Positions 1 through 64,000 are shown, counted from the first letter of the stretch. The stretch: DNA of 64,000 bases from Acidimicrobiaceae bacterium (GCA_009837445.1 VXTM01000024.1:10515-74514), one strand, 5' to 3'. Translations and numbers: made by a program. Notes: generated by a model not told the origin, from the letters alone.

Positions 1-766
1 TGAGGAACTGCTCGATGCGGGCGTCGCGGCCGCCCGCGCCGTCGTCGTTGGCGCCGATGATGCCCTGCTCCAGTGAGGCCAGCGACAGGACGGGGTCGCC
101 CTCCTCGGACTCCAGGTCGATGCGTACCCGAGCGGCCTCGGTCACCGCGAAGGAGTAGGCGTGGGCAGGGTGCGCGGTCACGAAGCGTGAGCCGCACGTG
201 TCCAGCGACCAGGTTCCCGACGCGGTCAGGTCGACGCCCGGCTCCAGCGTGCCGAGATGGACGAAGTCGCATCCCTCGACCCGGCTCACGGTGAGCGTGA
301 AGTCGGCCGGGCCCCGGCCGCGCCCGCCGACGGTGGTGGCCTCCACCAGGTAGGTGCCGGGCGCGAGGTCGCGCTCGACGCGGGCATCGAGGCGGTCCCC
401 GTTGTCGTCGTCGTCGGCGATGCGGCTGCCGTCGGTGGCTAGCAGGTAGAGGTAGGAGTCGGCGGCGGCCGACGAAAGGCCGATCCTGACCCGTCCCGGC
501 TCCTCGACTTGGAACCGGTAGGTGTGGGCGTCGTTGCCGGCCCGGAAGCGCGAGTCACAGTCCTCGGTCGTCCAGCGTCCCTGCGCCTCCAGCACGCTGC
601 CCGCCTCGCCGCCCAGAGTTCCCAGGTCAGTAACGTCGCAGTCCCCGGTGTCCTGGCCCAGAGCGGTGCCGGCACCAGCCAGAGCCAACACCGCGGCGAG
701 CAAGGCGATGATCGCTCCTGTAGCCACCAGCGCCCGCAGCGACTTGATTCGTGGCCCTACGTACAT
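1..766 (-). CDS. secreted repeat protein, N-terminal part (gene runs off the left edge of the window)
   Basis: Absent from the ORF track because no stop codon lies in the window. Minus-strand translation from ATG 766 gives MYVGPRIKSLRALVATGAIIALLAAVLALAGAGTALGQDTGDCDVTDLG..., which looks like a signal peptide. SD-like AGGGAGG (complement of 773-779) lies 6 nt upstream. There are two ~105-aa internal repeats, each with a Cys pair, a Y-x-F strand and an Asp-rich DDDxxG / NDDGAGG stretch (pre-peptidase C-terminal-domain look). Confidence 0.6.
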   Translation of the reverse strand, partial: MYVGPRIKSLRALVATGAIIALLAAVLALAGAGTALGQDTGDCDVTDLGTLGGEAGSVLEAQGRWTTEDCDSRFRAGNDAHTYRFQVEEPGRVRIGLSSAAADSYLYLLATDGSRIADDDDNGDRLDARVERDLAPGTYLVEATTVGGRGRGPADFTLTVSRVEGCDFVHLGTLEPGVDLTASGTWSLDTCGSRFVTAHPAHAYSFAVTEAARVRIDLESEEGDPVLSLASLEQGIIGANDDGAGGRDARIEQFL

Positions 767-876
767 GATGAACCTCCCTGCAAGAACCTTCACACACGCG
801 AGAGTCCTCGTCCGGTATCACGGCGACGGGCGGATGCTACGCGAGCCGCGCCTCGTCATGAGCGACTGTAGGTAAT

Positions 877-1752
877 TCAGGGTTCGAAGGGGCCGCGCCC
901 CATCTGGTCCCGCACAGTGGCCACCGGCGGGCTGGTCATGGTTCGGCGCAGCCAGTTGGCCCCGTCCACCACCAGGGTGTGGCCCGAGATGAACCGCCCG
1001 TAGGGCGAAGCCAGGAACGTGGCCGCCCAACCCAGCTCCTGGCGCTCCCCCACTCGCAGCGCGGGCTGGCAGATGTCCTTGTCGCTGGTGCGGTCCAGGC
1101 TGGAACGGATGTCGGATGTCATGTCCTCGTGAGGGAACAGGCCCGGCACCAGGCAGTTGACCTGGATCCCGTACGGACCCCACTCCACCGCCAGCGACTC
1201 GGTGAGGCTCTTCACGCCGGCCTTGGCCGCGGCCGAATGGGCGAAGCCCGGGCCACCCGTCCAGGCGTAGGAGGCGCCGACGTTGATCACCGATGCGGGT
1301 GTGCCTGCGGCCAGGTGCCGGCGGCCCAGCTCCCGGGTGCAGTTGAACGTGCCGTTGAGCGTGATGTCCACCACGGCCCGCCAGGCATTGGGCGACATGT
1401 CCTCGGCCGGCACCGGGAAGTTGGCGGCCGCGTTGTTGACCAGCACGTCCGGCAGTCCGAAGGCGGCTTCGGCTGCGTCGAAGGCGGCCGCGACCGCTGC
1501 CGGGTCGCGGATGTCGCACGCGGCGGTCGCCACCGGGGCCCCGAGCTGTTCCAGAGCGGCCCTGCCCGCCTCCAGATGGTCTGCGGAGCGGCTCGCGATC
1601 ACTATCGAGGCCCCGAGCCGGGCGAATTCCGACGCGATGGCCTTGCCCAGGCCGGTGCCGCCCCCGGTCACGAGCACGGTGCTGCCGTCGAAGGTTCCCG
1701 GCCGCAGAGCGGTCTCGCCGGCCCGGGGCGGCGGCGGCAGTCCGGAGGGCAA
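877..1752 (-). CDS. short-chain dehydrogenase/reductase (2,4-dienoyl-CoA reductase-like)
   Basis: C-terminal ~290 aa of the 502-aa ORF: TVLVTGGGTGLGKAIA (Rossmann TGxxxGxG), NNAA, GIQVNCLVPG. The upstream part of the ORF is Arg/Pro-rich junk overlapping the crotonase gene. TTG 1752 is my preferred start; the start is uncertain. Confidence 0.8.
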   Translation of the reverse strand: MPSGLPPPPRAGETALRPGTFDGSTVLVTGGGTGLGKAIASEFARLGASIVIASRSADHLEAGRAALEQLGAPVATAACDIRDPAAVAAAFDAAEAAFGLPDVLVNNAAANFPVPAEDMSPNAWRAVVDITLNGTFNCTRELGRRHLAAGTPASVINVGASYAWTGGPGFAHSAAAKAGVKSLTESLAVEWGPYGIQVNCLVPGLFPHEDMTSDIRSSLDRTSDKDICQPALRVGERQELGWAATFLASPYGRFISGHTLVVDGANWLRRTMTSPPVATVRDQMGRGPFEP

Positions 1753-1760
1753 GGCCGCGG

Positions 1761-2540
1761 TCAGCTCCCGGTGTAGCGAGGCGGCCGGTCCTCGGCCCGG
1801 GCCGCCTTCATCTCGGCAAAATCGTCGCTGCGGTTGAGGAACGTCTGGTAGATCAGCTCGTCGGCCATGGAGGCCCGCTGCTGGGGCCGGGCCAGGTGCG
1901 CGATGACCTTCCGGGCCAGCTTCACGGTGGCCGCGGGCGCGGCCGCGATGGCCTCGGCCATGGCCCGGGCCTCGGCGTCGAGGTCGTGGGGGGCCACCAC
2001 CCGCGACACGATGCCGTGAGCCAGCGCCTCCTGGGCGTTCAAGGTGCGCCCGGTGAGCACCATGTCGCTGACTAGTCCGTGGCCGCACATCTGATGCAGC
2101 ACGCTCACCCCGCCGGTGTCGGGGATGACGCCGTAGCCCACCTCGGGCAGCCGGAAGCGGGCGTCGTCGGCCGCGATGCGGATGTCGCACAGCAGGGCCC
2201 GCTGGAACGACCCGCCGATGGCCCAGCCGCCGATAGCTGCGATCACCGGCGCGTCGAGCTCCCACAGCCGCTGGATGCCCTTGTGGCCCCGGACCATCAG
2301 CTCGTGGTGGGTTAGCTCGCTGAGATTGGTGCCCACCACCGAGACGTCTCGCCCCGATGACCAGCTGCGACCCTCGGCCCGCCAAACCACGGCCCGCACC
2401 TCCGGCTGGCCGGCCAGCTCCTCGAGGATCTCGAAGAGCCGCACGTCCATCTCGTCGTCGAAGGCGTTGTGCTTGGCCGGGTTGTTGTTGGTGATGGTGG
2501 CGACGGCACCGTCGATGTCGAGCCGGACCCGGTCGGTCAC
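1761..2540 (-). CDS. enoyl-CoA hydratase/isomerase (crotonase) family protein
   Basis: VTDRVRLDIDGAVATITNNNPAKHNAF...AAIGGWAIGGSFQRALLCDIRIAADDARFRLPEVGYG is a typical crotonase fold signature. GTG start at 2540 read from the sequence. 8 nt upstream of the SDR gene. Confidence 0.85.
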   Translation of the reverse strand: MTDRVRLDIDGAVATITNNNPAKHNAFDDEMDVRLFEILEELAGQPEVRAVVWRAEGRSWSSGRDVSVVGTNLSELTHHELMVRGHKGIQRLWELDAPVIAAIGGWAIGGSFQRALLCDIRIAADDARFRLPEVGYGVIPDTGGVSVLHQMCGHGLVSDMVLTGRTLNAQEALAHGIVSRVVAPHDLDAEARAMAEAIAAAPAATVKLARKVIAHLARPQQRASMADELIYQTFLNRSDDFAEMKAARAEDRPPRYTGS

Positions 2541-2556
2541 AAGGCTGTCCAATCCT

Positions 2557-3882
2557 CTAGTTCTTGGGCAGCTGGCTGAACGGCGTGTCGCGGGCCGGGC
2601 CGGGCTCCCTGGGCAGTCCGAGCACGCGCTCCCCGATGATGTTGCGCTGCACCTGGTCGGTGCCGCCGTAGATGGACGGCGCGGGCGAGAACAGCGCCAC
2701 CTCGGCGATATGGCCGCCACTCTGGCCGTCGGAGTCGCCCATCAGCATCCCGTCCGGGCCGACGACCCGCATGCCAATGTCGCGGAACGCGCGGTTGAGC
2801 TCGCTCATGGTGAGCTTGGCGATGTTGGGCGCAGCCGCGCTTCCCCAGTCGCCCGCTCCTTGTTCGCTGCGCTCACGGGCCGATCGGGCCCGTCCCCCTT
2901 TGGCTCGCTGGATCGAGAGCCGGTTGATCTCGATCAGCCCGTAGAGGCGCATCAGGTCGTCGCGCAGCACCTTGCTGGTGATGCTGCCGTTCTTGCGGGC
3001 CATGTCGACCAGCCACCACCACATGTCGATGCCCAGGGGCGGCACGCCCGACATGGCGGCGCCGGCGGACCGGTCAACAAAGTCGCCCACCCGCGCATTC
3101 AGGACGCCGCCCTTCGGCCCGGGGATTAGCTCCGGCGGCTTGCGGCCCGACGATCCCAGCGAGGCCCGCTCGACCATCAGCGTGGTGTTGCCCACTCTCC
3201 AGCCGTTGTTGAGCCCTCCGATGAGGGCGCTGTCGGCCACCCGGGCCTCGTCGATGAACACCTCGTTGAACAGGGCCCGGCCCGTCATCTCGGTCAGGGG
3301 CCGGACCTCCACTCCGGGCTGGTCCATGTCGAAGGCGAACCACGAGATGCCCGCGTGCTTGGGCTGGTCTGGGTCGGTGCGGGCCAGCAGCATGCCCATG
3401 TCGGAGACCTGGCCGCCGGATGTCCAGACCTTCTGTCCGGCGATCACCCACTCGTCGCCGTCGCGCTCGGCCCGGCACTGGAGGCTGGCCAGGTCGGAGC
3501 CGGCGTTGGGCTCGCTGAACAGCTGGCACCAGCCCACCCGGCCGTCGAGGATCTCCGGCACGTACCGGTCGATCTGGGTGGGTGTGCCGTGGAAGGCGAT
3601 CGTGGGAGCAGCCAGCATCCGCCCCAGGCCGCCGGGAGGGCCCAGCACGCCTCGCTCGGCCAGGACCAGCGACACCAGCGCGGACTGGTCCATGCCGTAG
3701 CCGAGACCGCCCGCGGACTCCGGCAGCATCGGGTGGGAGTAGCCGGCGCCGGCCAGGAGCCGCCACCACTGCTCCACGGTCAGGTCCGGATCCCAGTTCC
3801 GGTCGCAGAAGGCCTCCACCGCGGCCCGCACCGTGCCGGCGTCGATTTCGGAGTCGGCAGGGGCGGTGGCGGTCTCGGTCAT
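2557..3882 (-). CDS. acyl-CoA dehydrogenase family protein
   Basis: MTETATAP... start at ATG 3882. WCQLFSEPNAGSDLASL, WTSGG, and C-terminal GGTDQVQRNIIGERVLGLP are typical ACAD motifs. The 628-aa ORF N-terminus is an artefact. Confidence 0.9.
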   Translation of the reverse strand: MTETATAPADSEIDAGTVRAAVEAFCDRNWDPDLTVEQWWRLLAGAGYSHPMLPESAGGLGYGMDQSALVSLVLAERGVLGPPGGLGRMLAAPTIAFHGTPTQIDRYVPEILDGRVGWCQLFSEPNAGSDLASLQCRAERDGDEWVIAGQKVWTSGGQVSDMGMLLARTDPDQPKHAGISWFAFDMDQPGVEVRPLTEMTGRALFNEVFIDEARVADSALIGGLNNGWRVGNTTLMVERASLGSSGRKPPELIPGPKGGVLNARVGDFVDRSAGAAMSGVPPLGIDMWWWLVDMARKNGSITSKVLRDDLMRLYGLIEINRLSIQRAKGGRARSARERSEQGAGDWGSAAAPNIAKLTMSELNRAFRDIGMRVVGPDGMLMGDSDGQSGGHIAEVALFSPAPSIYGGTDQVQRNIIGERVLGLPREPGPARDTPFSQLPKN

Positions 3883-3887
3883 GGTGC

Positions 3888-5129
3888 TCAGGTGGGCCGG
3901 GGCTCGTTCAGGTACGACACGTTGTCGAGCATGATGGCACGGCGCTCGGCGTCGGAGAAGCCCTTCAGCTCGGCCAGGTAGTCGAGGGGCTCGGGCATGC
4001 CCTCGATGTGGGGCCAGTCCGAGCCGAATATCACCCGGTCGGCGCCCATCAGCTCGGTCACCTCGTTCACGTCGTCCTCCCAGAACGGGTTGACCCATAC
4101 ATGGGTCTTGAACGTGTCGATCGGGTGGTCGTCGAACCACCAGTAGTTCTTCTTGGCGATCTGGGAGAGCTTCCGGAACATCGGGGCCAGGAAGTCGGAG
4201 CCGTTCTCCACCGACGCCACCCGCAGGTTCGGGAAGCGGTCGTAGATCTTCTCGAACACCGACTGCATCAGCCAGTCCTGGGCGGCCCGCTCGATGGCGA
4301 AGGCCCGCAGGTTCGGCCCGCCCCCCGCTCCGATGCCCAGACCGGCCGAGGAGAACTCGTCGTCGGCGTAGCCCTGGGAGGAGTATCCCGAGTCGGCCGC
4401 GTGGATCACCACCGTCACGCCGGCGTCGTTGAGGGTCTGCCACACCGGGTCGAACGTCTCATGGAAGGGCGACAGCTGGCCGGTGCTGGTGGTGACCGCG
4501 GCCGGGCGCATGACCACGATCCGGGCTCCCAGCCCCAGTACCCGGTCCACCTCCTCCACGGCAGCGGCAGGGTCGCCCAGAGCGATGTAGGGGGCGCCGA
4601 AGATGCGGTCGGAGCAGTTGTAGCCCCAGTCGTCCTCGAGCCAGCGGTTGAAGGCGCCCATCATGGCCACCACCGCGTCGACGTCGTGGCGCAGCAGCTC
4701 CTCGTACAGCACTCCCAGGGTCGGGAAGAGCCACACGGCCCTCAGACCCTGGGCGTCCATCACTTTGAGGCGGGCCTGGGGGTCCATGTAGTGGTCGGGC
4801 AGTGGTTCCCGGTCGCGGAGCATCTCGGCCGGGTTCCTGCCCTCGGGGTTCCCCTTGAAGTAGTCGCGCAGCGCGCCCGGCTTGGCGATGGGATTCCAGG
4901 TGGGGTTGGCCACCGCCCGGGCCAGCCTGCCCCCCACGAGGTGGTGCTTGCGGCCCCCCATGTCGACCCATTGCACGACCCGGGGCTGCATCCGGGGGTC
5001 GACGTGGCGGGTGAACGCGTCGAGGGCCTCGTAGTAGTGGTTGTCGGCGTCGAAGGGCCGGTAGCCGAGATCCTCCGCGGTCAGCGCCACGGCGCCGGGC
5101 TGGGGACCGGAGAGGTCGTCGGGTGCCAC
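3888..5129 (-). CDS. amidohydrolase-2 family metal-dependent hydrolase
   Basis: 413-aa ORF with FDADNHYYE near the N-terminus and FGSDWPH near the C-terminus (amidohydrolase_2 / COG2159 look). First gene of a tightly packed minus-strand operon. Confidence 0.8.
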   Translation of the reverse strand: MAPDDLSGPQPGAVALTAEDLGYRPFDADNHYYEALDAFTRHVDPRMQPRVVQWVDMGGRKHHLVGGRLARAVANPTWNPIAKPGALRDYFKGNPEGRNPAEMLRDREPLPDHYMDPQARLKVMDAQGLRAVWLFPTLGVLYEELLRHDVDAVVAMMGAFNRWLEDDWGYNCSDRIFGAPYIALGDPAAAVEEVDRVLGLGARIVVMRPAAVTTSTGQLSPFHETFDPVWQTLNDAGVTVVIHAADSGYSSQGYADDEFSSAGLGIGAGGGPNLRAFAIERAAQDWLMQSVFEKIYDRFPNLRVASVENGSDFLAPMFRKLSQIAKKNYWWFDDHPIDTFKTHVWVNPFWEDDVNEVTELMGADRVIFGSDWPHIEGMPEPLDYLAELKGFSDAERRAIMLDNVSYLNEPRPT

Positions 5130-5153
5130 GGCGTCACGCTACCGTGTGGGCCG

Positions 5154-5585
5154 ATGCCGCCCAAGACCTTCACGACCGCCCAGTTGCAGGCCCGCACCCT
5201 CAAACGGGGCGAGAGGGTGCGGCTGGTGGCCGAGCTGCCGGGCGTGCCGCAGGGTGCCGAGGGCAAGGTGGCCATGGCCAACGGCTTCACCTGGAACCGC
5301 TACTGGGTGAGGCTCGTGGACGGCCGGGTGGTCGGCCACATCGATCACGGCGATCTGGTGCGGACCAGGGACTACGAGCGCTTTCTGGTCGCCCGTGACC
5401 GGGAAGCTATAGAGGCTGAGCTGGCCGCGCAGCGGGCCGCGGAGGCTGCAGAGGCCGCACCCGCGGAGGCTGACGGTGCAGATGGCGGCGATGCCGGCGC
5501 GGGCGAGGCGGTCGTCAACGGCGTGGCCGTGCCCGCCTACCTGCTCCAGCGCTCGGCCGACGCCCGGACCCGCCTCGGCGCCTGA
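5154..5585 (+). CDS. hypothetical protein (Ala/Glu-rich middle)
   Basis: Only the last 143 aa of the 667-aa ORF look protein-like: MPPKTFTTAQLQARTLKRGERVRLVAELPGVPQGAEGKV... ATG 5154 read from the sequence. No family recognised. Confidence 0.5.
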   Translation: MPPKTFTTAQLQARTLKRGERVRLVAELPGVPQGAEGKVAMANGFTWNRYWVRLVDGRVVGHIDHGDLVRTRDYERFLVARDREAIEAELAAQRAAEAAEAAPAEADGADGGDAGAGEAVVNGVAVPAYLLQRSADARTRLGA

Positions 5586-5679
5586 GCCGAGCCGCGCTAC
5601 AGTAGGCGCCGGCCAACCACGAGCATACAGGAAAACTACTGAAAATGGTGCTGTCTGTCGCTGCGCTCGTGCGGTTGAC

Positions 5680-6837
5680 CTAGCCGCCCCACTCCCTCAG
5701 GCGGCGCATGGCCTCGGCCATGTCTTCGGTGGCGCCTGCGTAGGAGAACCGGGCGTAGCGGTGACCCTCGGCCGGGTCGAAGTCGATGCCGGGCGTCACC
5801 GCCACACCGAGCTCGTCCAGCCAGCGGCGGCACAGTGCCTGGCTGTCGGCCGCGAGGTGATCGACGGCCGCATACACGTAGAAGGCCCCGTCGCTGGGCG
5901 CCAGACGGTCGATGCCGGCTGCGGGGAGGCCGTCGAGCAGCACCCCCCGGTTGGTGGCGTAGCGGGCCACGTTGGCCTGCAGCTCGTCGTGGCAATCGAA
6001 GGCGGCCACCGCGGCGATCTGTGACACCGTGGGCGCAGAGATGAAGAAGTTCTGGGCCAGCCGGCGGACCGGCTCCACGAGGTCGGATGGGGCGACCACC
6101 CAGCCGAGGCGCCAGCCCGTCATCGAGAAGTACTTGGAGAAGCTGTTGACCACCAGCGCGTCGGAATTGAGGTTCAGCGCGGTGGGCGCCGGTTCATCGA
6201 AGGTGATGCCGTGGTAGATCTCGTCGGCAACCAGGCGCACGCCGTGGTCCGCGCACCAGTCCGCCACCGCGGCCAGTGACGGTCCGTCGAGCATCGTCCC
6301 TGACGGGTTCGAGGGCGAGGCCAGCACCAGCCCGTCCACCGAGCCCGTGCGCCGGCACAGGTCCTCGAGAAGCTCGGGCGAGGGCTGGAAGCGGGTCTCG
6401 GCCGACGTGGGGAGGGTCACCACGTCGGCGTTGAGGGCCTGCAGGGCGTTGCGGTAGCAGGGGTAGCCGGGGGTGGTCACCACCACCCGGTCGCCGGCGT
6501 CGAAGGCGGCCAGGAACGCCAGCACGAACGCCCCGGAGGCGCCGAAGGTCACGACGATGCGACCGGGGTCGACCTCGGCGCCGTACCACGACCGGTAGTG
6601 CTCGCAGAGCCGCCTTCTGAGCGCTTCGAGCCCCGCCGCGGTGGTGTATCCGAGAACATCGGAGTCCAGGGCGACCTGCGCGGCCCGGATCACACCGGCG
6701 GGAGCGGGAGTGGACGGTTGACCGACCTCCAGGTGAAGCACCTCGCCGCCGGCCATCTCCCGTTCCTCCGCGGCGCGCATCACCTCCATCACGTAGAACG
6801 GGCTGATGTCCGATCGCCGGGACTGAGGCAGCGCCAC
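5680..6837 (-). CDS. pyridoxal-phosphate-dependent aminotransferase (class I/II)
   Basis: 385 aa. NSFSKYFSMTGWRLGW (PLP-lysine SxSK motif), ASPSNPSG and TPGYPCY are typical of aspartate/aromatic aminotransferase-like enzymes. Confidence 0.85.
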   Translation of the reverse strand: MALPQSRRSDISPFYVMEVMRAAEEREMAGGEVLHLEVGQPSTPAPAGVIRAAQVALDSDVLGYTTAAGLEALRRRLCEHYRSWYGAEVDPGRIVVTFGASGAFVLAFLAAFDAGDRVVVTTPGYPCYRNALQALNADVVTLPTSAETRFQPSPELLEDLCRRTGSVDGLVLASPSNPSGTMLDGPSLAAVADWCADHGVRLVADEIYHGITFDEPAPTALNLNSDALVVNSFSKYFSMTGWRLGWVVAPSDLVEPVRRLAQNFFISAPTVSQIAAVAAFDCHDELQANVARYATNRGVLLDGLPAAGIDRLAPSDGAFYVYAAVDHLAADSQALCRRWLDELGVAVTPGIDFDPAEGHRYARFSYAGATEDMAEAMRRLREWGG

Positions 6838-6882
6838 GGCGGCAATGATGCCACCGGCGTGCCGGGGATATGGTGTCGGCCC

Positions 6883-7521
6883 GTGGGCGTGTTCGTCTTC
6901 GGGATCTGCGGGGGCTCCGGCGCGGGCAAGACGACCCTCACCAAGCGCTTGGTCGAGCGCTTGGGCGCAACCGAGACCAGCGTCCTGGCCTTCGACGCCT
7001 ACTACCGCGACCTGTCACACCTGCCCTTCGCCGAGCGACGCAGGCGCAACTTCGACCATCCCGACTCCCTCGACAGCGATCTGTTCATTCAGCACCTCGA
7101 TGCGCTGAAGCAGGGTCTCGATGCGGACATGCCGGTCTACGACTTCTCCACTCACACCCTCAGCGGCCGCTTCGAGCGAGTGTCGGCTGCGCCGCTGCTG
7201 CTGGTGGAGGGCATCCTGCTGCTGGCCTTCGAGGAGGTCGCGGCCCGCATGGACTACTCGATCTTCATGGACGTGCCCGAAGATGTGCGGCTCCGGCGCC
7301 GCATCCAGCGCGACGTCTCCGAGCGGGGCCGGCCCGAGGATCATGTGCGCAGGCAGTTCGCGGCCACGGTCGCGCCCATGCACGACGCCTACGTGCAGCC
7401 CGGCCGCCACCGGGCCGACCGGGTCGTGTCCCCGGTCGGCGTCGATCAACTGGCCGACGAGTTGGTCGCGATGCTGGCTCCGTCGACGGCCGCCGCGGGT
7501 TCGGGGCTCCTGGCGGGCTAG
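6883..7521 (+). CDS. udk: uridine kinase
   Basis: VFVFGICGGSGAGKTTL (P-loop), NFDHPDSLDSDL, LLVEGILL, RRIQRDVSERGR. GTG 6883 chosen as start; the upstream part of the 307-aa ORF is antisense to the aminotransferase gene. Confidence 0.85.
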   Translation: MGVFVFGICGGSGAGKTTLTKRLVERLGATETSVLAFDAYYRDLSHLPFAERRRRNFDHPDSLDSDLFIQHLDALKQGLDADMPVYDFSTHTLSGRFERVSAAPLLLVEGILLLAFEEVAARMDYSIFMDVPEDVRLRRRIQRDVSERGRPEDHVRRQFAATVAPMHDAYVQPGRHRADRVVSPVGVDQLADELVAMLAPSTAAAGSGLLAG

Positions 7522-8126
7522 AGAACTACGCCCTCGCCTGCGAGGAGCTTGGCCTTGAGCTCGGGCCGGTAGCCGTAGTTGCCCACTCCCCCGCTGCTCG
7601 GCACCACCCGGTGGCAGGGGACCAGCAGCGGCACCGGGTTGCGGGCCATGGCCGTGCCCACCGCGCGGGCCGCCCTGGGCCGCCCCACGATCTCGGCCAG
7701 CTCGCCGTAGGTGCGGACCTCGCCGCGGGGGATGCGAGCGGTGGCCCGGAGCACCTCCTGATGGAACTCCGAGCGCGACGACAGGTCGACGGGAACGTCG
7801 GTGCGGCCGGTGGCGAGGGCCTCGCCCACCCGGGCCACCAGCTTGGGATCGGGGTCGGGATCGGGTTCGACGTCGGTGCCCACCTCGTCGCGCATGTAGT
7901 CGACGAAGCGGCCCGGGTCGGGCTCCCGGCCGTCGGGCGCGATCAGGAGACCCGACACCCACCCGTTCGAGTGGGCGACGAACACTGGTCCGGCGGGGCT
8001 GTCGGCCGTGAACCACAGGTGGGTATGGCCAGCCCGCTCGGGCACGTCCCCACCGTGGTCAGGCGCGGGATCGCTCAGGCTTACAGCGTTCCTTGCGCTC
8101 GTGATGGCTGCATTCATGGGGCGCAT
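7518..8126 (-). CDS. ogt: methylated-DNA--protein-cysteine methyltransferase
   Basis: C-terminal IPRGEVRTYGELAEIVGRPRAARAVGTAMARNPVPLLVPCHRVV contains the PCHR active site. ATG 8126 (MRPMNAAI...). Confidence 0.85.
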   Translation of the reverse strand: MRPMNAAITSARNAVSLSDPAPDHGGDVPERAGHTHLWFTADSPAGPVFVAHSNGWVSGLLIAPDGREPDPGRFVDYMRDEVGTDVEPDPDPDPKLVARVGEALATGRTDVPVDLSSRSEFHQEVLRATARIPRGEVRTYGELAEIVGRPRAARAVGTAMARNPVPLLVPCHRVVPSSGGVGNYGYRPELKAKLLAGEGVVL

Positions 8127-8245
8127 CTCCCGTCTTGTCGCGGTGGAATTACACCGATGAAGCTTGGACTCGGACGGTATCGAGTGCCTCCCCGTCGCGC
8201 AAGTGCAATACCAGACCCTCGACTCGGCCTCCAGGCCGCGGCGTG

Positions 8246-8926
8246 TCAGAGCTCGGGGATGGCCCAGTCCACCGGCTCTCGACCGGCGGCCACGAGGGCC
8301 TCGTTGGCCCGGCTGAACGGCCGGCTGCCGAAGAATCCGCCCGAAGCCGACAGCGGCGATGGGTGGGCCGACTCGATCACGACATGGCGGCTGGTGTCTA
8401 CCAGGGCTCGCTTGCGGCGGGCCGAGCCGCCCCACAATATGAACACCACCCGCTCATCCTTGCCGTTGACCACCCGGATCACCTCGTCGGTGAAGGTCTC
8501 CCAGCCCTTCCGCTGGTGGCTGGCGGCCTGGCGGGCCCGGACCGTGAGGGTGGCGTTGAGCAGCAGCACCCCCTGGCGGGCCCAGTGCTCCAGCGAGCCG
8601 TGGTTGGGCACCGGCGCCCCGATGTCGTGGTGCAGCTCATCGAGGATGTTGACCAGCGACGGCGGCTTGACCACTCCGGGCCGCACCGAGAAGCACAGCC
8701 CGTGGGCCTGCCGGGGGCCGTGGTAGGGGTCCTGGCCCAGGATCAGGACCTTGACCGAGGCATGCGGGGTGAGATGCAGGGCCGCGAACACCTCGTCGTG
8801 GGGTGGGAACACCTGGCCGCGAGCCCGCTCGGCCCGAACGAAGTCCTGCAGCTGTTGCCAGTAGGGCTTGTCGAACTCGCCCCGCAGCAGCGGGTTCCAG
8901 TCGGTCCGGGGCGCCATCGGCGCCAC
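8246..8926 (-). CDS. ung: uracil-DNA glycosylase (family 1)
   Basis: 226 aa. VLILGQDPYHGPRQAHGLCFSV, GVLLLNATLTV, HPSPLSA are the canonical Ung motifs. Confidence 0.9.
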   Translation of the reverse strand: MAPMAPRTDWNPLLRGEFDKPYWQQLQDFVRAERARGQVFPPHDEVFAALHLTPHASVKVLILGQDPYHGPRQAHGLCFSVRPGVVKPPSLVNILDELHHDIGAPVPNHGSLEHWARQGVLLLNATLTVRARQAASHQRKGWETFTDEVIRVVNGKDERVVFILWGGSARRKRALVDTSRHVVIESAHPSPLSASGGFFGSRPFSRANEALVAAGREPVDWAIPEL

Positions 8927-8974
8927 AGTAGAACTCTGGCGGCGCTCTTGTCTGCGATGCCTGACAGTGTGCGG

Positions 8975-9982
8975 TCAGGCCGGGCGGGTGCCGACGATGC
9001 TGGCCCGCTCCATGATCCGCACGTCCGGGTAGTAGTCGCTGGCCGCATAGTGCTGGACCGAGCGGTTGTCCCAGAAGACGACGGTGTCGGGCTCCCACCG
9101 GACCCGGAACTGGTACTCGACCACGCTGGCCTGCCCGGCCAGGTGCCTGATGAGGTCCACGCCCTCGGACTCGTCCATCCGGTCGATGTGTGAAGTGAAG
9201 TAGCAGTTCACGAAGATCAGCTTGCGGCCGGTCTCCGGATGGGTGCACACCACCGGGTGGCGGGCCTGCGGGTACCGGGCCCGGAACTCCTCCATCTTCC
9301 CTTCGGGTACCTGGTGCTTGAAGGCGAGCATGAAGTCGTGAACCGCGAACAGGTCGTCGATGCGCTCTTTGACGTCGTCGTCGAGGCCGTCGTAGGCCGC
9401 GCCCATGTCGCTGAACAGGGTGTCGCCGCCGGTGGCCGGAACCTGGATGGCGTGCAGGATGGCCCCCATCGAGGGCACCTCCCGCCAGGTGACGTCGTGA
9501 TGCCAGCCGTTCTCGAAGCCGCCCGTGTCGACCCCCTTCTCGAAGCGCACCAGCTCGGGATGCTCGGAGTTCCCGGTGATGAACGGGTGGATCTCCAGTT
9601 CGCCGAAGCGGCGGGCGAAGGCCACGTGCTGGGCCGGTGTGATCGGCTGGTCGCGGAACACCAGCACCTTGTAGTCGAGCAGCGCCTGGCGGATCTCGGC
9701 GGTCACCTCATCGGCCAGGTCGGAGCGCAGATCGACGCCGCCCACCTCGGCGCCGACAGTGGCGCCCTGTGGCGTCACGTCGATATGCCGGAAAGAGGGT
9801 CGGGCCAGCCGAGCCCTCTCGTCGGCCAGGTGGAGCCACGGCCCGAGGTCGAGCCCGTACCGGTCGATGCGCACTCTTCCGGGGGTGACCCGGGACGCCG
9901 GATCAGAGGTGCCAGCCCGCTCGGCGCCGGAAGCCGCGGGCGAATCCACGGTCTCCGCCGCAGCCGTGGTGGAGGATGGCAT
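8975..9982 (-). CDS. TauD/TfdA-family Fe(II)/2-oxoglutarate dioxygenase
   Basis: 335 aa. WHHDVTW (HxD), GGDTLFSDM, RVRWEPDTVVFWDNRSVQHYA is the typical TauD layout. Confidence 0.85.
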   Translation of the reverse strand: MPSSTTAAAETVDSPAASGAERAGTSDPASRVTPGRVRIDRYGLDLGPWLHLADERARLARPSFRHIDVTPQGATVGAEVGGVDLRSDLADEVTAEIRQALLDYKVLVFRDQPITPAQHVAFARRFGELEIHPFITGNSEHPELVRFEKGVDTGGFENGWHHDVTWREVPSMGAILHAIQVPATGGDTLFSDMGAAYDGLDDDVKERIDDLFAVHDFMLAFKHQVPEGKMEEFRARYPQARHPVVCTHPETGRKLIFVNCYFTSHIDRMDESEGVDLIRHLAGQASVVEYQFRVRWEPDTVVFWDNRSVQHYAASDYYPDVRIMERASIVGTRPA

Positions 9983-10005
9983 GGGGGGAATATACCGTTG
10001 GCGCC

Positions 10006-10914
10006 ATGGTCAACGCCGTCGAGGTCACCGATCTCACCGTACGGTTCGACCATGTCACCGCCCTCGACGGCGTGACCCACACGTTCGAGCCCGGCACGGC
10101 CACCGCGGTAATGGGCGTCAACGGATCGGGCAAGACGACCATGCTCGAATGCCTCGCCAGCCTGCAGAAGCCAACGTCGGGGCGCGTCAGCGGGATGTCC
10201 GAGAACCTGGCCTACGTGTGCCAGCACCTGCCTGCCTGCTGGATGCCGATAACCGCGGGCGAGGTGGTGGCGATGGGCCGCTACGGCAAGCGAGGGCTTC
10301 TCGGGCGGCTGAGAGGCGAGGACCGGGCCGCGATGCGCAAGGCAGGCGAGCAGCTTGACGTGAACCAGTTCACGAGCCGTAGTTTCGGCGATCTCAGCGG
10401 CGGCCAGCAACAGAGGGTGAGGATCGCCCAGGTGCTGGCCGGCCAGCCTGACGTCATCATGCTCGACGAGCCCGTGACCGGCCTGGACATCCCCAGCCAG
10501 GAGCGGATCCTGGGCGTGATCGAGGAGTATTCGTCGCGGGGCGCCATCGTGATCATCACCACCCACCATCTCGATGAGGCCCGGCACTGCGACTCGGTGG
10601 TGCTGCTGGCCAACCGTCTGGTGGCGGCGGGGACTCCCGACGAGATGCTGACCGAGGAGCGGCTGCGGGAGGCTTTCGGGGACCGCCTGCTCGGTGACCA
10701 CGCCGAGCACGACCACACTCACGGCATGATCGTGCTCGACGACCACGGCCATCACGGTCACGGCCACAGTCACGACCCTCACGGCCGTGGTCACGGCCAC
10801 GACCATCACAGCCACGGCCACAGCCACAGCCACGACCACGACCACAGCCATCTTGGCTACGGCCACGACCACGGCCATCACGGCCATCACGGCCACGGAC
10901 CCCACGCGCACTAG
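10006..10914 (+). CDS. metal-type ABC transporter ATP-binding protein with C-terminal poly-His tail
   Basis: GVNGSGKTT (Walker A), LSGGQQQRVRIAQVL (signature, ZnuC/MntA-like), IMLDEP (Walker B). The last 71 aa contain 31 His (HGHHGHGHSHDPHGRGHGHDHHSHGHSHSHDHDHSH...). Start is ATG 10006 or ATG 9976. No permease or binding-protein gene is adjacent. Confidence 0.85.
   Translation: MVNAVEVTDLTVRFDHVTALDGVTHTFEPGTATAVMGVNGSGKTTMLECLASLQKPTSGRVSGMSENLAYVCQHLPACWMPITAGEVVAMGRYGKRGLLGRLRGEDRAAMRKAGEQLDVNQFTSRSFGDLSGGQQQRVRIAQVLAGQPDVIMLDEPVTGLDIPSQERILGVIEEYSSRGAIVIITTHHLDEARHCDSVVLLANRLVAAGTPDEMLTEERLREAFGDRLLGDHAEHDHTHGMIVLDDHGHHGHGHSHDPHGRGHGHDHHSHGHSHSHDHDHSHLGYGHDHGHHGHHGHGPHAH
10699..10911 (+). 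repeat. low-complexity CAC/GGC/GAC codon repeat encoding the His-rich tail
   Basis: Runs of cacggccac / cacgaccac units. The opposite strand gives the spurious VAVAVAV ORF 9775..10911. Confidence 0.8.
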
Positions 10915-10977
10915 CGATCGGCGCGGCTGGGTGCCGGTGCTCCGTCATTGCGCTGGTGGGTGCCGTGGAGCGGCGCC

Positions 10978-12210
10978 ATGAGCCCGACCCGGCGCGACAT
11001 CGCGGTGATCGGGGCCGGGCCCGCGGGCGCGGCCACGGCCATTCGGGCGGCCCGTGGCGGTGCGCATGTGACCGTCTTCGAGAAGGCCTCGCCCGGTCGC
11101 GACAAGGTGTGCGGCGACGGTCTCACCCCGAGGGCAGTGGCCGCTCTCGGTGAGCTCGGCATAGAGCTCGACGGGGCCCACCGCATCGACGGGCTGCGCA
11201 TGATCGCAGGCACAACCCGGCGCGAGCTGTTGTGGCCCGCCAACAACCGGTTCGGTCCCCACGGCGCGGTGTGGCCCCGCCGGGCGCTGGACAAGCATCT
11301 CATCGAGGCGGCCCAGGCAGCTGGAGCCGAGATCGCGTGGAACACCGAGGTCATACCGGTCCTCTCCGATGACGGCACAGTCGTCGGCGTCGAGAGCGCC
11401 GCGGGGGGCAAGCGGTTCCTGGCCGACATGGTGGTGCTGGCCACCGGAGCGCCCGGCTCGGCGGCCCGCCTGCTGGGCGCGGAGCGGGTCGAGTCCGAGC
11501 CCTTCGGCCTCGCCATCCGCACCTATGCGCCCAGCCCCCGCCACGCCGACCGGCACCTGGAAGCCTGCCTCACCCTGCGGGGAGCCGAGGGAGGATGGGT
11601 TCCCGGCTACGGGTGGATGTTCCCGGCCGGCGATGGCACGGTCAACATCGGGGCCGGATCCATGTCAACCATGAAGGGATTCCGGAGGCTCAACCTCAAC
11701 CGGCTATTGGACGACTACCGGGACCTTGTGGCCGACGAGTGGGAACTGGGCGACTACCTCGAGCGGCCCCGGGCCTGGAGGCTCCCGATGAGCGCGGTCC
11801 GCCGCCACGGGCCGGGGTGGGCCGCGGTAGGGGATGCGGCCGGGCTGATCAATCCAATGAACGGCGAGGGGATCGACTACGGCCTGGAGTCGGGGATGGT
11901 GCTGGCCGACCTGTTCCTGGAGGACCCGGCAACCGCGCCCGGCGCCTACGACCGGGTGATAGGCGAACGCTTCGACGGGTTCCTGCGGACCGGCCGGCGG
12001 TTCAGCTTCCTCATCGGCCATCCATGGATCCTTCGCAACGGCTTGCGCCTGGCCGTGGGCACCCAGGCGGTGGCCAACATCACCCTCCAGGTGATGGGCA
12101 ACCTCATCGACGGCGACACCCCTGGCATGGCGTCGCGGGTCCTGAGCGTGGCCGACCGGGGCCTCAAGCTCGCCGATCCCCTGCTGCGCCGCACCCGGGC
12201 GGCGGCCTGA
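10978..12210 (+). CDS. geranylgeranyl reductase-family FAD-dependent oxidoreductase
   Basis: MSPTRRDIAVIGAGPAGAATAIRAARGG (FAD GxGxxG), DKVCGDGLTPRA, GDAAGLINPMNGEGI. ATG 10978. Confidence 0.8.
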   Translation: MSPTRRDIAVIGAGPAGAATAIRAARGGAHVTVFEKASPGRDKVCGDGLTPRAVAALGELGIELDGAHRIDGLRMIAGTTRRELLWPANNRFGPHGAVWPRRALDKHLIEAAQAAGAEIAWNTEVIPVLSDDGTVVGVESAAGGKRFLADMVVLATGAPGSAARLLGAERVESEPFGLAIRTYAPSPRHADRHLEACLTLRGAEGGWVPGYGWMFPAGDGTVNIGAGSMSTMKGFRRLNLNRLLDDYRDLVADEWELGDYLERPRAWRLPMSAVRRHGPGWAAVGDAAGLINPMNGEGIDYGLESGMVLADLFLEDPATAPGAYDRVIGERFDGFLRTGRRFSFLIGHPWILRNGLRLAVGTQAVANITLQVMGNLIDGDTPGMASRVLSVADRGLKLADPLLRRTRAAA

Positions 12211-12214
12211 CGGC

Positions 12215-14983
12215 ATGGGAACAGGGTCGGACGGCAACCAGGCCGAGGCCTCGCTCGACGGGCCGCTCGGCGAGCTCGATTCGGCGCTCCGCAGCGACAT
12301 CCGACGCCTCGGCGCTCAGCTCGGAGAGGCGCTGTCTCGCCAGCACGGCCCCGAGTTGCTGGCGCGAGTGGAGCAGGTGCGCGGCCTGGCTCGCGGACTG
12401 CGGCGCAGCGACGAGGACAGCACGGCCCTCGCCGAACTGCTGGCCGATGTGGACGTGGCCCACGCCGGGCTTCTCGCCCGGGCCTTCACGGTCTACTTCC
12501 ACCTGGCCAACACGGCCGAGCAGGTTCACCGCATCGACGACCTGACCGAGAAGCAGGCGGCCGGCTCGAACCGCTTCGGCGAGATGGTGGGCCGGTTGCG
12601 TCAGATGGGCTTCGCTGACGACGAGATCGTCACGACGGTCAACTCGGCCGAACTACGCCCGGTGTTCACCGCCCATCCCACCGAGGCGTCCCGCCGGTCG
12701 ATCCTGGACAAGCTGGCCGAGATCTCCAGCCTCATCGAGCACCGGGTCCATGCCGGGGCCGACGCCACGGCCCGGCGCCGGGCCGACCGCCGGGTCAACG
12801 AGTTGATCGACGCAATCTGGCAGACGGACGAGTTGCGCCGGCAGCGTCCCGACCCGGTGGACGAGGCGCGGTCGATCCTGTACTTCCTGACCGAGATCGC
12901 AGTGGAGGGCATGCCTGAGCTGCTCGACGACATCGACGCGGTGCTGGCCTCGCTGGGCGGCGGACTCGACCCCGACCGTGCCCCCATCCGATTCGGCTCG
13001 TGGGTCGGAGGAGATCGTGATGGCAATCCCAACGTCACGCCGGAAACCACGGTGGAGGTGCTCGCCTTCCAGCGTCAGCGTGCCCTGCGCATCCTGGTGG
13101 AGGAGATCGAGGGACTGTCGTCGGAGCTGAGCGTCAGCTTCGCCGTGCGGGAAGTATCCGCCGAACTGGCTGAGGCGATCGCGGCCGACCATGAGCAGTT
13201 CCCCGAGCTGACGGCACGGTTCGATCGGCTCAGCGCGGGCGAGCCCTACCGCCAGAGACTGGCGGTCATCCACCGGCGCCTCCTTGAGGCGGCCGAGCCG
13301 GTGCCGGGTCCGGCCGCCTACGGATCAGCCGCCGACCTGGCCCGGGATCTGGCGGTGATCGCCCACTCGCTGGAGGCCAACCAGGGCGGTCTTCTGGCCC
13401 GGGGCCGCCTGGCCCGGGTCCGGCGCATCGTGGCCCTGATCGGGTTCGATCTTGCCACCCTCGACATCCGTGAGCACTCCGAGCGCCACCACCGGGCCTT
13501 GGACGGGCTGTTCGCGCCGCTGGGGATCGACTACGCCGGCCTTTCCGGCACGGAGCGCGCCGTGCTGCTCGCCGAGGAGCTGGCCGGTCCCCGTCCCCTG
13601 GCGTTGCCGGGACGGTGCCTGGAGGATGGCGCCGAGGACGTCTTGGAACTGTTCCGGGTGCTGCGGCGCCAGATGGATCTGCGGGGCGATCAGATCGTCC
13701 AGAGCTACATCGTGTCGATGACCCGGGGAGCCGACGACTTGCTGGCGCCGGCGGTGCTGGCCAGGGAGGCCGGGCTGCTGGATCTGGGCGCTGGGGTCGC
13801 CCGGCTGGGTTTCGTGCCCCTGTTCGAGACCATCGACGACCTGCGCGCCGCGGGCCGGGTCCTCCGGGAGCTGCTGGCGGTGGAGCCCTACCGGCGTCTC
13901 GTCGAGTTGCGGGACGGTGTCCAGGAAGTGATGGTCGGCTACTCCGACTCCAACAAGGACGGCGGCATAACCACGTCCCAGTGGGAGATCCACAAGGCCC
14001 TGAGGGCCATCGCCGAGGTGTCGGCCGCCACCGGGGTTCGGATGACGGTGTTCCACGGCCGGGGAGGAACCGTCGGGCGGGGTGGAGGGCCCACCCATGC
14101 AGCCATCCTGGGCCAGCCGCCCGGCGCGGTGAGCGGCGCGGTCAAGGTAACCGAGCAGGGCGAGGTGATCGCCGACAAGTACGGGCTGCCCCGGCTGGCC
14201 CACCGCAACCTCGACCTGGCCTTCGCGGCCGTGGTCGAGGCCTCGCTGGCGCACCGGTCCCCTCGCCACGCTCCCGAAGTCACCAGCCGGTGGGACGCCG
14301 TCATGGAGGTCGCCTCCAACTCGGCCTACGGCGCCTACCGGGGTTTCCTGCAGGCCTCCGGCCTGGTCGAGTACTTCCGCACGTCGACTCCGGTCGAGGA
14401 GTTGGCCGAGATGAACATCGGTTCCCGCCCCGCCCGGCGGGGCGCGGCTGACGACGGCATCGACGGGCTGAGGGCCATCCCTTGGGTGTTCGGTTGGACG
14501 CAGTCCCGCCAGATCGTGCCCGGCTGGTTCGGTGTGGGAGCCGGGCTGGCCGCGGCCCGTGCTGAAGGCATGGGACCCGACCTCGACGACATGTACGAGT
14601 CGTGGCAGTTCTTCCGCACCTTCGTGTCCAACGTGGAGATGACGCTGTTCAAGACCGATCTGGCCATTGCCCACCACTATGTGGCCACGCTGGTCGATCC
14701 GGCCCTTCACTGCCACTTCGACGCGGTGTGCGCCGAGTACGAGCGGACCGTGGCCGAGGTGACCGCGCTCACCGGCCGGGGCCTGCTCGAGGACCTGCCC
14801 ATCCTGCGCCGGGCGCTGGCGGTACGCGACGCCTATCTCGACCCGATCAACGTGCTTCAGGTCGACCTCCTCGCCCGCTATCGCGGCAGGCGGGCCGGAA
14901 GCCCCGACACCGATGAGCGTCTGCTGAGAACCCTGCTGCTGACGGTCAACGGAGTGGCCGCTGGCATGCGCAACACGGGCTAG
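12215..14983 (+). CDS. ppc: phosphoenolpyruvate carboxylase
   Basis: 922 aa. FTAHPTEASRR, VGYSDSNKDGG, FHGRGGTVGRGGGP, C-terminal GMRNTG are the diagnostic PEPC motifs. Confidence 0.95.
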   Translation: MGTGSDGNQAEASLDGPLGELDSALRSDIRRLGAQLGEALSRQHGPELLARVEQVRGLARGLRRSDEDSTALAELLADVDVAHAGLLARAFTVYFHLANTAEQVHRIDDLTEKQAAGSNRFGEMVGRLRQMGFADDEIVTTVNSAELRPVFTAHPTEASRRSILDKLAEISSLIEHRVHAGADATARRRADRRVNELIDAIWQTDELRRQRPDPVDEARSILYFLTEIAVEGMPELLDDIDAVLASLGGGLDPDRAPIRFGSWVGGDRDGNPNVTPETTVEVLAFQRQRALRILVEEIEGLSSELSVSFAVREVSAELAEAIAADHEQFPELTARFDRLSAGEPYRQRLAVIHRRLLEAAEPVPGPAAYGSAADLARDLAVIAHSLEANQGGLLARGRLARVRRIVALIGFDLATLDIREHSERHHRALDGLFAPLGIDYAGLSGTERAVLLAEELAGPRPLALPGRCLEDGAEDVLELFRVLRRQMDLRGDQIVQSYIVSMTRGADDLLAPAVLAREAGLLDLGAGVARLGFVPLFETIDDLRAAGRVLRELLAVEPYRRLVELRDGVQEVMVGYSDSNKDGGITTSQWEIHKALRAIAEVSAATGVRMTVFHGRGGTVGRGGGPTHAAILGQPPGAVSGAVKVTEQGEVIADKYGLPRLAHRNLDLAFAAVVEASLAHRSPRHAPEVTSRWDAVMEVASNSAYGAYRGFLQASGLVEYFRTSTPVEELAEMNIGSRPARRGAADDGIDGLRAIPWVFGWTQSRQIVPGWFGVGAGLAAARAEGMGPDLDDMYESWQFFRTFVSNVEMTLFKTDLAIAHHYVATLVDPALHCHFDAVCAEYERTVAEVTALTGRGLLEDLPILRRALAVRDAYLDPINVLQVDLLARYRGRRAGSPDTDERLLRTLLLTVNGVAAGMRNTG

Positions 14984-14988
14984 CCGCT

Positions 14989-16890
14989 CTACAGGAGCTC
15001 GAAGTCGTCCGGGTCGGGGCGGCGGGTCTGGCGCCAGTAGTCGATGAGCGGCAGGGGCCAGTTCTGGGCCACCCGTCCGCTGGCGCTCTTGTACCAGCTG
15101 TTGACCGGCGATATGCCCCACGCCATCTGGGAGTTGTGCTCGTCCATGCGAGCGGCGTAGCGCTCGTAGGCGTCGGGCCGGCAGTCCATGGCTGTCGCGC
15201 CCCGCTCGGCCAGCAGGCGCAGGCACTCCACCACGTAATGGGCGGCGCACTCGGCGAAGTAGATGATGCTGCCGTTGACCACGATGTTGGTGTTGGGGCC
15301 GTACAGGCAGAAGAGATTCGGGAAGCCGGGAATGCATACGCCGTTGTAGGCCCGGGCGTCGCCGTTCCAGGTCTCGTGCAGATCGGCCCCGTCCCGCCCG
15401 GTCACCCGCATGGGCATCAGGAACTCCGAGGCCCGGAACCCGGTTCCGTACACGATCACATCGGCGGAGTGCAGCCGGCCGTCCGACCCCCTCACGCCGT
15501 CCGGCTCTATGCGGGCGATGCCGTCGCTGACCAGCTCGACGTTGGGCCGCTTCAGCGTGCTGGCCCAGATCCCGTTGTCGAGCACCACCCGCTTGGCGCC
15601 CACCGGGTAGTCGGGCACCACCTTGGCCAGCAGGTCGGGGCGGTCGCCGAACTGATGCTCCAGGTACATGGTCAGCAGCTTCCGGGCCTCGTCGTTGCGG
15701 GGGCTGACCGCCCGCTCGAGGGGCCCGTCCCACGCCGGGTCGCGCCGCAGGGCGCCGACAGTGCCCTCGTGGGTGCACCAGAACAGCCGCAGCCGGAACC
15801 AGTGGGCGTAGCCGGGCACCAGCTCGAACAGCCTCAGCAGCCCCTCGGCCAACGGCTCGTGGTAGACGGGCCGGGGGATCAGCCACGGCGGGGTCCGCTG
15901 GAACACGGTCACGTGGTCGGCTAGCTCGACCAGGTGAGGGATGAACTGCAGGGCGCTCGCTCCCGTGCCGATGACGGCCACCCGCAGGCGCTGCCAGTCG
16001 ATGTCGTGGCGCCAGGACGAGCTATGGAACTGCTCTCCGGCGAAGCTGCCGGCGCCTTCGATGTCGGGCATCAAGGGACGGTTGAGCTGGCCCACCGCCG
16101 ACACCACCGCGCCGGCGGTGATCTCCTCGGTCCCGCTGCCCGTCTCGAGCCGGATCACCCAGCGGCGGGCGCTGCCGTCCCATTCCAGTGACTCGACCCG
16201 GACTCCGAAGCGGATCCGGTCCCGTATCCCCCACCGCTGGGCGCAGCCGCGGAAGTAGTCCAGCAGCACCGGCTGGCTGGAGTGGTACTCGGGCCAGTCG
16301 GGGCGCTGCTCGCCCGAGTAGGAGTACACGTGGTTGAACACGTCCACCCGGCAGCCCGGATAGGTGTTCTCCAGCCAGGTTCCGCCCACGTCGCTGTTCT
16401 TGTCGAGCACCACGCAGTCGACACCGGCCTGCTTGAGCCGGTGGGCGGCCAGGATGCCCGACATGCCTGCTCCGATGACGGCCACCGGATGGTCGCTCGC
16501 GGCTCGGGGCGGCCACTCCCCCGACCTGATCTGCTCCGGGATGCGCAGGTCACCGGTCACCGCCAGCTCCTCGGCCAGCATCCGCCGGTAGCCGTCGTCC
16601 AGGTCTGCGCCCGTCAGCCAGTCGATCAGGGACGGCACCAGGGAGTCGTCAGGCCCCCGGTCTTCGCCGGCCTCGGATGCGCCCAGCCGGGCCAGGCCAG
16701 CGGATACCAGGGCACGGGCCCGCTTCAGCTGGTCGGCGTCCCATCCATCCTCGGGCTCCAGGGCTCGGGCCGGGTCGAGCCACAGATCCGACGGGGCAAG
16801 GTCGGGGTCGCCGGTGGCGTGGGCCAGCGCCGCGAGCAGGCTGGGGAGATCGGATGCCCCGATCAGTCGCTCGATCTGGTCCTGGTCCAC
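14989..16890 (-). CDS. type I Baeyer-Villiger (flavin-containing) monooxygenase with ~130-aa N-terminal extension
   Basis: VAVIGAGMSGILAA (FAD), FAGEQFHSSSW (BVMO fingerprint FxGxxxHxxxW), VAVIGTGASA (NADP). The N-terminal extension is reminiscent of 4-hydroxyacetophenone monooxygenase-type enzymes. Confidence 0.85.
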   Translation of the reverse strand: MDQDQIERLIGASDLPSLLAALAHATGDPDLAPSDLWLDPARALEPEDGWDADQLKRARALVSAGLARLGASEAGEDRGPDDSLVPSLIDWLTGADLDDGYRRMLAEELAVTGDLRIPEQIRSGEWPPRAASDHPVAVIGAGMSGILAAHRLKQAGVDCVVLDKNSDVGGTWLENTYPGCRVDVFNHVYSYSGEQRPDWPEYHSSQPVLLDYFRGCAQRWGIRDRIRFGVRVESLEWDGSARRWVIRLETGSGTEEITAGAVVSAVGQLNRPLMPDIEGAGSFAGEQFHSSSWRHDIDWQRLRVAVIGTGASALQFIPHLVELADHVTVFQRTPPWLIPRPVYHEPLAEGLLRLFELVPGYAHWFRLRLFWCTHEGTVGALRRDPAWDGPLERAVSPRNDEARKLLTMYLEHQFGDRPDLLAKVVPDYPVGAKRVVLDNGIWASTLKRPNVELVSDGIARIEPDGVRGSDGRLHSADVIVYGTGFRASEFLMPMRVTGRDGADLHETWNGDARAYNGVCIPGFPNLFCLYGPNTNIVVNGSIIYFAECAAHYVVECLRLLAERGATAMDCRPDAYERYAARMDEHNSQMAWGISPVNSWYKSASGRVAQNWPLPLIDYWRQTRRPDPDDFELL

Positions 16891-16912
16891 TTCGGAGGCT
16901 TCCTGCCCGCGG

Positions 16913-17611
16913 TTAGGAACGGTCGAAGGTGATGACCTCGCCCCGGTTGATGCTCACCCAGTCGCGGGCCTCGATGTAGGGGCGGAACACGTCCGCGATG
17001 ACTTGCTCGTCGCGGCGGGACTTGGGCCGCTGGATCTCGTAGAGGTGGGGGAACTCCAGCCATGCGGTCACCGCAGTCCACAGGCGCAGCGCCTCGGTGC
17101 CGGTAGGCGGGTCGATCAGCACGGGACCGAACAGCGCCTGGTCGCCGAAGAACAGCGTCGGCACACCGAAGCCGCCCGCGGCCACCACCCGATCGTGCTC
17201 GGCCCGGATCTCGTCGTGGGTGGTGGGGTCGTCCAGGGCGATGTCCACTGTCTGAGGGTCGAGGCCGATCTCGCCGAGCAGCTCGCGGGCCACATCGGGG
17301 TCGTGGACCCGGAGGCCCTCCTCGTGCAGGGCACGGCCCGAGCGCTCGTACCAGGCGTCGAGGTGGTCCATGCTGTCGCGGCGCAGCACCGCGCCGATGC
17401 GCATCAGCGACCAGCCGTAGGACCAGGACCGCTCCCAAGGGTGCTTCTTGCCCTCGAACAGGTTGATCTCCTCCAGGCTGAAGAAGCGCCAGTTGATCTC
17501 CAGCCCGTTCTGGGCCCGCACGTCCCGGATCCACTTGGACGTCTGGTAGGCCCAGGGGCACAGCACGTCGAAGTGGAAGTCCACCACGCTCGTGTCGGCG
17601 GTGTCAGTCAT
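16913..17611 (-). CDS. DsbA-like thioredoxin-fold protein (Rv2466c/mycoredoxin-2-like architecture)
   Basis: [19 protein letters not shown]..., [41 protein letters not shown] parallels the DsbA-like Rv2466c layout. The active site here is CPWA (single Cys). ATG 17611 preferred. Confidence 0.7.
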
Positions 17612-17674
17612 GGCGCCCATCATGACACCGCCGCGGCAATCCCCCACCCGAGTTGGCGGACACGGGCCCAGGGC

Positions 17675-18664
17675 TCAGCCGCCGTAGTGCTCCGTCATCC
17701 TCGCGCCGGCCCGCATCTCGTCGATGGCTCGCTGCACATCGCTCACGGCCGCTTCCAGCGAGGCGATCACCGCGTCGCGGTCGCTGGTGAACTCGAGGCC
17801 GTCGATCACGCTGGAGAGCCGTCCCTTGGACCGCCAGGCGGCCGTCTTGGCCCATTCGGTCCACAGCGTCTCGTGGTCGTCGACGATGATCAGGTCGGCG
17901 GTGCGGCTTTGATCGTCGATCGCGGTGTCGAGCGCCACGTAGCCGTTCACCATAGAGATCCGCTCGGCCAGCGCGTCCAGTGGAGCGGCCCGATGGACCA
18001 CCATGTCGCCGTGCAGGGCGATGGCGTAGCCCGGTCCCCCGAACTCGGGCGCCACCACGCGTTCGGGCGGCGGGGTGCGACCCTCGGCCGCCAGCGCGGC
18101 GGCCTCTTGCCTGGTGCCCAGGAAGTACTCGAACCGCCCGCCCGGCACCCGGGCCGGATCGGTCACCGGCATGACGTAGTCGAGCGGGAGGGTGTCGTGG
18201 TGCCACTTGTCGACGGCCGCCTCGAGGCGGGACGGCTCGTAGTTGATGTGGCCCAGGTGAACCGGCATCGGATGGGGCGCGATGGCGGTCCCGTAGATGC
18301 GCTCGAGATGGTCGCACACGTCCTGGCTGGTGCACAGGTCGCGCAGCCAGCGCGACCGGTAGCAGCCGCTGCGGGTCATCCGCTCGATCCGGTTGCCGGC
18401 AGGCCGGGCGAAGGGCCGCAGTCGCCGGGCGACCTCAAGCATGACTGCCGCGCCCTCGTCGCTGAGCACCCGGAACGGTGACGAGGCTGCTACCGGGGTG
18501 GCCTTGGTGGAGATCTCGTCGTTGCCGTAGCCGAGGTCCGCGAGCATGACCACCTGGTGGGGCTCCTCGAGCTGCAGGTGACGATCCGGATCGAAGACCG
18601 GCTCGTCGTCGAACCACTCGTAACCCGCTGGCAGCGTCTCCGGGAACGGCACCGCCATACCCAT
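17675..18664 (-). CDS. hypothetical protein, possible non-haem Fe(II)/2OG oxygenase-like
   Basis: 329-aa ORF with good coding look. KWHHDTLPLD (HxD-like) and ALHGDMVVHRAAP (distal His + Arg) suggest a facial triad. No family firmly recognised. Confidence 0.55.
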   Translation of the reverse strand: MGMAVPFPETLPAGYEWFDDEPVFDPDRHLQLEEPHQVVMLADLGYGNDEISTKATPVAASSPFRVLSDEGAAVMLEVARRLRPFARPAGNRIERMTRSGCYRSRWLRDLCTSQDVCDHLERIYGTAIAPHPMPVHLGHINYEPSRLEAAVDKWHHDTLPLDYVMPVTDPARVPGGRFEYFLGTRQEAAALAAEGRTPPPERVVAPEFGGPGYAIALHGDMVVHRAAPLDALAERISMVNGYVALDTAIDDQSRTADLIIVDDHETLWTEWAKTAAWRSKGRLSSVIDGLEFTSDRDAVIASLEAAVSDVQRAIDEMRAGARMTEHYGG

Positions 18665-18788
18665 GCTCGAAGGCTATGAGGCCGAGCGGATCGATCCGAT
18701 CCTCCTACACGCGGACGCGTAGCCGGTGTCGCAGCCCCGGGCCGGTAGTTTCTCTGCGGTGAGGATCGACGGGGGCGCATCGACCGGC

Positions 18789-20453
<1,665 letters not shown>

Positions 20454-20544
20454 GCCCGTCGCCCACCATGCCTCGCCGCACCGAATTGGCAGCGTTGTGC
20501 ACGGATGGCGTGCATTCTGCTGCCAGTTCGCGTGGGGGGCAGCT

Positions 20545-22521
20545 GTGAGCGCCATCGGCACGCTGCTAGTGGCCAATCGGGGCGAGATCGCCCGACGGGT
20601 CTTCCGAACGGCGCGAGCCATCGGCATGCGCTGCGTGGCCGTGTTCTCCGATGCCGACTCGGATGCGCCGTTCGTGACCGAGGCCGATGTGGCCCTGCGG
20701 CTCCCCGCCGGGTACCTCGACGCTGAAGCGGTCGTAGCTGCCGCAGTTGCGGCCGGAGCGGATGCCGTCCATCCCGGCTACGGATTCCTGGCCGAGAACT
20801 CCGGCTTCGCCCGAGCCGTTGTCGCCGCCGGCCTGGCGTGGGTCGGCCCGGCCCCGGAAGCAATCGAGACCATGGGCGACAAGCTGGCGGCCAAGGCTGC
20901 GGCCGAGGCCGCGGGCGTGCCCACGCTGCCGTCATCCGAGGACCCGGCAGAACCGGGCGATGTCGGTTTCCCGCTCATGGTCAAGGCGGCCGCGGGCGGG
21001 GGCGGCAAGGGTATGCGCCTCGTGTCAGATCCCGCCGATCTGCCCGAAGCCGTGGCTGCGGCCCGACGCGAGGCACTCGGCGGCTTCGGCGACGACACCC
21101 TGTTCCTCGAGCGTTACCTACGGCGGTGCCGCCACATCGAGGTCCAAGTCTTGGGTGACACCCACGGCAACGTGGTCCACCTCGGCGAGCGTGAGTGCTC
21201 GATCCAGCGCCGCCACCAGAAGATCATCGAGGAGTCTCCCTCCACCGCAGTCGATGACGCGCTGCGGTCCACTATGGGCGACGCCGCGGTGCGGCTGGCC
21301 AAGGCGATCGGCTACTGCTCGGCCGGCACGGTGGAGCTGCTGCTCGACGACGACACGGGCGAGTTCTTCTTTCTGGAGGTGAACACCCGCCTGCAGGTGG
21401 AGCACCCGGTGACGGAAGAGGTCACCGGCATCGACCTGGTCCGCGAGCAGCTGCGGGTCGCGGCCGGAGAGCCGCTGGGATACGGGCAGGCTGACATCGC
21501 CTATGGAGGCCACGCCATCGAGGCCCGGCTCTACGCCGAGGATCCTGCGGCCGGCTTCCTGCCCGCGGTGGGAACCCTGGCCGCCTTCGCTCCTCCGGCC
21601 GACCCGGCCGTCCGCTGGGACAGCGGCGTCGAGGCCGGCAGCGAGGTCGGGCTCGACTTCGACCCGATGCTGGCCAAGGTCATTGCTCACGCACCCACCC
21701 GGGCCGAGGCGGCCGGACGGCTGGCCCTGGCTCTCGAGCGCCTTCACATTGCCGGTGTGACCACCAACCGGCACTTCCTGGCGTCCGCTCTGCGCTCGGA
21801 GGCGTTCCTGGCTGGCGACACCACCACCGACTTCATCGAGCGAGCCGACCCCAGCCGGGCGCCCGCTGTGCCGGTGGCTGACTGCCAGCGGGCCGCGTCC
21901 GCGGCCGCCTTGTGGCTCCAGGCCGTCGAGAGGAGCGAGGCCCGGACTCTGGGATGGATCCCCAGCGGCTGGCGCCATGGCCGCCTCCCGCCCGAACGGG
22001 TCGAGTTGGCAGTCGAGACGGCCGCAGGGCCCGTCGAGGTCGTCGTCTCCTACCGGCCGCAGCGGGACGGCACCTTCGTGGTCCGGGCCGAGTGCGGGGA
22101 CTCCGCGACCGAGGCTCCGGCAAGGATCGCAGCTTGGTCGCCGGAGACGCTCGACTTCGAGTGGTCCGGCCGCCGCATCGGCTACGCGGTGGCCGTCGAC
22201 GGTGACCGGGTGCACCTCACCGGCGACTCCGAGACGGTGACGGTGACGGTCCTGCCCCGCTTCGGTGCTCCCGAGGGCGGCCCAGCGACCGGGGGCTTCG
22301 CCGCGCCCATGCCGGGTGTGATCGTGGAGGTTCGGGTTCAGGCCGGCGACCAAGTGACCGCGGGCAGCACCCTGGTGGTGATGGAGGGCATGAAGATGGA
22401 GCACCACGTCAGTGCCCCCTGTGATGGCACGGTGACCGAAGTGCTGGTCGCTGCGGGTGACCAGGTCGACAACGGCACCCCGCTGCTGGTCTTCGACGCG
22501 GCCAGGACCCCCGATGGCTGA
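20545..22521 (+). CDS. acyl-CoA carboxylase biotin carboxylase + BCCP (alpha) subunit, MccA/AtuF-like
   Basis: LLVANRGEIARRV, MVKAAAGGGGKGMR, LEVNTRLQVEHPVTE, C-terminal biotinyl motif VVMEGMKMEH. GTG 20545. Confidence 0.9.
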   Translation: MSAIGTLLVANRGEIARRVFRTARAIGMRCVAVFSDADSDAPFVTEADVALRLPAGYLDAEAVVAAAVAAGADAVHPGYGFLAENSGFARAVVAAGLAWVGPAPEAIETMGDKLAAKAAAEAAGVPTLPSSEDPAEPGDVGFPLMVKAAAGGGGKGMRLVSDPADLPEAVAAARREALGGFGDDTLFLERYLRRCRHIEVQVLGDTHGNVVHLGERECSIQRRHQKIIEESPSTAVDDALRSTMGDAAVRLAKAIGYCSAGTVELLLDDDTGEFFFLEVNTRLQVEHPVTEEVTGIDLVREQLRVAAGEPLGYGQADIAYGGHAIEARLYAEDPAAGFLPAVGTLAAFAPPADPAVRWDSGVEAGSEVGLDFDPMLAKVIAHAPTRAEAAGRLALALERLHIAGVTTNRHFLASALRSEAFLAGDTTTDFIERADPSRAPAVPVADCQRAASAAALWLQAVERSEARTLGWIPSGWRHGRLPPERVELAVETAAGPVEVVVSYRPQRDGTFVVRAECGDSATEAPARIAAWSPETLDFEWSGRRIGYAVAVDGDRVHLTGDSETVTVTVLPRFGAPEGGPATGGFAAPMPGVIVEVRVQAGDQVTAGSTLVVMEGMKMEHHVSAPCDGTVTEVLVAAGDQVDNGTPLLVFDAARTPDG

Positions 22522-24316
22522 GCCGATCCGGATCGCCAACTGCTCCGGCTTCTACGGCGACCGCCTGTCGGCTGCGGCCGAGATGGTGGAGGGCGGGCCC
22601 ATCGACGTCCTCACCGGTGACTGGCTGGCCGAGCTGACCATGCTGATCCTGGCCCGGACCCGAGAGAGGCGCCCTGGTGGCGGCTACGCCCGCAGCTTCG
22701 TCAGGCAGATGGAGCAGGTGATGGGCGCCTGTCTGGACGGGGGCATCAAGGTGGTGTCCAACGCGGGCGGGCTGGATCCCCGGGGCTGTGCCGAGGCGGT
22801 TGCCGAGGTGGCCGACCGCCTGGGTCTGGCACCGCGGATCGCGTGTGTGGACGGGGACGATCTCATGCCGCGGCTGGATCCCGACGGGGCCGACACGGTG
22901 ACGCTTCACTCCTTCACGACCGGCAAGCCGATGGTCGACACGGACAAGCTGATCACCGCCAACGCCTACCTAGGCGGGTGGGGCATCGCCGAGGCCCTTC
23001 GCCGCGGCGCCGACATCGTGGTGACCGGCAGGGTCACCGACGCCGCGGTGGCCTGCGGCCCCGCGGCCTGGCACCACGACTGGGCGATCGACGACTGGGA
23101 CGCCCTCGCCGGCGCGGTGGCAGCCGGGCACGTGATCGAATGCGGCACGCAGGCCACCGGCGGTAACTACTCGTTCTTCACCGAGGTCGACGGCATGGAC
23201 CGCACCGGTTTCCCGTGGGCCGAGATCGCGGCTGACGGCTCCTCGGTGATCGGCAAGCACGATGGCACCGGCGGCGCGGTCACGGTCGGGACGGTCACGG
23301 CCCAGCTTCTCTACGAGATCGACGCCCCCGGCTACCTGGGGCCCGATGTGACCACCCGTTTCGACACCATCCGGCTCACGCAGGCCGGTCCCGACCGGGT
23401 GCTCATGGACTCGGTGCGGGGTGAGCCGCCCCCGCCCACCCTCAAGGTCGCCACCAACGAGCTCGGCGGCTACCGCAGCGAGATCAACGTCGGACTCACC
23501 GGGCTCGACATCGACGCCAAGGCCGCTCTGGTGCACGACGCCTTCTGGCGGGCCTGCCCCCACGATCCCGGCGACTACGCCAAGGTCACCGAGCGGGTCG
23601 TGCGAACCGACAAGGCCGACCCGGCCACCAACGAGGAAGCCACCGCGGTGTGGCGGCTCAGCGTGTTCGACCATCACGAGGACCGCCTCGGGCGCACGCT
23701 GTCCGACGCCATGAACGAGTTGGCCTTGGCCACCATCCCGGGCATGTTCTCACCCGGATCGGCCGCCCGGCCGAGGGCCTTCGGCATCTACCGGCCCGCC
23801 ACTGTGCCCGCCGCGGTGGTGCCTCAGTACGTCACGTTTCTCGATGGCGAGCGCACGGTCGTCGATCCCGTGCCGCGCACCGATGAGCCGGTTGCGCCGA
23901 TCCCGCCCCCTGCCCCACCTGCGGGCGATCGTGACTGGGGCCCCGCGTCGCCGTCGCCGCTGGGACGGGTGGTCGGCACCCGCTCCGGGGACAAAGGTGG
24001 CAACGCCAACCTGGGAGTGTTCGCCCGGTCCGGCGACGTCTTCGAATGGCTCGACGGCTTTCTGAGCACCGACCGGCTGCGGGAGCTGCTCCCCGAGGCC
24101 GGCCCGCTGCTGGTGGATCGGCACCGGCTCCCCAACATCTGGTCGCTCAACTTCGTGATCCACGGCCTTCTGGGCGACGGGGTGGCCGCCTCGGACCGGC
24201 CGGACCCGCAGGCCAAGAGCCTCGGCGAATGGCTCCGGGCTCGGGTGGTCGATGTTCCCGAGTCCCTACAAAGAGGCTCAGACCACGCGCCGCGGGATAC
24301 TAAGGTATCTTCCTAG
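22514..24316 (+). CDS. AtuA-like (DUF1446) acyclic terpene utilisation family protein
   Basis: MAEPIRIANCSGFYGDRLSAAAEMVEGGPIDVLTGDWLAELTMLIL is the characteristic DUF1446 N-terminus. The ATG at 22514 overlaps the alpha-subunit stop codon (ATGGCTGA). Confidence 0.8.
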   Translation: MAEPIRIANCSGFYGDRLSAAAEMVEGGPIDVLTGDWLAELTMLILARTRERRPGGGYARSFVRQMEQVMGACLDGGIKVVSNAGGLDPRGCAEAVAEVADRLGLAPRIACVDGDDLMPRLDPDGADTVTLHSFTTGKPMVDTDKLITANAYLGGWGIAEALRRGADIVVTGRVTDAAVACGPAAWHHDWAIDDWDALAGAVAAGHVIECGTQATGGNYSFFTEVDGMDRTGFPWAEIAADGSSVIGKHDGTGGAVTVGTVTAQLLYEIDAPGYLGPDVTTRFDTIRLTQAGPDRVLMDSVRGEPPPPTLKVATNELGGYRSEINVGLTGLDIDAKAALVHDAFWRACPHDPGDYAKVTERVVRTDKADPATNEEATAVWRLSVFDHHEDRLGRTLSDAMNELALATIPGMFSPGSAARPRAFGIYRPATVPAAVVPQYVTFLDGERTVVDPVPRTDEPVAPIPPPAPPAGDRDWGPASPSPLGRVVGTRSGDKGGNANLGVFARSGDVFEWLDGFLSTDRLRELLPEAGPLLVDRHRLPNIWSLNFVIHGLLGDGVAASDRPDPQAKSLGEWLRARVVDVPESLQRGSDHAPRDTKVSS

Positions 24317-24336
24317 GAAGCTATCTTCCTAGGAAG
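24306..24336 (+). promoter_or_regulatory. two tandem copies of TATCTTCCTAGGAAG, each containing the perfect 12-bp palindrome CTTCCTAGGAAG
   Basis: Palindromes at 24309..24320 and 24325..24336, 16 bp apart. The first overlaps the atuA-like TAG stop (24314..24316). The second overlaps the GGAAGGAA Shine-Dalgarno-like stretch of the next gene (GTG 24350). As RNA the two copies can pair as a 12-bp stem with a CUAU loop. Confidence 0.6.
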
Positions 24337-24349
24337 GAACTAGCCGACT

Positions 24350-25189
24350 GTGAACCTCGCCGATCTGCTGGAGGACCTGCTTGACGAGCAGGCAAGCCTC
24401 GACGAGATCGTGGCACCCCTCAGCGGCCCGGACTGGGACCTTCCCACCCCCAGCCCCCGCTGGTCGGTGACCGACCAGATCGGCCATCTGCGCTACTTCG
24501 ACCGGGCGGCTGCCCTCGCTATCCGCGACCCCGAGGCGTTCTCGACGGAGGCGGGCAGGCTGATGGAGGCGTCGCTGGTGAGTGAGACCTCAGGCGACGA
24601 CTTCACACTGGGCGAGTTCCGCGGTCTGGCCCCCTCGGAGCGCTTGGAACGCTGGCGGCGGGGGCGCGCTGAACTGGCTCAGGCGGCCGGCACGCTCGGC
24701 GAGCGCGATCGGGTGACCTGGTACGGCCCCTCCATGGGGGCCAAGTCGTTCGTCACCGCCCGCCTGATGGAGGCCTGGGCCCACGGAACCGACGTATGCG
24801 ACGCCGTGGGCGCGCACCGCGAACCCACCCACCGGCTCCGGCACATCGCCCAACTGGGCTGCATCACCCGGGTCTGGACCTATACCAACCGGGGCGAGCC
24901 CGCCCCCGAGGGGGACGTGCGGGTGAAGTTGACCGCGCCCTCAGGAGACACATGGACCTGGGGAGACGCCGCCGCAGCCGGCGACAACTCGGCAACCGGA
25001 CCGGCCCTCGACTTCTGCCTGGTGGTGACCCAGCGCCGCCATGTCGCCGACACAGCCCTGGAGGTGACCGGCGAACACGCCAACGACTGGCTGTACAAGG
25101 CCCAGGCCTTCGCCGGACCGCCCACCGATGGCCCTTCCCCCGCCCGTGAGCGCCGCGAACAGGCGCAGACGGCCCGGAGCCGGTCGTGA
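24350..25189 (+). CDS. DinB/mycothiol-maleylpyruvate-isomerase N-terminal-like metal-binding protein (TIGR03084-like)
   Basis: LLEDLLDEQASLDEIVAPLSGPDWDLPTPSPRWSVTDQIGHLRYFD is the typical N-terminus of this actinobacterial family. GTG start at 24350. Confidence 0.7.
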   Translation: MNLADLLEDLLDEQASLDEIVAPLSGPDWDLPTPSPRWSVTDQIGHLRYFDRAAALAIRDPEAFSTEAGRLMEASLVSETSGDDFTLGEFRGLAPSERLERWRRGRAELAQAAGTLGERDRVTWYGPSMGAKSFVTARLMEAWAHGTDVCDAVGAHREPTHRLRHIAQLGCITRVWTYTNRGEPAPEGDVRVKLTAPSGDTWTWGDAAAAGDNSATGPALDFCLVVTQRRHVADTALEVTGEHANDWLYKAQAFAGPPTDGPSPARERREQAQTARSRS

Positions 25190-25971
25190 GCCTGGTCGAG
25201 ACGTCCCGCGACGACCGCGGCGTGGTCACGGTCACCCTGGCCGACGAGGCCAACCGCAATGCGTTGAGCCGCCGCCTGCTGGCCGACCTCACCGCTGCGC
25301 TCGACGAGGCTGAGGCCGACCCAGCGGTGCGTGTGATCGTGCTCACCAACTCGGGACGGGTGTTCTGCGCCGGGGCCGACCTGCGTGAGAGTTCCAGCCC
25401 GCAGACGGGCGGCAACCCCGTCACCGCCCGGGCAAGCGACCTCTTCGGGCGGTTCCGGCAATCCGGGAAGCCCTACGTGGGACGAATCGCCGGGCACTGT
25501 GTGGCTGGCGGGATGGGCCTGGCCGCAGCCATGGACATCTCGGTCGCCCGCGACGACGCCCGGTTCGGGTTCACCGAGGTGCGGGTGGGGGTCGCACCAG
25601 CCATGATCTCGGTGCTTTGCCTGCCCAAGATGCGCCGCTCAGAGGCGACCGAGGCCTTCCTGCGAGGCAACCGGTTCAGTGCCTCCGAGGCAGCCCGCCT
25701 GGGCCTGATCAACACGGCTGTGCCCGCCGAGAGCCTCGACTCCGAGGTGGAGTCGGTAGTGGCCGACCTGCTCCAGGGAGGGCCGTCTGCGCTGGCCGCG
25801 GCCAAGCGGCTCCTGGATCGAGTCCCTGAGTTGACCTTCGAAGACGCTCGCGAATGGACCGGGCGGCTCTCAGCAGAGCTGTTCGCCGGCGACGAGGCGG
25901 CCGAGGGCATGGACGCATTCCTCAACAAACGCACCCCTGGGTGGGTGCCGGACACCGGGGAGAACCGATGA
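25186..25971 (+). CDS. enoyl-CoA hydratase (crotonase) family protein
   Basis: VVTVTLADEANRNAL, VFCAGADLRE, GHCVAGGMGLAAAMDISVA. GTGA overlap with the previous gene. Confidence 0.85.
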   Translation: MSLVETSRDDRGVVTVTLADEANRNALSRRLLADLTAALDEAEADPAVRVIVLTNSGRVFCAGADLRESSSPQTGGNPVTARASDLFGRFRQSGKPYVGRIAGHCVAGGMGLAAAMDISVARDDARFGFTEVRVGVAPAMISVLCLPKMRRSEATEAFLRGNRFSASEAARLGLINTAVPAESLDSEVESVVADLLQGGPSALAAAKRLLDRVPELTFEDAREWTGRLSAELFAGDEAAEGMDAFLNKRTPGWVPDTGENR

Positions 25972-27065
25972 CCGAGATCCTCAATTCACTGTCGGCAATG
26001 ACTCCGCAATGGCTGGAGAGTGCACTCGCGGAGGCGGGACACTCCCCGCCGCCGGTGACCGCGGTGGAGGTGCGCCCCATGGACGACTTTCTGGGCGCGA
26101 TGGGTGAGGTTGTGATCGTGTCCGTCAGCTACGCCGACGACACCGACCTGCCGGACGAGTTCGTGGCCAAGTGCCCCCAGGACAACGAGTTCGCCCGCCA
26201 GAACGCTGCGGTGATGCTGTCTTACCAGCGCGAGAACGGCTTCTACGACCACCTGGCGGCGCAGGTGGCGGCCCGCACGAACATCAGCATCCCCAAGTGC
26301 TTCGTCAACCTGTTCGACCCCGAGACCCACGCCGCCACGCTGGTCATCGAGCGGATCCACCCGGCCAGCAAGGGCGACATCCTCGACGGCACCACCTTCG
26401 AGCGGATGCGCACGCTGGTCGGCGACCTGGCCGGGATGCACGGCGCCTACTGGATGGACGAGACGCTGAACACGCAGGACTGGCTGATCGACTGGACCGC
26501 TCCGTCGCTGCTGGCGGGCATCCCGCGCACGCAGGAGAGCTGGCGCAACATGCGCGAGCAGTACCCGCAGTACCACTCCGACGAGCTCGCCGCGATGGCG
26601 GATGTCTTCCTGGCCGACGTCCCGGGGTGGCTCGGGCGCTTCGCCCAGCGACCCTGGACGCTCATCCACCAGGACTACGAGTTGGACAACGTCCTGTTCC
26701 GGGACGACGGCCCGGTGATAGTCGACTGGCAGTCGCCGATGCGGTCGTTCCCCGGGATGGATCTGGGCTGGCTGCTGATGGCCAGCCACAACGAGGAGAC
26801 ACTCTCCAGCGAGCCCGACCTGCTCGACCACTACCGTCGGGAGCTGGCCGCGGCCGGCGGGCCCCAGTGGAGCACCGAGGACTTGGCCGAGGATCTGGCG
26901 TGGGCCGCCTTCTTCTGGGTGTCGGTCTCGCATGTTCCCTACATGGAGACGGTTCAATTCGGCGAGGAGTTCCGCTTCCATCGCCGTTTCAAGGCGATGC
27001 TGGAGGGCACCATCGCCGCGGCCGAACGATGGAACGCCGCCGAGCGCATGAAGGCCCACATCTGA
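25968..27065 (+). CDS. phosphotransferase (APH/ecdysteroid-kinase-like) family protein
   Basis: MTEILNS... starts with an ATGA overlap. LIHQDYELDNVLF (HxDxxxxN catalytic loop) and VIVDWQSP (DxD-type metal loop). Confidence 0.75.
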   Translation: MTEILNSLSAMTPQWLESALAEAGHSPPPVTAVEVRPMDDFLGAMGEVVIVSVSYADDTDLPDEFVAKCPQDNEFARQNAAVMLSYQRENGFYDHLAAQVAARTNISIPKCFVNLFDPETHAATLVIERIHPASKGDILDGTTFERMRTLVGDLAGMHGAYWMDETLNTQDWLIDWTAPSLLAGIPRTQESWRNMREQYPQYHSDELAAMADVFLADVPGWLGRFAQRPWTLIHQDYELDNVLFRDDGPVIVDWQSPMRSFPGMDLGWLLMASHNEETLSSEPDLLDHYRRELAAAGGPQWSTEDLAEDLAWAAFFWVSVSHVPYMETVQFGEEFRFHRRFKAMLEGTIAAAERWNAAERMKAHI

Positions 27066-27109
27066 TAGGACCCTTTCCACCGAACCGCCGCGAGACAGAG
27101 GGGACACCG

Positions 27110-28201
27110 GTGCAAGGACTGATACTCGAGGGCGCAGGAGAGGACACTGTCCGCCTGTCCGACGCCCTGGAGCTCGTCGGCTCGCTGGCGCCCCGCCAGG
27201 TGCGGGTCGAGATCCGGGCCGCCGGGGTGTGCGGCAGCGACCTGAGCTGCGTGCTCGGCAAGTACTACATGCCCACCCCGCTGGTGCCCGGACACGAGGC
27301 GGCCGGGGTGGTGGTCGAGGTGGGCTCGGCCGTCACCTACTGCGAGGTGGGCGACCACGTGATCCTGTCCACCTTCGGCAACTGCGGTCACTGCCCGGAC
27401 TGCGAGGGCGGCGATCCCGGCAACTGCACCAATGTGGCGCTGGGATCGCTCAGCCAGCCCTACGCCGAGAACGGGCGGCCCGTCTACAACTTCGCCAACA
27501 TCGGCGCGTTCACCCAGCAGACCGTGGTCAGCGAGAACCAGTGCATCCCGGTCCCGGCGGCGATGCCGCTGGCCGCGGCTGCGCTGATCGGCTGCGGGGT
27601 GGTCACCGGCACCGGCGCGGTGTTCAACCGGGCCCGGGTGCAGATCGGCGACACCGTCGCCGTGATCGGCGCCGGCGGGGTCGGCCTCAACGTGATCCAG
27701 GCCGCCCGGCTGGTGGGCGCCTCCGCCATCATCGCCATCGACCGGGTGGCGGCCAAGGAGGCGCTGGCCCGCGACTTCGGCGCCACCGACTTCCTGCTCG
27801 CCGAAGGCGAGGACTTCGACCCGGTGGCCGCAGTCAAGTCGCTGTGCCCGGCCGGGGTGCATCACGCCTTCGAGGTGGTGGGCAGCACCGCGCTGCTGGC
27901 CCAGGCCATATCCATGACCCGCCCCGGCGGCAACGTGTGCGCCGTCGGAGTGCCGGATCTGGGGGCGAAGGTCACGTACCCGTTCCTCGACCTGCACCAG
28001 AACAAGAGCCTGCTCGGCATCCGGGCCGGGGGTGCCCGCCCCCGCAAGGACTTCCCGATGCTGGCCGACCTCTATCTACGGGGCAGTCTCAAGCTCGACG
28101 AGATGATCTCGCGCACCGCCGGCCTCGACGGCCTGCAGGGCGCCTTCGACGCCCTAAAGACCGGCGCCGAGGCCCGCACCGTCCTGCTCCCCAACGGCTG
28201 A
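27110..28201 (+). CDS. zinc-dependent alcohol dehydrogenase family protein
   Basis: GVCGSDLS, PGHEAAGVVVEVG, structural-zinc CGHCPDCEGGDPGNC, VIGAGGVGL. GTG 27110. Confidence 0.85.
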   Translation: MQGLILEGAGEDTVRLSDALELVGSLAPRQVRVEIRAAGVCGSDLSCVLGKYYMPTPLVPGHEAAGVVVEVGSAVTYCEVGDHVILSTFGNCGHCPDCEGGDPGNCTNVALGSLSQPYAENGRPVYNFANIGAFTQQTVVSENQCIPVPAAMPLAAAALIGCGVVTGTGAVFNRARVQIGDTVAVIGAGGVGLNVIQAARLVGASAIIAIDRVAAKEALARDFGATDFLLAEGEDFDPVAAVKSLCPAGVHHAFEVVGSTALLAQAISMTRPGGNVCAVGVPDLGAKVTYPFLDLHQNKSLLGIRAGGARPRKDFPMLADLYLRGSLKLDEMISRTAGLDGLQGAFDALKTGAEARTVLLPNG

Positions 28202-28213
28202 GCAGCCCGGTAC

Positions 28214-28816
28214 TCATCCCGGCGAAGGCTGGGAGCTGGTCAACCGCTCCATCTCCGCGACCAGGCACTTGGCGGCGGCCGCCGCGGCCACCGCCTCGAC
28301 GCAGGCTGTCTTCACGGCGCTCGGGGAGCTCATGGCGACCAGAGTGACCCCGAGGCCGTCGTCCTGGACGAGGTTCACGCACACCGTCAATCCGCCATCG
28401 TGGTCGTCGGTGCGGGCACAGCATTCTGCCGGGGAGCTGTCGAGGCTCGAGAGCAGGGTGTCGACATGGTGAGCTGACAGCGAGGTCGTGAAGGCATACG
28501 AGACCGCCTCGCGGCCCGTGACGCGGTACAGGCCTCCACCGAGGTGCTCGACGTCGTCCCCGGAGGAGGTGAGGGTCAGTGTCGGCTCATCCGTCAGGGC
28601 GATTCCCAGCATGGTTCCCAGCAGCCGGTAGTTGCCGGCAGCCAGGACCAGCTCGCGGAACTCAGCCGGATGCAGCGTGCACTGGGGGTCGGTCATCGGT
28701 CCGATAGTGCAGTGCAGGCCGTTGCTGGTGGACAGCTCGAGCCGGGCACCCGGGAGGTGGAACACCAGCGCGGCTGCGATCTGGAGGGCTCCGGCCGTAG
28801 GGGCGGGTGAAGTCAT
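28214..28816 (-). CDS. hypothetical protein
   Basis: MTSPAPTAGALQIAAALVFHLPGARLELSTSNG... 200 aa from ATG 28816, with a reasonable coding look. No family recognised. Confidence 0.45.
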   Translation of the reverse strand: MTSPAPTAGALQIAAALVFHLPGARLELSTSNGLHCTIGPMTDPQCTLHPAEFRELVLAAGNYRLLGTMLGIALTDEPTLTLTSSGDDVEHLGGGLYRVTGREAVSYAFTTSLSAHHVDTLLSSLDSSPAECCARTDDHDGGLTVCVNLVQDDGLGVTLVAMSSPSAVKTACVEAVAAAAAAKCLVAEMERLTSSQPSPG

Positions 28817-28988
28817 GCGCGAGCTCCTTTCGCGTGGGGGGAATGCTGCGGCGGTTTCGGCAGCAGCGAAGGGAGCGAGGCTTAGTCCGGGCGCTCCGAC
28901 CCAGGGGGTCGAGCCCGCCGCCTGCGGCGTGCGGGGCCGGCCGCTGACTCTAACCACAGACCGGGGCTCGTCCGCAAGCCGATTCCTG

Positions 28989-29870
28989 TCAGCTGTCCGG
29001 AGTGCGCCAGACCTCCCGCAGTTCTCGCATGGTGGTGAGGGTCAGGGGACGGGACCCGAGCCATTCCTTCCACTGGGTGGTGCCGAACAACTCGTACTCG
29101 TCGGTGCGGACATGGAACTTGGCGGGCTCGATCACCTCGATCTCGGCGCCGCCGGGCGCGTTGGGGTGGAAGGCGCAGTACACGAGGTCGGTGTCGAGGC
29201 CGCCGAGCATCGCCTCGTAGTCGGCTGGCTGGTCTCGGGGGCGCTTGAAGTCGGTCTCCAGCACCTCGTCGAACACCGGCATGCCCGCGGATCTTGCCTC
29301 GGCCACCGCCTCCCGGAAGGGGCCGTGGCCCGCCCCGGCGAGATGGTTCATGGGGCCGTAGGCGCTCAGCGCTCCCGTGATCAACGCTGGGACCTGTAAT
29401 TCGATGCCGAGGGCCACGTAACGGTCGCACCATTCGGGCGCGAGGGCCGAGCCCATGTGGGTGTCCAGGTGGGTCACGTCGATTCCCGCGGCCTGCGCCC
29501 GCTCTACCTGGGCCCGCCATTCGGCCTCCACGGCGTCGGGATGGGCGTGGCGGCGCACCGAGGCCACATCGGGCCAAAGGTAGCCGTCGCTGTCGAGGAG
29601 TCCCGAGGAGGCGCCGGGCCGGGTGATCGGTCCCCACCGGTAGTGGGTCATCTCCGAGTTGAGGGTCAGGTGCACACCGCAGTCGAGGCTGTCATCCCCC
29701 GCGGCGGCTTCGGCGATCTCGCTGAACCACGGGCACGGCACCATCACCGAGCCTGCGGTGATCGTGCCGAAGCGGGACAGTTCGATGAAGGCCCGGTTGG
29801 CACCGTGGTTCATGCCGACATCGTCGGCATGGATCACCAGCCGGGTGGCTGCAGGTGCGGCTGGCGGCAT
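28989..29870 (-). CDS. ChbG/HpnK (YdjC) family carbohydrate deacetylase
   Basis: RLVIHADDVGMNHGANRAFIEL, GVHLTLNSE, HLDTHMG are the YdjC-family metal-site motifs. Confidence 0.8.
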   Translation of the reverse strand: MPPAAPAATRLVIHADDVGMNHGANRAFIELSRFGTITAGSVMVPCPWFSEIAEAAAGDDSLDCGVHLTLNSEMTHYRWGPITRPGASSGLLDSDGYLWPDVASVRRHAHPDAVEAEWRAQVERAQAAGIDVTHLDTHMGSALAPEWCDRYVALGIELQVPALITGALSAYGPMNHLAGAGHGPFREAVAEARSAGMPVFDEVLETDFKRPRDQPADYEAMLGGLDTDLVYCAFHPNAPGGAEIEVIEPAKFHVRTDEYELFGTTQWKEWLGSRPLTLTTMRELREVWRTPDS

Positions 29871-29961
29871 GCGAGCGAGGCTAGACGGTGCCTCCGCGCT
29901 GATTGGTGACGAAGGCGCCCCTTACAGGCACATTCTCGACATCAATTTCGAATGGCCTACG

Positions 29962-30870
29962 ATGCCCGCCGTGGGGCTGGACCACTTCCCTGCCGATGTT
30001 GATCCCGTAGAGGTGAGCGAGCACATCCGCAGCTTTGGATATGCCATCGTCGACGATGTCGCCGACCCGGCGCTTCTGGATCGGCTGGAGGCTGAGGCTC
30101 TGCCCTACATCGAGGCATCGGCGGCGGGACGTGACACCTACGACGGTCGCTTCACCCGCCGTACCGGCGCGCTGGTGGCCCGCTGCCCGTCGACTCGCCC
30201 GCTGGTGATGCATGCGTTGGTCGTAGAGACAGTCGGGCACTTCCTCGCGCATGCCAGCGCGGTGCAGCTGCACCTGACCCAGATCATCTCGGTCGAGCCG
30301 GGCGAGACGGCGCAGAAGCTGCACCGCGACGAGATGGCCTTCGACTTCTTCGAGTTCGGTCCCGACTACCACGTCCAGTGCAACACCATGTGGGCGCTGA
30401 CTGATTTCACCGCGGAGAACGGGGCCACCTGGATTCTTCCCGGAACCTCCGGCCTCGACGACGAGGCCGCCGCGAGTGTCGCCGGCGCGCAGGCCGTGAT
30501 GAGCCGGGGCAGCGTCCTGTTCTACGAGGGCAAAGTGCTTCACGGTGCGGGGGCCAACACCTCCGACGATGCGCGAAGGGGCGTGAACATCACCTATGCC
30601 GTCGGGTGGGTCCGCCAGGAGGAGAACCAGTACCTGGCCTGCCCTCCTGAGATCGCCCGCACCCTCGACGACGACCTCCTGCGCATGATGGGCTACACCC
30701 AGGGCGCCTTCGCGCTGGGGTACGTTGGTGACCAGACCGACCCCCTGGCCGCGCTGCGGGGCGGGACGGCCAAGGCCAGGACCATCGGTCAGGTGGCGGA
30801 GCACAACACCGACGCCCGCCGCTTCGTCGCCGACATCGAAGACATCGCCGAGTCGAGGAGACCACGATGA
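29962..30870 (+). CDS. phytanoyl-CoA dioxygenase (PhyH) family protein
   Basis: QKLHRDE (HxD), NGATWILPGTS, VLHGAGAN.S...R. ATG 29962. Confidence 0.8.
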   Translation: MPAVGLDHFPADVDPVEVSEHIRSFGYAIVDDVADPALLDRLEAEALPYIEASAAGRDTYDGRFTRRTGALVARCPSTRPLVMHALVVETVGHFLAHASAVQLHLTQIISVEPGETAQKLHRDEMAFDFFEFGPDYHVQCNTMWALTDFTAENGATWILPGTSGLDDEAAASVAGAQAVMSRGSVLFYEGKVLHGAGANTSDDARRGVNITYAVGWVRQEENQYLACPPEIARTLDDDLLRMMGYTQGAFALGYVGDQTDPLAALRGGTAKARTIGQVAEHNTDARRFVADIEDIAESRRPR

Positions 30871-31151
30871 CAACCGAGTTCCAGGTGCCCGACGACACCC
30901 AGTGGGACGAGACGCCCCGCAGCGGCGTCTCACGGATCTGTCTGTACGCCGGATGGTCGCTGGTCGTCGTCTGGGCCGTCGGGCTGGTTGCCGTACTCAT
31001 CTGGCAGGCCGCCACCGAGGGCGAATCGATCCGGTTCGGCGCTCTGCTCGGCCTGGTCCCGCTCGTGGCCTTCGGCCTGATCATCCTGTCGGCGCTGATA
31101 GACCGGTTGCACACCCGTAAGACCGACCCCTACCGGAAGGTTCAGAAATGA
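30867..31151 (+). CDS. small membrane protein (two predicted TM helices)
   Basis: 94 aa. ICLYAGWSLVVVWAVGLVAVLIW and FGALLGLVPLVAFGLIILSALI are hydrophobic spans. ATGA overlaps at both ends (30867..30870 and 31148..31151). Confidence 0.5.
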   Translation: MTTEFQVPDDTQWDETPRSGVSRICLYAGWSLVVVWAVGLVAVLIWQAATEGESIRFGALLGLVPLVAFGLIILSALIDRLHTRKTDPYRKVQK

Positions 31152-31489
31152 TCGTCTCGACAACCTCCCACATCGCCGGGCATCGCATCACGCAGACGCT
31201 CGGCCTGGTTCGGGGCAACACCATCCGCGCACGCCATCTGGGCAGGGACATAAAGGCCATCGGCCGGCAGATCGTCGGCGGCGAGATCGCGGAGTACACC
31301 AAGTTGCTGGCCGAGGCCCGCGAGCAGGCGCTCGATCGCATGGTCGCCGAGGCCACCGAGCTCGGCGCCAACGCCATCGTCGGAACCCGGTTCGCCACCT
31401 CCATGGTTGTCACCGGTGGGGCCGAACTCCTCGCGTTCGGCACTGCGGTCATCGTCGAACCCGAGGCTGCTGACGACGGAGCTGGGTGA
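31148..31489 (+). CDS. YbjQ/UPF0145 family (heavy-metal-binding-domain) protein
   Basis: MIVSTTSHIAGHRITQTLGLVRGNTIRARHLGRDI...GANAIVGTRF.....AELLAFGTAV is the classic YbjQ sequence. Confidence 0.85.
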   Translation: MIVSTTSHIAGHRITQTLGLVRGNTIRARHLGRDIKAIGRQIVGGEIAEYTKLLAEAREQALDRMVAEATELGANAIVGTRFATSMVVTGGAELLAFGTAVIVEPEAADDGAG

Positions 31490-31565
31490 CGAGCCATGCG
31501 GCGGATGCACATCGGACTGCAGGTGCCCGACCCCGCCTGACACGGCCCTGCAACGGCCGCCCCTG

Positions 31566-33293
31566 CTAGTCGAGGCTGGGGCCGGTGGTGTGGGTGCCGG
31601 AGCGCAGCAGGGTGCCGGGGCGGGCTCCGGTGAACTGGCCGCGGCGCACGATCTCGGCTCCGTTGCAGACCACATTTTCGATGCCGGTGGCCTCGGCGTA
31701 CAGACGGGACGCTCCCGCGGGCAGGTCGGAGCGGAACGTCGTCGGCCCTGAGCCGACGGTCGCCTCATCCAAGACCACGATGTCTGCATAGGCGCCCTCG
31801 GTCAGCACCCCTCTGTCGATCAGGCCGTAGAGGTCGGCCGGCACCTCAGTCAGCAGGTGCACGGCCTCCTCCAAGGGAATCAGCCCCCGCTTGACGACGG
31901 CCTCGTTCAGCATCGTGGTCGCGTAGTTGGCCGACAAGAACAGGTCGAGGTGCGCCCCGGCGTCGGAGGCGCCGACCACCGCCCGCGGGTCGCGCCAGAT
32001 CTCGACCCGGGCCTCCCAGTCGGCGGCGGGCTCGGGCATGGCCGGATTCCCGAACGAGGTCTCCAGGTCGTCGGCCAGGGCCATGTCGCACAGCGTGTCC
32101 CAGGGGTCCTGGCCCCGCTCCTCGGCGATCTCGCCGACCGTGCGGCCCGCGCAGCCCTCGTTCTCCGGCGCCGGGGAGTGGAACACGACTTTGCGCTCCC
32201 AATGCGCCAGCCGGCGCAGAGGGTGGTCCCCCTGGGCCAGTTCGTCGAGACGGCGTCGCTCGGCCGGGTCGGCCAGGACGCGGAGCTTCTCCTCCTTTCC
32301 GAGGAGCATCACCTCCTCCCAGCCGGGCAGGGCGTCGAGCACGAAGCCGCTGTTGAAGTTCAGGTGCAGTGAGAGCGTGAGAGGCACGGTCAGGGCCACG
32401 ATCTTGCCGCCCCGGGCCGCAGCCTGGTCTCCGGCGGCCAGCTCGGCCCGGTTCGTGTCCAGCGAGCGGGCGTTGACCATCAACACGTTCCAGTTGAGCG
32501 GCCGGCCGGCTGCGGCCGACATGTCGGCCATGAGCTCGTAGGCCCAGGGCTCGAACGGCCTCAGCGCGGGGTTGAACTCGACCGAGGTGCCGTCGTAGCC
32601 GGCCAGCACCGAGCACAGATCCACCAGCTCCTCACGCTCTGCGTACCGGCTGGGAACCATGTTCCCCATCGGGTCGTTGTGGGTGCGCGACCACGAGGAC
32701 GAGAAGCCCAGCGCCCCGGCCTCCAGGCCGTCGCGCAGCAGCGCCTTCATCTCTCCGAGTTCCTCGCCGGTGCAGGCCCGGCGGACGCTGTCGTCGCCCA
32801 TCACCACCCGGCGCAGGGCCGAGTGGCCCACTTTGAAGCCCGCGTTGACGGCCACGTTGCCGTCGATGGCGTCGAAGTATTCGGCCGTGGTCTGCCAACT
32901 CCACGGCACGCCCTGCTGCAACGCCTCCAGCGGGATGCCCTCCACCCGGGCCAGCATCCGCATCAGGTAGTCGCCGTGGGCCGGGTCGTCGCCCAACGGT
33001 GCGATGGTGAAGCCGCAGTTGCCGCCGATGATGGTGGTCACGCCGTGCAGCGGCGACGGCGACAGGTCCGGATCCCAGAACACCTGAGCGTCGAAATGGG
33101 TGTGGACGTCGATGAACCCCGGGGTCACGGCCAGGCCGGTGGCGTCGATGGTTGCCGCGGCCTGCGCTCCCCCGCCGTTGACGAGGTTGCCGATGGCCGA
33201 GATCCGGTCTCCAGTGATGCCGACGTCGGCCCGCTGACGGGGTCCGCCCCGGCCGTCGATCACGTCGCCGCCGCTGATGAGCAAGTCGAACAT
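31566..33293 (-). CDS. N-acyl-D-amino-acid deacylase (D-aminoacylase) family amidohydrolase
   Basis: MFDLLISGGDVIDGRGGPRQRADVGITGDRI, TPGFIDVHTHFD, GVTTIIGGNCG. ATG 33293. Confidence 0.85.
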   Translation of the reverse strand: MFDLLISGGDVIDGRGGPRQRADVGITGDRISAIGNLVNGGGAQAAATIDATGLAVTPGFIDVHTHFDAQVFWDPDLSPSPLHGVTTIIGGNCGFTIAPLGDDPAHGDYLMRMLARVEGIPLEALQQGVPWSWQTTAEYFDAIDGNVAVNAGFKVGHSALRRVVMGDDSVRRACTGEELGEMKALLRDGLEAGALGFSSSWSRTHNDPMGNMVPSRYAEREELVDLCSVLAGYDGTSVEFNPALRPFEPWAYELMADMSAAAGRPLNWNVLMVNARSLDTNRAELAAGDQAAARGGKIVALTVPLTLSLHLNFNSGFVLDALPGWEEVMLLGKEEKLRVLADPAERRRLDELAQGDHPLRRLAHWERKVVFHSPAPENEGCAGRTVGEIAEERGQDPWDTLCDMALADDLETSFGNPAMPEPAADWEARVEIWRDPRAVVGASDAGAHLDLFLSANYATTMLNEAVVKRGLIPLEEAVHLLTEVPADLYGLIDRGVLTEGAYADIVVLDEATVGSGPTTFRSDLPAGASRLYAEATGIENVVCNGAEIVRRGQFTGARPGTLLRSGTHTTGPSLD

Positions 33294-33342
33294 GATGGCG
33301 ACGCTAGCCGCGGCAGGGCTGGGGCTGTTGCGGTGGACCTTG

Positions 33343-33861
33343 TCAGGCGGTCGGAGGCTCCACTTCGTGGAGCCTGCCGTCGGCGACGTCGTACACGAAG
33401 CCGGCGATGTGATCCTTGTGGGGCAGGAACGGGCTGGCTCGCAGCCGCCGCATCGACTCGACGACATCGTCACGGGGATCGGCGAAGGCCTCCAGTGGCC
33501 ACGGGGGCCTGACGCCCGTCTCGGCTTCGAGCCGGGCCATGAAACGGTCTTCGTCGAGCTGCTGGAGCCCGCAGCCGGTGTGGTGAACCAGTACCACCTC
33601 CCGCGTGCCCAGCAGCCGCTGCGACAGGCACAGCGATCGGATCACGTCGTCGGTGATGACTCCCCCGGCGTTGCGGATGACATGGGCCTCGCCGGCTGCC
33701 AGGCCGAGGATTCCCAGCACCTCGAGCCGGGCGTCCATGCAGGCGACCACGGCCAGCCGCCGTGCCGGGGCAGCTTGCAGCCCGCCGCCGTCGAAGTCCC
33801 GGACGAAGGCGGCATTGCTGGCGACTAGTTCTTTGGCGTTGGGACAGAAGTCGGTGGTCAC
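33343..33861 (-). CDS. beta-class carbonic anhydrase
   Basis: LAVVACMDARL and VLVHHTGCGL (Cys-Asp-Arg / His-x-x-Cys zinc site). GTG 33861, 7 nt after the lipoprotein gene stop. Confidence 0.85.
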   Translation of the reverse strand: MTTDFCPNAKELVASNAAFVRDFDGGGLQAAPARRLAVVACMDARLEVLGILGLAAGEAHVIRNAGGVITDDVIRSLCLSQRLLGTREVVLVHHTGCGLQQLDEDRFMARLEAETGVRPPWPLEAFADPRDDVVESMRRLRASPFLPHKDHIAGFVYDVADGRLHEVEPPTA

Positions 33862-33868
33862 GCCAGGG

Positions 33869-35116
33869 CTACGAGACTTGGAGCTGCAGCAGCAAGCGAC
33901 CGGAGCCCTCGAACTCAACCTCGAACACGCCTGGGATCTCGGCGTTGAACGCGAAGTGGGCCGGGTGCCCGTCCGACACGGCCCGCAGGATGTCGTAGCC
34001 GTGGACGTGGACCTCCTCCGCCACGTCGGACGTGACCATCAGGGCCACCACCGAGCCGATGTCGACCTGTACCCGCTGCACACCGCCCTCCGGTGCCCCG
34101 CCGACCGCACTCACCATGATCGTCTGAGTCGCATCAGCCACGTCGGCGTCATACCGGGTCGGCGCGCCCGCCGACCCGTGATCGTGATCGTGGTCGTGGT
34201 CGTGCCCGTCGTCGCTGGTGTGCTCGTGGCCGGCCTGCATCGTGGCCTCGGCCTCGGACACCTCCAGCCTGACCGCTGTCTCGACGGGGAGCCCGTTCAC
34301 CGTCAGCGGGGCATGGTCGTTGGTGCGCAGATCCACCTTGATCTCGTGGGTACCGGCCTGCAACGGCGGCATCTGGAACCAGGTCTCGTAGAGGCGTGCC
34401 ACTTGCTCGCCGTCGACATAGAGGCGCATGTGGCCCTCGCCGTCAATGTGGCCGGTCGAGGCGTTCTCGGGGGCTAGGCGAAAGTTGGAGGGCACGGCGT
34501 GCAGGCTCCAGCCGCCTGCGGGGTCCTTTACCAGTCGGACGCTGACCGATGGGTGGGGTTCAATGGCCTCGGCCGGGTCGTCACGTACGAGACTGAGATT
34601 GGTTCGCCGGTCCTGGAAGATCTTGGCAGTCGCGTCGATGATCTCGCCGTCGATGCTCAACGCTGAGTGGTTGTTGGATGAGAGTTCGACCCGCACATCA
34701 TGGCTGCCGGGCTGCAGGCCGGTGATGTGGTGCCACTCGCCGTATATCCGGGACAACTTCTCCCCGTCGACGTAGAGATGCATGTGGCCTTCGCCGTCGA
34801 CGTGGGTGGTGGAGGCGTTCTCGGGCACGATCAGGAAGTCGGTGGTGTGGATCCGGAGGTTCCATCCCTCGACCGGGTCCGCAGCGATCTCGATGGCGAT
34901 GCTCGGTACGGGCACGCCCGCGGCCAGTTCGTGGGCGGTGCCGTGGTCGTGACCTCGGTGGCTGCCGTCGCCGGCCATCTCGGCCATGTCGGCCATCTCG
35001 CTCACCGCGGCACTGTCCTGGGTTGCCGGCACCGGCTCGTCGCCACCGCAGGCGGCGGCCGCCAGCACGATCACCGCAAGCACTGCGATCCAGGAACATC
35101 GGGGGAAGGACTTCAC
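33869..35116 (-). CDS. putative metal-binding lipoprotein with two internal repeats and His/Met-rich segments
   Basis: MKSFPRCSWIAVLAVIVLAAAAC (lipobox). SEMADMAEMAGDGSHRGHDHGTAHE. Repeats ...PENASTTHVDGEGHMHLYVDGEKLSRIY... and ...PENASTGHIDGEGHMRLYVDGEQVARLY... Then HEHTSDDGHDHDHDHDHGS and a C-terminal beta-rich domain with VHVHGYD. Confidence 0.75.
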   Translation of the reverse strand: MKSFPRCSWIAVLAVIVLAAAACGGDEPVPATQDSAAVSEMADMAEMAGDGSHRGHDHGTAHELAAGVPVPSIAIEIAADPVEGWNLRIHTTDFLIVPENASTTHVDGEGHMHLYVDGEKLSRIYGEWHHITGLQPGSHDVRVELSSNNHSALSIDGEIIDATAKIFQDRRTNLSLVRDDPAEAIEPHPSVSVRLVKDPAGGWSLHAVPSNFRLAPENASTGHIDGEGHMRLYVDGEQVARLYETWFQMPPLQAGTHEIKVDLRTNDHAPLTVNGLPVETAVRLEVSEAEATMQAGHEHTSDDGHDHDHDHDHGSAGAPTRYDADVADATQTIMVSAVGGAPEGGVQRVQVDIGSVVALMVTSDVAEEVHVHGYDILRAVSDGHPAHFAFNAEIPGVFEVEFEGSGRLLLQLQVS

Positions 35117-35182
35117 GGGGTCGTAGTCGGGGTCGAGGGATATCGGGCACTCACGTTAACGGTCCCGGTCTAGATTGGGTTC

Positions 35183-36361
35183 GTGACGAACGCGGAGACT
35201 CGAGTCCCCACAGCCGGAGCCGCGTCCAACGGGGGCGACGGTCATGCCGACGGCATCGCCGTGGGATTCGACCCGGACCCGACCCGGTCGATGTCGTTGC
35301 ATGCCGACGCCTATGTCGAGCCCCGCTGGCACGAGATCGAGCAGAGCGAGGTCTTCGCCCGCAGCTGGCAGTGGGTGGGTCACGTCGAGTCGCTGCGCGA
35401 CCCCGGCTCCTACGTGACCATGGACATCGCAGGCATGCCGGTTGCCCTGGTGCGGGGCCAAGACGGTGAGCTGCGGGCCTTCTACAACGTCTGCCAGCAC
35501 CGAGCCCACGAGCTGCTGTCCGGATTGGGCCGCACCGACAGCATCGTGTGCGGCTACCACGGCTGGACCTACGAGCTGACCGGCCGCCTGGCCCGGGCCC
35601 GCCGCACCGCTGACGTGGCCGGCTTCGACCCGTCGAGCATCTGCCTCAGCGAGGTGCAGGCAGAGGAGTTCGGCGGCTTCGTGTACGTCAACCTCGACCC
35701 GGCGGCGGCTCCCCTCGCCGAGCAGTCCGAGGGCCTGGGCGCCGAGATCGCCCGCTGGGCGCCCGACGTCGCGGACCTCACCCATGTCCGGCGCTTCCAC
35801 TACGACATCGCCTCCAACTGGAAGAACGTGATCGACAACTTCCTGGAGTGCTACCACTGCCACGTCGCCCATCCCGACTTCGTGACGCTGGTGGAGATGG
35901 ACACCTACCGGGTGACCACCCACGGCATCTACTCCAGCCACATGGCCAGGGCCGGATACTCGGCCAACTCGGCCTATGACACCTCGGAATCCGCCGTGAA
36001 GGATCTGGCGGTCTGGTGGCTGTGGCCCAACACCTGCCTGATGCGCTATCCGGGGCGGGGCAACTTCAGCGTGATGCAGATCGTGCCGGCCGGACCGGAG
36101 AGGACTCTGGAGACCATCGACTTCTACCTGGAGACGGACGAGCTCACCGAGACCGACGAGGAGTCGATCCGCTATATCGACGAGGTGCTGCAGCCCGAGG
36201 ACATCGGGATCGTTGAGAGTGTGCAGCGAGGCATGCGCACCCCGGCATTCACCCAGGGCCGCATCGTTTGCGATCCGGGCGGCTCGGGCCTCTCCGAGCA
36301 CGGCGTGCACCACTTCCACGGTTTGATGCTCGACGCCTACCGCCGCGCCGGCGCGGCCTAG
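35183..36361 (+). CDS. Rieske [2Fe-2S] aromatic-ring-hydroxylating oxygenase alpha subunit (GbcA/choline-monooxygenase-like)
   Basis: CQHRAHEL...CGYHGWTY (Rieske CxH..CxxH), ECYHCHVAHPDF (mononuclear-iron region). GTG 35183. Confidence 0.85.
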   Translation: MTNAETRVPTAGAASNGGDGHADGIAVGFDPDPTRSMSLHADAYVEPRWHEIEQSEVFARSWQWVGHVESLRDPGSYVTMDIAGMPVALVRGQDGELRAFYNVCQHRAHELLSGLGRTDSIVCGYHGWTYELTGRLARARRTADVAGFDPSSICLSEVQAEEFGGFVYVNLDPAAAPLAEQSEGLGAEIARWAPDVADLTHVRRFHYDIASNWKNVIDNFLECYHCHVAHPDFVTLVEMDTYRVTTHGIYSSHMARAGYSANSAYDTSESAVKDLAVWWLWPNTCLMRYPGRGNFSVMQIVPAGPERTLETIDFYLETDELTETDEESIRYIDEVLQPEDIGIVESVQRGMRTPAFTQGRIVCDPGGSGLSEHGVHHFHGLMLDAYRRAGAA

Positions 36362-36378
36362 CTCGGTCCCGGCCCGAA

Positions 36379-36421
36379 ATTGATGCACTAGCCGCCCCCT
36401 GAGGGCACGAACTACATCAAT
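36379..36421. terminator. imperfect inverted repeat between convergent genes (candidate bidirectional terminator)
   Basis: ATTGATG (36379..36385) pairs with CATCAAT (36415..36421), with inner TAG/CTA and CCC/GGG pairs. No clear U-tract. Confidence 0.3.
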
Positions 36422-36425
36422 ATCG

Positions 36426-37214
36426 CTAGCGGGCGGTCCAGCCGCCGTCGATGACGATGGTCTGGCCTGTGATGTAGCTGCCCGCGTCGGAGGCCAGCAG
36501 CAGCAGGGCCCCGTCGAACTCGTCGATCTCGCCGGCCCGCCTCATGAGGGTGTTGCGCTGGATGTGGCGCAGGCCGGGGGCGTCGGCGGCAGCGAACATC
36601 TCCTCGGTCAGCTCGCTGCGGAAGTAGCCAGGGGCGATGGCGTTCACCCGTATCCGGTCGGAGGCCCACTGCTTGGCCAGCTCGCGTGTGAGCCCGATCA
36701 TGCCGGTCTTGGAGGCCACGTAGCCGGCCTGGTGGTTGCCGCCGGAGGCGACGATCCCCAGCATCGAGGCCACGTTGACGATGCTGCCGCCCCGGCCGTG
36801 CCCGATCATCTCGCGGGCCGCGGCCGACGACAGCACGAACGCTGAGGTGAGGTTGATCTCCAGCACTCGCCGGAACTGGGCCGGGTCCTGCTCGTGGGCC
36901 CGGACCACCGCATCGGTAGTGCCCGCGTTGTTGACCACGATGTCGGGACCGCCGTGCTCGGCGGCCACCTCCACCAACCGCAGGAGCTGCGTGTCGTCGG
37001 TGACGTCGCAGCCCACCGGCACGACCCCGGTCACCTCCCCGGCCATGGCCTCCAGGCGGTCCAGCCTGCGGGCCGCAGCCACCACGGTGGCTCCCCGCGA
37101 TGCCAGCAGCTGGCAGTAGCGCTGGCCCAGGGTGCCGCTGGCGCCGGTGACGATGGCGATCCTGCCCTGCACCGAGAAGAGATCGTCGCCAGAATGCGCG
37201 CCGGCTGCCGCCAT
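36426..37214 (-). CDS. SDR-family oxidoreductase (FabG-like)
   Basis: IAIVTGASGTLG, NNAG, catalytic YVASK, IRVNAIAPG. Confidence 0.9.
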   Translation of the reverse strand: MAAAGAHSGDDLFSVQGRIAIVTGASGTLGQRYCQLLASRGATVVAAARRLDRLEAMAGEVTGVVPVGCDVTDDTQLLRLVEVAAEHGGPDIVVNNAGTTDAVVRAHEQDPAQFRRVLEINLTSAFVLSSAAAREMIGHGRGGSIVNVASMLGIVASGGNHQAGYVASKTGMIGLTRELAKQWASDRIRVNAIAPGYFRSELTEEMFAAADAPGLRHIQRNTLMRRAGEIDEFDGALLLLASDAGSYITGQTIVIDGGWTAR

Positions 37215-37221
37215 GGGTTGA

Positions 37222-37644
37222 TCAGCCGCGGATGTGGCCGGCAGCGCCGGTCGGGGTGAAGCGGGCGATCAGGCGGCGCTCGTCGATCATGGCCCGGCGG
37301 TACTTGTCCCAGTCGGGGTGCGGGCCTCCGGCGACCCGCTCGTAGTAGTCGACCAGTGCGTCGCTGGTGGCGTCGCCGGGACTGGTCGTGGGCGGCGAGA
37401 GTTCGACGGTGCCGTCGAGCGACACGTACGACCACGCCTTCTCATCTGAGATGTGCAGCACCGCCCTCGGGTCGCGCCGCAGGTTGGCGGTCTTGGCCCG
37501 GCCTGCAGTGACCGAGATGACGAAGGCGCCGTCGCTGACCGTGTAGACGATGTCGGAGGATTGGGGCCGGCCGTCGGAGCGGATGGTTATCAGCACCCCT
37601 AGCCGGTGCTCGGCCGCCCAGGCGATTGCTGGTGACAGTTCCAT
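37222..37644 (-). CDS. PPOX-class (pyridoxamine 5'-phosphate oxidase-like) probable F420-dependent enzyme
   Basis: MELSPAIAWAAEHRLGVLITIRSDGRPQSSDIVY...KTANLRRDPRAVLHI. ATG 37644 read from the sequence. Confidence 0.75.
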   Translation of the reverse strand: MELSPAIAWAAEHRLGVLITIRSDGRPQSSDIVYTVSDGAFVISVTAGRAKTANLRRDPRAVLHISDEKAWSYVSLDGTVELSPPTTSPGDATSDALVDYYERVAGGPHPDWDKYRRAMIDERRLIARFTPTGAAGHIRG

Positions 37645-37678
37645 GCCTGTCTTCCTAGCGGTCCGACCGGCCCAGCGC

Positions 37679-38203
37679 TCAGCCGGGTCCCGGCAGGCCG
37701 GGGCCGTCGATGTGGGGGCCGGTCGTGCCGCCGAGCTCGGTCGGCCCCATGCCCAGCTTGCGGTGGTCCCACGTGCGGGTCCGTTCCACATCGAGGCGCA
37801 CCGCCACTCGCTTGCGCAGCATGGCCTCCACGAAGGTCCGGTACTCCTCGGAGTAGGGGCCGGTGTAGCGCTCCCACACGTTGACCCCGACCCGCCAGAT
37901 CATGTCGAGATCCTCCACGATGACGCCGCGGCCCTCCAGAGACACGCCCCGCAGCGTCTCGTAGGTGTTGCCCGCCTCGACCATCACCGCCAGGCGGTCG
38001 TCACGACGCAGGTTGACGATCTTCTGAGCCTTGGCCTTCGACTCCAGCCAGACGTGCCCGTCGAGCCAGGCGTACCACATGGCAACCAGATGGGGCATCC
38101 CGCCGGGACCGACGGTCGCCATCGTGCAGGTGCGCGACTGGTCGAGGAACAGGGCGACCTCGTCGCCGGTCATCTCGATCCGTGAGCGCAGGTTCTCCCC
38201 CAC
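37679..38203 (-). CDS. PPOX-class (pyridoxamine 5'-phosphate oxidase-like) family protein
   Basis: MTGDEVALFLDQSRTCTMATVGPGGMPHLVAMWY....KAQKIVNLRRDDRLAVMVE is the split-barrel family look. Confidence 0.75.
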   Translation of the reverse strand: MGENLRSRIEMTGDEVALFLDQSRTCTMATVGPGGMPHLVAMWYAWLDGHVWLESKAKAQKIVNLRRDDRLAVMVEAGNTYETLRGVSLEGRGVIVEDLDMIWRVGVNVWERYTGPYSEEYRTFVEAMLRKRVAVRLDVERTRTWDHRKLGMGPTELGGTTGPHIDGPGLPGPG

Positions 38204-38300
38204 GATGCTCCCTTCCGTTCGGGCCGACGACTCTAGCCACGGGGCGATAGCTTCTCGGCGCGGGGCCGGCTCGGCCCTTCGTCATCGGAAGGGCGAGGAA

Positions 38301-38606
38301 ATGTCGAAGGTTTCTGTGTTCGCGAAGTTCTCCTGCCTCCAGGGCAAGGGCGAGGAGATGGATGAGGCGCTGCGGGCCGTTGTCGCTGCCAGCGAGTCAG
38401 TGGACGGGGTGGAGTCGTACTCCTACCACCGGGGCGAGGACGGCACCTACTGGTTCTTCGCCCTGATGTCGAGCATGGAGGCGGCCCAGCAGCACGCCAA
38501 CAACGAGGCCATGCAAGCGGCCATGCCCGCGCTGATGTCCCTGCTCGCCGGTCCGCCTGACATGGCCATGACGACTCCTGTCGCGGCCAACGGCTTCGAC
38601 ATCTGA
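38301..38606 (+). CDS. antibiotic-biosynthesis-monooxygenase (ABM)-like small protein
   Basis: MSKVSVFAKFSCLQGKGEEMDEALRAVVAASESVDGVESYSYHRGEDGTYWFFALMSS has the ferredoxin-like ABM pattern. SD GGAAGGGCGAGGAA lies directly upstream of ATG 38301. Confidence 0.65.
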   Translation: MSKVSVFAKFSCLQGKGEEMDEALRAVVAASESVDGVESYSYHRGEDGTYWFFALMSSMEAAQQHANNEAMQAAMPALMSLLAGPPDMAMTTPVAANGFDI

Positions 38607-38668
38607 ATCGGCTTCTGAGCGCTGGCGGCGCTGTCAGACCGCGAGCACATCGGCTGCGACTGCGGGCG

Positions 38669-38905
38669 CTACGTGGTCCGGGTTCTGCCCGACGGGGGTG
38701 CCCCGTCGATCGACTCGAGCATCTCCTCCAGTCGCGCCACGGGTTCTGGGCTACGCGAGGACGGCAGCGCGTCGGCGTCCACAGGGTTGGCCTGACGCAG
38801 CTCGTCGAGCACTTCCTCGCCCAGCTTTGGTGTTTCGCAGATCATGTTGCCCCCTTTGGTTTGGAAGACTGACAGTTCAAGTTGGGGTGTCAACTCCTGT
38901 GTCAT
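38669..38905 (-). CDS. small hypothetical protein downstream of the ECF sigma factor gene
   Basis: 78-aa ORF, or 58 aa from the internal MICETPKLGEEVLDELRQANPVDADALP. It resembles the N-terminal segment of proteins often encoded after actinobacterial ECF sigma genes. No TM segment. Confidence 0.35.
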   Translation of the reverse strand: MTQELTPQLELSVFQTKGGNMICETPKLGEEVLDELRQANPVDADALPSSRSPEPVARLEEMLESIDGAPPSGRTRTT

Positions 38906-38912
38906 TCATCGG

Positions 38913-39437
38913 TTAGATCTTTCCGAGGTACTTCGCGACTTGTCCCGCCAGCCGCTTGCGAGCCCGGTGAACCCGGATCGCCACGGCGTTGGCGGAGATG
39001 TCGAGCACCCGTCCGACGTCGGCGTAGGACAGCTCCTCCCAGGTGACCAGCATCAGGATCTCCCGGTCGTCCTCGGAGAGTTCGCACAGGGCCGACCGCA
39101 TGACCTCGGCCTGCTCGTCGACCGCCTCCGAGTCGGAGGGCTTCGGCTGACGCAGGCCGCGAAGAGTCTGGTGGAAGGCCTGCTGGCGCCGCGCCGAACG
39201 GGCCGAGTTTCGGATCACGTTGCGGGCGATCCCGTAGAGCCACGGCCTCTCATGGCCCGAGGGCGCCGCATCGCGGCGCCGCCAGGCCACCAGGAGGGTC
39301 TCGGCCACCACATCATCCGCGGTTCCCGCATCCACCCGCCGGCGCGCGTAGGCGAGCAGGGGACGGTAGTTCCCATGGAACAGGGAGCGGAACCACTCCC
39401 GGTCGGTGCCGGGCGGGTGGTCCGGATCGTCGCTCAT
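38913..39437 (-). CDS. ECF-type RNA polymerase sigma-70 family factor
   Basis: Region 2 YRPLLAYARRRV..DDVVAETLLVAWRR. Region 4 LSYADVGRVLDISANAVAIRVHRARKRL. ATG 39437 (MSDDPDH...). Confidence 0.85.
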   Translation of the reverse strand: MSDDPDHPPGTDREWFRSLFHGNYRPLLAYARRRVDAGTADDVVAETLLVAWRRRDAAPSGHERPWLYGIARNVIRNSARSARRQQAFHQTLRGLRQPKPSDSEAVDEQAEVMRSALCELSEDDREILMLVTWEELSYADVGRVLDISANAVAIRVHRARKRLAGQVAKYLGKI

Positions 39438-39516
39438 CTCTGTTTTCTTGTCCGCGAACTGCCGTTTTCTTTCGCCGGGGATGTTCTCTCCTACTTGTAC
39501 GCCCTCGCAGGCAGGT

Positions 39517-39933
39517 TCAGTCGCAGCCGGCGCGAAGACTCTGCAGTACGATCCCGCCGGCTTCGCCCCCGGCAGTGAGTCCGTCGATCCGGGCACACAG
39601 CGCGTCAGACCCCGATACGAGTTCGGTGCAACCGACGGCGTCGGCGTCCCGGGTCTGTTCGATCATCGCGTTGGCGAGCCATCGGCTGGCGAGGGACACC
39701 GCGGGGCTCGGCTCGGCGAGGTCCGCAGCGGTGGCGGTGCCCAGCCGGTCGAGGTACTCCTGATGGAGGGTCGCCCAGCGGTTGGCAAGCCCGTCGCATC
39801 CGAGCGCGGCCTCGAACCGGTCATCGGTCGCTCCGCCCGTCATCGCGGGCTCAGGGCCACCAGTGCTGCACGCGCCCACGACGACCATCAGAGTCGCCGC
39901 CACGCAATGTCGGCCGCGCCGACGCATGTGCAT
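39517..39933 (-). CDS. hypothetical lipoprotein
   Basis: MHMRRRGRHCVAATLMVVVGACSTGG (lipobox VGAC). 138 aa with four further Cys. No family recognised. Confidence 0.5.
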   Translation of the reverse strand: MHMRRRGRHCVAATLMVVVGACSTGGPEPAMTGGATDDRFEAALGCDGLANRWATLHQEYLDRLGTATAADLAEPSPAVSLASRWLANAMIEQTRDADAVGCTELVSGSDALCARIDGLTAGGEAGGIVLQSLRAGCD

Positions 39934-39958
39934 CAGGATCGTGGGCCGCCTTGCCCGG

Positions 39959-41248
39959 CTACGAGACCCGACGACCGAGCTCTACCCGGCGCTCGGTGAG
40001 GTCGAAGTGGCGCAGGCCTCCCCCGCCGCACATCTCGGCCAGCCAGTGGGGTTCGACCGGCTCCGCTTCGGGGTCGATGCGCAGGTCCCACGACTGATCG
40101 CTTGTCCGGGTTGCCACGCAGCGGGGGTTGACGGTCTGGGCCATGTGGATGAACCCGTCGATCCAGTCGAGGGGGCTCCGGCAGGCATCGTCGCCGATAC
40201 CGGCGCACTCACCGAACGAGATCGACCCGCGGGCGACGTTGTGCACCTCCACCGAGTAGCCCACGTAGTCGTCGACCAGGAACGGGTCGACCTGAAGGAC
40301 CTTGCCGATCGCGGCCATGTCGTCGCCTTCGATGCCCAGCGCCTCCCGCAGGCGGGCCACCAGGACCGGGGCGATCGCAGCCCTGTGCTGGGGCGCGACC
40401 TCGTCCAGCAGTTCCGGACCGAAGTTCTCGTCGACCGAGAAGTAGGCGGCTCGCATCAGCAGGTGCACGTCGAGGGCGAACTCCTTGGCCTGCCTCACCA
40501 GCAGGGCGTGCGACAGGTCCTCTAGCCGGAAGTCGGGCCGCATGGGCCCGGTGTAGTCCTCCATCCCGCCGGCCTCGCGGGATTCTCCCAACTCGAACGT
40601 GAACGTGGCCGCGGCCGACTGGCTCACCACCTCCAGCGACGGCTCGCCGGGGCGGGGGCCGGACTCGTCCTCGACCACCCGGACCTCCCACCGGCAGTGG
40701 TCGCCGGTGAACTCGTCCGGCTTGGGGGGCCGGTGCACCGGGATCGCCCGCAGCTTCGGGTTGGTGACGGCGAGGGTGGCGTCGAAGGTTCGGTCCTCCA
40801 TGTGATGGCACATGTTGGTCACCAGATGCGGGTCGTTGCCGGTCAGCTCACGCAGGTAGTGGTGCGCACCGCAGAACGGCAGCCAGAAGTAGCCGAGATC
40901 GTGGTCGACCACCTCGAAATGGAAGTCGAGGAAGTGGTGCGGCGCGCCGACGTCGAACTGGAATCCCTTGAAGGCTTCGCCCACACCGTCGCCCACGATC
41001 CCCAGGTTCCGTTTGTTGCGCTCGGTGTAGACCGGGCTCGACCCCATCCACTCGCTGTCGGCCTGGCGGATGGTCGCCTCCTGCCCCGCCGAGATCGCGA
41101 TGTGGGGCATCAGCGCCCGATCGTGGTACATCGACACCACCATGTACTCCCGGCACAGGCGGGCCAGGGCAGCCCTCGACAGGCGGTCGAGCGTCCACTC
41201 CGGGTCGAAACCACCGGCGTAGCCTCCGCTGACCGCACTGTCTGACAT
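39959..41248 (-). CDS. hypothetical protein with internal duplication
   Basis: 429 aa with a good coding look. The two halves each carry a helical N-part and a C..C...(V/T)NP(K/R) segment (FWLPFCGAHH..NMCHHMEDRTFDATLAVTNPK and FGECAGIGDDACRSPLDWIDGFIHMAQTVNPR). Confidence 0.7.
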   Translation of the reverse strand: MSDSAVSGGYAGGFDPEWTLDRLSRAALARLCREYMVVSMYHDRALMPHIAISAGQEATIRQADSEWMGSSPVYTERNKRNLGIVGDGVGEAFKGFQFDVGAPHHFLDFHFEVVDHDLGYFWLPFCGAHHYLRELTGNDPHLVTNMCHHMEDRTFDATLAVTNPKLRAIPVHRPPKPDEFTGDHCRWEVRVVEDESGPRPGEPSLEVVSQSAAATFTFELGESREAGGMEDYTGPMRPDFRLEDLSHALLVRQAKEFALDVHLLMRAAYFSVDENFGPELLDEVAPQHRAAIAPVLVARLREALGIEGDDMAAIGKVLQVDPFLVDDYVGYSVEVHNVARGSISFGECAGIGDDACRSPLDWIDGFIHMAQTVNPRCVATRTSDQSWDLRIDPEAEPVEPHWLAEMCGGGGLRHFDLTERRVELGRRVS

Positions 41249-41346
41249 GGCGACTACCTTCTCTGTGTCGGGCCCGGTCAGAAACGTACCCGGAGGATCG
41301 TCGGCCGCGACTAGGCCCGATGACCTAGCCGGACACTGGAGAGCGA

Positions 41347-42135
41347 GTGGACAGGACCCGCAACCCGATCCGTGCGGTGGCCGTGCCGTCCGAGCACGGC
41401 GGGTGGGGTCTGACCATCGAGCCCGGACTGCTCGGGCTGCTGGTGGCGCCGAGCGTGGCCGGAGCCTGTCTGGCGGTGGCCGCTCTCGGGTTGTTCGTGC
41501 TGCGGACCCCGCTGGAGTTGGCTCTCGTCGACCGCCGCAGGCACCGCCGGCTCCCCCGCACCCGTCTGGCCGAGCGCGTCGCGGCTGTCGAGTCTGTGCT
41601 TCTTACGGCCCTCGTCGTTGTGGCGGCGTTGACCGCCCATGACAGCCGCTGGTGGATCCCGGCGGCCGTCGCGGCGCCGCTGGTCGCGGTGGAGCTCACC
41701 TACGACATCCGCTCACGACGGCGTCGCCTGGTGCCCGAGCTCACTGGCGCGGTCGCTATCGCCGCGGTGGCGGCGGTGGTGGTCATCGCCGCTGACGGCG
41801 ATCCCCGCCTTGCCGCCGGGCTCTGGCTGATCCTGGCGGCCCGGGTCACGACTTCCATTCCCCACGTGCGGGCCCAGATCGACCGCCTGCGCGGGAGAGA
41901 CTGGCAGCCGGGCCTCGTCCTTGTCAGCGACCTGGCGGCGGTAGTTGTCGCCGGGGTCGCCGTGTTTCTCGACGGGCGGATCATCGTCGGCGCGGTCGCC
42001 CTGGTCGCGGTCGTCGTTGTCCAGCAGGTCCGCCGGCGCAGGCCTGTCGCCTCCGTGAAGATCATCGGCGCCAGCCAGATGGTCCTCGGCTTCGCGGTGG
42101 TAGCGGCCTCCGCTAGTGGCGTCGTCCGGCTGTAG
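41347..42135 (+). CDS. YwiC-like integral membrane protein
   Basis: AVPSEHGGWGLTIEPGLLGLLVAP... followed by several hydrophobic spans. GTG 41347. Confidence 0.6.
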   Translation: MDRTRNPIRAVAVPSEHGGWGLTIEPGLLGLLVAPSVAGACLAVAALGLFVLRTPLELALVDRRRHRRLPRTRLAERVAAVESVLLTALVVVAALTAHDSRWWIPAAVAAPLVAVELTYDIRSRRRRLVPELTGAVAIAAVAAVVVIAADGDPRLAAGLWLILAARVTTSIPHVRAQIDRLRGRDWQPGLVLVSDLAAVVVAGVAVFLDGRIIVGAVALVAVVVVQQVRRRRPVASVKIIGASQMVLGFAVVAASASGVVRL

Positions 42136-42176
42136 CTGCCGGGCACCGAGCCTGTTCGCTGGTACGGTCCGGCCGG

Positions 42177-42704
42177 ATGGGCAGCGGGACAGGCGAATCC
42201 GACCCCGGTCAGCCGCCGGCACCTCCGAAGGGGTTCCGCGGATCTGGCCGCCTGCTGGTGTCGCGGCCCTTCCGGGTCATCGGCCCCCACGTCTTCCCTC
42301 CGCTCCACCGGGCGATCAACCGGCTCACCGGGGGCCGCACCCTGCTCGACACCCCGGCCCAGCCCATGCTCATGCTCACCACGAGGGGCGCCAGGACGGG
42401 CCGGCTGCGGGAGACGCCGCTGGGCGCCGTCCCGCTGGAAGAGGGTCGCTTCCTGCTGGTGGGCAGCAACTTCGCACGCGAGCACCATCCGGCCTGGACG
42501 GCCAACCTGATCGCCAACCCCGACGCCGAGATCATGTTCCGCGGCAGGCGGGCGCGGGTGAGGGCCCGTCTCCTCGAGGGCGCCGAGCGCGAGCAGCGGT
42601 GGCAGACCGCGGTGACCTGGTTCCCCGTCTGGACCCGGTACGTGACCGTCACAGATCGCGAGTTCCGCCTGTTCGAACTCGATCCCGTCGCCGATGCCGA
42701 CTAG
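42177..42704 (+). CDS. deazaflavin (F420)-dependent nitroreductase family protein (Ddn-like)
   Basis: LHRAINRLTGGR, MLMLTTRGARTGRLRETPL, LLVGSNFAREHHPAWTANL, REFRLFEL are the typical Ddn-family blocks. Confidence 0.8.
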   Translation: MGSGTGESDPGQPPAPPKGFRGSGRLLVSRPFRVIGPHVFPPLHRAINRLTGGRTLLDTPAQPMLMLTTRGARTGRLRETPLGAVPLEEGRFLLVGSNFAREHHPAWTANLIANPDAEIMFRGRRARVRARLLEGAEREQRWQTAVTWFPVWTRYVTVTDREFRLFELDPVADAD

Positions 42705-42716
42705 CGCAGCAGCGGC

Positions 42717-43319
42717 GTGATCGGCGAGCTGCTCCGGCGTATCGCCGAGTTCCACCGGAGCCGTCCGGCGGTCCCTGAGTTCCCGATGGTCGGGCCGGTG
42801 CTCGACGCGCTGGACAGTGCCCGCTGTCCCGCCGACGTCGAGTCGGTCCCCCTCCCGGTACTCCGGCACCTCGACGCGGTCGGGCCCAGCGGCGACGCCG
42901 CCATCGACGCGGTCCTCGATGAGTTCCTCCGTCTCGCGCCGGTGCTTCCGTGGCACCGGACCACCGGCTATCTCGACGTGTTGAGCTGGGACTACCTCGA
43001 CAACTACGGCTACGTGCGGCTGCTGGGTCCGGGCTCGATCGTCGAGCACCCCGACGTGAGGGTCGGGATCGGCCTGTGGGGCCCGCACCTCCACTACCCC
43101 GCCCACAAGCACGAGGCCGAGGAGCTGTACCACGTGCTGGCCGGCGAGCCCTCGTTCAGCGGCCGCGACGGCACCGGCCGCACCACCGGGCCGGGCGATG
43201 CCGTCCACCACGCGCCGTGGCAGGTGCACAGCCAGGACTTCGGCGCCACGCCGACCGTGCTGCTGTACTGCTGGACCGGCGCGGTCGAACCCGACGCGGT
43301 GCTGGTGGACGGCCCCTGA
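42717..43319 (+). CDS. DddL-like cupin (dimethylsulfoniopropionate lyase family look)
   Basis: GLWGPHLHYPAHKHEAEELYHVLAGEP...AVHHAPWQVHSQDFGATPTVLLYCWTG has the cupin metal motif HxHxxxxE..Y..L.G plus a distal His, as I remember for DddL. GTG 42717; the start is uncertain. Confidence 0.6.
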   Translation: MIGELLRRIAEFHRSRPAVPEFPMVGPVLDALDSARCPADVESVPLPVLRHLDAVGPSGDAAIDAVLDEFLRLAPVLPWHRTTGYLDVLSWDYLDNYGYVRLLGPGSIVEHPDVRVGIGLWGPHLHYPAHKHEAEELYHVLAGEPSFSGRDGTGRTTGPGDAVHHAPWQVHSQDFGATPTVLLYCWTGAVEPDAVLVDGP

Positions 43320-43359
43320 CCCGACCCCGGGCTCGAGACTCCGGGCCGGGGCCCGGCTG

Positions 43360-43890
43360 CTAGCCGTGGACGTAGTGGGAGGGGTCCTCGGCGGGGTCGG
43401 GCGTCTGGTTGATCGGGCAGTCGTTGGCGATGTCCAGGATGGCCAGTGTCCGCCCGATGCCCACGCAGTAGCCGATCAGCGTTATCAGCTCGAGGATCTG
43501 CTGGTCGGTGAAGTGCTCCTTCATGCGGGCCCAGTAGTCCTCATCGCTCATCATGGCCTCGTGATCCCAGCAGAACCGCTCGGCGGTCTCGGCGGCCAGC
43601 TTCTCGGCCTCGCTGAACGCGCCGCCCTCGGCGTAGGTGGCGACCTGCTGGTAGAGGCCCTCTTCGAGTCCTTGCTGCATCGCCGATGCAGACCGGGTGT
43701 CAATTCAAATGTGGCACTGGTTGATCTGGGCCACCCGCATGCGGGCGATCTCGCGGACCCGCACGTCGAGGGAGACCTTGGTGTACAGCGCCTGGGCGGC
43801 GGCTCCCATGGCCATTCCCACATCGGGCTGGAGGCTCCACATCCGGATGCGCTCGAGCCCCTCGCCGTCACCGAAGTCGATGCGCGCCAT
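43360..43890 (-). CDS. AhpD-like/carboxymuconolactone decarboxylase family protein with in-frame TGA at 43705..43707 (candidate selenocysteine, C-H-I-U motif)
   Basis: ORFs 43705..44058 and 43360..43680 are in the same frame and separated by one TGA. The joined product from ATG 43890 reads ...REIARMRVAQINQCHI[TGA]IDTRSASAMQQGLEEGLYQQVATYAEGGAFSEAEKLAAE... (176 aa). The TGA aligns with the second Cys of the family CxxC motif. Confidence 0.65.
43675..43691 (-). promoter_or_regulatory. SECIS-like stem-loop downstream of the in-frame UGA
   Basis: The mRNA reads UGA-AUUGACACCCGGU-CUGCAUC-GGC-GAUGCAG. This is a perfect 7-bp stem with a G-starting triloop, and the stem starts 13 nt after the UGA. 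Confidence 0.45.
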
Positions 43891-43901
43891 GGCGGTTGCG
43901 G

Positions 43902-44186
43902 CTAGCCCTTCTCGGTCGTCGGGTCGATGATCTTGCCGACCTCGGTGACGATGGTCGCCGGGAAGCCGCTGCGCTCGGCATGCTCGTCGATCAGCTCGGC
44001 GCGATCGCAGACGTAGACGCAGAAGGTCTTGTCTCCGGCCACGTAGCTGTGCTCCCACTGGATGGCCTTGCCCTCGGACTGCATCGCCTGCAGGACTTCA
44101 TTGGACTGCCCGGCCGCGGCCCGAAGCTGCTCGCGCTCGGCCGAGCCGATGTCAGGAATGTCCCGTTCGATGATGAAGCGCCGCAT
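43902..44186 (-). CDS. DUF4242 family protein
   Basis: MRRFIIERDIPDIGSAEREQLRAAAGQSNEVLQAM...IQWEHSYVAGDKTFCVYVCD is the characteristic DUF4242 sequence. Its stop is 11 nt before the CMD-family gene start. Confidence 0.75.
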   Translation of the reverse strand: MRRFIIERDIPDIGSAEREQLRAAAGQSNEVLQAMQSEGKAIQWEHSYVAGDKTFCVYVCDRAELIDEHAERSGFPATIVTEVGKIIDPTTEKG

Positions 44187-44219
44187 GATCTTCCCCTTCC
44201 GGAGTCCCTGCTTGTGACT

Positions 44220-44618
44220 CTAACGCTGCGAGTCGTACGGTGTCCCGGTCGCGAACACGTCGAGGATCCAGGTTGTCGCCGGGGAGTACACATCGATGAA
44301 CACGGCTGGCTCGTCGCCGAGGACCTGGCCGCCGTGGGGCACGCCTCCGGGCGCGTACCAGCCGTCGCCCGCGCCTATCTCGCGGGTCTCGTCCCCGACG
44401 GTCAGGAGCAGGCGACCCGACAGCAGCAGGCTGAACTGCTCATGGGGATGACTGTGCATCGGGTAGATCGCGCCCGGCTCGTAGACGGCCCGGATCAGGT
44501 GCATGTGCTCGCCGGTCAGGATCTGGGCGTCGACCTTGTCGTCGTCCCAGCGCACCCCGTCGAGTTCGTCCCACCTGAAGATGCGCTGGGACGTGATCTC
44601 GGCGCCGTGCTCGTTCAA
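44220..44618 (-). CDS. cupin domain protein
   Basis: GAIYPMHSHPHEQFSLLLSGRLLL....GWYAPGGVPHG (cupin motifs 1 and 2). TTG 44618 is preferred, because ATG 44762 would overlap the rhodanese gene by 50 nt. Start uncertain. Confidence 0.7.
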   Translation of the reverse strand: MNEHGAEITSQRIFRWDELDGVRWDDDKVDAQILTGEHMHLIRAVYEPGAIYPMHSHPHEQFSLLLSGRLLLTVGDETREIGAGDGWYAPGGVPHGGQVLGDEPAVFIDVYSPATTWILDVFATGTPYDSQR

Positions 44619-44712
44619 CCGCGGTTCGCTCGTGATGCCCCCGATGTTCCGTGTTCCGGCATGGACCGGATGGCTGCCTGCCGACTGTACAGCCCGTGGG
44701 CTTCGGGGTCCG

Positions 44713-45123
44713 TCAGGATGTGGCCAGTTCGAAGCCTTCGTCCAGCCACCCGATCTTGCCACCGATCATCTTCTTGACCGGCCGCCCGAGCCGCGCCAGG
44801 CGGGCCGCCGCCCGGTCGGCGCCGTTGCAGTGCGGTCCCGCGCAGTAAACCACGAACAGTGTGGCCGCCGGGTAGAGCGCCAGGGTCGACTCGTTGATGG
44901 TCGAGTGGTGCATGAAGGTCGCCCCCGGCACGTGCCCGGCGTCGAAGCCGGCTTGGTCGCCGTTGACGTGCAGGAGCACGAAGTCGGGCGCTCCGTCCTT
45001 CATCGCCTCATGAACGTCCCAGCAGTCGGTCTCCAGCGCCAGCAGGCGCTCGAAGTGCTCTGCAGCCTCCTCGGCGCCCGCGGCCGGGATCGCAGTGACG
45101 TGGCTCGCTGTCGTCGTACCCAT
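44713..45123 (-). CDS. single-domain rhodanese-like sulfurtransferase
   Basis: MGTTTASHV... from ATG 45123, with AAGGAGG nine nt upstream. GHVPGA and active-site loop VVYCAGPHCNG. Confidence 0.8.
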   Translation of the reverse strand: MGTTTASHVTAIPAAGAEEAAEHFERLLALETDCWDVHEAMKDGAPDFVLLHVNGDQAGFDAGHVPGATFMHHSTINESTLALYPAATLFVVYCAGPHCNGADRAAARLARLGRPVKKMIGGKIGWLDEGFELATS

Positions 45124-45222
45124 TGTCCTAAGCCTCCTTGAGCTGGTCTGAAGCTCGTAAGTATGCCCTTCGGGTGGACCGCACCGATGGAAGGAATGAC
45201 GCTCTTCGCTAACATCCTGCCG

Positions 45223-46275
45223 ATGCCTCCGGTGAAGGTGGTACGGGTCGGGATCGCAGGAACTGGGCGCATCGTTCCCGCTCACATCGAGGCGATCCGC
45301 GATGTCGGTGGCGAGGTCGTTGCTATCGCGGGTTCCGACTGGCGGCGGGCCAGCGAAGTCGCGGCGCGTCACCGGGTCACGCGGGGATGCTCGGTGGCCG
45401 AGATCGTGTCGGACCCCGAAATCGATGTCGTCCACGTCGCGGGCCGCAATGTCGACCATGTCCCGATCGCTCTAGCGGCCGCGGCGGCCGGCAAGCATGT
45501 CGTCGTTGAGAAGCCCCTCGCCTTCACGGCCCGTGAGTCGGCGCGCATCGAATCGGAGGTCGCCGCCGCTGGGCTCTGCGGGATGACGTGCTTCACCTAC
45601 CTGGGTCACGGGGCGGTAGCGGCGGCCCGCGAACTGGTCGCGGCGGGCGAGGTTGGGCCGGTGGTTCTGGTGCGGGGTCACTACCTGCAGGACTGGCTCG
45701 CGTTGGAGTCCGACGATGACTGGAGGTGCGATCCGGATCTGAACGGCCCGTCTCGGGCGTTGGCCGATATCGGGACTCACTGGTTTGCACTGCTCGAGCA
45801 CATCACCGGGCAAGAGGTGGTCGCGGTCCGGGCTGAGATGGAGAGGCCGGTCCGTCGTGCGGTGACCGCGGCCAGGCCTAGCGAGCCGGGCGGTGACGAT
45901 CTCGCCGTGGTGTCGTTACGCCTCGAAGGGGGCGCGATCGCGAGCTGCGTGGTGAGCCAGCTGTCACACGGCCACCGCAACGACATCCTCATCGAGGTGA
46001 CCGGGCGGTCCGGTTCTGTGTCGTGGTCCTCCGAGTGGCCCGGGGAGCTAGCGACGGCGGCTCGATCGGGTGCGGATCGCGTGCGGGACGTTCAAGTGGT
46101 CGGTGAGGATCGCCTGCCGCTGGCGGCACTGTTGGAGAACTTCTACGCGGCGGCAACTGGAGCGACCTCACCGGGTTGGTACCCGCCTCTCTCATTGGGC
46201 GTGCGTGCTGCGGCGTTCGTCGACGCGTCGCTGCAGTCCGCCGTCAGCGGGGAATGGGTGTCTCTCGCGCCCTAA
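45223..46275 (+). CDS. Gfo/Idh/MocA family oxidoreductase
   Basis: VRVGIAGTGRIVPAHIEAI, HVVVEKPLA. The start is ATG 45223; 45163 and 45196 are also possible. Confidence 0.8.
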   Translation: MPPVKVVRVGIAGTGRIVPAHIEAIRDVGGEVVAIAGSDWRRASEVAARHRVTRGCSVAEIVSDPEIDVVHVAGRNVDHVPIALAAAAAGKHVVVEKPLAFTARESARIESEVAAAGLCGMTCFTYLGHGAVAAARELVAAGEVGPVVLVRGHYLQDWLALESDDDWRCDPDLNGPSRALADIGTHWFALLEHITGQEVVAVRAEMERPVRRAVTAARPSEPGGDDLAVVSLRLEGGAIASCVVSQLSHGHRNDILIEVTGRSGSVSWSSEWPGELATAARSGADRVRDVQVVGEDRLPLAALLENFYAAATGATSPGWYPPLSLGVRAAAFVDASLQSAVSGEWVSLAP

Positions 46276-47306
46276 GGGGCGGCGCCTCCTTGGAGCAGGC
46301 CCGCCCGGTTCTCCGGAGTCAGGTACTGCATGACCGTCGGCCGTCGCCCCTGTGCAAGCGCCTGCACGTCCGCCACGACCATGCGTCCGATCTCGAAGAG
46401 TGCTGCGGGCATCGCCCCGGCGAGATGCGGCGCGAGGACGGCCCAGTCGAGGGCTCGAACTGGATGGTCCGGGTCGAGCGGCTCGTCGGGGTACACGTCG
46501 ATGGCAACTCGGAATCGACGCTGGGCGACCAGCTCGACGAGCGCATCGAAGTCGACGAGGCGAGCTCGGCTGAGAAGCACCAGGGTCTGGTCCGGAGTGA
46601 GCATGCGCAGCAGCCGCCTGCTGATGAGCCCGTGGTTGCTGACCGTCGGCGCGGCGAGGATGAAGATCACCCGTGCGTCCGCCATGATCGTCTCGAGGGA
46701 GGCCGGGACGATCCCCCGCGAGAGCAGGATCTCGTCTGAGATCGGAGGGTCATAGCCGAGTACCTTCGTCCCGAAGGGATCGAGCAGTCGCTGCAAGTGC
46801 ACCGAGATCCGGCCGCAACCCACGAACCCCACCGAGGCGCCGTGTAGCGAAGTGTTGCCCTGGTTGCCGGCATGCAGCCACTGTTCCGACCGGCGGCGCA
46901 TGAGCCGATCCGCCTGGGTCACGCCGCGCATCGAGCTCAATGCGAGGGCCAATGCCATCTCCGAGACGGCGGGACCGAAGGCCGGTGCGCATGACCCGAC
47001 GGCGATGCCCCGGTGGAGACACCTGTCGTAGTCGAGGTCGGCGTGCTCGTGGCCACCGGCGACCTCCAGCAGCGCGCGCAACCGGGGAGTTGCCGCGTCG
47101 AGTGCGTCGGCGCCATACCGCCACCCGCCGAACACGACTGCATCAGCGTCTGCTACCTCCCTGAGGAAGTCGTCTCGTGGCATCGGTCGATCGAGCCCCC
47201 AGACGACATCGACCAGTTCGTGCAACTCCGCCCGATCAGCCGGGGTGAAGATCTCGTCCATGGCACGGAAGTGCGGGTCGACGACAACGCGGAGTCGGGC
47301 GCTCAC
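46272..47306 (-). CDS. D-isomer-specific 2-hydroxyacid dehydrogenase family protein
   Basis: VGFVGCGRISVHL (NAD GxGxxG), LLSRARLVD, AIDVYPDEP, APHLAG. Confidence 0.85.
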   Translation of the reverse strand: MSARLRVVVDPHFRAMDEIFTPADRAELHELVDVVWGLDRPMPRDDFLREVADADAVVFGGWRYGADALDAATPRLRALLEVAGGHEHADLDYDRCLHRGIAVGSCAPAFGPAVSEMALALALSSMRGVTQADRLMRRRSEQWLHAGNQGNTSLHGASVGFVGCGRISVHLQRLLDPFGTKVLGYDPPISDEILLSRGIVPASLETIMADARVIFILAAPTVSNHGLISRRLLRMLTPDQTLVLLSRARLVDFDALVELVAQRRFRVAIDVYPDEPLDPDHPVRALDWAVLAPHLAGAMPAALFEIGRMVVADVQALAQGRRPTVMQYLTPENRAGLLQGGAAP

Positions 47307-48706
47307 GGCTGTTCGGCTCCCGCGTCGTCGGTTGCGAACATCATCTCGACCACCACCGGATCCGGTCCGTCGTTCTCGACCACCATGCGCCCGGTCGAGC
47401 CGACGACGGGCGTCAGTACCGAAGCAACTCCGAGCCCTGCGTCGGCGAAGACCTCGAGCGAGCCGTAGTCGGAGATCAGCATGAGGTCGCCGGCATCCGC
47501 GTCCGCACGTTCGCGCCGCACGTCAACGCCTGAACTACTGACCTCGAGAACCGTGGGCCCCAAGCGGACACTGGCCAGGTCCGTGTTGGCAGGCCCGGAC
47601 TCGAGCCGCAGACGGGTGGCTTGAATCCGATCGTCCGCACCGCCCCCAGCCACTCTGGCGGCGAACGTCCCGCGTGCGAGCGCTACGGACTCCGCTGATC
47701 CTGCGTTGATAACCACACGGGCCGACGGAGTCCAGTCGGGGAGCACGGGACGCTGCCGCAGCACGAGTGCATCACCTCGCTGGACGAGGCTGAGCCGGCG
47801 GGGAATCGACTGGCGGCCGCACCAGGGCCGCGAGCCGCCTCTGCCCGGCGCGGCTCGTTCGTCCATCCAACCGATGGCTACCGGCTCTTCGGCGCTGGCG
47901 AGGTCCCAGGTGAGGGACGCGTAGTAGACGGGCCCGGCGTCGACCACGCCCCCGCCCTGGCTGGCCGTCGCGGCGAAGCCGGCATCGCACACGGCGCCCG
48001 GGACCCAACGGACCTGCCGCGGGTGCTTCGCCGTGCCGCGCGGTGGCTCGACGCTGTAGATGAGCGTCCAGACATCGGTCCCGGCCCCGTTGACAGGGAC
48101 ACGCACCAGGTCCGGGACTTCGATGATCGACTGCGGGGACGGGACGGGCGGCGACATCTTGGCGGCGAGTTCCCAACCACGGAGATCCTGGCTTCGGTAC
48201 CACCAGAGCTCCGAGCCCACGGCCAGGACCATCAGCCAGCCCGCTCCGTGGGCGATGACCTTCGGGTCGCGGAAGTCCCGACAGCCGGGCGGCGCCTCGA
48301 GTACCGGGTTGTCGTGGTACGGCGTCCATGTCTGGCCACCGTCGAGACTCCACGCCAGGCTCTGGCGTTCCAGCCCATCGAGATGTTGGGTGAACACGGC
48401 CACCAGCGCTCCCTCGCCGAACCCGGCGGTGCCGTCGGTGTCGCGAACGACCGAGCCCGTGAACATCAGGCCCTGTTCGTCAGGCTTGAGGGCGATCGGC
48501 TCGTGGCGCCAATGGAGGAGATCGGTGGAGCTCGCGTGGCCCCAGTGGAGGTTTCCCCAGACCGGCGCGTCCGGGTTGTGCTGGTAGTAGAGGTGATAGC
48601 GGCCGCCGAGACGGATGGGGCCGTTGGGATCGTTCATCCAGCCCGATGGCGGTGTGAAGTGCCACCGGGGCCGGGTGAACGCGTCGGCGTCCTCCTGAGC
48701 CTTCAC
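47303..48706 (-). CDS. glycoside hydrolase family 32 (beta-fructofuranosidase/sucrose-6-phosphate hydrolase-like)
   Basis: WHFTPPSGWMNDPNGP (nucleophile motif WMNDPNG), FRDPKV (RDP), IIEVPDL (acid/base Glu region). GTG 48706 overlaps the permease stop (GTGA). Confidence 0.9.
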   Translation of the reverse strand: MKAQEDADAFTRPRWHFTPPSGWMNDPNGPIRLGGRYHLYYQHNPDAPVWGNLHWGHASSTDLLHWRHEPIALKPDEQGLMFTGSVVRDTDGTAGFGEGALVAVFTQHLDGLERQSLAWSLDGGQTWTPYHDNPVLEAPPGCRDFRDPKVIAHGAGWLMVLAVGSELWWYRSQDLRGWELAAKMSPPVPSPQSIIEVPDLVRVPVNGAGTDVWTLIYSVEPPRGTAKHPRQVRWVPGAVCDAGFAATASQGGGVVDAGPVYYASLTWDLASAEEPVAIGWMDERAAPGRGGSRPWCGRQSIPRRLSLVQRGDALVLRQRPVLPDWTPSARVVINAGSAESVALARGTFAARVAGGGADDRIQATRLRLESGPANTDLASVRLGPTVLEVSSSGVDVRRERADADAGDLMLISDYGSLEVFADAGLGVASVLTPVVGSTGRMVVENDGPDPVVVEMMFATDDAGAEQP

Positions 48707-49593
48707 CCCTTCAGGCCCTGGGATGCAACGGACTGCACGAACCACTTCTGGAAGAGAAGATAGAGAGCGAGGACCGGAAGGGTCATGACTGCCGCGAAGG
48801 CGAACACGTCGCCCAGCGGCACGTTGGGGTCGGAGAACAGCACCTGCATCGCCACCGGCAGCGGACGCACGTCGGGGCCGCGGGTGACCATCAACGGCCA
48901 GAAGAACGACCCCCAGACGAACAGTGCCTGAAGGATGCCAACGGTGGCGAACGTGGGTCGTGACAGTGGCACGACGATGCGCCGGTAGATGGTCCAGCGC
49001 CCTGCACCGTCGATGAGGGCTGCCTCCTCGATCGCCTTCGGCAGCCCGATGAACGACTGGTAGAAGAGGAAGATGAAGAACGGGTTCGCCACGAACGGGA
49101 TGATCTGCACGTGGTACGTGTCGAGCCATCCGAGCCGGTTCACAATCAACAGTAGCGGAACCGAGACCGACTGGAAGGGCACGATCATCAGCGCCACCAC
49201 GAGGCCGATGACGACGTTGCGACCGATCCACTGGAGCCGCGCAAGGCCGTAGGCGCACATGCTGTTGACAACGAGGCCCAGGCCCACGGTCACGACGGTG
49301 ATCAGGGCGCTGTTGAAGACGGCGCGACCGACGTCGCGACCGAAGACGTCCTCGTAGTTCTGCAGCGACAGGGCACGAGGGAAGAACGCCCAGATTGAGT
49401 CCTGGTCGGCGATGACCTGGGTCTCGTCCGGTTGCAGTGAGAGCACTACCATCGCAACAACCGGGAAGACGAAGAAGATCGCCAACAGGACCATGACCGA
49501 ATAGGTGACCGGACGCTGGAGGCGCCGCCACCCCGAGTGCCGGGGCCCCTCGACGCCTTCGCCGGCATGCCCGACTGCAACCGTGGTCGCCAT
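48703..49593 (-). CDS. carbohydrate ABC transporter permease (MalG-like)
   Basis: Multiple TM spans and the EAA loop IEEAALIDGAGRWTIYRRIVVPLSRP. ATG 49593 shares one base with the upstream stop (TGATG). Confidence 0.9.
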   Translation of the reverse strand: MATTVAVGHAGEGVEGPRHSGWRRLQRPVTYSVMVLLAIFFVFPVVAMVVLSLQPDETQVIADQDSIWAFFPRALSLQNYEDVFGRDVGRAVFNSALITVVTVGLGLVVNSMCAYGLARLQWIGRNVVIGLVVALMIVPFQSVSVPLLLIVNRLGWLDTYHVQIIPFVANPFFIFLFYQSFIGLPKAIEEAALIDGAGRWTIYRRIVVPLSRPTFATVGILQALFVWGSFFWPLMVTRGPDVRPLPVAMQVLFSDPNVPLGDVFAFAAVMTLPVLALYLLFQKWFVQSVASQGLKG

Positions 49594-50552
49594 CACGCCA
49601 CCGCCCGTTCTTCCTTGAGCAGCCGTCGTTGCGTGAAAGCGACGACGACCACGAGGACGAAGTAGAAGACACCGAGCGCGGAGCCCAGTCCGACCTGACC
49701 CTGGCGGAACCCGAAGGTGATGAGGCGCAGGATCATGGTCTGAGTGCCGTCCTGTGGGCCGCCCTGGGTCATGATCTCGACCTGGTCGAAGAGCGCGAAT
49801 GCCAGAATCGTCGTCGACAGCACCACGAAGATCGTGGTGTTCCGCAGTTGCGGGATCGTGACGTGCCGGAACTGCTGCCACGGGTTCGCGCCGTCTATCC
49901 GGGCTGCCTCGTACAGGCTCTCCGGGATCGACTGGAGGCCCGCGAGATAGATCACCATCTGGAATCCCACGCCTTGCCAGATGGACAGGATGATGATGGC
50001 GGCGCGGGCGCCGTTGCGGTCGAGGGCCCAATTCAGGAAGCCGAACCGCTCGGGGGTGAGGAAGCCGAACGAGACGGTGTCAAGGACGCTGTTGACCAAG
50101 CCCGCGGACGGATTGAAGAACGACGTCCACATAACGGCAACGACCACCATCGTGACTGCCACCGGAGCGAAGTAGATCGTCCGGAACGCGTTCCTGAACC
50201 TCAGCTTCTTGTTGACGAGGACGGCCAGACCCAGTGCGAACGCGGTCTGAAGCGGTACCACCACCAGGACGAAGATGCCGTTGAAGATGAGACCGGACCG
50301 GAAGCCCTCGTCTTCGAAGAGCCGGCTGTAGTTCCGCCAGCCGACCCACTTGGTCGGCAGGTTCGGGTTGGGAACCAGGCGTTGATCCGTGAACGACGAG
50401 TAGATCGCCAGGATGAACGGGAGCACGAGAAACACCGCCAACAGCACGATCGCCGGGGCGGCAAAGCCCCATCCCTGGAGAAGCTCCCGTCCCCTCCGTC
50501 GTTGTCGATCAGAGAGCCGGTCGCGAGAAACGGGCTCGATTGCAGTGGCCAT
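49593..50552 (-). CDS. carbohydrate ABC transporter permease (MalF-like)
   Basis: 319 aa with TM spans and the EAA loop YEAARIDGANPWQQFRHVTIPQLR. Confidence 0.9.
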   Translation of the reverse strand: MATAIEPVSRDRLSDRQRRRGRELLQGWGFAAPAIVLLAVFLVLPFILAIYSSFTDQRLVPNPNLPTKWVGWRNYSRLFEDEGFRSGLIFNGIFVLVVVPLQTAFALGLAVLVNKKLRFRNAFRTIYFAPVAVTMVVVAVMWTSFFNPSAGLVNSVLDTVSFGFLTPERFGFLNWALDRNGARAAIIILSIWQGVGFQMVIYLAGLQSIPESLYEAARIDGANPWQQFRHVTIPQLRNTTIFVVLSTTILAFALFDQVEIMTQGGPQDGTQTMILRLITFGFRQGQVGLGSALGVFYFVLVVVVAFTQRRLLKEERAVA

Positions 50553-50611
50553 GTCCTCCCCCTGCCTGTGTCTCGGCTAGTCCTACTCAACAGTTGCTCA
50601 TCAGGATTTGC

Positions 50612-50643
50612 GGTCGGGTCCCCCCGTCAGGAGGGACCCGATC
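50612..50643 (-). promoter_or_regulatory. intercistronic stem-loop between the binding-protein and permease genes
   Basis: CGGGTCCC (50615..50622) pairs with GGGACCCG (50633..50640) around a 10-nt loop, with 2-3 further flanking pairs. Confidence 0.4.
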
Positions 50644-50703
50644 CGCGTGTGCCAGCGACGGCAGGGAGGGAGAGTGGCCGCCGCTAGCCGAGGTCGACGG
50701 GTG

Positions 50704-52107
50704 TCAGCCGGTCGGATACCCGCTGTTGTCCTCGATGTTCTGATCGATCGCTTCGGCCGCGTCGCTCAACTCCGACTGGACGTCGGCGCCTGCGATGATG
50801 TCGGCGACCGCCTGGGCGAACACCTCCGTCACCGTCGCGTAGCCCGGGAAGATGGGTCGGGGCACGGCTCGACCCTCCGACAGCTGCTGAGCGAAGATGG
50901 CCAGCGGACCGTCGGCGCGGTAGAGATCGGACTGCTCCAGTGCGGACAGCCGAGCCGGGACCGCGCCGTTGCCAGCGGTCATTCGCAGGATCTCCTCGGT
51001 GGAGACGAGGTGAGCGAGGACCTCGAAAGCTGCTGCCGGATCCTCACAGCTGCTGGAGATCCCGTAGTTCCAGGAACCCATCCCCGTGACCGCCTGGCCC
51101 CCGAAGTTCGGCATCGGCAGGACCAGGAGATCGTCGCCGAGCGCCTCCGAATGGGGTGTCCACATCCAGTGGCCCACGAAGCTGATGGCCGCGGTCTTCG
51201 AGCCGTAGAAGGAGTCGTCGGCAGGGGTTGCCGGGTCCACCCACCCGTTTTCGAACCAGCTCTGGAAGGTCTCCATTGCCTCTACTGACTCTGGGCCGTC
51301 GAGGACTCCCGATGCGTGCTGATAGTCGCTGCGGTCGACGAGGTCGCCGCCGAAGGACTGGAGGATCGGCGCGAAGCCGTAGGTGTACCACTCCCCTTGG
51401 CCGTAGTTGATCTTCAGGTCCAGCGGGAACTCGACCTCGGGAAGCTCAGCGAGCGCAGCCAGGCCGGCCTCGAACTCCTCGAGAGTCCAGGGCTCCTCGA
51501 ACGTCGGGATGCGGACCCCGGCGGCGTCGAGGTACGCGCGGTTGGCGTACATGCCGAGGCCGGAATCGAACTGGCCCAGGCTGTAGAGCTCGCCGTTGTA
51601 GGTGCCCTGATCGATGATCGACGGGAGGAAGTCGGCCCGCATCTCGTCGGACACGTACTCGTCTATCGGAATCAAGTAGTCCGACCACGCGAAGTTGTAG
51701 ACGAAGGGTCCATCGAAATCGAGCACGCACGGCAGGTCACCTGCGAGCGCGGCGGCGTTCACCTGATCCGTATAGGCCCCTCCGGGGATGTCGGTCTTGT
51801 CGATCTGGATGTCGGTCCGGGACGCGTTGAACGCGGCGACGGCGGCGTCCGTGGCCTCCATCTCCTCAGGCGTTCCGGTATGCCACCACATGGTCACGGT
51901 GACTGCCTCGGCTGCGGGTTCAGCAGCGGGCTCGTCTGCGTCGTCAGCGGGCTCGGCAGCGGCGGGCTCAGCGGCCAGCTCAGCGGCCGGCTCGGCGGCG
52001 GGTGCTGCGGCGGGCTCGTCGGCATCGTCGTCCCCACCACACGCGCTCGCCGCCAGCGCTAGGACCGCCAACAGTCCCAGCAGCTTCAGCAGCAGGTGCT
52101 TCTTCAT
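50704..52107 (-). CDS. ABC transporter extracellular sugar-binding lipoprotein
   Basis: MKKHLLLKLLGLLAVLALAASAC (lipobox), then an acidic Pro/Ala/Glu low-complexity linker (EPAAAPAAEPAAELAAEPAAAEPADDADEPAAEPAAEA), then a family-1 solute-binding domain. SD AAGGAGAAGGAG upstream. Confidence 0.9.
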   Translation of the reverse strand: MKKHLLLKLLGLLAVLALAASACGGDDDADEPAAAPAAEPAAELAAEPAAAEPADDADEPAAEPAAEAVTVTMWWHTGTPEEMEATDAAVAAFNASRTDIQIDKTDIPGGAYTDQVNAAALAGDLPCVLDFDGPFVYNFAWSDYLIPIDEYVSDEMRADFLPSIIDQGTYNGELYSLGQFDSGLGMYANRAYLDAAGVRIPTFEEPWTLEEFEAGLAALAELPEVEFPLDLKINYGQGEWYTYGFAPILQSFGGDLVDRSDYQHASGVLDGPESVEAMETFQSWFENGWVDPATPADDSFYGSKTAAISFVGHWMWTPHSEALGDDLLVLPMPNFGGQAVTGMGSWNYGISSSCEDPAAAFEVLAHLVSTEEILRMTAGNGAVPARLSALEQSDLYRADGPLAIFAQQLSEGRAVPRPIFPGYATVTEVFAQAVADIIAGADVQSELSDAAEAIDQNIEDNSGYPTG

Positions 52108-52167
52108 CGAGTTGGTCTCCTTCTCCTTGTCGGGATCAACCGCGACTAGTCACCGGCGATCCACGTC

Positions 52168-52201
52168 CTAATACGTAATGGTAATATGTAACAGTAATAC
52201 G
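52168..52201. promoter_or_regulatory. AT-rich repeat cluster in the LacI / sugar-ABC divergent promoter region (candidate operator)
   Basis: ctAATACGTAATGGTAATATGTAACAGTAATACGat. TAATACG occurs at 52169..52175 and 52195..52201. GTAAT occurs three times. It is the most AT-rich stretch I saw in the window. Confidence 0.35.
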
Positions 52202-52261
52202 ATCCAATTGCAAGGCACCCGCAAGAGGCCCCGGGAGTGTGATCAGGTACCCTCGGAACCT

Positions 52262-53359
52262 GTGACGAACGCGTCAGAAAGGGACAGCGAGCCCTCGAAG
52301 CGCCATCGCCGACCATCCATGCATGATGTTGCCCGGGTGGCTGGGGTCTCTCAGAGCAGTGTCTCACTCGTATTGAACGATCCCGAGAACTGCGGGATCC
52401 CGGCCGCCACCCAGGAGCGCATTCACGACGCCATTCGCCAGGTCGGGTATCGCACCAATCGACTGGCCAGAGCGATGCGCCTTGATCGAACCGACACCAT
52501 CGGGTTTGTGTCCGACGACATCGCCACCACTCCCTTCGCCAACCAGATGATCAAGGGGGCCCAGGACGCGGCCTGGGAAGCAGGACGACTCCTGCTGATC
52601 GTCAACACCGGAGCCGTCGACCATCCTGAGCACGCCGAACTGGAGTCTGCCGCGATCGACCAGATGCTCGAACGACAGGTGGACGGGATCGTCCTCGCGG
52701 CGATGTTCCACCGAGTGCTCACTCCACCCCCGGCGCTGAAGGAGACCCGCGCCGTCCTGCTGGACGCCCGCGTGGCCGACGAGTCCTTGCCCTCTGTAGT
52801 CCCCGACGAACACGGTGCAGCTTTTGCCGCAACAGATCATCTCATCGGATACGGGCACCGACGGGTCGGATTCGTCACGACCGACTACCCGAGCGCCGCG
52901 CCGCCGGCGCGTCTGTTGGGCTACCGCGACGCGCTCGGTGCGCACTCGATTGCAGTCGACGACGATCTGGTCGTCGTCGGTGTTTCCTCAACCAGCGGGG
53001 GGCGGGCCGCAGTCGGCGACCTCCTCGACCTGGACGATCCTCCGACCGCGGTCTTCTGCTACAACGACCAGACAGCGATGGGCGTCTATCAGGCCGCCCG
53101 AGACCGTGGTCTCCGGATCCCGGAGGATCTCTCGGTCGTTGGGTTCGATGATCAACAGCTCATCGCCGCTGAGCTCGTGCCGCCACTGACGACGATGGCC
53201 CTGCCCCACTACGCGATGGGGCACTGGGCTGTGAGCTACTTGCTGACCGATGAACTACCGGACGAGCCGGCCCAGATGGTCCTTCCATGCCCGCTCATCG
53301 AGCGAGGGTCGGTCACAGAACCACCGGCTCGGCCGCGAGGTTCAGCCCGGCTCAGTTAA
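52262..53359 (+). CDS. LacI family transcriptional regulator
   Basis: HTH segment SMHDVARVAGVSQSSVSLVLN, followed by a periplasmic-binding-protein-like sugar-binding domain. GTG 52262 or ATG 52319. Confidence 0.85.
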   Translation: MTNASERDSEPSKRHRRPSMHDVARVAGVSQSSVSLVLNDPENCGIPAATQERIHDAIRQVGYRTNRLARAMRLDRTDTIGFVSDDIATTPFANQMIKGAQDAAWEAGRLLLIVNTGAVDHPEHAELESAAIDQMLERQVDGIVLAAMFHRVLTPPPALKETRAVLLDARVADESLPSVVPDEHGAAFAATDHLIGYGHRRVGFVTTDYPSAAPPARLLGYRDALGAHSIAVDDDLVVVGVSSTSGGRAAVGDLLDLDDPPTAVFCYNDQTAMGVYQAARDRGLRIPEDLSVVGFDDQQLIAAELVPPLTTMALPHYAMGHWAVSYLLTDELPDEPAQMVLPCPLIERGSVTEPPARPRGSARLS

Positions 53360-54377
53360 GGGAGTCGACTATCAGGTCGGTGTTGGTGCGCAGGTATCCG
53401 GTGTAGGTCTCAGCGCCGCTGCCGGGAGGCCCGAGGCTACCGGTGTAGAGGGTGACCACTTCTACGCCGCCGATTCGGGCAGCCAGGGCCTCGATTTCCT
53501 CGCCGGAGTGCTGGAGCTCGGCGAAGATGGCCTTGATCCCCTCGTGCTCGATGACCTCGGCCAGCTCTTCGAGTCCGGCGGGATTGGCCTCCGCCAGGCT
53601 CGACGATGACGGGATGACCGTGCCGATGACCTCGAATCCGTACCGGGTCGCGTAGTACTCGAAGGCGTCGTGGTTGGTGACCAGCTTGCGGCTCTCTGCG
53701 GGTAGCTGCTCGACCTTTGCGGCGATCTCGGCGTCCACCGCCTCAAGCTCAGCCCGGTAGCTGGTCAGACACGCTTCGACCGCGGCCGCGTCGAGGCCGG
53801 CGTCAGCCGTCAGCGCCTGGGCGAGGACCGGCAGCGCCTCAGCCACCCGGTGGGGATCGAGCCACACGTGCGGATCTTCCGTTCCGTGGTCGTGGCCTTC
53901 GTGTTCGTCGTGGCCTTCGTCGTCGTGGTCGTCGTGGTGGCCTTGGAACGGGATGGGGTCCATGTGTTCAGCGAACATGAGCACCGGAGTGCCGGAGTCC
54001 GCCACCGTGGCCAGAGTGTCTTCCAGACGTCCTTCCAACGTCAGGCCGTTGGCCACGACCAGCGAGGCGTTCGTCATGCGCTCGGCGTCCTGCAGCGACG
54101 GCTCGTAGCCGTGCGGATCGCCGCCGACCGGGATGATGGCCTCCACCTCGGCCAGCCCGTCGCAGGCCACATTGGCGACTACGTCGGCCCAGATGCTGGT
54201 GGTGGCCAGGATCGTCGGGGTCTCAGCGCCGGACGGCCCTGGAGAGGGGTCTCCCGAGCAAGCTGCTGCCCCCAGAGCCGCTGCCGCTACCGCCGTGGCC
54301 AGTATCCGGCTGCGGGTCCGCGATGATCTTGCGGAGGTCCGGCAGCGGTGGTCCTGAACTCTCGTTCCTTGTCGCAC
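53352..54377 (-). CDS. znuA: zinc/metal ABC transporter substrate-binding protein (ZnuA/TroA family) with His-rich loop
   Basis: Lipobox LGAAAC. GGDPHGYEP. His/Asp-rich loop HHDDHDDEGHDEHEGHDHGTEDPHVWLDP. VTNHDAFEYY. Confidence 0.85.
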   Translation of the reverse strand: MRQGTRVQDHRCRTSARSSRTRSRILATAVAAAALGAAACSGDPSPGPSGAETPTILATTSIWADVVANVACDGLAEVEAIIPVGGDPHGYEPSLQDAERMTNASLVVANGLTLEGRLEDTLATVADSGTPVLMFAEHMDPIPFQGHHDDHDDEGHDEHEGHDHGTEDPHVWLDPHRVAEALPVLAQALTADAGLDAAAVEACLTSYRAELEAVDAEIAAKVEQLPAESRKLVTNHDAFEYYATRYGFEVIGTVIPSSSSLAEANPAGLEELAEVIEHEGIKAIFAELQHSGEEIEALAARIGGVEVVTLYTGSLGPPGSGAETYTGYLRTNTDLIVDSLN

Positions 54378-54424
54378 GGCGATGCTCCTTCGGTATGCAA
54401 GGGACGTTGAGTCTCACTCTATTA

Positions 54425-54441
54425 GGAATGAGAGTCACTCC
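54425..54441. promoter_or_regulatory. partial palindrome upstream of znuA (candidate Zur box)
   Basis: GGAATGAGAGTCACTCC matches its own reverse complement at 12 of 17 positions (GGAnTGA....TCAnTCC), in a locally AT-rich stretch 48 nt upstream of the znuA start. Confidence 0.3.
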
Positions 54442-54544
54442 CAAATTACACGGACCGCGGGTTGCTTCGATCGGGCCGTCATCTCCTCGCGGTATGACGG
54501 TCCGCAGCCTGTCGGGTGCGGGCGCCTACCTCGCTGCCGGGTGA

Positions 54545-54994
54545 TCAGGAGCAGTCGGGGCAGGCGCCGAACACGTCAAGCCGATAGGAGCTCGGCTGGA
54601 ACCCGGTCGTGCTCAGCGCCTCGTTGAGCGAGGCCTCGAGACTCCGTTCGGCCCTGGGAGCCATGAAGAAGTCGGCAACGGCTCCACACACGGTGCAGAG
54701 CGTGTGGTGGTGATGGCCGAGGATGTCCACGGAGAACTCGTAGCGGGTCGGTTCACCAGCACCGGCGACTCGCCGCACGATGCCCACGCCCTCGAGGTCG
54801 GTCATGTTGCGGTAGAGGGAGCTCTGCGTCAGGCTGGGACGCAGCTCAAGCATCTCGGGGATGGTCGCCGGCCGACCGGCGCGAACCAGGAGTTCCACGA
54901 GTTCTCGCCGGCCCTTGGTGTAGAGCTGGCCGGCTTCACGAAGGCGGGCCGATACCAAGTCGTGCGTTTCGGCGAGCCGCAGACCCATGACCAC
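54545..54994 (-). CDS. zur: Fur-family metalloregulator, Zur-like
   Basis: Winged-helix N-domain, then GHHHHTLCTVCG and C-terminal GACPDCS (Fur-family HHHxxCxxC...CxxC). Located directly upstream of znuA on the same strand. Confidence 0.8.
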   Translation of the reverse strand: MVMGLRLAETHDLVSARLREAGQLYTKGRRELVELLVRAGRPATIPEMLELRPSLTQSSLYRNMTDLEGVGIVRRVAGAGEPTRYEFSVDILGHHHHTLCTVCGAVADFFMAPRAERSLEASLNEALSTTGFQPSSYRLDVFGACPDCS

Positions 54995-55124
54995 AACCTA
55001 ATTGAGCCGCTTCGGTTTGAGTAGCTCAATGCCGGATGGAGCCACAACCGCGAGGCATCAGCCGGTCGGTCAGCTATTGCCACCGGCCAGGCAGTGGCTG
55101 CGCTACGAGCGGCAGCGGGCCGGG

Positions 55125-56159
55125 CTACGGCTGCAGGCCGCCAACGAGTCTGACGAGGCTTCCGTCGGCTCGCCCGACTAGGAGGCTGTCCTCGCTGACC
55201 CACCGGAGTCGGCTGGTCGCCGCATCGGACTCGAGTGCGGTCACAGGCGACAGGTCCTGACCGGCACGAGTTGGGGCGGTCCACACGATGGTGCGGCCGT
55301 CTCCTCCCCCCGTGGCGACGGACCTGCCTGATGGATCCCAAGCGAGATCCTCGATGTGGTTGTCGTGACCGGCGGCAACTGCCGGCGCGGTGCCTTTGGG
55401 CCCCTTTCCGCCGAAGTCCCAGACGGTGAGTTCGTCGAGGCACGCAACCGCCAGCCATCGGCTGTCGTGGCGGAACCGAAGCCGCTCGATCTTGGACGGA
55501 TAGCCAGACATCGAGAGGTCCCGACCGCTCCAGAGCCGCCACAACTGCACGGTCGCGTCCTGGGCACCGGCGCAGGCCCATGCTCCGTCGGGAGACATCA
55601 CCAGCGACAGCATCGACCCTTTCCACTCGAAGCGACGGCGGCGGCCGGTCCGTCGTCCAACGACATCGTGCCATCCGATGCCACCGTATGCGGCTGCACC
55701 GACGCGGGTGCCGTCGGTTGACCAGGCGACCGCCGTCACCGTCGAGGGTTGATCGTCGAAGTCGTGGAGAAGCGCACCGTCCTGGTCGGTGATGAGAAGG
55801 CGCCGGCCGGCGCCGATCGCAAGCACGGGTGCGGTCGACGACCAAGCCAGAGCCGTCACCCAGTCCGACACGGCAACGACGCCCTGAGCGGCGCCCGTGT
55901 GGTCATAGATCCGCACGTAGCCGTCCTGGCCCCCCACCGCGACGCAGCTGCCATCGGATGACCAGGCAGCACTCAGCACTCCCATCTCATGCCGTCCCAG
56001 TGCGGTGGCCGAGCCGTCGTCGGTGTCGATGAGGACAGCGTCGCCACCCAGGGACCCGACCACCGCCTGGCCGCGGTCGCGATAGACCTCAAGGACCTGC
56101 ACGTAGTCGTCCAGGTCCACCCGCCATTGTGCGGCGGGTGCTGTGCCGGTGCCGGTCAT
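55125..56159 (-). CDS. WD40-repeat (beta-propeller) protein
   Basis: Repeated units such as [86 protein letters not shown] 56159 overlaps the COG0523 gene stop (ATGA). Confidence 0.8.
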
Positions 56160-57139
56160 ACCAGGCAGGATCTGAAACTGGCCTCCAGTGATGCCCGGTC
56201 GAGATTGCGTCCGATGAACACCAGACGGTTGCGTCGTTCCTCGCCGTCGCCCCAAACCCCGTGGGCCTCGCCGTCGAGCAGCATGTGGACGCCCTGGAAC
56301 ACATACCGCTCGTCCCATCCGGCGATCGACAGGATGCCCTTCGAGCGGAAGATATCGGTCCCCTTCGTGCGCAGGAGATCGCTCAGCCATTCGCTCAGCT
56401 GGTCGAGATCTAGGTCGCCATCGGTCTCGAACCCAACCGACGTCACGCTGAGATCGTGCTGATGTTCGGCGTCGGGGTCGAGGAACTCGGGGTCATCGGC
56501 CAGCACACGCTCGAGCGAGAACGCGCCGACCTCGAGGATGGCGTCAAGGTCGACCTTGCCGTGCTGGGTCCGGACGATGGGCGCGAGTGCGTTGATCTGC
56601 CGGATGCGGGACTCCACATCGTCCAGCTCGCTGGTGTCGGCGAGGTCGATCTTGTTGAGCACGATCCGATCAGCGAACGCCAGTTGCTCGACAGCCTCGT
56701 TCTCGACCCCTTCGGGCTTCTCTTCGTCCAGATGTGGAACCAGGTGTTTGGCGTCAACCACCGTGACAATGGCGTCGAGCCGCAACTGGGCCGCCATCTC
56801 ATCGTCGACGAAGAACGTCTGAGCCACCGGTGCAGGGTCAGCCAGCCCTGTCGTCTCGATGAGGATCTGGTCGAACCGGTCCTTGCGTCGCATCAGATTG
56901 CCGAGAATGCGGATCAGATCGCCTCGAACGGTGCAGCAGATGCACCCGTTGTTCATCTCGAAGATCTCTTCCTCGGCATCGAGGACGATGGCATCGTCTA
57001 TGCCAATCTCGCCGAACTCGTTTTCGATCACCGCAATCCGCTTGCCGTGCTGCTCGGTGAGGATGTGATTCAACAACGTCGTCTTGCCCGCACCGAGAAA
57101 GCCCGTCAGCACCGTCACAGGAACCCGTTCATCAACCAT
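56156..57139 (-). CDS. COG0523/CobW-family G3E GTPase (putative zinc metallochaperone)
   Basis: [20 protein letters not shown] (P-loop), [12 protein letters not shown] (CxCC metal motif), IETTGLADP, and a C-terminal CobW_C-like domain. Confidence 0.9.
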
Positions 57140-57147
57140 GGCTTAGA

Positions 57148-57162
57148 TGATAATGATTCCTG
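57148..57162. promoter_or_regulatory. candidate Zur box upstream of the COG0523 gene
   Basis: TGATAATGATTCCTG lies 9 nt upstream of the start codon. On the gene strand it reads CAGGAATCATTATCA. I count 10 of 15 matches to the actinobacterial Zur-box core TGAAAATCATTTTCA, which I am recalling from memory. Confidence 0.35.
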
Positions 57163-57247
57163 TTCGTGTTTCCGACACCACGATGAAGTGCCAGAGGCAG
57201 GAGGTTCCAGAGGCAATAGGTCTGGTGCCAAGCAAACCTGCGTGCGG

Positions 57248-57332
57248 TGTCGGAGGGGGGACTTGAACCCCCACGCCCAATAAGGGCACTAGCCCCTCAA
57301 GCTAGCGCGTCTGCCAATTCCGCCACTCCGAC
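57248..57332 (-). tRNA. tRNA-Leu (anticodon GAG), class II with long variable arm
   Basis: The reverse complement reads GTCGGAG-TG-GCG-GAATTGGCAGA-CGC-G-CTAGC-TTGAGGG-GCTAG-TGCCCTTATTGGGCGT-GGGGG-TTCAAGT-CCCCC-CTCCGAC-A. All stems pair. The anticodon loop is TT-GAG-GG. CCA is not encoded. Confidence 0.9.
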
Positions 57333-57383
57333 GTGGGCCGTCCGATGCTAGCGGCGGGCGTGCTCGCCACCACGGGCCCGAAC

Positions 57384-58019
57384 TCAGACGCAGCAGGTGT
57401 CCTCGAGCGAGTCGGCCCGCCACACCGACACAGTCTCGTAGCTGGCCGCGCCGGCGATGAACAGCCCGGCCAGCGGGTCGGCCCACCACCATCCCAGCGC
57501 GGCGTTGGCTGACAGGCCCACCAGCAGCGCGCCCGACAGGAGCGCGCACAGCAACGTCTGCTTCGCCTCGGCCTCGACCGCCCGCGAACCCATCAGCGGG
57601 GCCAGCTTCCGCTTTGCTCGGGCCATGACGGGCATCACCACCAGCGACAGGGCGGCAATGCCGATCCCGACCAGCGACGCGCTGGGTTGGTCGCCGAGGG
57701 CCAGATCGCGCACCGATTCCACCCCGACGTAGAGGGCCAGGGCCGCGAAGCTCACCGCTATCAGGCGCTGGGCCAGGCGGTCGGCCTCCTGCTTGCAGCC
57801 GGTGCGGCGCTCCTGCGCCAGCCGCCACGCCAGGACCAGCGCGGCCGACACCTCGATGCCGGAGTCCAGCCCGAATCCGATCAGGCTTACCGACGCCGCC
57901 GCGATACCTGCGGCGACAGCGACCACGCCCTCTACGCCGTTCCAGCCGATGGTGGCGGCCGTCAGTCGCTTCTGCCGGGTCACGGCATGATCTCGCGTCG
58001 TTGGTGCACTCATGGCCAT
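57384..58019 (-). CDS. cation-efflux (CDF-like) membrane-domain protein
   Basis: 211 aa with about 5-6 hydrophobic spans. GFGLDSGIEVSAA and C-terminal DTCCV. Looks like the transmembrane part of cation diffusion facilitator proteins without the cytosolic domain. Confidence 0.65.
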   Translation of the reverse strand: MAMSAPTTRDHAVTRQKRLTAATIGWNGVEGVVAVAAGIAAASVSLIGFGLDSGIEVSAALVLAWRLAQERRTGCKQEADRLAQRLIAVSFAALALYVGVESVRDLALGDQPSASLVGIGIAALSLVVMPVMARAKRKLAPLMGSRAVEAEAKQTLLCALLSGALLVGLSANAALGWWWADPLAGLFIAGAASYETVSVWRADSLEDTCCV

Positions 58020-58170
58020 GCGCCGTCCCCTCCGTTGACCTGCTCCTGAGAACGAACCGGAACCTAGCGTGTGCTATTCCAGCCCCGGTGGGGGCGGTGC
58101 CAGCCTGCGGCCGCACCTCGTCGACGGCCAATGTTGTGTATCGGGTTGACAGTGTGATACATTAAAAATC

Positions 58171-58464
58171 ATGGCATCAGATGATATAGTCATGGATGTC
58201 ACGTTCAGTGAGTCGGTTCCCATGGGCGGCACCTACGCCAACGGCGCGCTTGTGTGGAACACCCCGCATGAGTTCACGGTTGATTTCACGTCGCACCGTT
58301 CACCGACTCATGACGGCGACGCCCACGATGTGCTGGTGGTGGCGCGGATGAAGATCCCGACCAGTGCCATGTTCCGGATCGTCCAGGCCATGTCGGCCAA
58401 CATCGACCGGTATGAGCAGCAACACGGGCGGATAACGCCAGGACCACCCAAGGAGGAAACATGA
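58171..58464 (+). CDS. DUF3467 family protein
   Basis: GTYANGALVWNTPHEFTVDFTS........VVARMKIPTSAMFRIVQAMSANIDRYEQQHGRI is the characteristic DUF3467 pattern. Confidence 0.7.
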   Translation: MASDDIVMDVTFSESVPMGGTYANGALVWNTPHEFTVDFTSHRSPTHDGDAHDVLVVARMKIPTSAMFRIVQAMSANIDRYEQQHGRITPGPPKEET

Positions 58465-58634
58465 GCAACAACGGCAGCGGTCCGGCCCCCACCTCCTCCG
58501 GAGGCTTCCGCTTCACCGTCAGGGCCGGCGACGACCACGTCTCGATCTCGCGGCCTGTAAGCCGCGAGGACGTCGACCGGGTGCGGCGCCAGCTCGCAGA
58601 GTGGGAGCGCCGCCACCCCACCCAACCCGGCTAG
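58461..58634 (+). CDS. 57-aa hypothetical protein, translationally coupled to the DUF3467 gene
   Basis: Below the ORF-track size cut-off. ATGA overlap at 58461..58464. MSNNGSGPAPTSSGGFRFTVRAGDDHVSISRPVSREDVDRVRRQLAEWERRHPTQPG, ending at TAG 58632..58634. Confidence 0.35.
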   Translation: MSNNGSGPAPTSSGGFRFTVRAGDDHVSISRPVSREDVDRVRRQLAEWERRHPTQPG

Positions 58635-58665
58635 CCGCGACCGTAGGCGGCTAGCTTCTCTGTCC

Positions 58666-59349
58666 GTGACGGACGAAAGCACCACTGACGAGGCCGGCAC
58701 TGAGCGGGCCGCTTGTCTCAAGGCGGCCTACGCGGTCAAGAACCCCGACGACAATCGCGCCCTGTACGCCAAGTGGGCGGCCACCTACGAGGAGTTCCTC
58801 GACGAGAACCGCTACATCTACGCGCTGCAGGTGGCCGAGATCTTCGCCGAGAGGTCACCGGCGCGCACGGGCGCCGTGCTCGACGCGGGCTGCGGCACCG
58901 GCCGTGTGGGGCTGGAGCTGTCTCGGCTCGGGATCTCACCCGTTGACGGGATCGACATCTCGCCCGAGATGCTGGCCAGGGCCCGTACCATGTCAGGACC
59001 CGACGGCACACCCTCCTATCGCCGCCTCACGGAAGCCGACCTGACCGGCTCCATCGACCTCGAGACCGGCAGCTACTCGGGCCTCGTCAGCTCAGGCGTG
59101 TTCACCCACGGACATGTCGGGCCCGACGCCCTGTCGGAGCTGCTGCGAGTTGTCCGTTCCGGCTCTGCCGGCGTGATCGGCGTGAACACCGCGCTATTCG
59201 AGTCCAACGGATACAAGGAGCGCTTCGAGCGCTACGAAGCTGAGGGCGTGATCGAAGACTTGGAGGTACAGCTGCGCCAGGTCTACGAGGACATCGACGC
59301 CGACAACCCCAACCACCTGGCCCACATCGTCGCCTTCACTGTCGCCTGA
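58666..59349 (+). CDS. class I SAM-dependent methyltransferase
   Basis: VLDAGCGTGRVGLEL (motif I), GIDISPEML. GTG 58666. Confidence 0.85.
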   Translation: MTDESTTDEAGTERAACLKAAYAVKNPDDNRALYAKWAATYEEFLDENRYIYALQVAEIFAERSPARTGAVLDAGCGTGRVGLELSRLGISPVDGIDISPEMLARARTMSGPDGTPSYRRLTEADLTGSIDLETGSYSGLVSSGVFTHGHVGPDALSELLRVVRSGSAGVIGVNTALFESNGYKERFERYEAEGVIEDLEVQLRQVYEDIDADNPNHLAHIVAFTVA

Positions 59350-59402
59350 CCGCCCGGCCGCGGACTCTCGAGGCCCGAGGACCTAGAGGCCGAGCGCGGT
59401 GC

Positions 59403-59627
59403 TCAGGCGACGAGCGAGTAGGAGATGGACGAGAAGGCGAAGACCAGAGCGGCGATGACGGTGATGCGGTCCAGGTTGCGCTCCACCACCGTGGATCCGG
59501 CTGCCTGGGCACCGAGCCCGCCGCCGAACATGTCCGACAGCCCGCCGCCCTTGCCGCTGTGGAGCAGCACCAGGAACACCAGCACGAGCGCGGAGATCAC
59601 CTGCACCGGGGCGATGAACCAGATCAC
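59403..59627 (-). CDS. secG: preprotein translocase subunit SecG
   Basis: 74 aa with two TM spans and LHSGKGGGLSDMFGGG (the conserved SecG Gly-rich loop). Located after tpiA, as in many actinobacteria. Confidence 0.85.
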   Translation of the reverse strand: MIWFIAPVQVISALVLVFLVLLHSGKGGGLSDMFGGGLGAQAAGSTVVERNLDRITVIAALVFAFSSISYSLVA

Positions 59628-59669
59628 GGTGCTGAGGCTACCAGTCCCCCGCTCCCGCTCCGCGGCCGT

Positions 59670-60440
59670 TCAGGCCGCGTACAGGCGGTAGTTCGCTATC
59701 CGGGCGAAGTCGGCTGCGTCCAGGCTGGCCCCGCCCACCAGGGCGCCGTCGATGTCGGGCTGCTCCATCAGGTCCGGGGCGTTCGACGGCTTGACCGAGC
59801 CTCCGTACTGGATCCGCAGCGCGCCGGCCGCGTCGCTCCCCCACCTGCCGGCCACCAGCGACCGGACGTGACTGCACATGTCCTGCGCGTCGGCGGGCGT
59901 GGCCGTCTCGCCGGTGCCGATGGCCCAAACCGGCTCATAGGCCACCACCAGCTTGGCCACCGTCTCGGCATCGAGGATGTCGAGGCTGCCGGTCAGCTGG
60001 CCGGTGACCACATCGTGGGCCTGGCCGGCTCGGCGCTGCTCGACCGTCTCGCCCACGCACACGATGGGCACCATTCCGTGGCGCAGAACAGCCTGGGCCT
60101 TGGCGTTGACCAGTTCGTCGGTCTCGCCGAACAGCCCCCGGCGCTCGCTGTGTCCCACTATGACGTACGTCACGTCCAGCTTGGCCAGCATGGCGGCCGA
60201 CACCTCGCCGGTGTACGCGCCCGAATCAGCGGGGTGGCAGTCCTGGGCGCCGAGCGCGATCGGGATGTCGTCGGCCTGCAGCACGGTCTGCACCGAACGC
60301 AGGTCGGTGAACGGCGGATGCACCGACACGTCAACGTGCTGGTAGTCGTCGGGGTTCAGCGCGTAGGCCAGCTTCTGGATCGTCTGGATCGCCTCGAAGT
60401 GATTGTGGTTCATCTTCCAGTTGCCGCTTATCAGCGGCAT
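59670..60440 (-). CDS. tpiA: triosephosphate isomerase
   Basis: MPLISGNWKMN, VIVGHSERR, AYEPVWAIGTG. ATG read directly at 60440..60438. Confidence 0.95.
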   Translation of the reverse strand: MPLISGNWKMNHNHFEAIQTIQKLAYALNPDDYQHVDVSVHPPFTDLRSVQTVLQADDIPIALGAQDCHPADSGAYTGEVSAAMLAKLDVTYVIVGHSERRGLFGETDELVNAKAQAVLRHGMVPIVCVGETVEQRRAGQAHDVVTGQLTGSLDILDAETVAKLVVAYEPVWAIGTGETATPADAQDMCSHVRSLVAGRWGSDAAGALRIQYGGSVKPSNAPDLMEQPDIDGALVGGASLDAADFARIANYRLYAA

Positions 60441-60495
60441 GCGGCCTGATGTCCTTCGCCCGGTGGCCGCCGCCCCCCGGCTCGACGCCTTGCGT

Positions 60496-61644
60496 CTAGG
60501 TCGCATTGGATGCTCCTCTCAGTGCCGCCAGCCCCGGCAGGTCGCCCTTCTCTATCAGCTCCAGCGACGCTCCCCCGCCGGTGGACACATGGTCCATGTC
60601 GCGGTCCACGCCGAAGCGCCGCGCCGCGGCGGCGCTGTCGCCCCCGCCGACCACGGTGAAGGCCCGGGTCTCGGCCATGGCCGCGGCCACGGCGCCGGTG
60701 CCGCCGCCGAAGCGGGGGTCCTCGAACACTCCCATCGGCCCGTTCCACAGCACCGTGCCCGCTTCGTGGATCACGTCGCCGAAAGCGGCCGCGCTGCCTG
60801 GGCCGATGTCCACCCCCATCCAGCCGTCACCGACGTTGGCTCCGATCTGGCGCACATCCCCGCCGGCTCCGGGGTCTCCGGGCACGCCGCCGGGACCGAG
60901 CGCGGTCAGGTCGTAGGGAAGGTGGATCGGCGTCTCGCCCTCTAGAAGCTCCCGGCAGCGCTCCACCATCGAGTCCTCGCACAGCGAGGCACCCACGCTG
61001 TGTCCCTGCGCTTTGAGGAACGTGAAGCACATGGCCCCGCCGATCACCAGGGAGTCCACCGTCTCCAGCAGCGCGTCGATCACGCCGAGCTTGTCCGACA
61101 CCTTGGCCCCGCCCAGCACGGCCACGAACGGCCGCCGCGGCGATTCCCGGAGCCCGCCCAGCACCTCCACCTCCCGGGCCAGCAGCCGGCCCGCCGCCGA
61201 CGGCAGCCTCCGGGGCGGGCCGACGATCGAGGCGTGGGCCCGGTGCGACGCCCCGAAGGCGTCGTTCACGTAGGCGTCGTGGCCCTCGACTAGGCGGTCC
61301 ACAAAAGCCGGGTCGTCGGCGGTTTCGCCCGCATCGAAGCGCAGGTTCTCCAGCAGCTTTGCATCCGGCGCGAGCTCCGCCAGCCTGCGGCGCACTGGCT
61401 CGACCGAGAAGCGGGGATCGGCACTGTCCTGCGGGCGTCCCAGGTGGGTGCAGGCCGTGACCGTGGCCCCCTGCTTCTGCAGCCAGCGCAGCGTGGGTAG
61501 CGCAGCCCGCATGCGAAGGTCGTCGGCAATCTCCGCGACGGCGCCCGGGCCGCCGCCGGCGAGCGGCACGTTGAAGTCGACCCGAACCAGCACGGAACGG
61601 CCGTCGAGGGGGCCCAGGTCCTCCAGTTGGGGAACGGGTAGCAC
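60496..61644 (-). CDS. pgk: phosphoglycerate kinase
   Basis: VLVRVDFNVPL, CTHLGRP, NDAFGASHRAHAS, VLGGAKVSDK, STGGGASLE. GTG 61644. The rest of the 641-aa ORF is out-of-frame overlap with gap. Confidence 0.95.
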   Translation of the reverse strand: MLPVPQLEDLGPLDGRSVLVRVDFNVPLAGGGPGAVAEIADDLRMRAALPTLRWLQKQGATVTACTHLGRPQDSADPRFSVEPVRRRLAELAPDAKLLENLRFDAGETADDPAFVDRLVEGHDAYVNDAFGASHRAHASIVGPPRRLPSAAGRLLAREVEVLGGLRESPRRPFVAVLGGAKVSDKLGVIDALLETVDSLVIGGAMCFTFLKAQGHSVGASLCEDSMVERCRELLEGETPIHLPYDLTALGPGGVPGDPGAGGDVRQIGANVGDGWMGVDIGPGSAAAFGDVIHEAGTVLWNGPMGVFEDPRFGGGTGAVAAAMAETRAFTVVGGGDSAAAARRFGVDRDMDHVSTGGGASLELIEKGDLPGLAALRGASNAT

Positions 61645-61664
61645 AGACGGCGCGGTGCGGCCGC

Positions 61665-62675
61665 TCAGCGGTTGGCCGCGCCGACGATGCCGGCCATGTC
61701 CACCAGCCGATTCGAGTAGCCCCACTCGTTGTCGTACCAGCCGTTGACTTTCACCAGGTCGCCCATGGCCATGGTCAGCCCGGAGTCGAACACGCACGAC
61801 GCCGGCGAGCCGACGATGTCGGCCGAGACCAGCGGAGCCTCGCTGTAGTCGAGCACCCCTGCCAGCGGGCCGTCGGCGGCGGCCTTGGCGAAGGCGGCGT
61901 TGATCTCGTCGACGCCGGGCTCGGAGGCCAGCTTGGCGGTGAAGTCGGTGATCGACCCGTCGGGGATCGGGACCCTCAGCGAGATCCCGTCCAGGTGACC
62001 CTGCATGGGCTCCAGCACCAGCCCGGTGGCCCGGGCCGCACCGGTGGAGGTGGGCACTATGTTCACCGCCGCGCCCCGAGCCCGCCGGAGATCGGAGTGG
62101 GGGCCGTCCACTAGGGCCTGGTCGCCGGTGTAGGCGTGAACCGTCGTCATCAGGCCCCGCTCCACCCCGAAGGCGTCGTCCAGCACCTTGACCATCGGCA
62201 CGAAGCAGTTCGTGGTGCACGACGCGTTCGACACCACGGTGTGCACCGCCGGGTCGAAGTCCGAGTCGTTCACGCCCACCACGAAGGTGGCGTCGGCGCC
62301 TGAGCACGGAGCCGACACCAGCACCCGGGGCGCGCCGCCGTCGAGGTGGCGGGCCGCGGCGTCGCGCTTGGTGAAGATGCCGGTGGACTCCACCACCACG
62401 TCCACTCCGAGATCGCCCCATGGGAGTTCCTCGGGATTGCGCACCGACAGCACCCGCAGCGAGTCGTCCCCTACGCTCAGCATGTCCCCGTCGACCGACA
62501 CGCCGGAACCGAGCCGGCCGTGGACCGAGTCGTAGGCCAGCAGATGGGCCATGGTCTCGATCGACCCGAGGTCGTTGACCGCCACCACATCGAGGTCGGC
62601 GCCCTGGCTCCGGGCGGCCCGGTAGAAGTTCCTGCCTATGCGGCCGAAGCCGTTGATGCCTACTCGAATGCTCAT
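61665..62675 (-). CDS. gap: type I glyceraldehyde-3-phosphate dehydrogenase
   Basis: VGINGFGRIGRN, SNASCTTNC (catalytic Cys), WYDNEWGYS. Confidence 0.95.
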   Translation of the reverse strand: MSIRVGINGFGRIGRNFYRAARSQGADLDVVAVNDLGSIETMAHLLAYDSVHGRLGSGVSVDGDMLSVGDDSLRVLSVRNPEELPWGDLGVDVVVESTGIFTKRDAAARHLDGGAPRVLVSAPCSGADATFVVGVNDSDFDPAVHTVVSNASCTTNCFVPMVKVLDDAFGVERGLMTTVHAYTGDQALVDGPHSDLRRARGAAVNIVPTSTGAARATGLVLEPMQGHLDGISLRVPIPDGSITDFTAKLASEPGVDEINAAFAKAAADGPLAGVLDYSEAPLVSADIVGSPASCVFDSGLTMAMGDLVKVNGWYDNEWGYSNRLVDMAGIVGAANR

Positions 62676-62726
62676 GGGCCAGAGGCTAGGCCCAGCCGCG
62701 CGGCATCCGGGGGGATGTCCGAGCGC

Positions 62727-63632
62727 CTACTTGTCCTTGTCGATGTCGCGGTGCACCACCGCCGGCTCATGGCCCATTGCTGCGAGCTCCCTGGCGAAGT
62801 GCTCAGTCACGGCCACCGAGCGGTGCCGGCCGCCGGTGCAGCCGAATGCCACCGTGAGGTACGACTTGCCCTCGGCCACGTACTGCGGCACCAGCAGGGC
62901 CAGGAGCGACTCCATGCGCTCCAGGAACTCCGCGGTCACCGGCTGGGCCATCACGAAGTCGACGACCGCGGCGTCCTGGCCGCTGAGCGGCTTCAAGTCC
63001 TCCACCCAGTATGGGTTGGCCAGGAACCGGCAGTCGATCACCATGTCAACGTCGAGCGGGATGCCGTGCATGTAGCCGAACGACAGCACCGTGACCCGCA
63101 TGGCGTGGCCCTCGCCCTCGTCGAACAGCTCGGACATCCGGTCGCGCAGTTGGTGGACGTTGAGTTCGGTCGTGTCTACGACCACGTCAGCGGTGGCCCG
63201 CACCGGCTCCAGCGCGATCCGCTCGGCCTCGATGGCCTCGGCCAGCGTGCCGGTATCCGAGAACGGGTGGCGGCGCCGGGTGGACTCGTATCTGCGTACC
63301 AGCACGTCGGTGGCCGCGTCGAGGAACAGGATCCGCAAGCCCGGTATCTGAGCCCGCAGGTCGTCGATCATGCCCGCGGCCTCGTCGTGGTAGCGACCGC
63401 TGCCCACCACCAGTGCCAGCCGGTCGGTGCCGGTGCCTGGCGGCCCGGCCAGTTCGGCCACCTTCGGGATGAGCGACGGCGGCAGGTTGTCCATCACGAA
63501 CCAGCCGAGGTCCTCAAGGTTGTTGGCCGCGTGGCTACGGCCGGCTCCCGACATCCCTGCAATGACGACGAAGGCACTCACTCGGTGTTCATGGTAGTTG
63601 GGGCGCCGCGCCGGAACGGTCGCTCCCGACAC
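62727..63632 (-). CDS. rapZ: RNase adapter / nucleotide-binding protein RapZ
   Basis: VVIAGMSGAGRS (P-loop), C-terminal FGCTGGRHRSVAV. The start is either ATG 63632 or GTG 63581. Confidence 0.85.
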   Translation of the reverse strand: MSGATVPARRPNYHEHRVSAFVVIAGMSGAGRSHAANNLEDLGWFVMDNLPPSLIPKVAELAGPPGTGTDRLALVVGSGRYHDEAAGMIDDLRAQIPGLRILFLDAATDVLVRRYESTRRRHPFSDTGTLAEAIEAERIALEPVRATADVVVDTTELNVHQLRDRMSELFDEGEGHAMRVTVLSFGYMHGIPLDVDMVIDCRFLANPYWVEDLKPLSGQDAAVVDFVMAQPVTAEFLERMESLLALLVPQYVAEGKSYLTVAFGCTGGRHRSVAVTEHFARELAAMGHEPAVVHRDIDKDK

Positions 63633-63658
63633 CTGGGCCTAGATGGCCTAGATGGCCG

Positions 63659-64000
63659 CTAGATGATTGCGGTCTCCACGAACGGCTCGCCCCGGGCGAT
63701 GCGCTCGTACCCGAGCGCCGACAGGTCGAGCGTCCGGTACTCGCCGTAAGCGATCAGCTCCGACACGGCCCGGCCCATGGCCGGGGACTGCTGCATGCCG
63801 TGGCCGGAGAAGCCGTTCACGAAGAGGAAGTTCGACACCTCGGGATGGGGGCCGACCACCGCGTTGTGGTCGAAGCGGTTGTAGGCGTAGTGCCCGGCCC
63901 AGCGGCTCGTGACTTTGATCCGCTCGAAGGCGGGGATGCGGTGGGCCAGCGCGGGCCACACCTTGTCCTCGAAGATGTCGTGGTCCATGTCGAAGTCGTC
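63659..64000 (-). CDS. FAD-dependent oxidoreductase (DAO family), C-terminal part; gene runs off the right edge
   Basis: The frame is open to position 64000. WAGHYAYNRFDHNAVVGPHPEVSNFLFVNGFSGHGMQQSPAMG is the typical C-terminus of DadA/sarcosine-oxidase-like flavoproteins. Confidence 0.7.
   Translation of the reverse strand, partial: DDFDMDHDIFEDKVWPALAHRIPAFERIKVTSRWAGHYAYNRFDHNAVVGPHPEVSNFLFVNGFSGHGMQQSPAMGRAVSELIAYGEYRTLDLSALGYERIARGEPFVETAII

Follow-up and report, generated by a model that had tools for sequence, protein, structure and literature searches.

On the minus strand of the 64,000-nucleotide stretch of Acidimicrobiaceae DNA that was analysed, to which we refer as the window, two open reading frames at 43705..44058 and 43360..43680 occupy a common frame, interrupted between them by one TGA (43705..43707). 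Translation from the ATG at 43890..43888 through this codon yields a frame of 176 codons (43360..43890), which carries the motif ...AQINQCHI[TGA]IDTRSASAMQQGL..., encodes the product MARIDFGDGEGL...RMRVAQINQCHI[UGA]IDTRSASAMQQGLEEGLY...HYVHG and ends at the stop codon TAG (43362..43360). The initial annotation of this DNA had described the same-frame ORFs, the lone TGA and the 176-codon frame, and all of its coordinates and sequences proved to be correct. We regard the region as the probable complete coding sequence of a selenoprotein of the AhpD-like/CMD family, in which the UGA at codon 62, a TGA in all 76 Sec-type sequences, would be read as selenocysteine (Sec) at the second position of a CxxC motif. 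The first position of this motif is codon 59 (TGC, 43714..43716), whose Cys is invariant in 76 orthologues (encoded by TGC in 63 and by TGT in 13), aligns with the first CxxC Cys of Cys-containing homologues and of PA0269, and would act as the resolving residue of a C-x-x-U redox motif. The UGA is followed by a translated 13-nt spacer (43692..43704), which comprises codons 63–66 and the first base of codon 67 and displays synonymous variation, and by the bacterial SECIS (bSECIS)-like hairpin CUGCAUC-GGC-GAUGCAG (43675..43691), whose 7-bp stem is closed by a 3-nt apical loop beginning with G and which was recovered by RNAalifold from 76 sequences. As had been claimed, in both sequence and position, this hairpin begins 13 nt past the UGA; the first G of its loop is located 21 nt from the A of the UGA. 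It overlaps with codons S67–Q72 and contains the AUG at which gene callers begin the 106-aa ORF. The sequence CAAGGA (codons Q73 and G74, 43669..43674), which adjoins the stem on its 3' side, shows less synonymous variation among the 76 sequences.

The family of the encoded protein is defined by its match to the Pfam CMD model (PF02627), where the joined sequence, with Cys placed at the UGA, scores 40.3 bits against a cut-off of 23 over residues 22–103, thus spanning the UGA. Its best matches in NCBIfam, the CMD-superfamily models NF053654 ('YciW-related (seleno)protein') and NF041047 ('GSU3128 family (seleno)protein'), which both allow Sec at the CxxC, remain far below their cut-offs (47.1 versus 310 bits and 16.3 versus 110 bits, respectively), and TIGR01926 is also below its own (25.9 versus 81.8 bits), so that the protein is a member of none of the three. 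By these profile scores it is part of the CMD/AhpD-like superfamily but of no curated equivalog. Relatives carry the JGI name 'alkylhydroperoxidase family enzyme', which we take to be the label of COG2128. The active site of classical AhpD proteins is described by the motif E-x11-C-x-x-C-x3-H. In the clade studied here, this motif reads E47-x11-C59-x-x-U62-x3-R66 with an invariant Arg66; the Arg is shared with the nearest Cys homologues, and PA0269 has a His at this position. The motif given in the initial annotation was thus accurate in placing the TGA on the second Cys, but the His that it expected four residues further on is replaced by Arg66.

For insight into the fold, we used a structure model of the Cys homologue P0032, which is 50% identical to the window protein, predicted with an alignment of homologues. 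The model (pLDDT 83, pTM 0.80) is all-alpha, with a short helix that begins at the CxxC, and by homology the window protein is expected to adopt the same AhpD-type all-alpha fold. In a Foldseek search with this model, the top matches were PA0269 (2IJC, 2O4D, 7XW1; deposited as Pseudomonas aeruginosa AhpD) and Atu0492 (2GMY), with TM-scores of 0.77–0.84 on the target. Scores of about 0.63–0.67 were obtained for mlr4105, likewise a single-domain AhpD-like protein, for the AhpD proteins of S. pneumoniae and D. radiodurans and for the debrominase Bmp8. Searching PDB sequences with a profile agreed with this result (PA0269, E 5e-13). PA0269 and Atu0492, both single-domain, are consequently the closest matches in sequence and fold, and they resemble the window protein in their all-alpha core with a ...QINGC-x-x-C... 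motif at the start of a helix. However, both are Cys proteins with a C-x-x-C-x3-His instead of a C-x-x-U-x3-Arg motif, their identity is 20–27%, and the window protein contains about 30 additional C-terminal residues that are poorly predicted. AhpD of Mycobacterium tuberculosis is part of the same CMD/AhpD-like superfamily and has a redox chemistry based on CxxC in common with the protein described here; its structures (1KNC, 1GU9) were weak fold matches to the P0032 model (TM about 0.5, E > 0.4 in Foldseek).

The distribution of the UGA was investigated in a scan of one genome per species, which identified 80 loci, nearly all of them in MAGs of Acidimicrobiia from sponge-associated, marine planktonic and freshwater (Ilumatobacteraceae/acIV) lineages. 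In the 79 loci that cover the site, the UGA column contains TGA in 75 and TGT in four species-level relatives, at 47–93% identity to the window protein. The TGA is therefore not a property of this genome alone, a point that the initial annotation had proposed to check, and its caveat of a recent nonsense mutation is excluded by the presence of TGA in 75 of 79 relatives and by the conservation of the hairpin together with the TGA. Protein searches returned about 80 clusters at 60–95% identity that almost all consist of 106-aa calls equivalent to the same C-terminal fragment, and full-length homologues (161–181 aa) were seen only at 51% identity or below. These full-length homologues align their second CxxC Cys with the UGA column, in the contexts CHIC, CNVC, CEVC and CVVC, as had been proposed for the TGA, and a Cys occupies this column in all of the more distant full-length homologues. 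An identical C-terminal ORF is found on 20 public contigs, including those of the NCBI MAGs GCA_009845925.1 and GCA_026705265.1. Larger sequences of relatives in which the TGA form is present include OZ220747.1 (3.6 Mb) and CBDHCM010000006.1 (4.6 Mb), as well as the 2.1-Mb ENA contig taylor_4__contig_21646_pilon, which are closed or nearly so. In every public contig examined, marine relatives included, the gene is annotated as separate ORFs of 61 and 106 aa, which bears out the earlier expectation that gene callers would misannotate it.

Evidence for translation through the UGA comes from a codon alignment of 76 TGA-type genes, in which we calculated the entropy of the first, second and third codon position (H1/H2/H3) in bits. 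The values are 0.72/0.39/1.46 upstream of the TGA and 0.82/0.64/1.53 downstream, with H3 greatly exceeding H2 on either side, as is typical for coding sequences under purifying selection. The open, protein-like frame past the TGA, which had been held against an old pseudogene, thus carries a coding-type signature in all 76 orthologues taken together. The spacer is particularly informative, since its residues Thr65 and Arg66 never change at the protein level while free variation is seen at their synonymous sites (H3 1.44 and 1.73, respectively), including exchanges between CGN and AGA. Both residues precede the next AUG after the UGA, which is codon 71, and their pattern indicates that the spacer is translated through the UGA. 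The substitutions recorded in the alignment therefore show that the ribosome reads in frame through this codon.

Considered in a single sequence, the hairpin is weak evidence, because its folding energy is ordinary compared to shuffled sequences (z –0.37 for 61 nt and –1.49 for 43 nt) and because, at a GC content of 68.8%, 11 of the 1,403 TGA triplets in the window precede a comparable perfect 7-bp hairpin with a G in the loop. The case thus rests on the comparison with relatives. An RNA alignment of 76 sequences, which extends over 88 columns and is gapless, led RNAalifold to independently predict exactly the 7-bp stem, and this stem is 100% paired in all 76 TGA-type sequences. The pair between positions 33 and 47 is found as UA in 55 sequences, CG in 15 and UG in six, with no mismatches, and it stays paired although the change on the 3' side alters the protein from Gln to Arg. 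None of 500 column shuffles matched the observed covariation score and none of 500 the observed percentage of paired bases, and in slid registers the pairing drops to 14–57%. Since the other six of the seven pairs are invariant, structural covariation rests on this one pair. A 13-nt core of the hairpin does not vary across 76 species. Among 31 invariant residues with four-fold degenerate codons, whose median third-position entropy is 1.73 bits, only Ala68 (GCA), Ser69 (UCG) and Ala70 (GCG), all located in the hairpin, display a third-position entropy of 0. On the 3' side of the stem, the CAA of the CAAGGA sequence is found in 71 and the GGA in 70 of the 76 sequences, and the alignment and folding of these sequences revealed no conserved pairing partner for it. 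An extended lower stem that was predicted in single sequences is unsupported by the alignment. No Rfam model matched the element, even at permissive thresholds, in a database where bacterial SECIS elements are poorly represented. As judged from the aligned relatives, conservation across species lifts the observation far above chance.

The four orthologues with TGT retain the peptide AASAM but encode it with other codons (GCAGCCUCUGCAAUGGC) and do not contain the hairpin, as reflected in folding z-scores of –0.27 to +0.49, with one of them (L076) keeping a decayed copy of it (GCAUCAGCGAUGG). The fit to a bacterial SECIS element proposed in the initial annotation is thus strengthened by a hairpin that covaries, persists wherever the codon is TGA and is missing from the Cys forms. 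In a neighbor-joining tree of Sec and Cys forms, calculated without support values, the Cys outgroups branch off at the base, the Sec forms all group together in one clade, and the genomes with TGT are nested deep within the freshwater Sec subclade. This topology, together with the loss of the hairpin in the TGT forms, fits a single old change from Cys to Sec that was later followed by a reversion accompanied by hairpin loss. The same pattern of reversion and hairpin loss was described for 'remnant SECIS' elements by Zhang and colleagues (PMC1794560), whose cases resemble the present one in the loss of the hairpin where the UGA becomes a Cys codon.

A raw screen for in-frame TGAs with at least 50 open codons on each side returned 190 hits, a number that is uninformative in high-GC DNA. 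In five other cases within the window, the composition is coding-like on both sides of the TGA, and each of these was rejected as a Sec codon: the TGA at 59670 is an ordinary gene end between tpiA and secG in the same frame, the one at 8975 terminates a TauD-like gene that is followed in frame by uracil-DNA glycosylase, the one at 17675 marks the end of an unknown gene that precedes a DsbA-like gene in the same frame, and those at 13325 and 21025 are contained in frames that are either very short or appear non-coding. Among coding-like in-frame TGAs of the window, only 43705..43707 lies within a single domain. Elsewhere in the window, TGA thus serves as a regular stop codon, at which genes terminate ahead of the gene that would be expected next. 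Neither the window nor 1.36 Mb of related DNA contained a second copy of the SECIS core or a second selenoprotein gene, and no other credible in-frame TGA with a GGC-loop hairpin was detected in the 1.36 Mb.

We also searched for components of the Sec-decoding machinery. ARAGORN and Rfam detected tRNA-Leu as the sole tRNA, and thus no tRNA-Sec, in the 64-kb window, ARAGORN found no tRNA-Sec in the loci of 60 relatives, and tblastn searches with E. coli queries returned no match for SelA, SelB or SelD in the window and the loci of 80 relatives; this search, which covered the window and about 1.1 Mb of flanking DNA from relatives, or less than 2% of a genome, is uninformative either way. SelA proteins of E. 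coli and Aquifex have long invariant blocks in common. In Actinomarinales, another order of the Acidimicrobiia, all 84 complete Actinomarina genomes are reported in a 2026 preprint to encode selA, selB, selC and selD and about five selenoproteins each (bioRxiv 10.64898/2026.04.03.716425). The literature support for a Sec machinery is at class level only.

On the basis of this comparative evidence, we assign a probability of about 90% to the reading that the UGA is a genuine selenocysteine codon which, together with a SECIS hairpin, is part of one gene encoding an AhpD-like thiol-selenol oxidoreductase of 176 residues and about 19 kDa. The same substitution patterns would also be compatible with a read-through of the UGA that is stimulated by the hairpin and inserts a standard amino acid by near-cognate decoding (Trp, Cys or Arg) without any Sec machinery, as they support translation past the UGA but not the identity of the inserted residue, and as no gene of the Sec machinery was found in the searched DNA of the window and the flanks of relatives. 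We consider this explanation improbable, because the column coincides with the catalytic CxxC Cys and has Cys as sole alternative in relatives, which is the standard signature of Sec/Cys exchange. Insertion of Trp or Arg would destroy the redox center, whereas a Cys could be obtained at no cost from TGC or TGT. Moreover, the position of the hairpin and its G-containing loop fit the description of bacterial SECIS elements (PMC1088965), and Sec machinery has been reported in another order of the Acidimicrobiia (bioRxiv 10.64898/2026.04.03.716425). We find it somewhat less probable still that the gene is split, with translation stopping at the TGA and restarting at the AUG located 24 nt downstream (43680) to produce separate polypeptides of 61 and 106 aa, in which case the hairpin would serve the coupling of termination to reinitiation. 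Although this AUG, which is part of the 3' arm of the hairpin, is invariant in 76 of 76 sequences and two ORFs are listed in every public annotation examined, the purifying selection on amino acids in the spacer (Thr65, Arg66, with exchanges between CGN and AGA) is unlike that of an untranslated region and makes a split gene unlikely. The Cys orthologues are uninterrupted and have lost the hairpin, and a split would detach both redox residues from the remaining fold and abolish the second of them.

Two further explanations, whose probability we consider negligible, are refuted by the data. A change from TGC to TGA requires one substitution, as would be the case for a recent nonsense mutation in a decaying pseudogene, or the codon could reflect an error in the assembly; however, the identical C-terminal ORF is present on 20 independent contigs and the TGA recurs in 75 further species-level genomes with identities as low as 47%, which excludes a recent mutation or an assembly error, and both halves of the gene display a purifying, coding-type pattern. 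A genome-wide reassignment of TGA to a sense codon would have nothing in its favour except the in-frame TGA itself and is contradicted by genes of the window that end at TGA and precede an expected gene, such as tpiA and secG or the TauD-like and uracil-DNA glycosylase genes. The initial annotation had itself named findings that would speak against selenocysteine, among them a TGA restricted to this genome or located outside of the CxxC motif; most of these points were investigated, and every one that was investigated favoured the selenocysteine reading.

If the UGA is indeed decoded as selenocysteine, we infer a dependence on SelB and tRNA-Sec and the incorporation of selenium into the protein. 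In such a mechanism, the hairpin at 43691..43675 would act as bacterial SECIS element and recruit SelB with bound Sec-tRNA(Sec) to the ribosome while the UGA resides in the A site, and Sec would be inserted at codon 62 in place of termination. By analogy to AhpD-like proteins, Sec62 may then be the attacking nucleophile towards a substrate, presumably a peroxide or else a protein or thiol in oxidised form, and the resolution of the intermediate by Cys59 would yield a selenenylsulfide that could subsequently be reduced by a cellular reductant.

In its general properties, the gene resembles a family of selenoproteins that is already known. The selenoprotein families newly identified in the Sargasso Sea included CxxU-containing AhpD-like proteins, represented by 27 sequences that each contained a SECIS-like hairpin with a G in the small apical loop (PMC1088965), and the GOS data contained 299 sequences of 'AhpD-like 1' (COG2128, CxxU) and 70 of 'AhpD-like 2' (PF02627, CxxU; PMC2398784). 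A review from 2026 lists four AhpD/CMD-related CxxU families (PMC13188914). The remark in the initial annotation that the family is not new was thus justified, as AhpD-like CxxU selenoproteins have been established since 2005 (PMC1088965, PMC2398784). The published family, which includes the COG2128/YciW type and AhpD-like 2/CMD, has in common with the proteins described here the PF02627 domain, a CxxU motif whose second redox residue is Sec, the existence of Cys homologues, a stem-loop soon after the UGA whose small apical loop contains a G, and a distribution in marine and freshwater environments. Conversely, the clade described here is essentially confined to Acidimicrobiia, contains an Arg in place of the motif His and scores below the cut-off of TIGR01926, the model used for the family in the 2026 review. 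As compared by description, the clade is probably located within the published AhpD-like family, where we leave it unassigned with respect to AhpD-like 1 and AhpD-like 2/CMD. The hairpin shares its location within the coding sequence and its small G-initial loop with bacterial SECIS elements, such as the one of the E. coli fdhF type and the bSECIS consensus (PMC1088965), but its loop contains 3 nt (GGC), which places it among the smallest of the loops described for bSECIS elements, its invariant 13-nt core is stricter than the usual loose consensus, and the constraint on the 3' CAAGGA is an additional feature.

The genomic neighbourhood was compared between the window and its relatives. The gene directly upstream (43902..44186, minus strand) encodes a SCO4226-like protein, and the order shared by the window and the ten relatives closest to it is rhodanese-like, cupin and SCO4226-like genes followed by the AhpD-like gene, with a DMSP-lyase-like cupin and an F420H2-dependent quinone reductase on the other side. 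Synteny is limited to these ten relatives, and the neighbours in marine planktonic relatives encode a nitroreductase, a chorismate mutase and a CoA-transferase. Within 4–10 kb of the AhpD-like gene, neither an ahpC nor a peroxiredoxin gene was detected in three clades, and no conserved operon partner was found among the clades examined. The protein thus displays neither the close fold match nor the linkage to ahpC that would characterize an AhpD of the AhpC-reducing M. tuberculosis type, and in light of the lack of a conserved partner and an adjacent peroxiredoxin, its function is assigned from the family only. A more speculative proposal, which draws on the analogy to its fold relative Bmp8 and to Sec-dependent deiodinases, is that the enzyme may catalyse reductive dehalogenation and not act as a peroxidase.

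For the organisms concerned, a practical consequence is that dozens of MAGs of Acidimicrobiia misannotate the gene as a 61-aa 'hypothetical' protein and a 106-aa 'CMD family' fragment, due to which protein catalogues miss a full-length redox enzyme and its presumed dependence on selenium. The gene could serve as a handy marker of selenocysteine use by abundant Acidimicrobiia, including sponge symbionts, marine plankton and freshwater acIV, and the use of Sec in sponge-symbiont and freshwater members is hardly mentioned in the open literature. The observation changes no concept, since the family, the CxxU motif and the logic of the SECIS element have been known since 2005; what it adds is one Sec-containing clade with an invariant SECIS core that extends through most of the Acidimicrobiia. 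We tentatively raise the possibility, for which we would not claim even odds, that this clade constitutes a distinct and so far uncurated selenoprotein subfamily (E-x11-C-x-x-U-x3-R) of single origin that was kept across nearly all Acidimicrobiia with an invariant 13-nt core. If this was the case, it would indicate an unusually rigid, lineage-specific recognition of the SECIS element by SelB, and the decoding of Sec, so far reported for Actinomarinales only (in the 2026 preprint), would be an ancestral trait of the entire class.

The synonymous constraint at the selenoprotein gene extends six bases past the 3' end of the stem in its bSECIS-like hairpin, where the sequence CAAGGA (43669..43674, minus strand) encodes residues Q73 and G74. 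In the codon alignment, Q73 is specified by CAA in 71 of the 76 orthologues and G74 by GGA in 70 of the 76. RNA folding of the alignment and of single sequences revealed no conserved pairing partner that would account for this constraint, and the segment might constitute part of a contact surface for SelB or the ribosome. Four orthologues with a TGT (Cys) codon (L055, L072, L074 and L076) are placed by the tree inside the freshwater Sec clade. One of them, L076, contains at positions 10184-10226 a remnant of the hairpin core with two mismatches, GCATCAGCGATGG, which is likely a fossil SECIS left by the reversion of Sec to Cys.

Immediately downstream of the selenoprotein gene, a DMSP-lyase-like cupin (PF16867, 42717..43319) and, beyond it, an F420H2-dependent quinone reductase (PF04075, 42177..42704) are both encoded on the opposite, plus strand, an arrangement that is kept only in the ten closest relatives, which are sponge-associated. 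The third gene upstream (44713..45123, minus strand) is rhodanese-like by a weak Pfam match. Rhodaneses are sulfur and selenium transferases, certain of which are themselves selenoproteins; this gene contains no in-frame TGA. The sole tRNA of the window, tRNA-Leu(GAG) (57246..57332, minus strand), is also found close to the selenoprotein gene in the relatives L004, L008 and L009.

In a naive scan, three further minus-strand loci resemble interrupted ORFs, namely tpiA followed by secG (TGA at 59670), a TauD-like dioxygenase followed by uracil-DNA glycosylase (TGA at 8975) and an unknown gene followed by a DsbA-like protein (TGA at 17675). All three were rejected, since each TGA is a stop between adjacent genes sharing one frame.

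In the set of genomes representing one species each, six loci with this Acidimicrobiia-type selenoprotein gene (L025, L038, L040, L045, L058 and L060) lie on contigs whose record titles name 'Bifidobacterium sp./breve' or a 'Methanobacteriota archaeon', and the underlying bins are probably mislabelled or contaminated. In some assemblies, the locus is represented by fused or frameshifted calls (proteins P0102, P0076, P0080 and P0053), with forms such as the SCO4226-like protein joined to the N-terminal AhpD-like piece, or products with changed C-termini, which probably reflect assembly indels.

Four residues past the second redox residue, the alignment displays an arginine (R66, codon 43693..43695, minus strand) that is invariant across the whole clade and also present in the nearest Cys homologues, whereas the Pseudomonas aeruginosa protein PA0269 and classical AhpD contain a histidine at the equivalent position. 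Because of this replacement, the sequences suggest that members of the clade may employ a different proton-relay or substrate-binding arrangement than PA0269 and classical AhpD.
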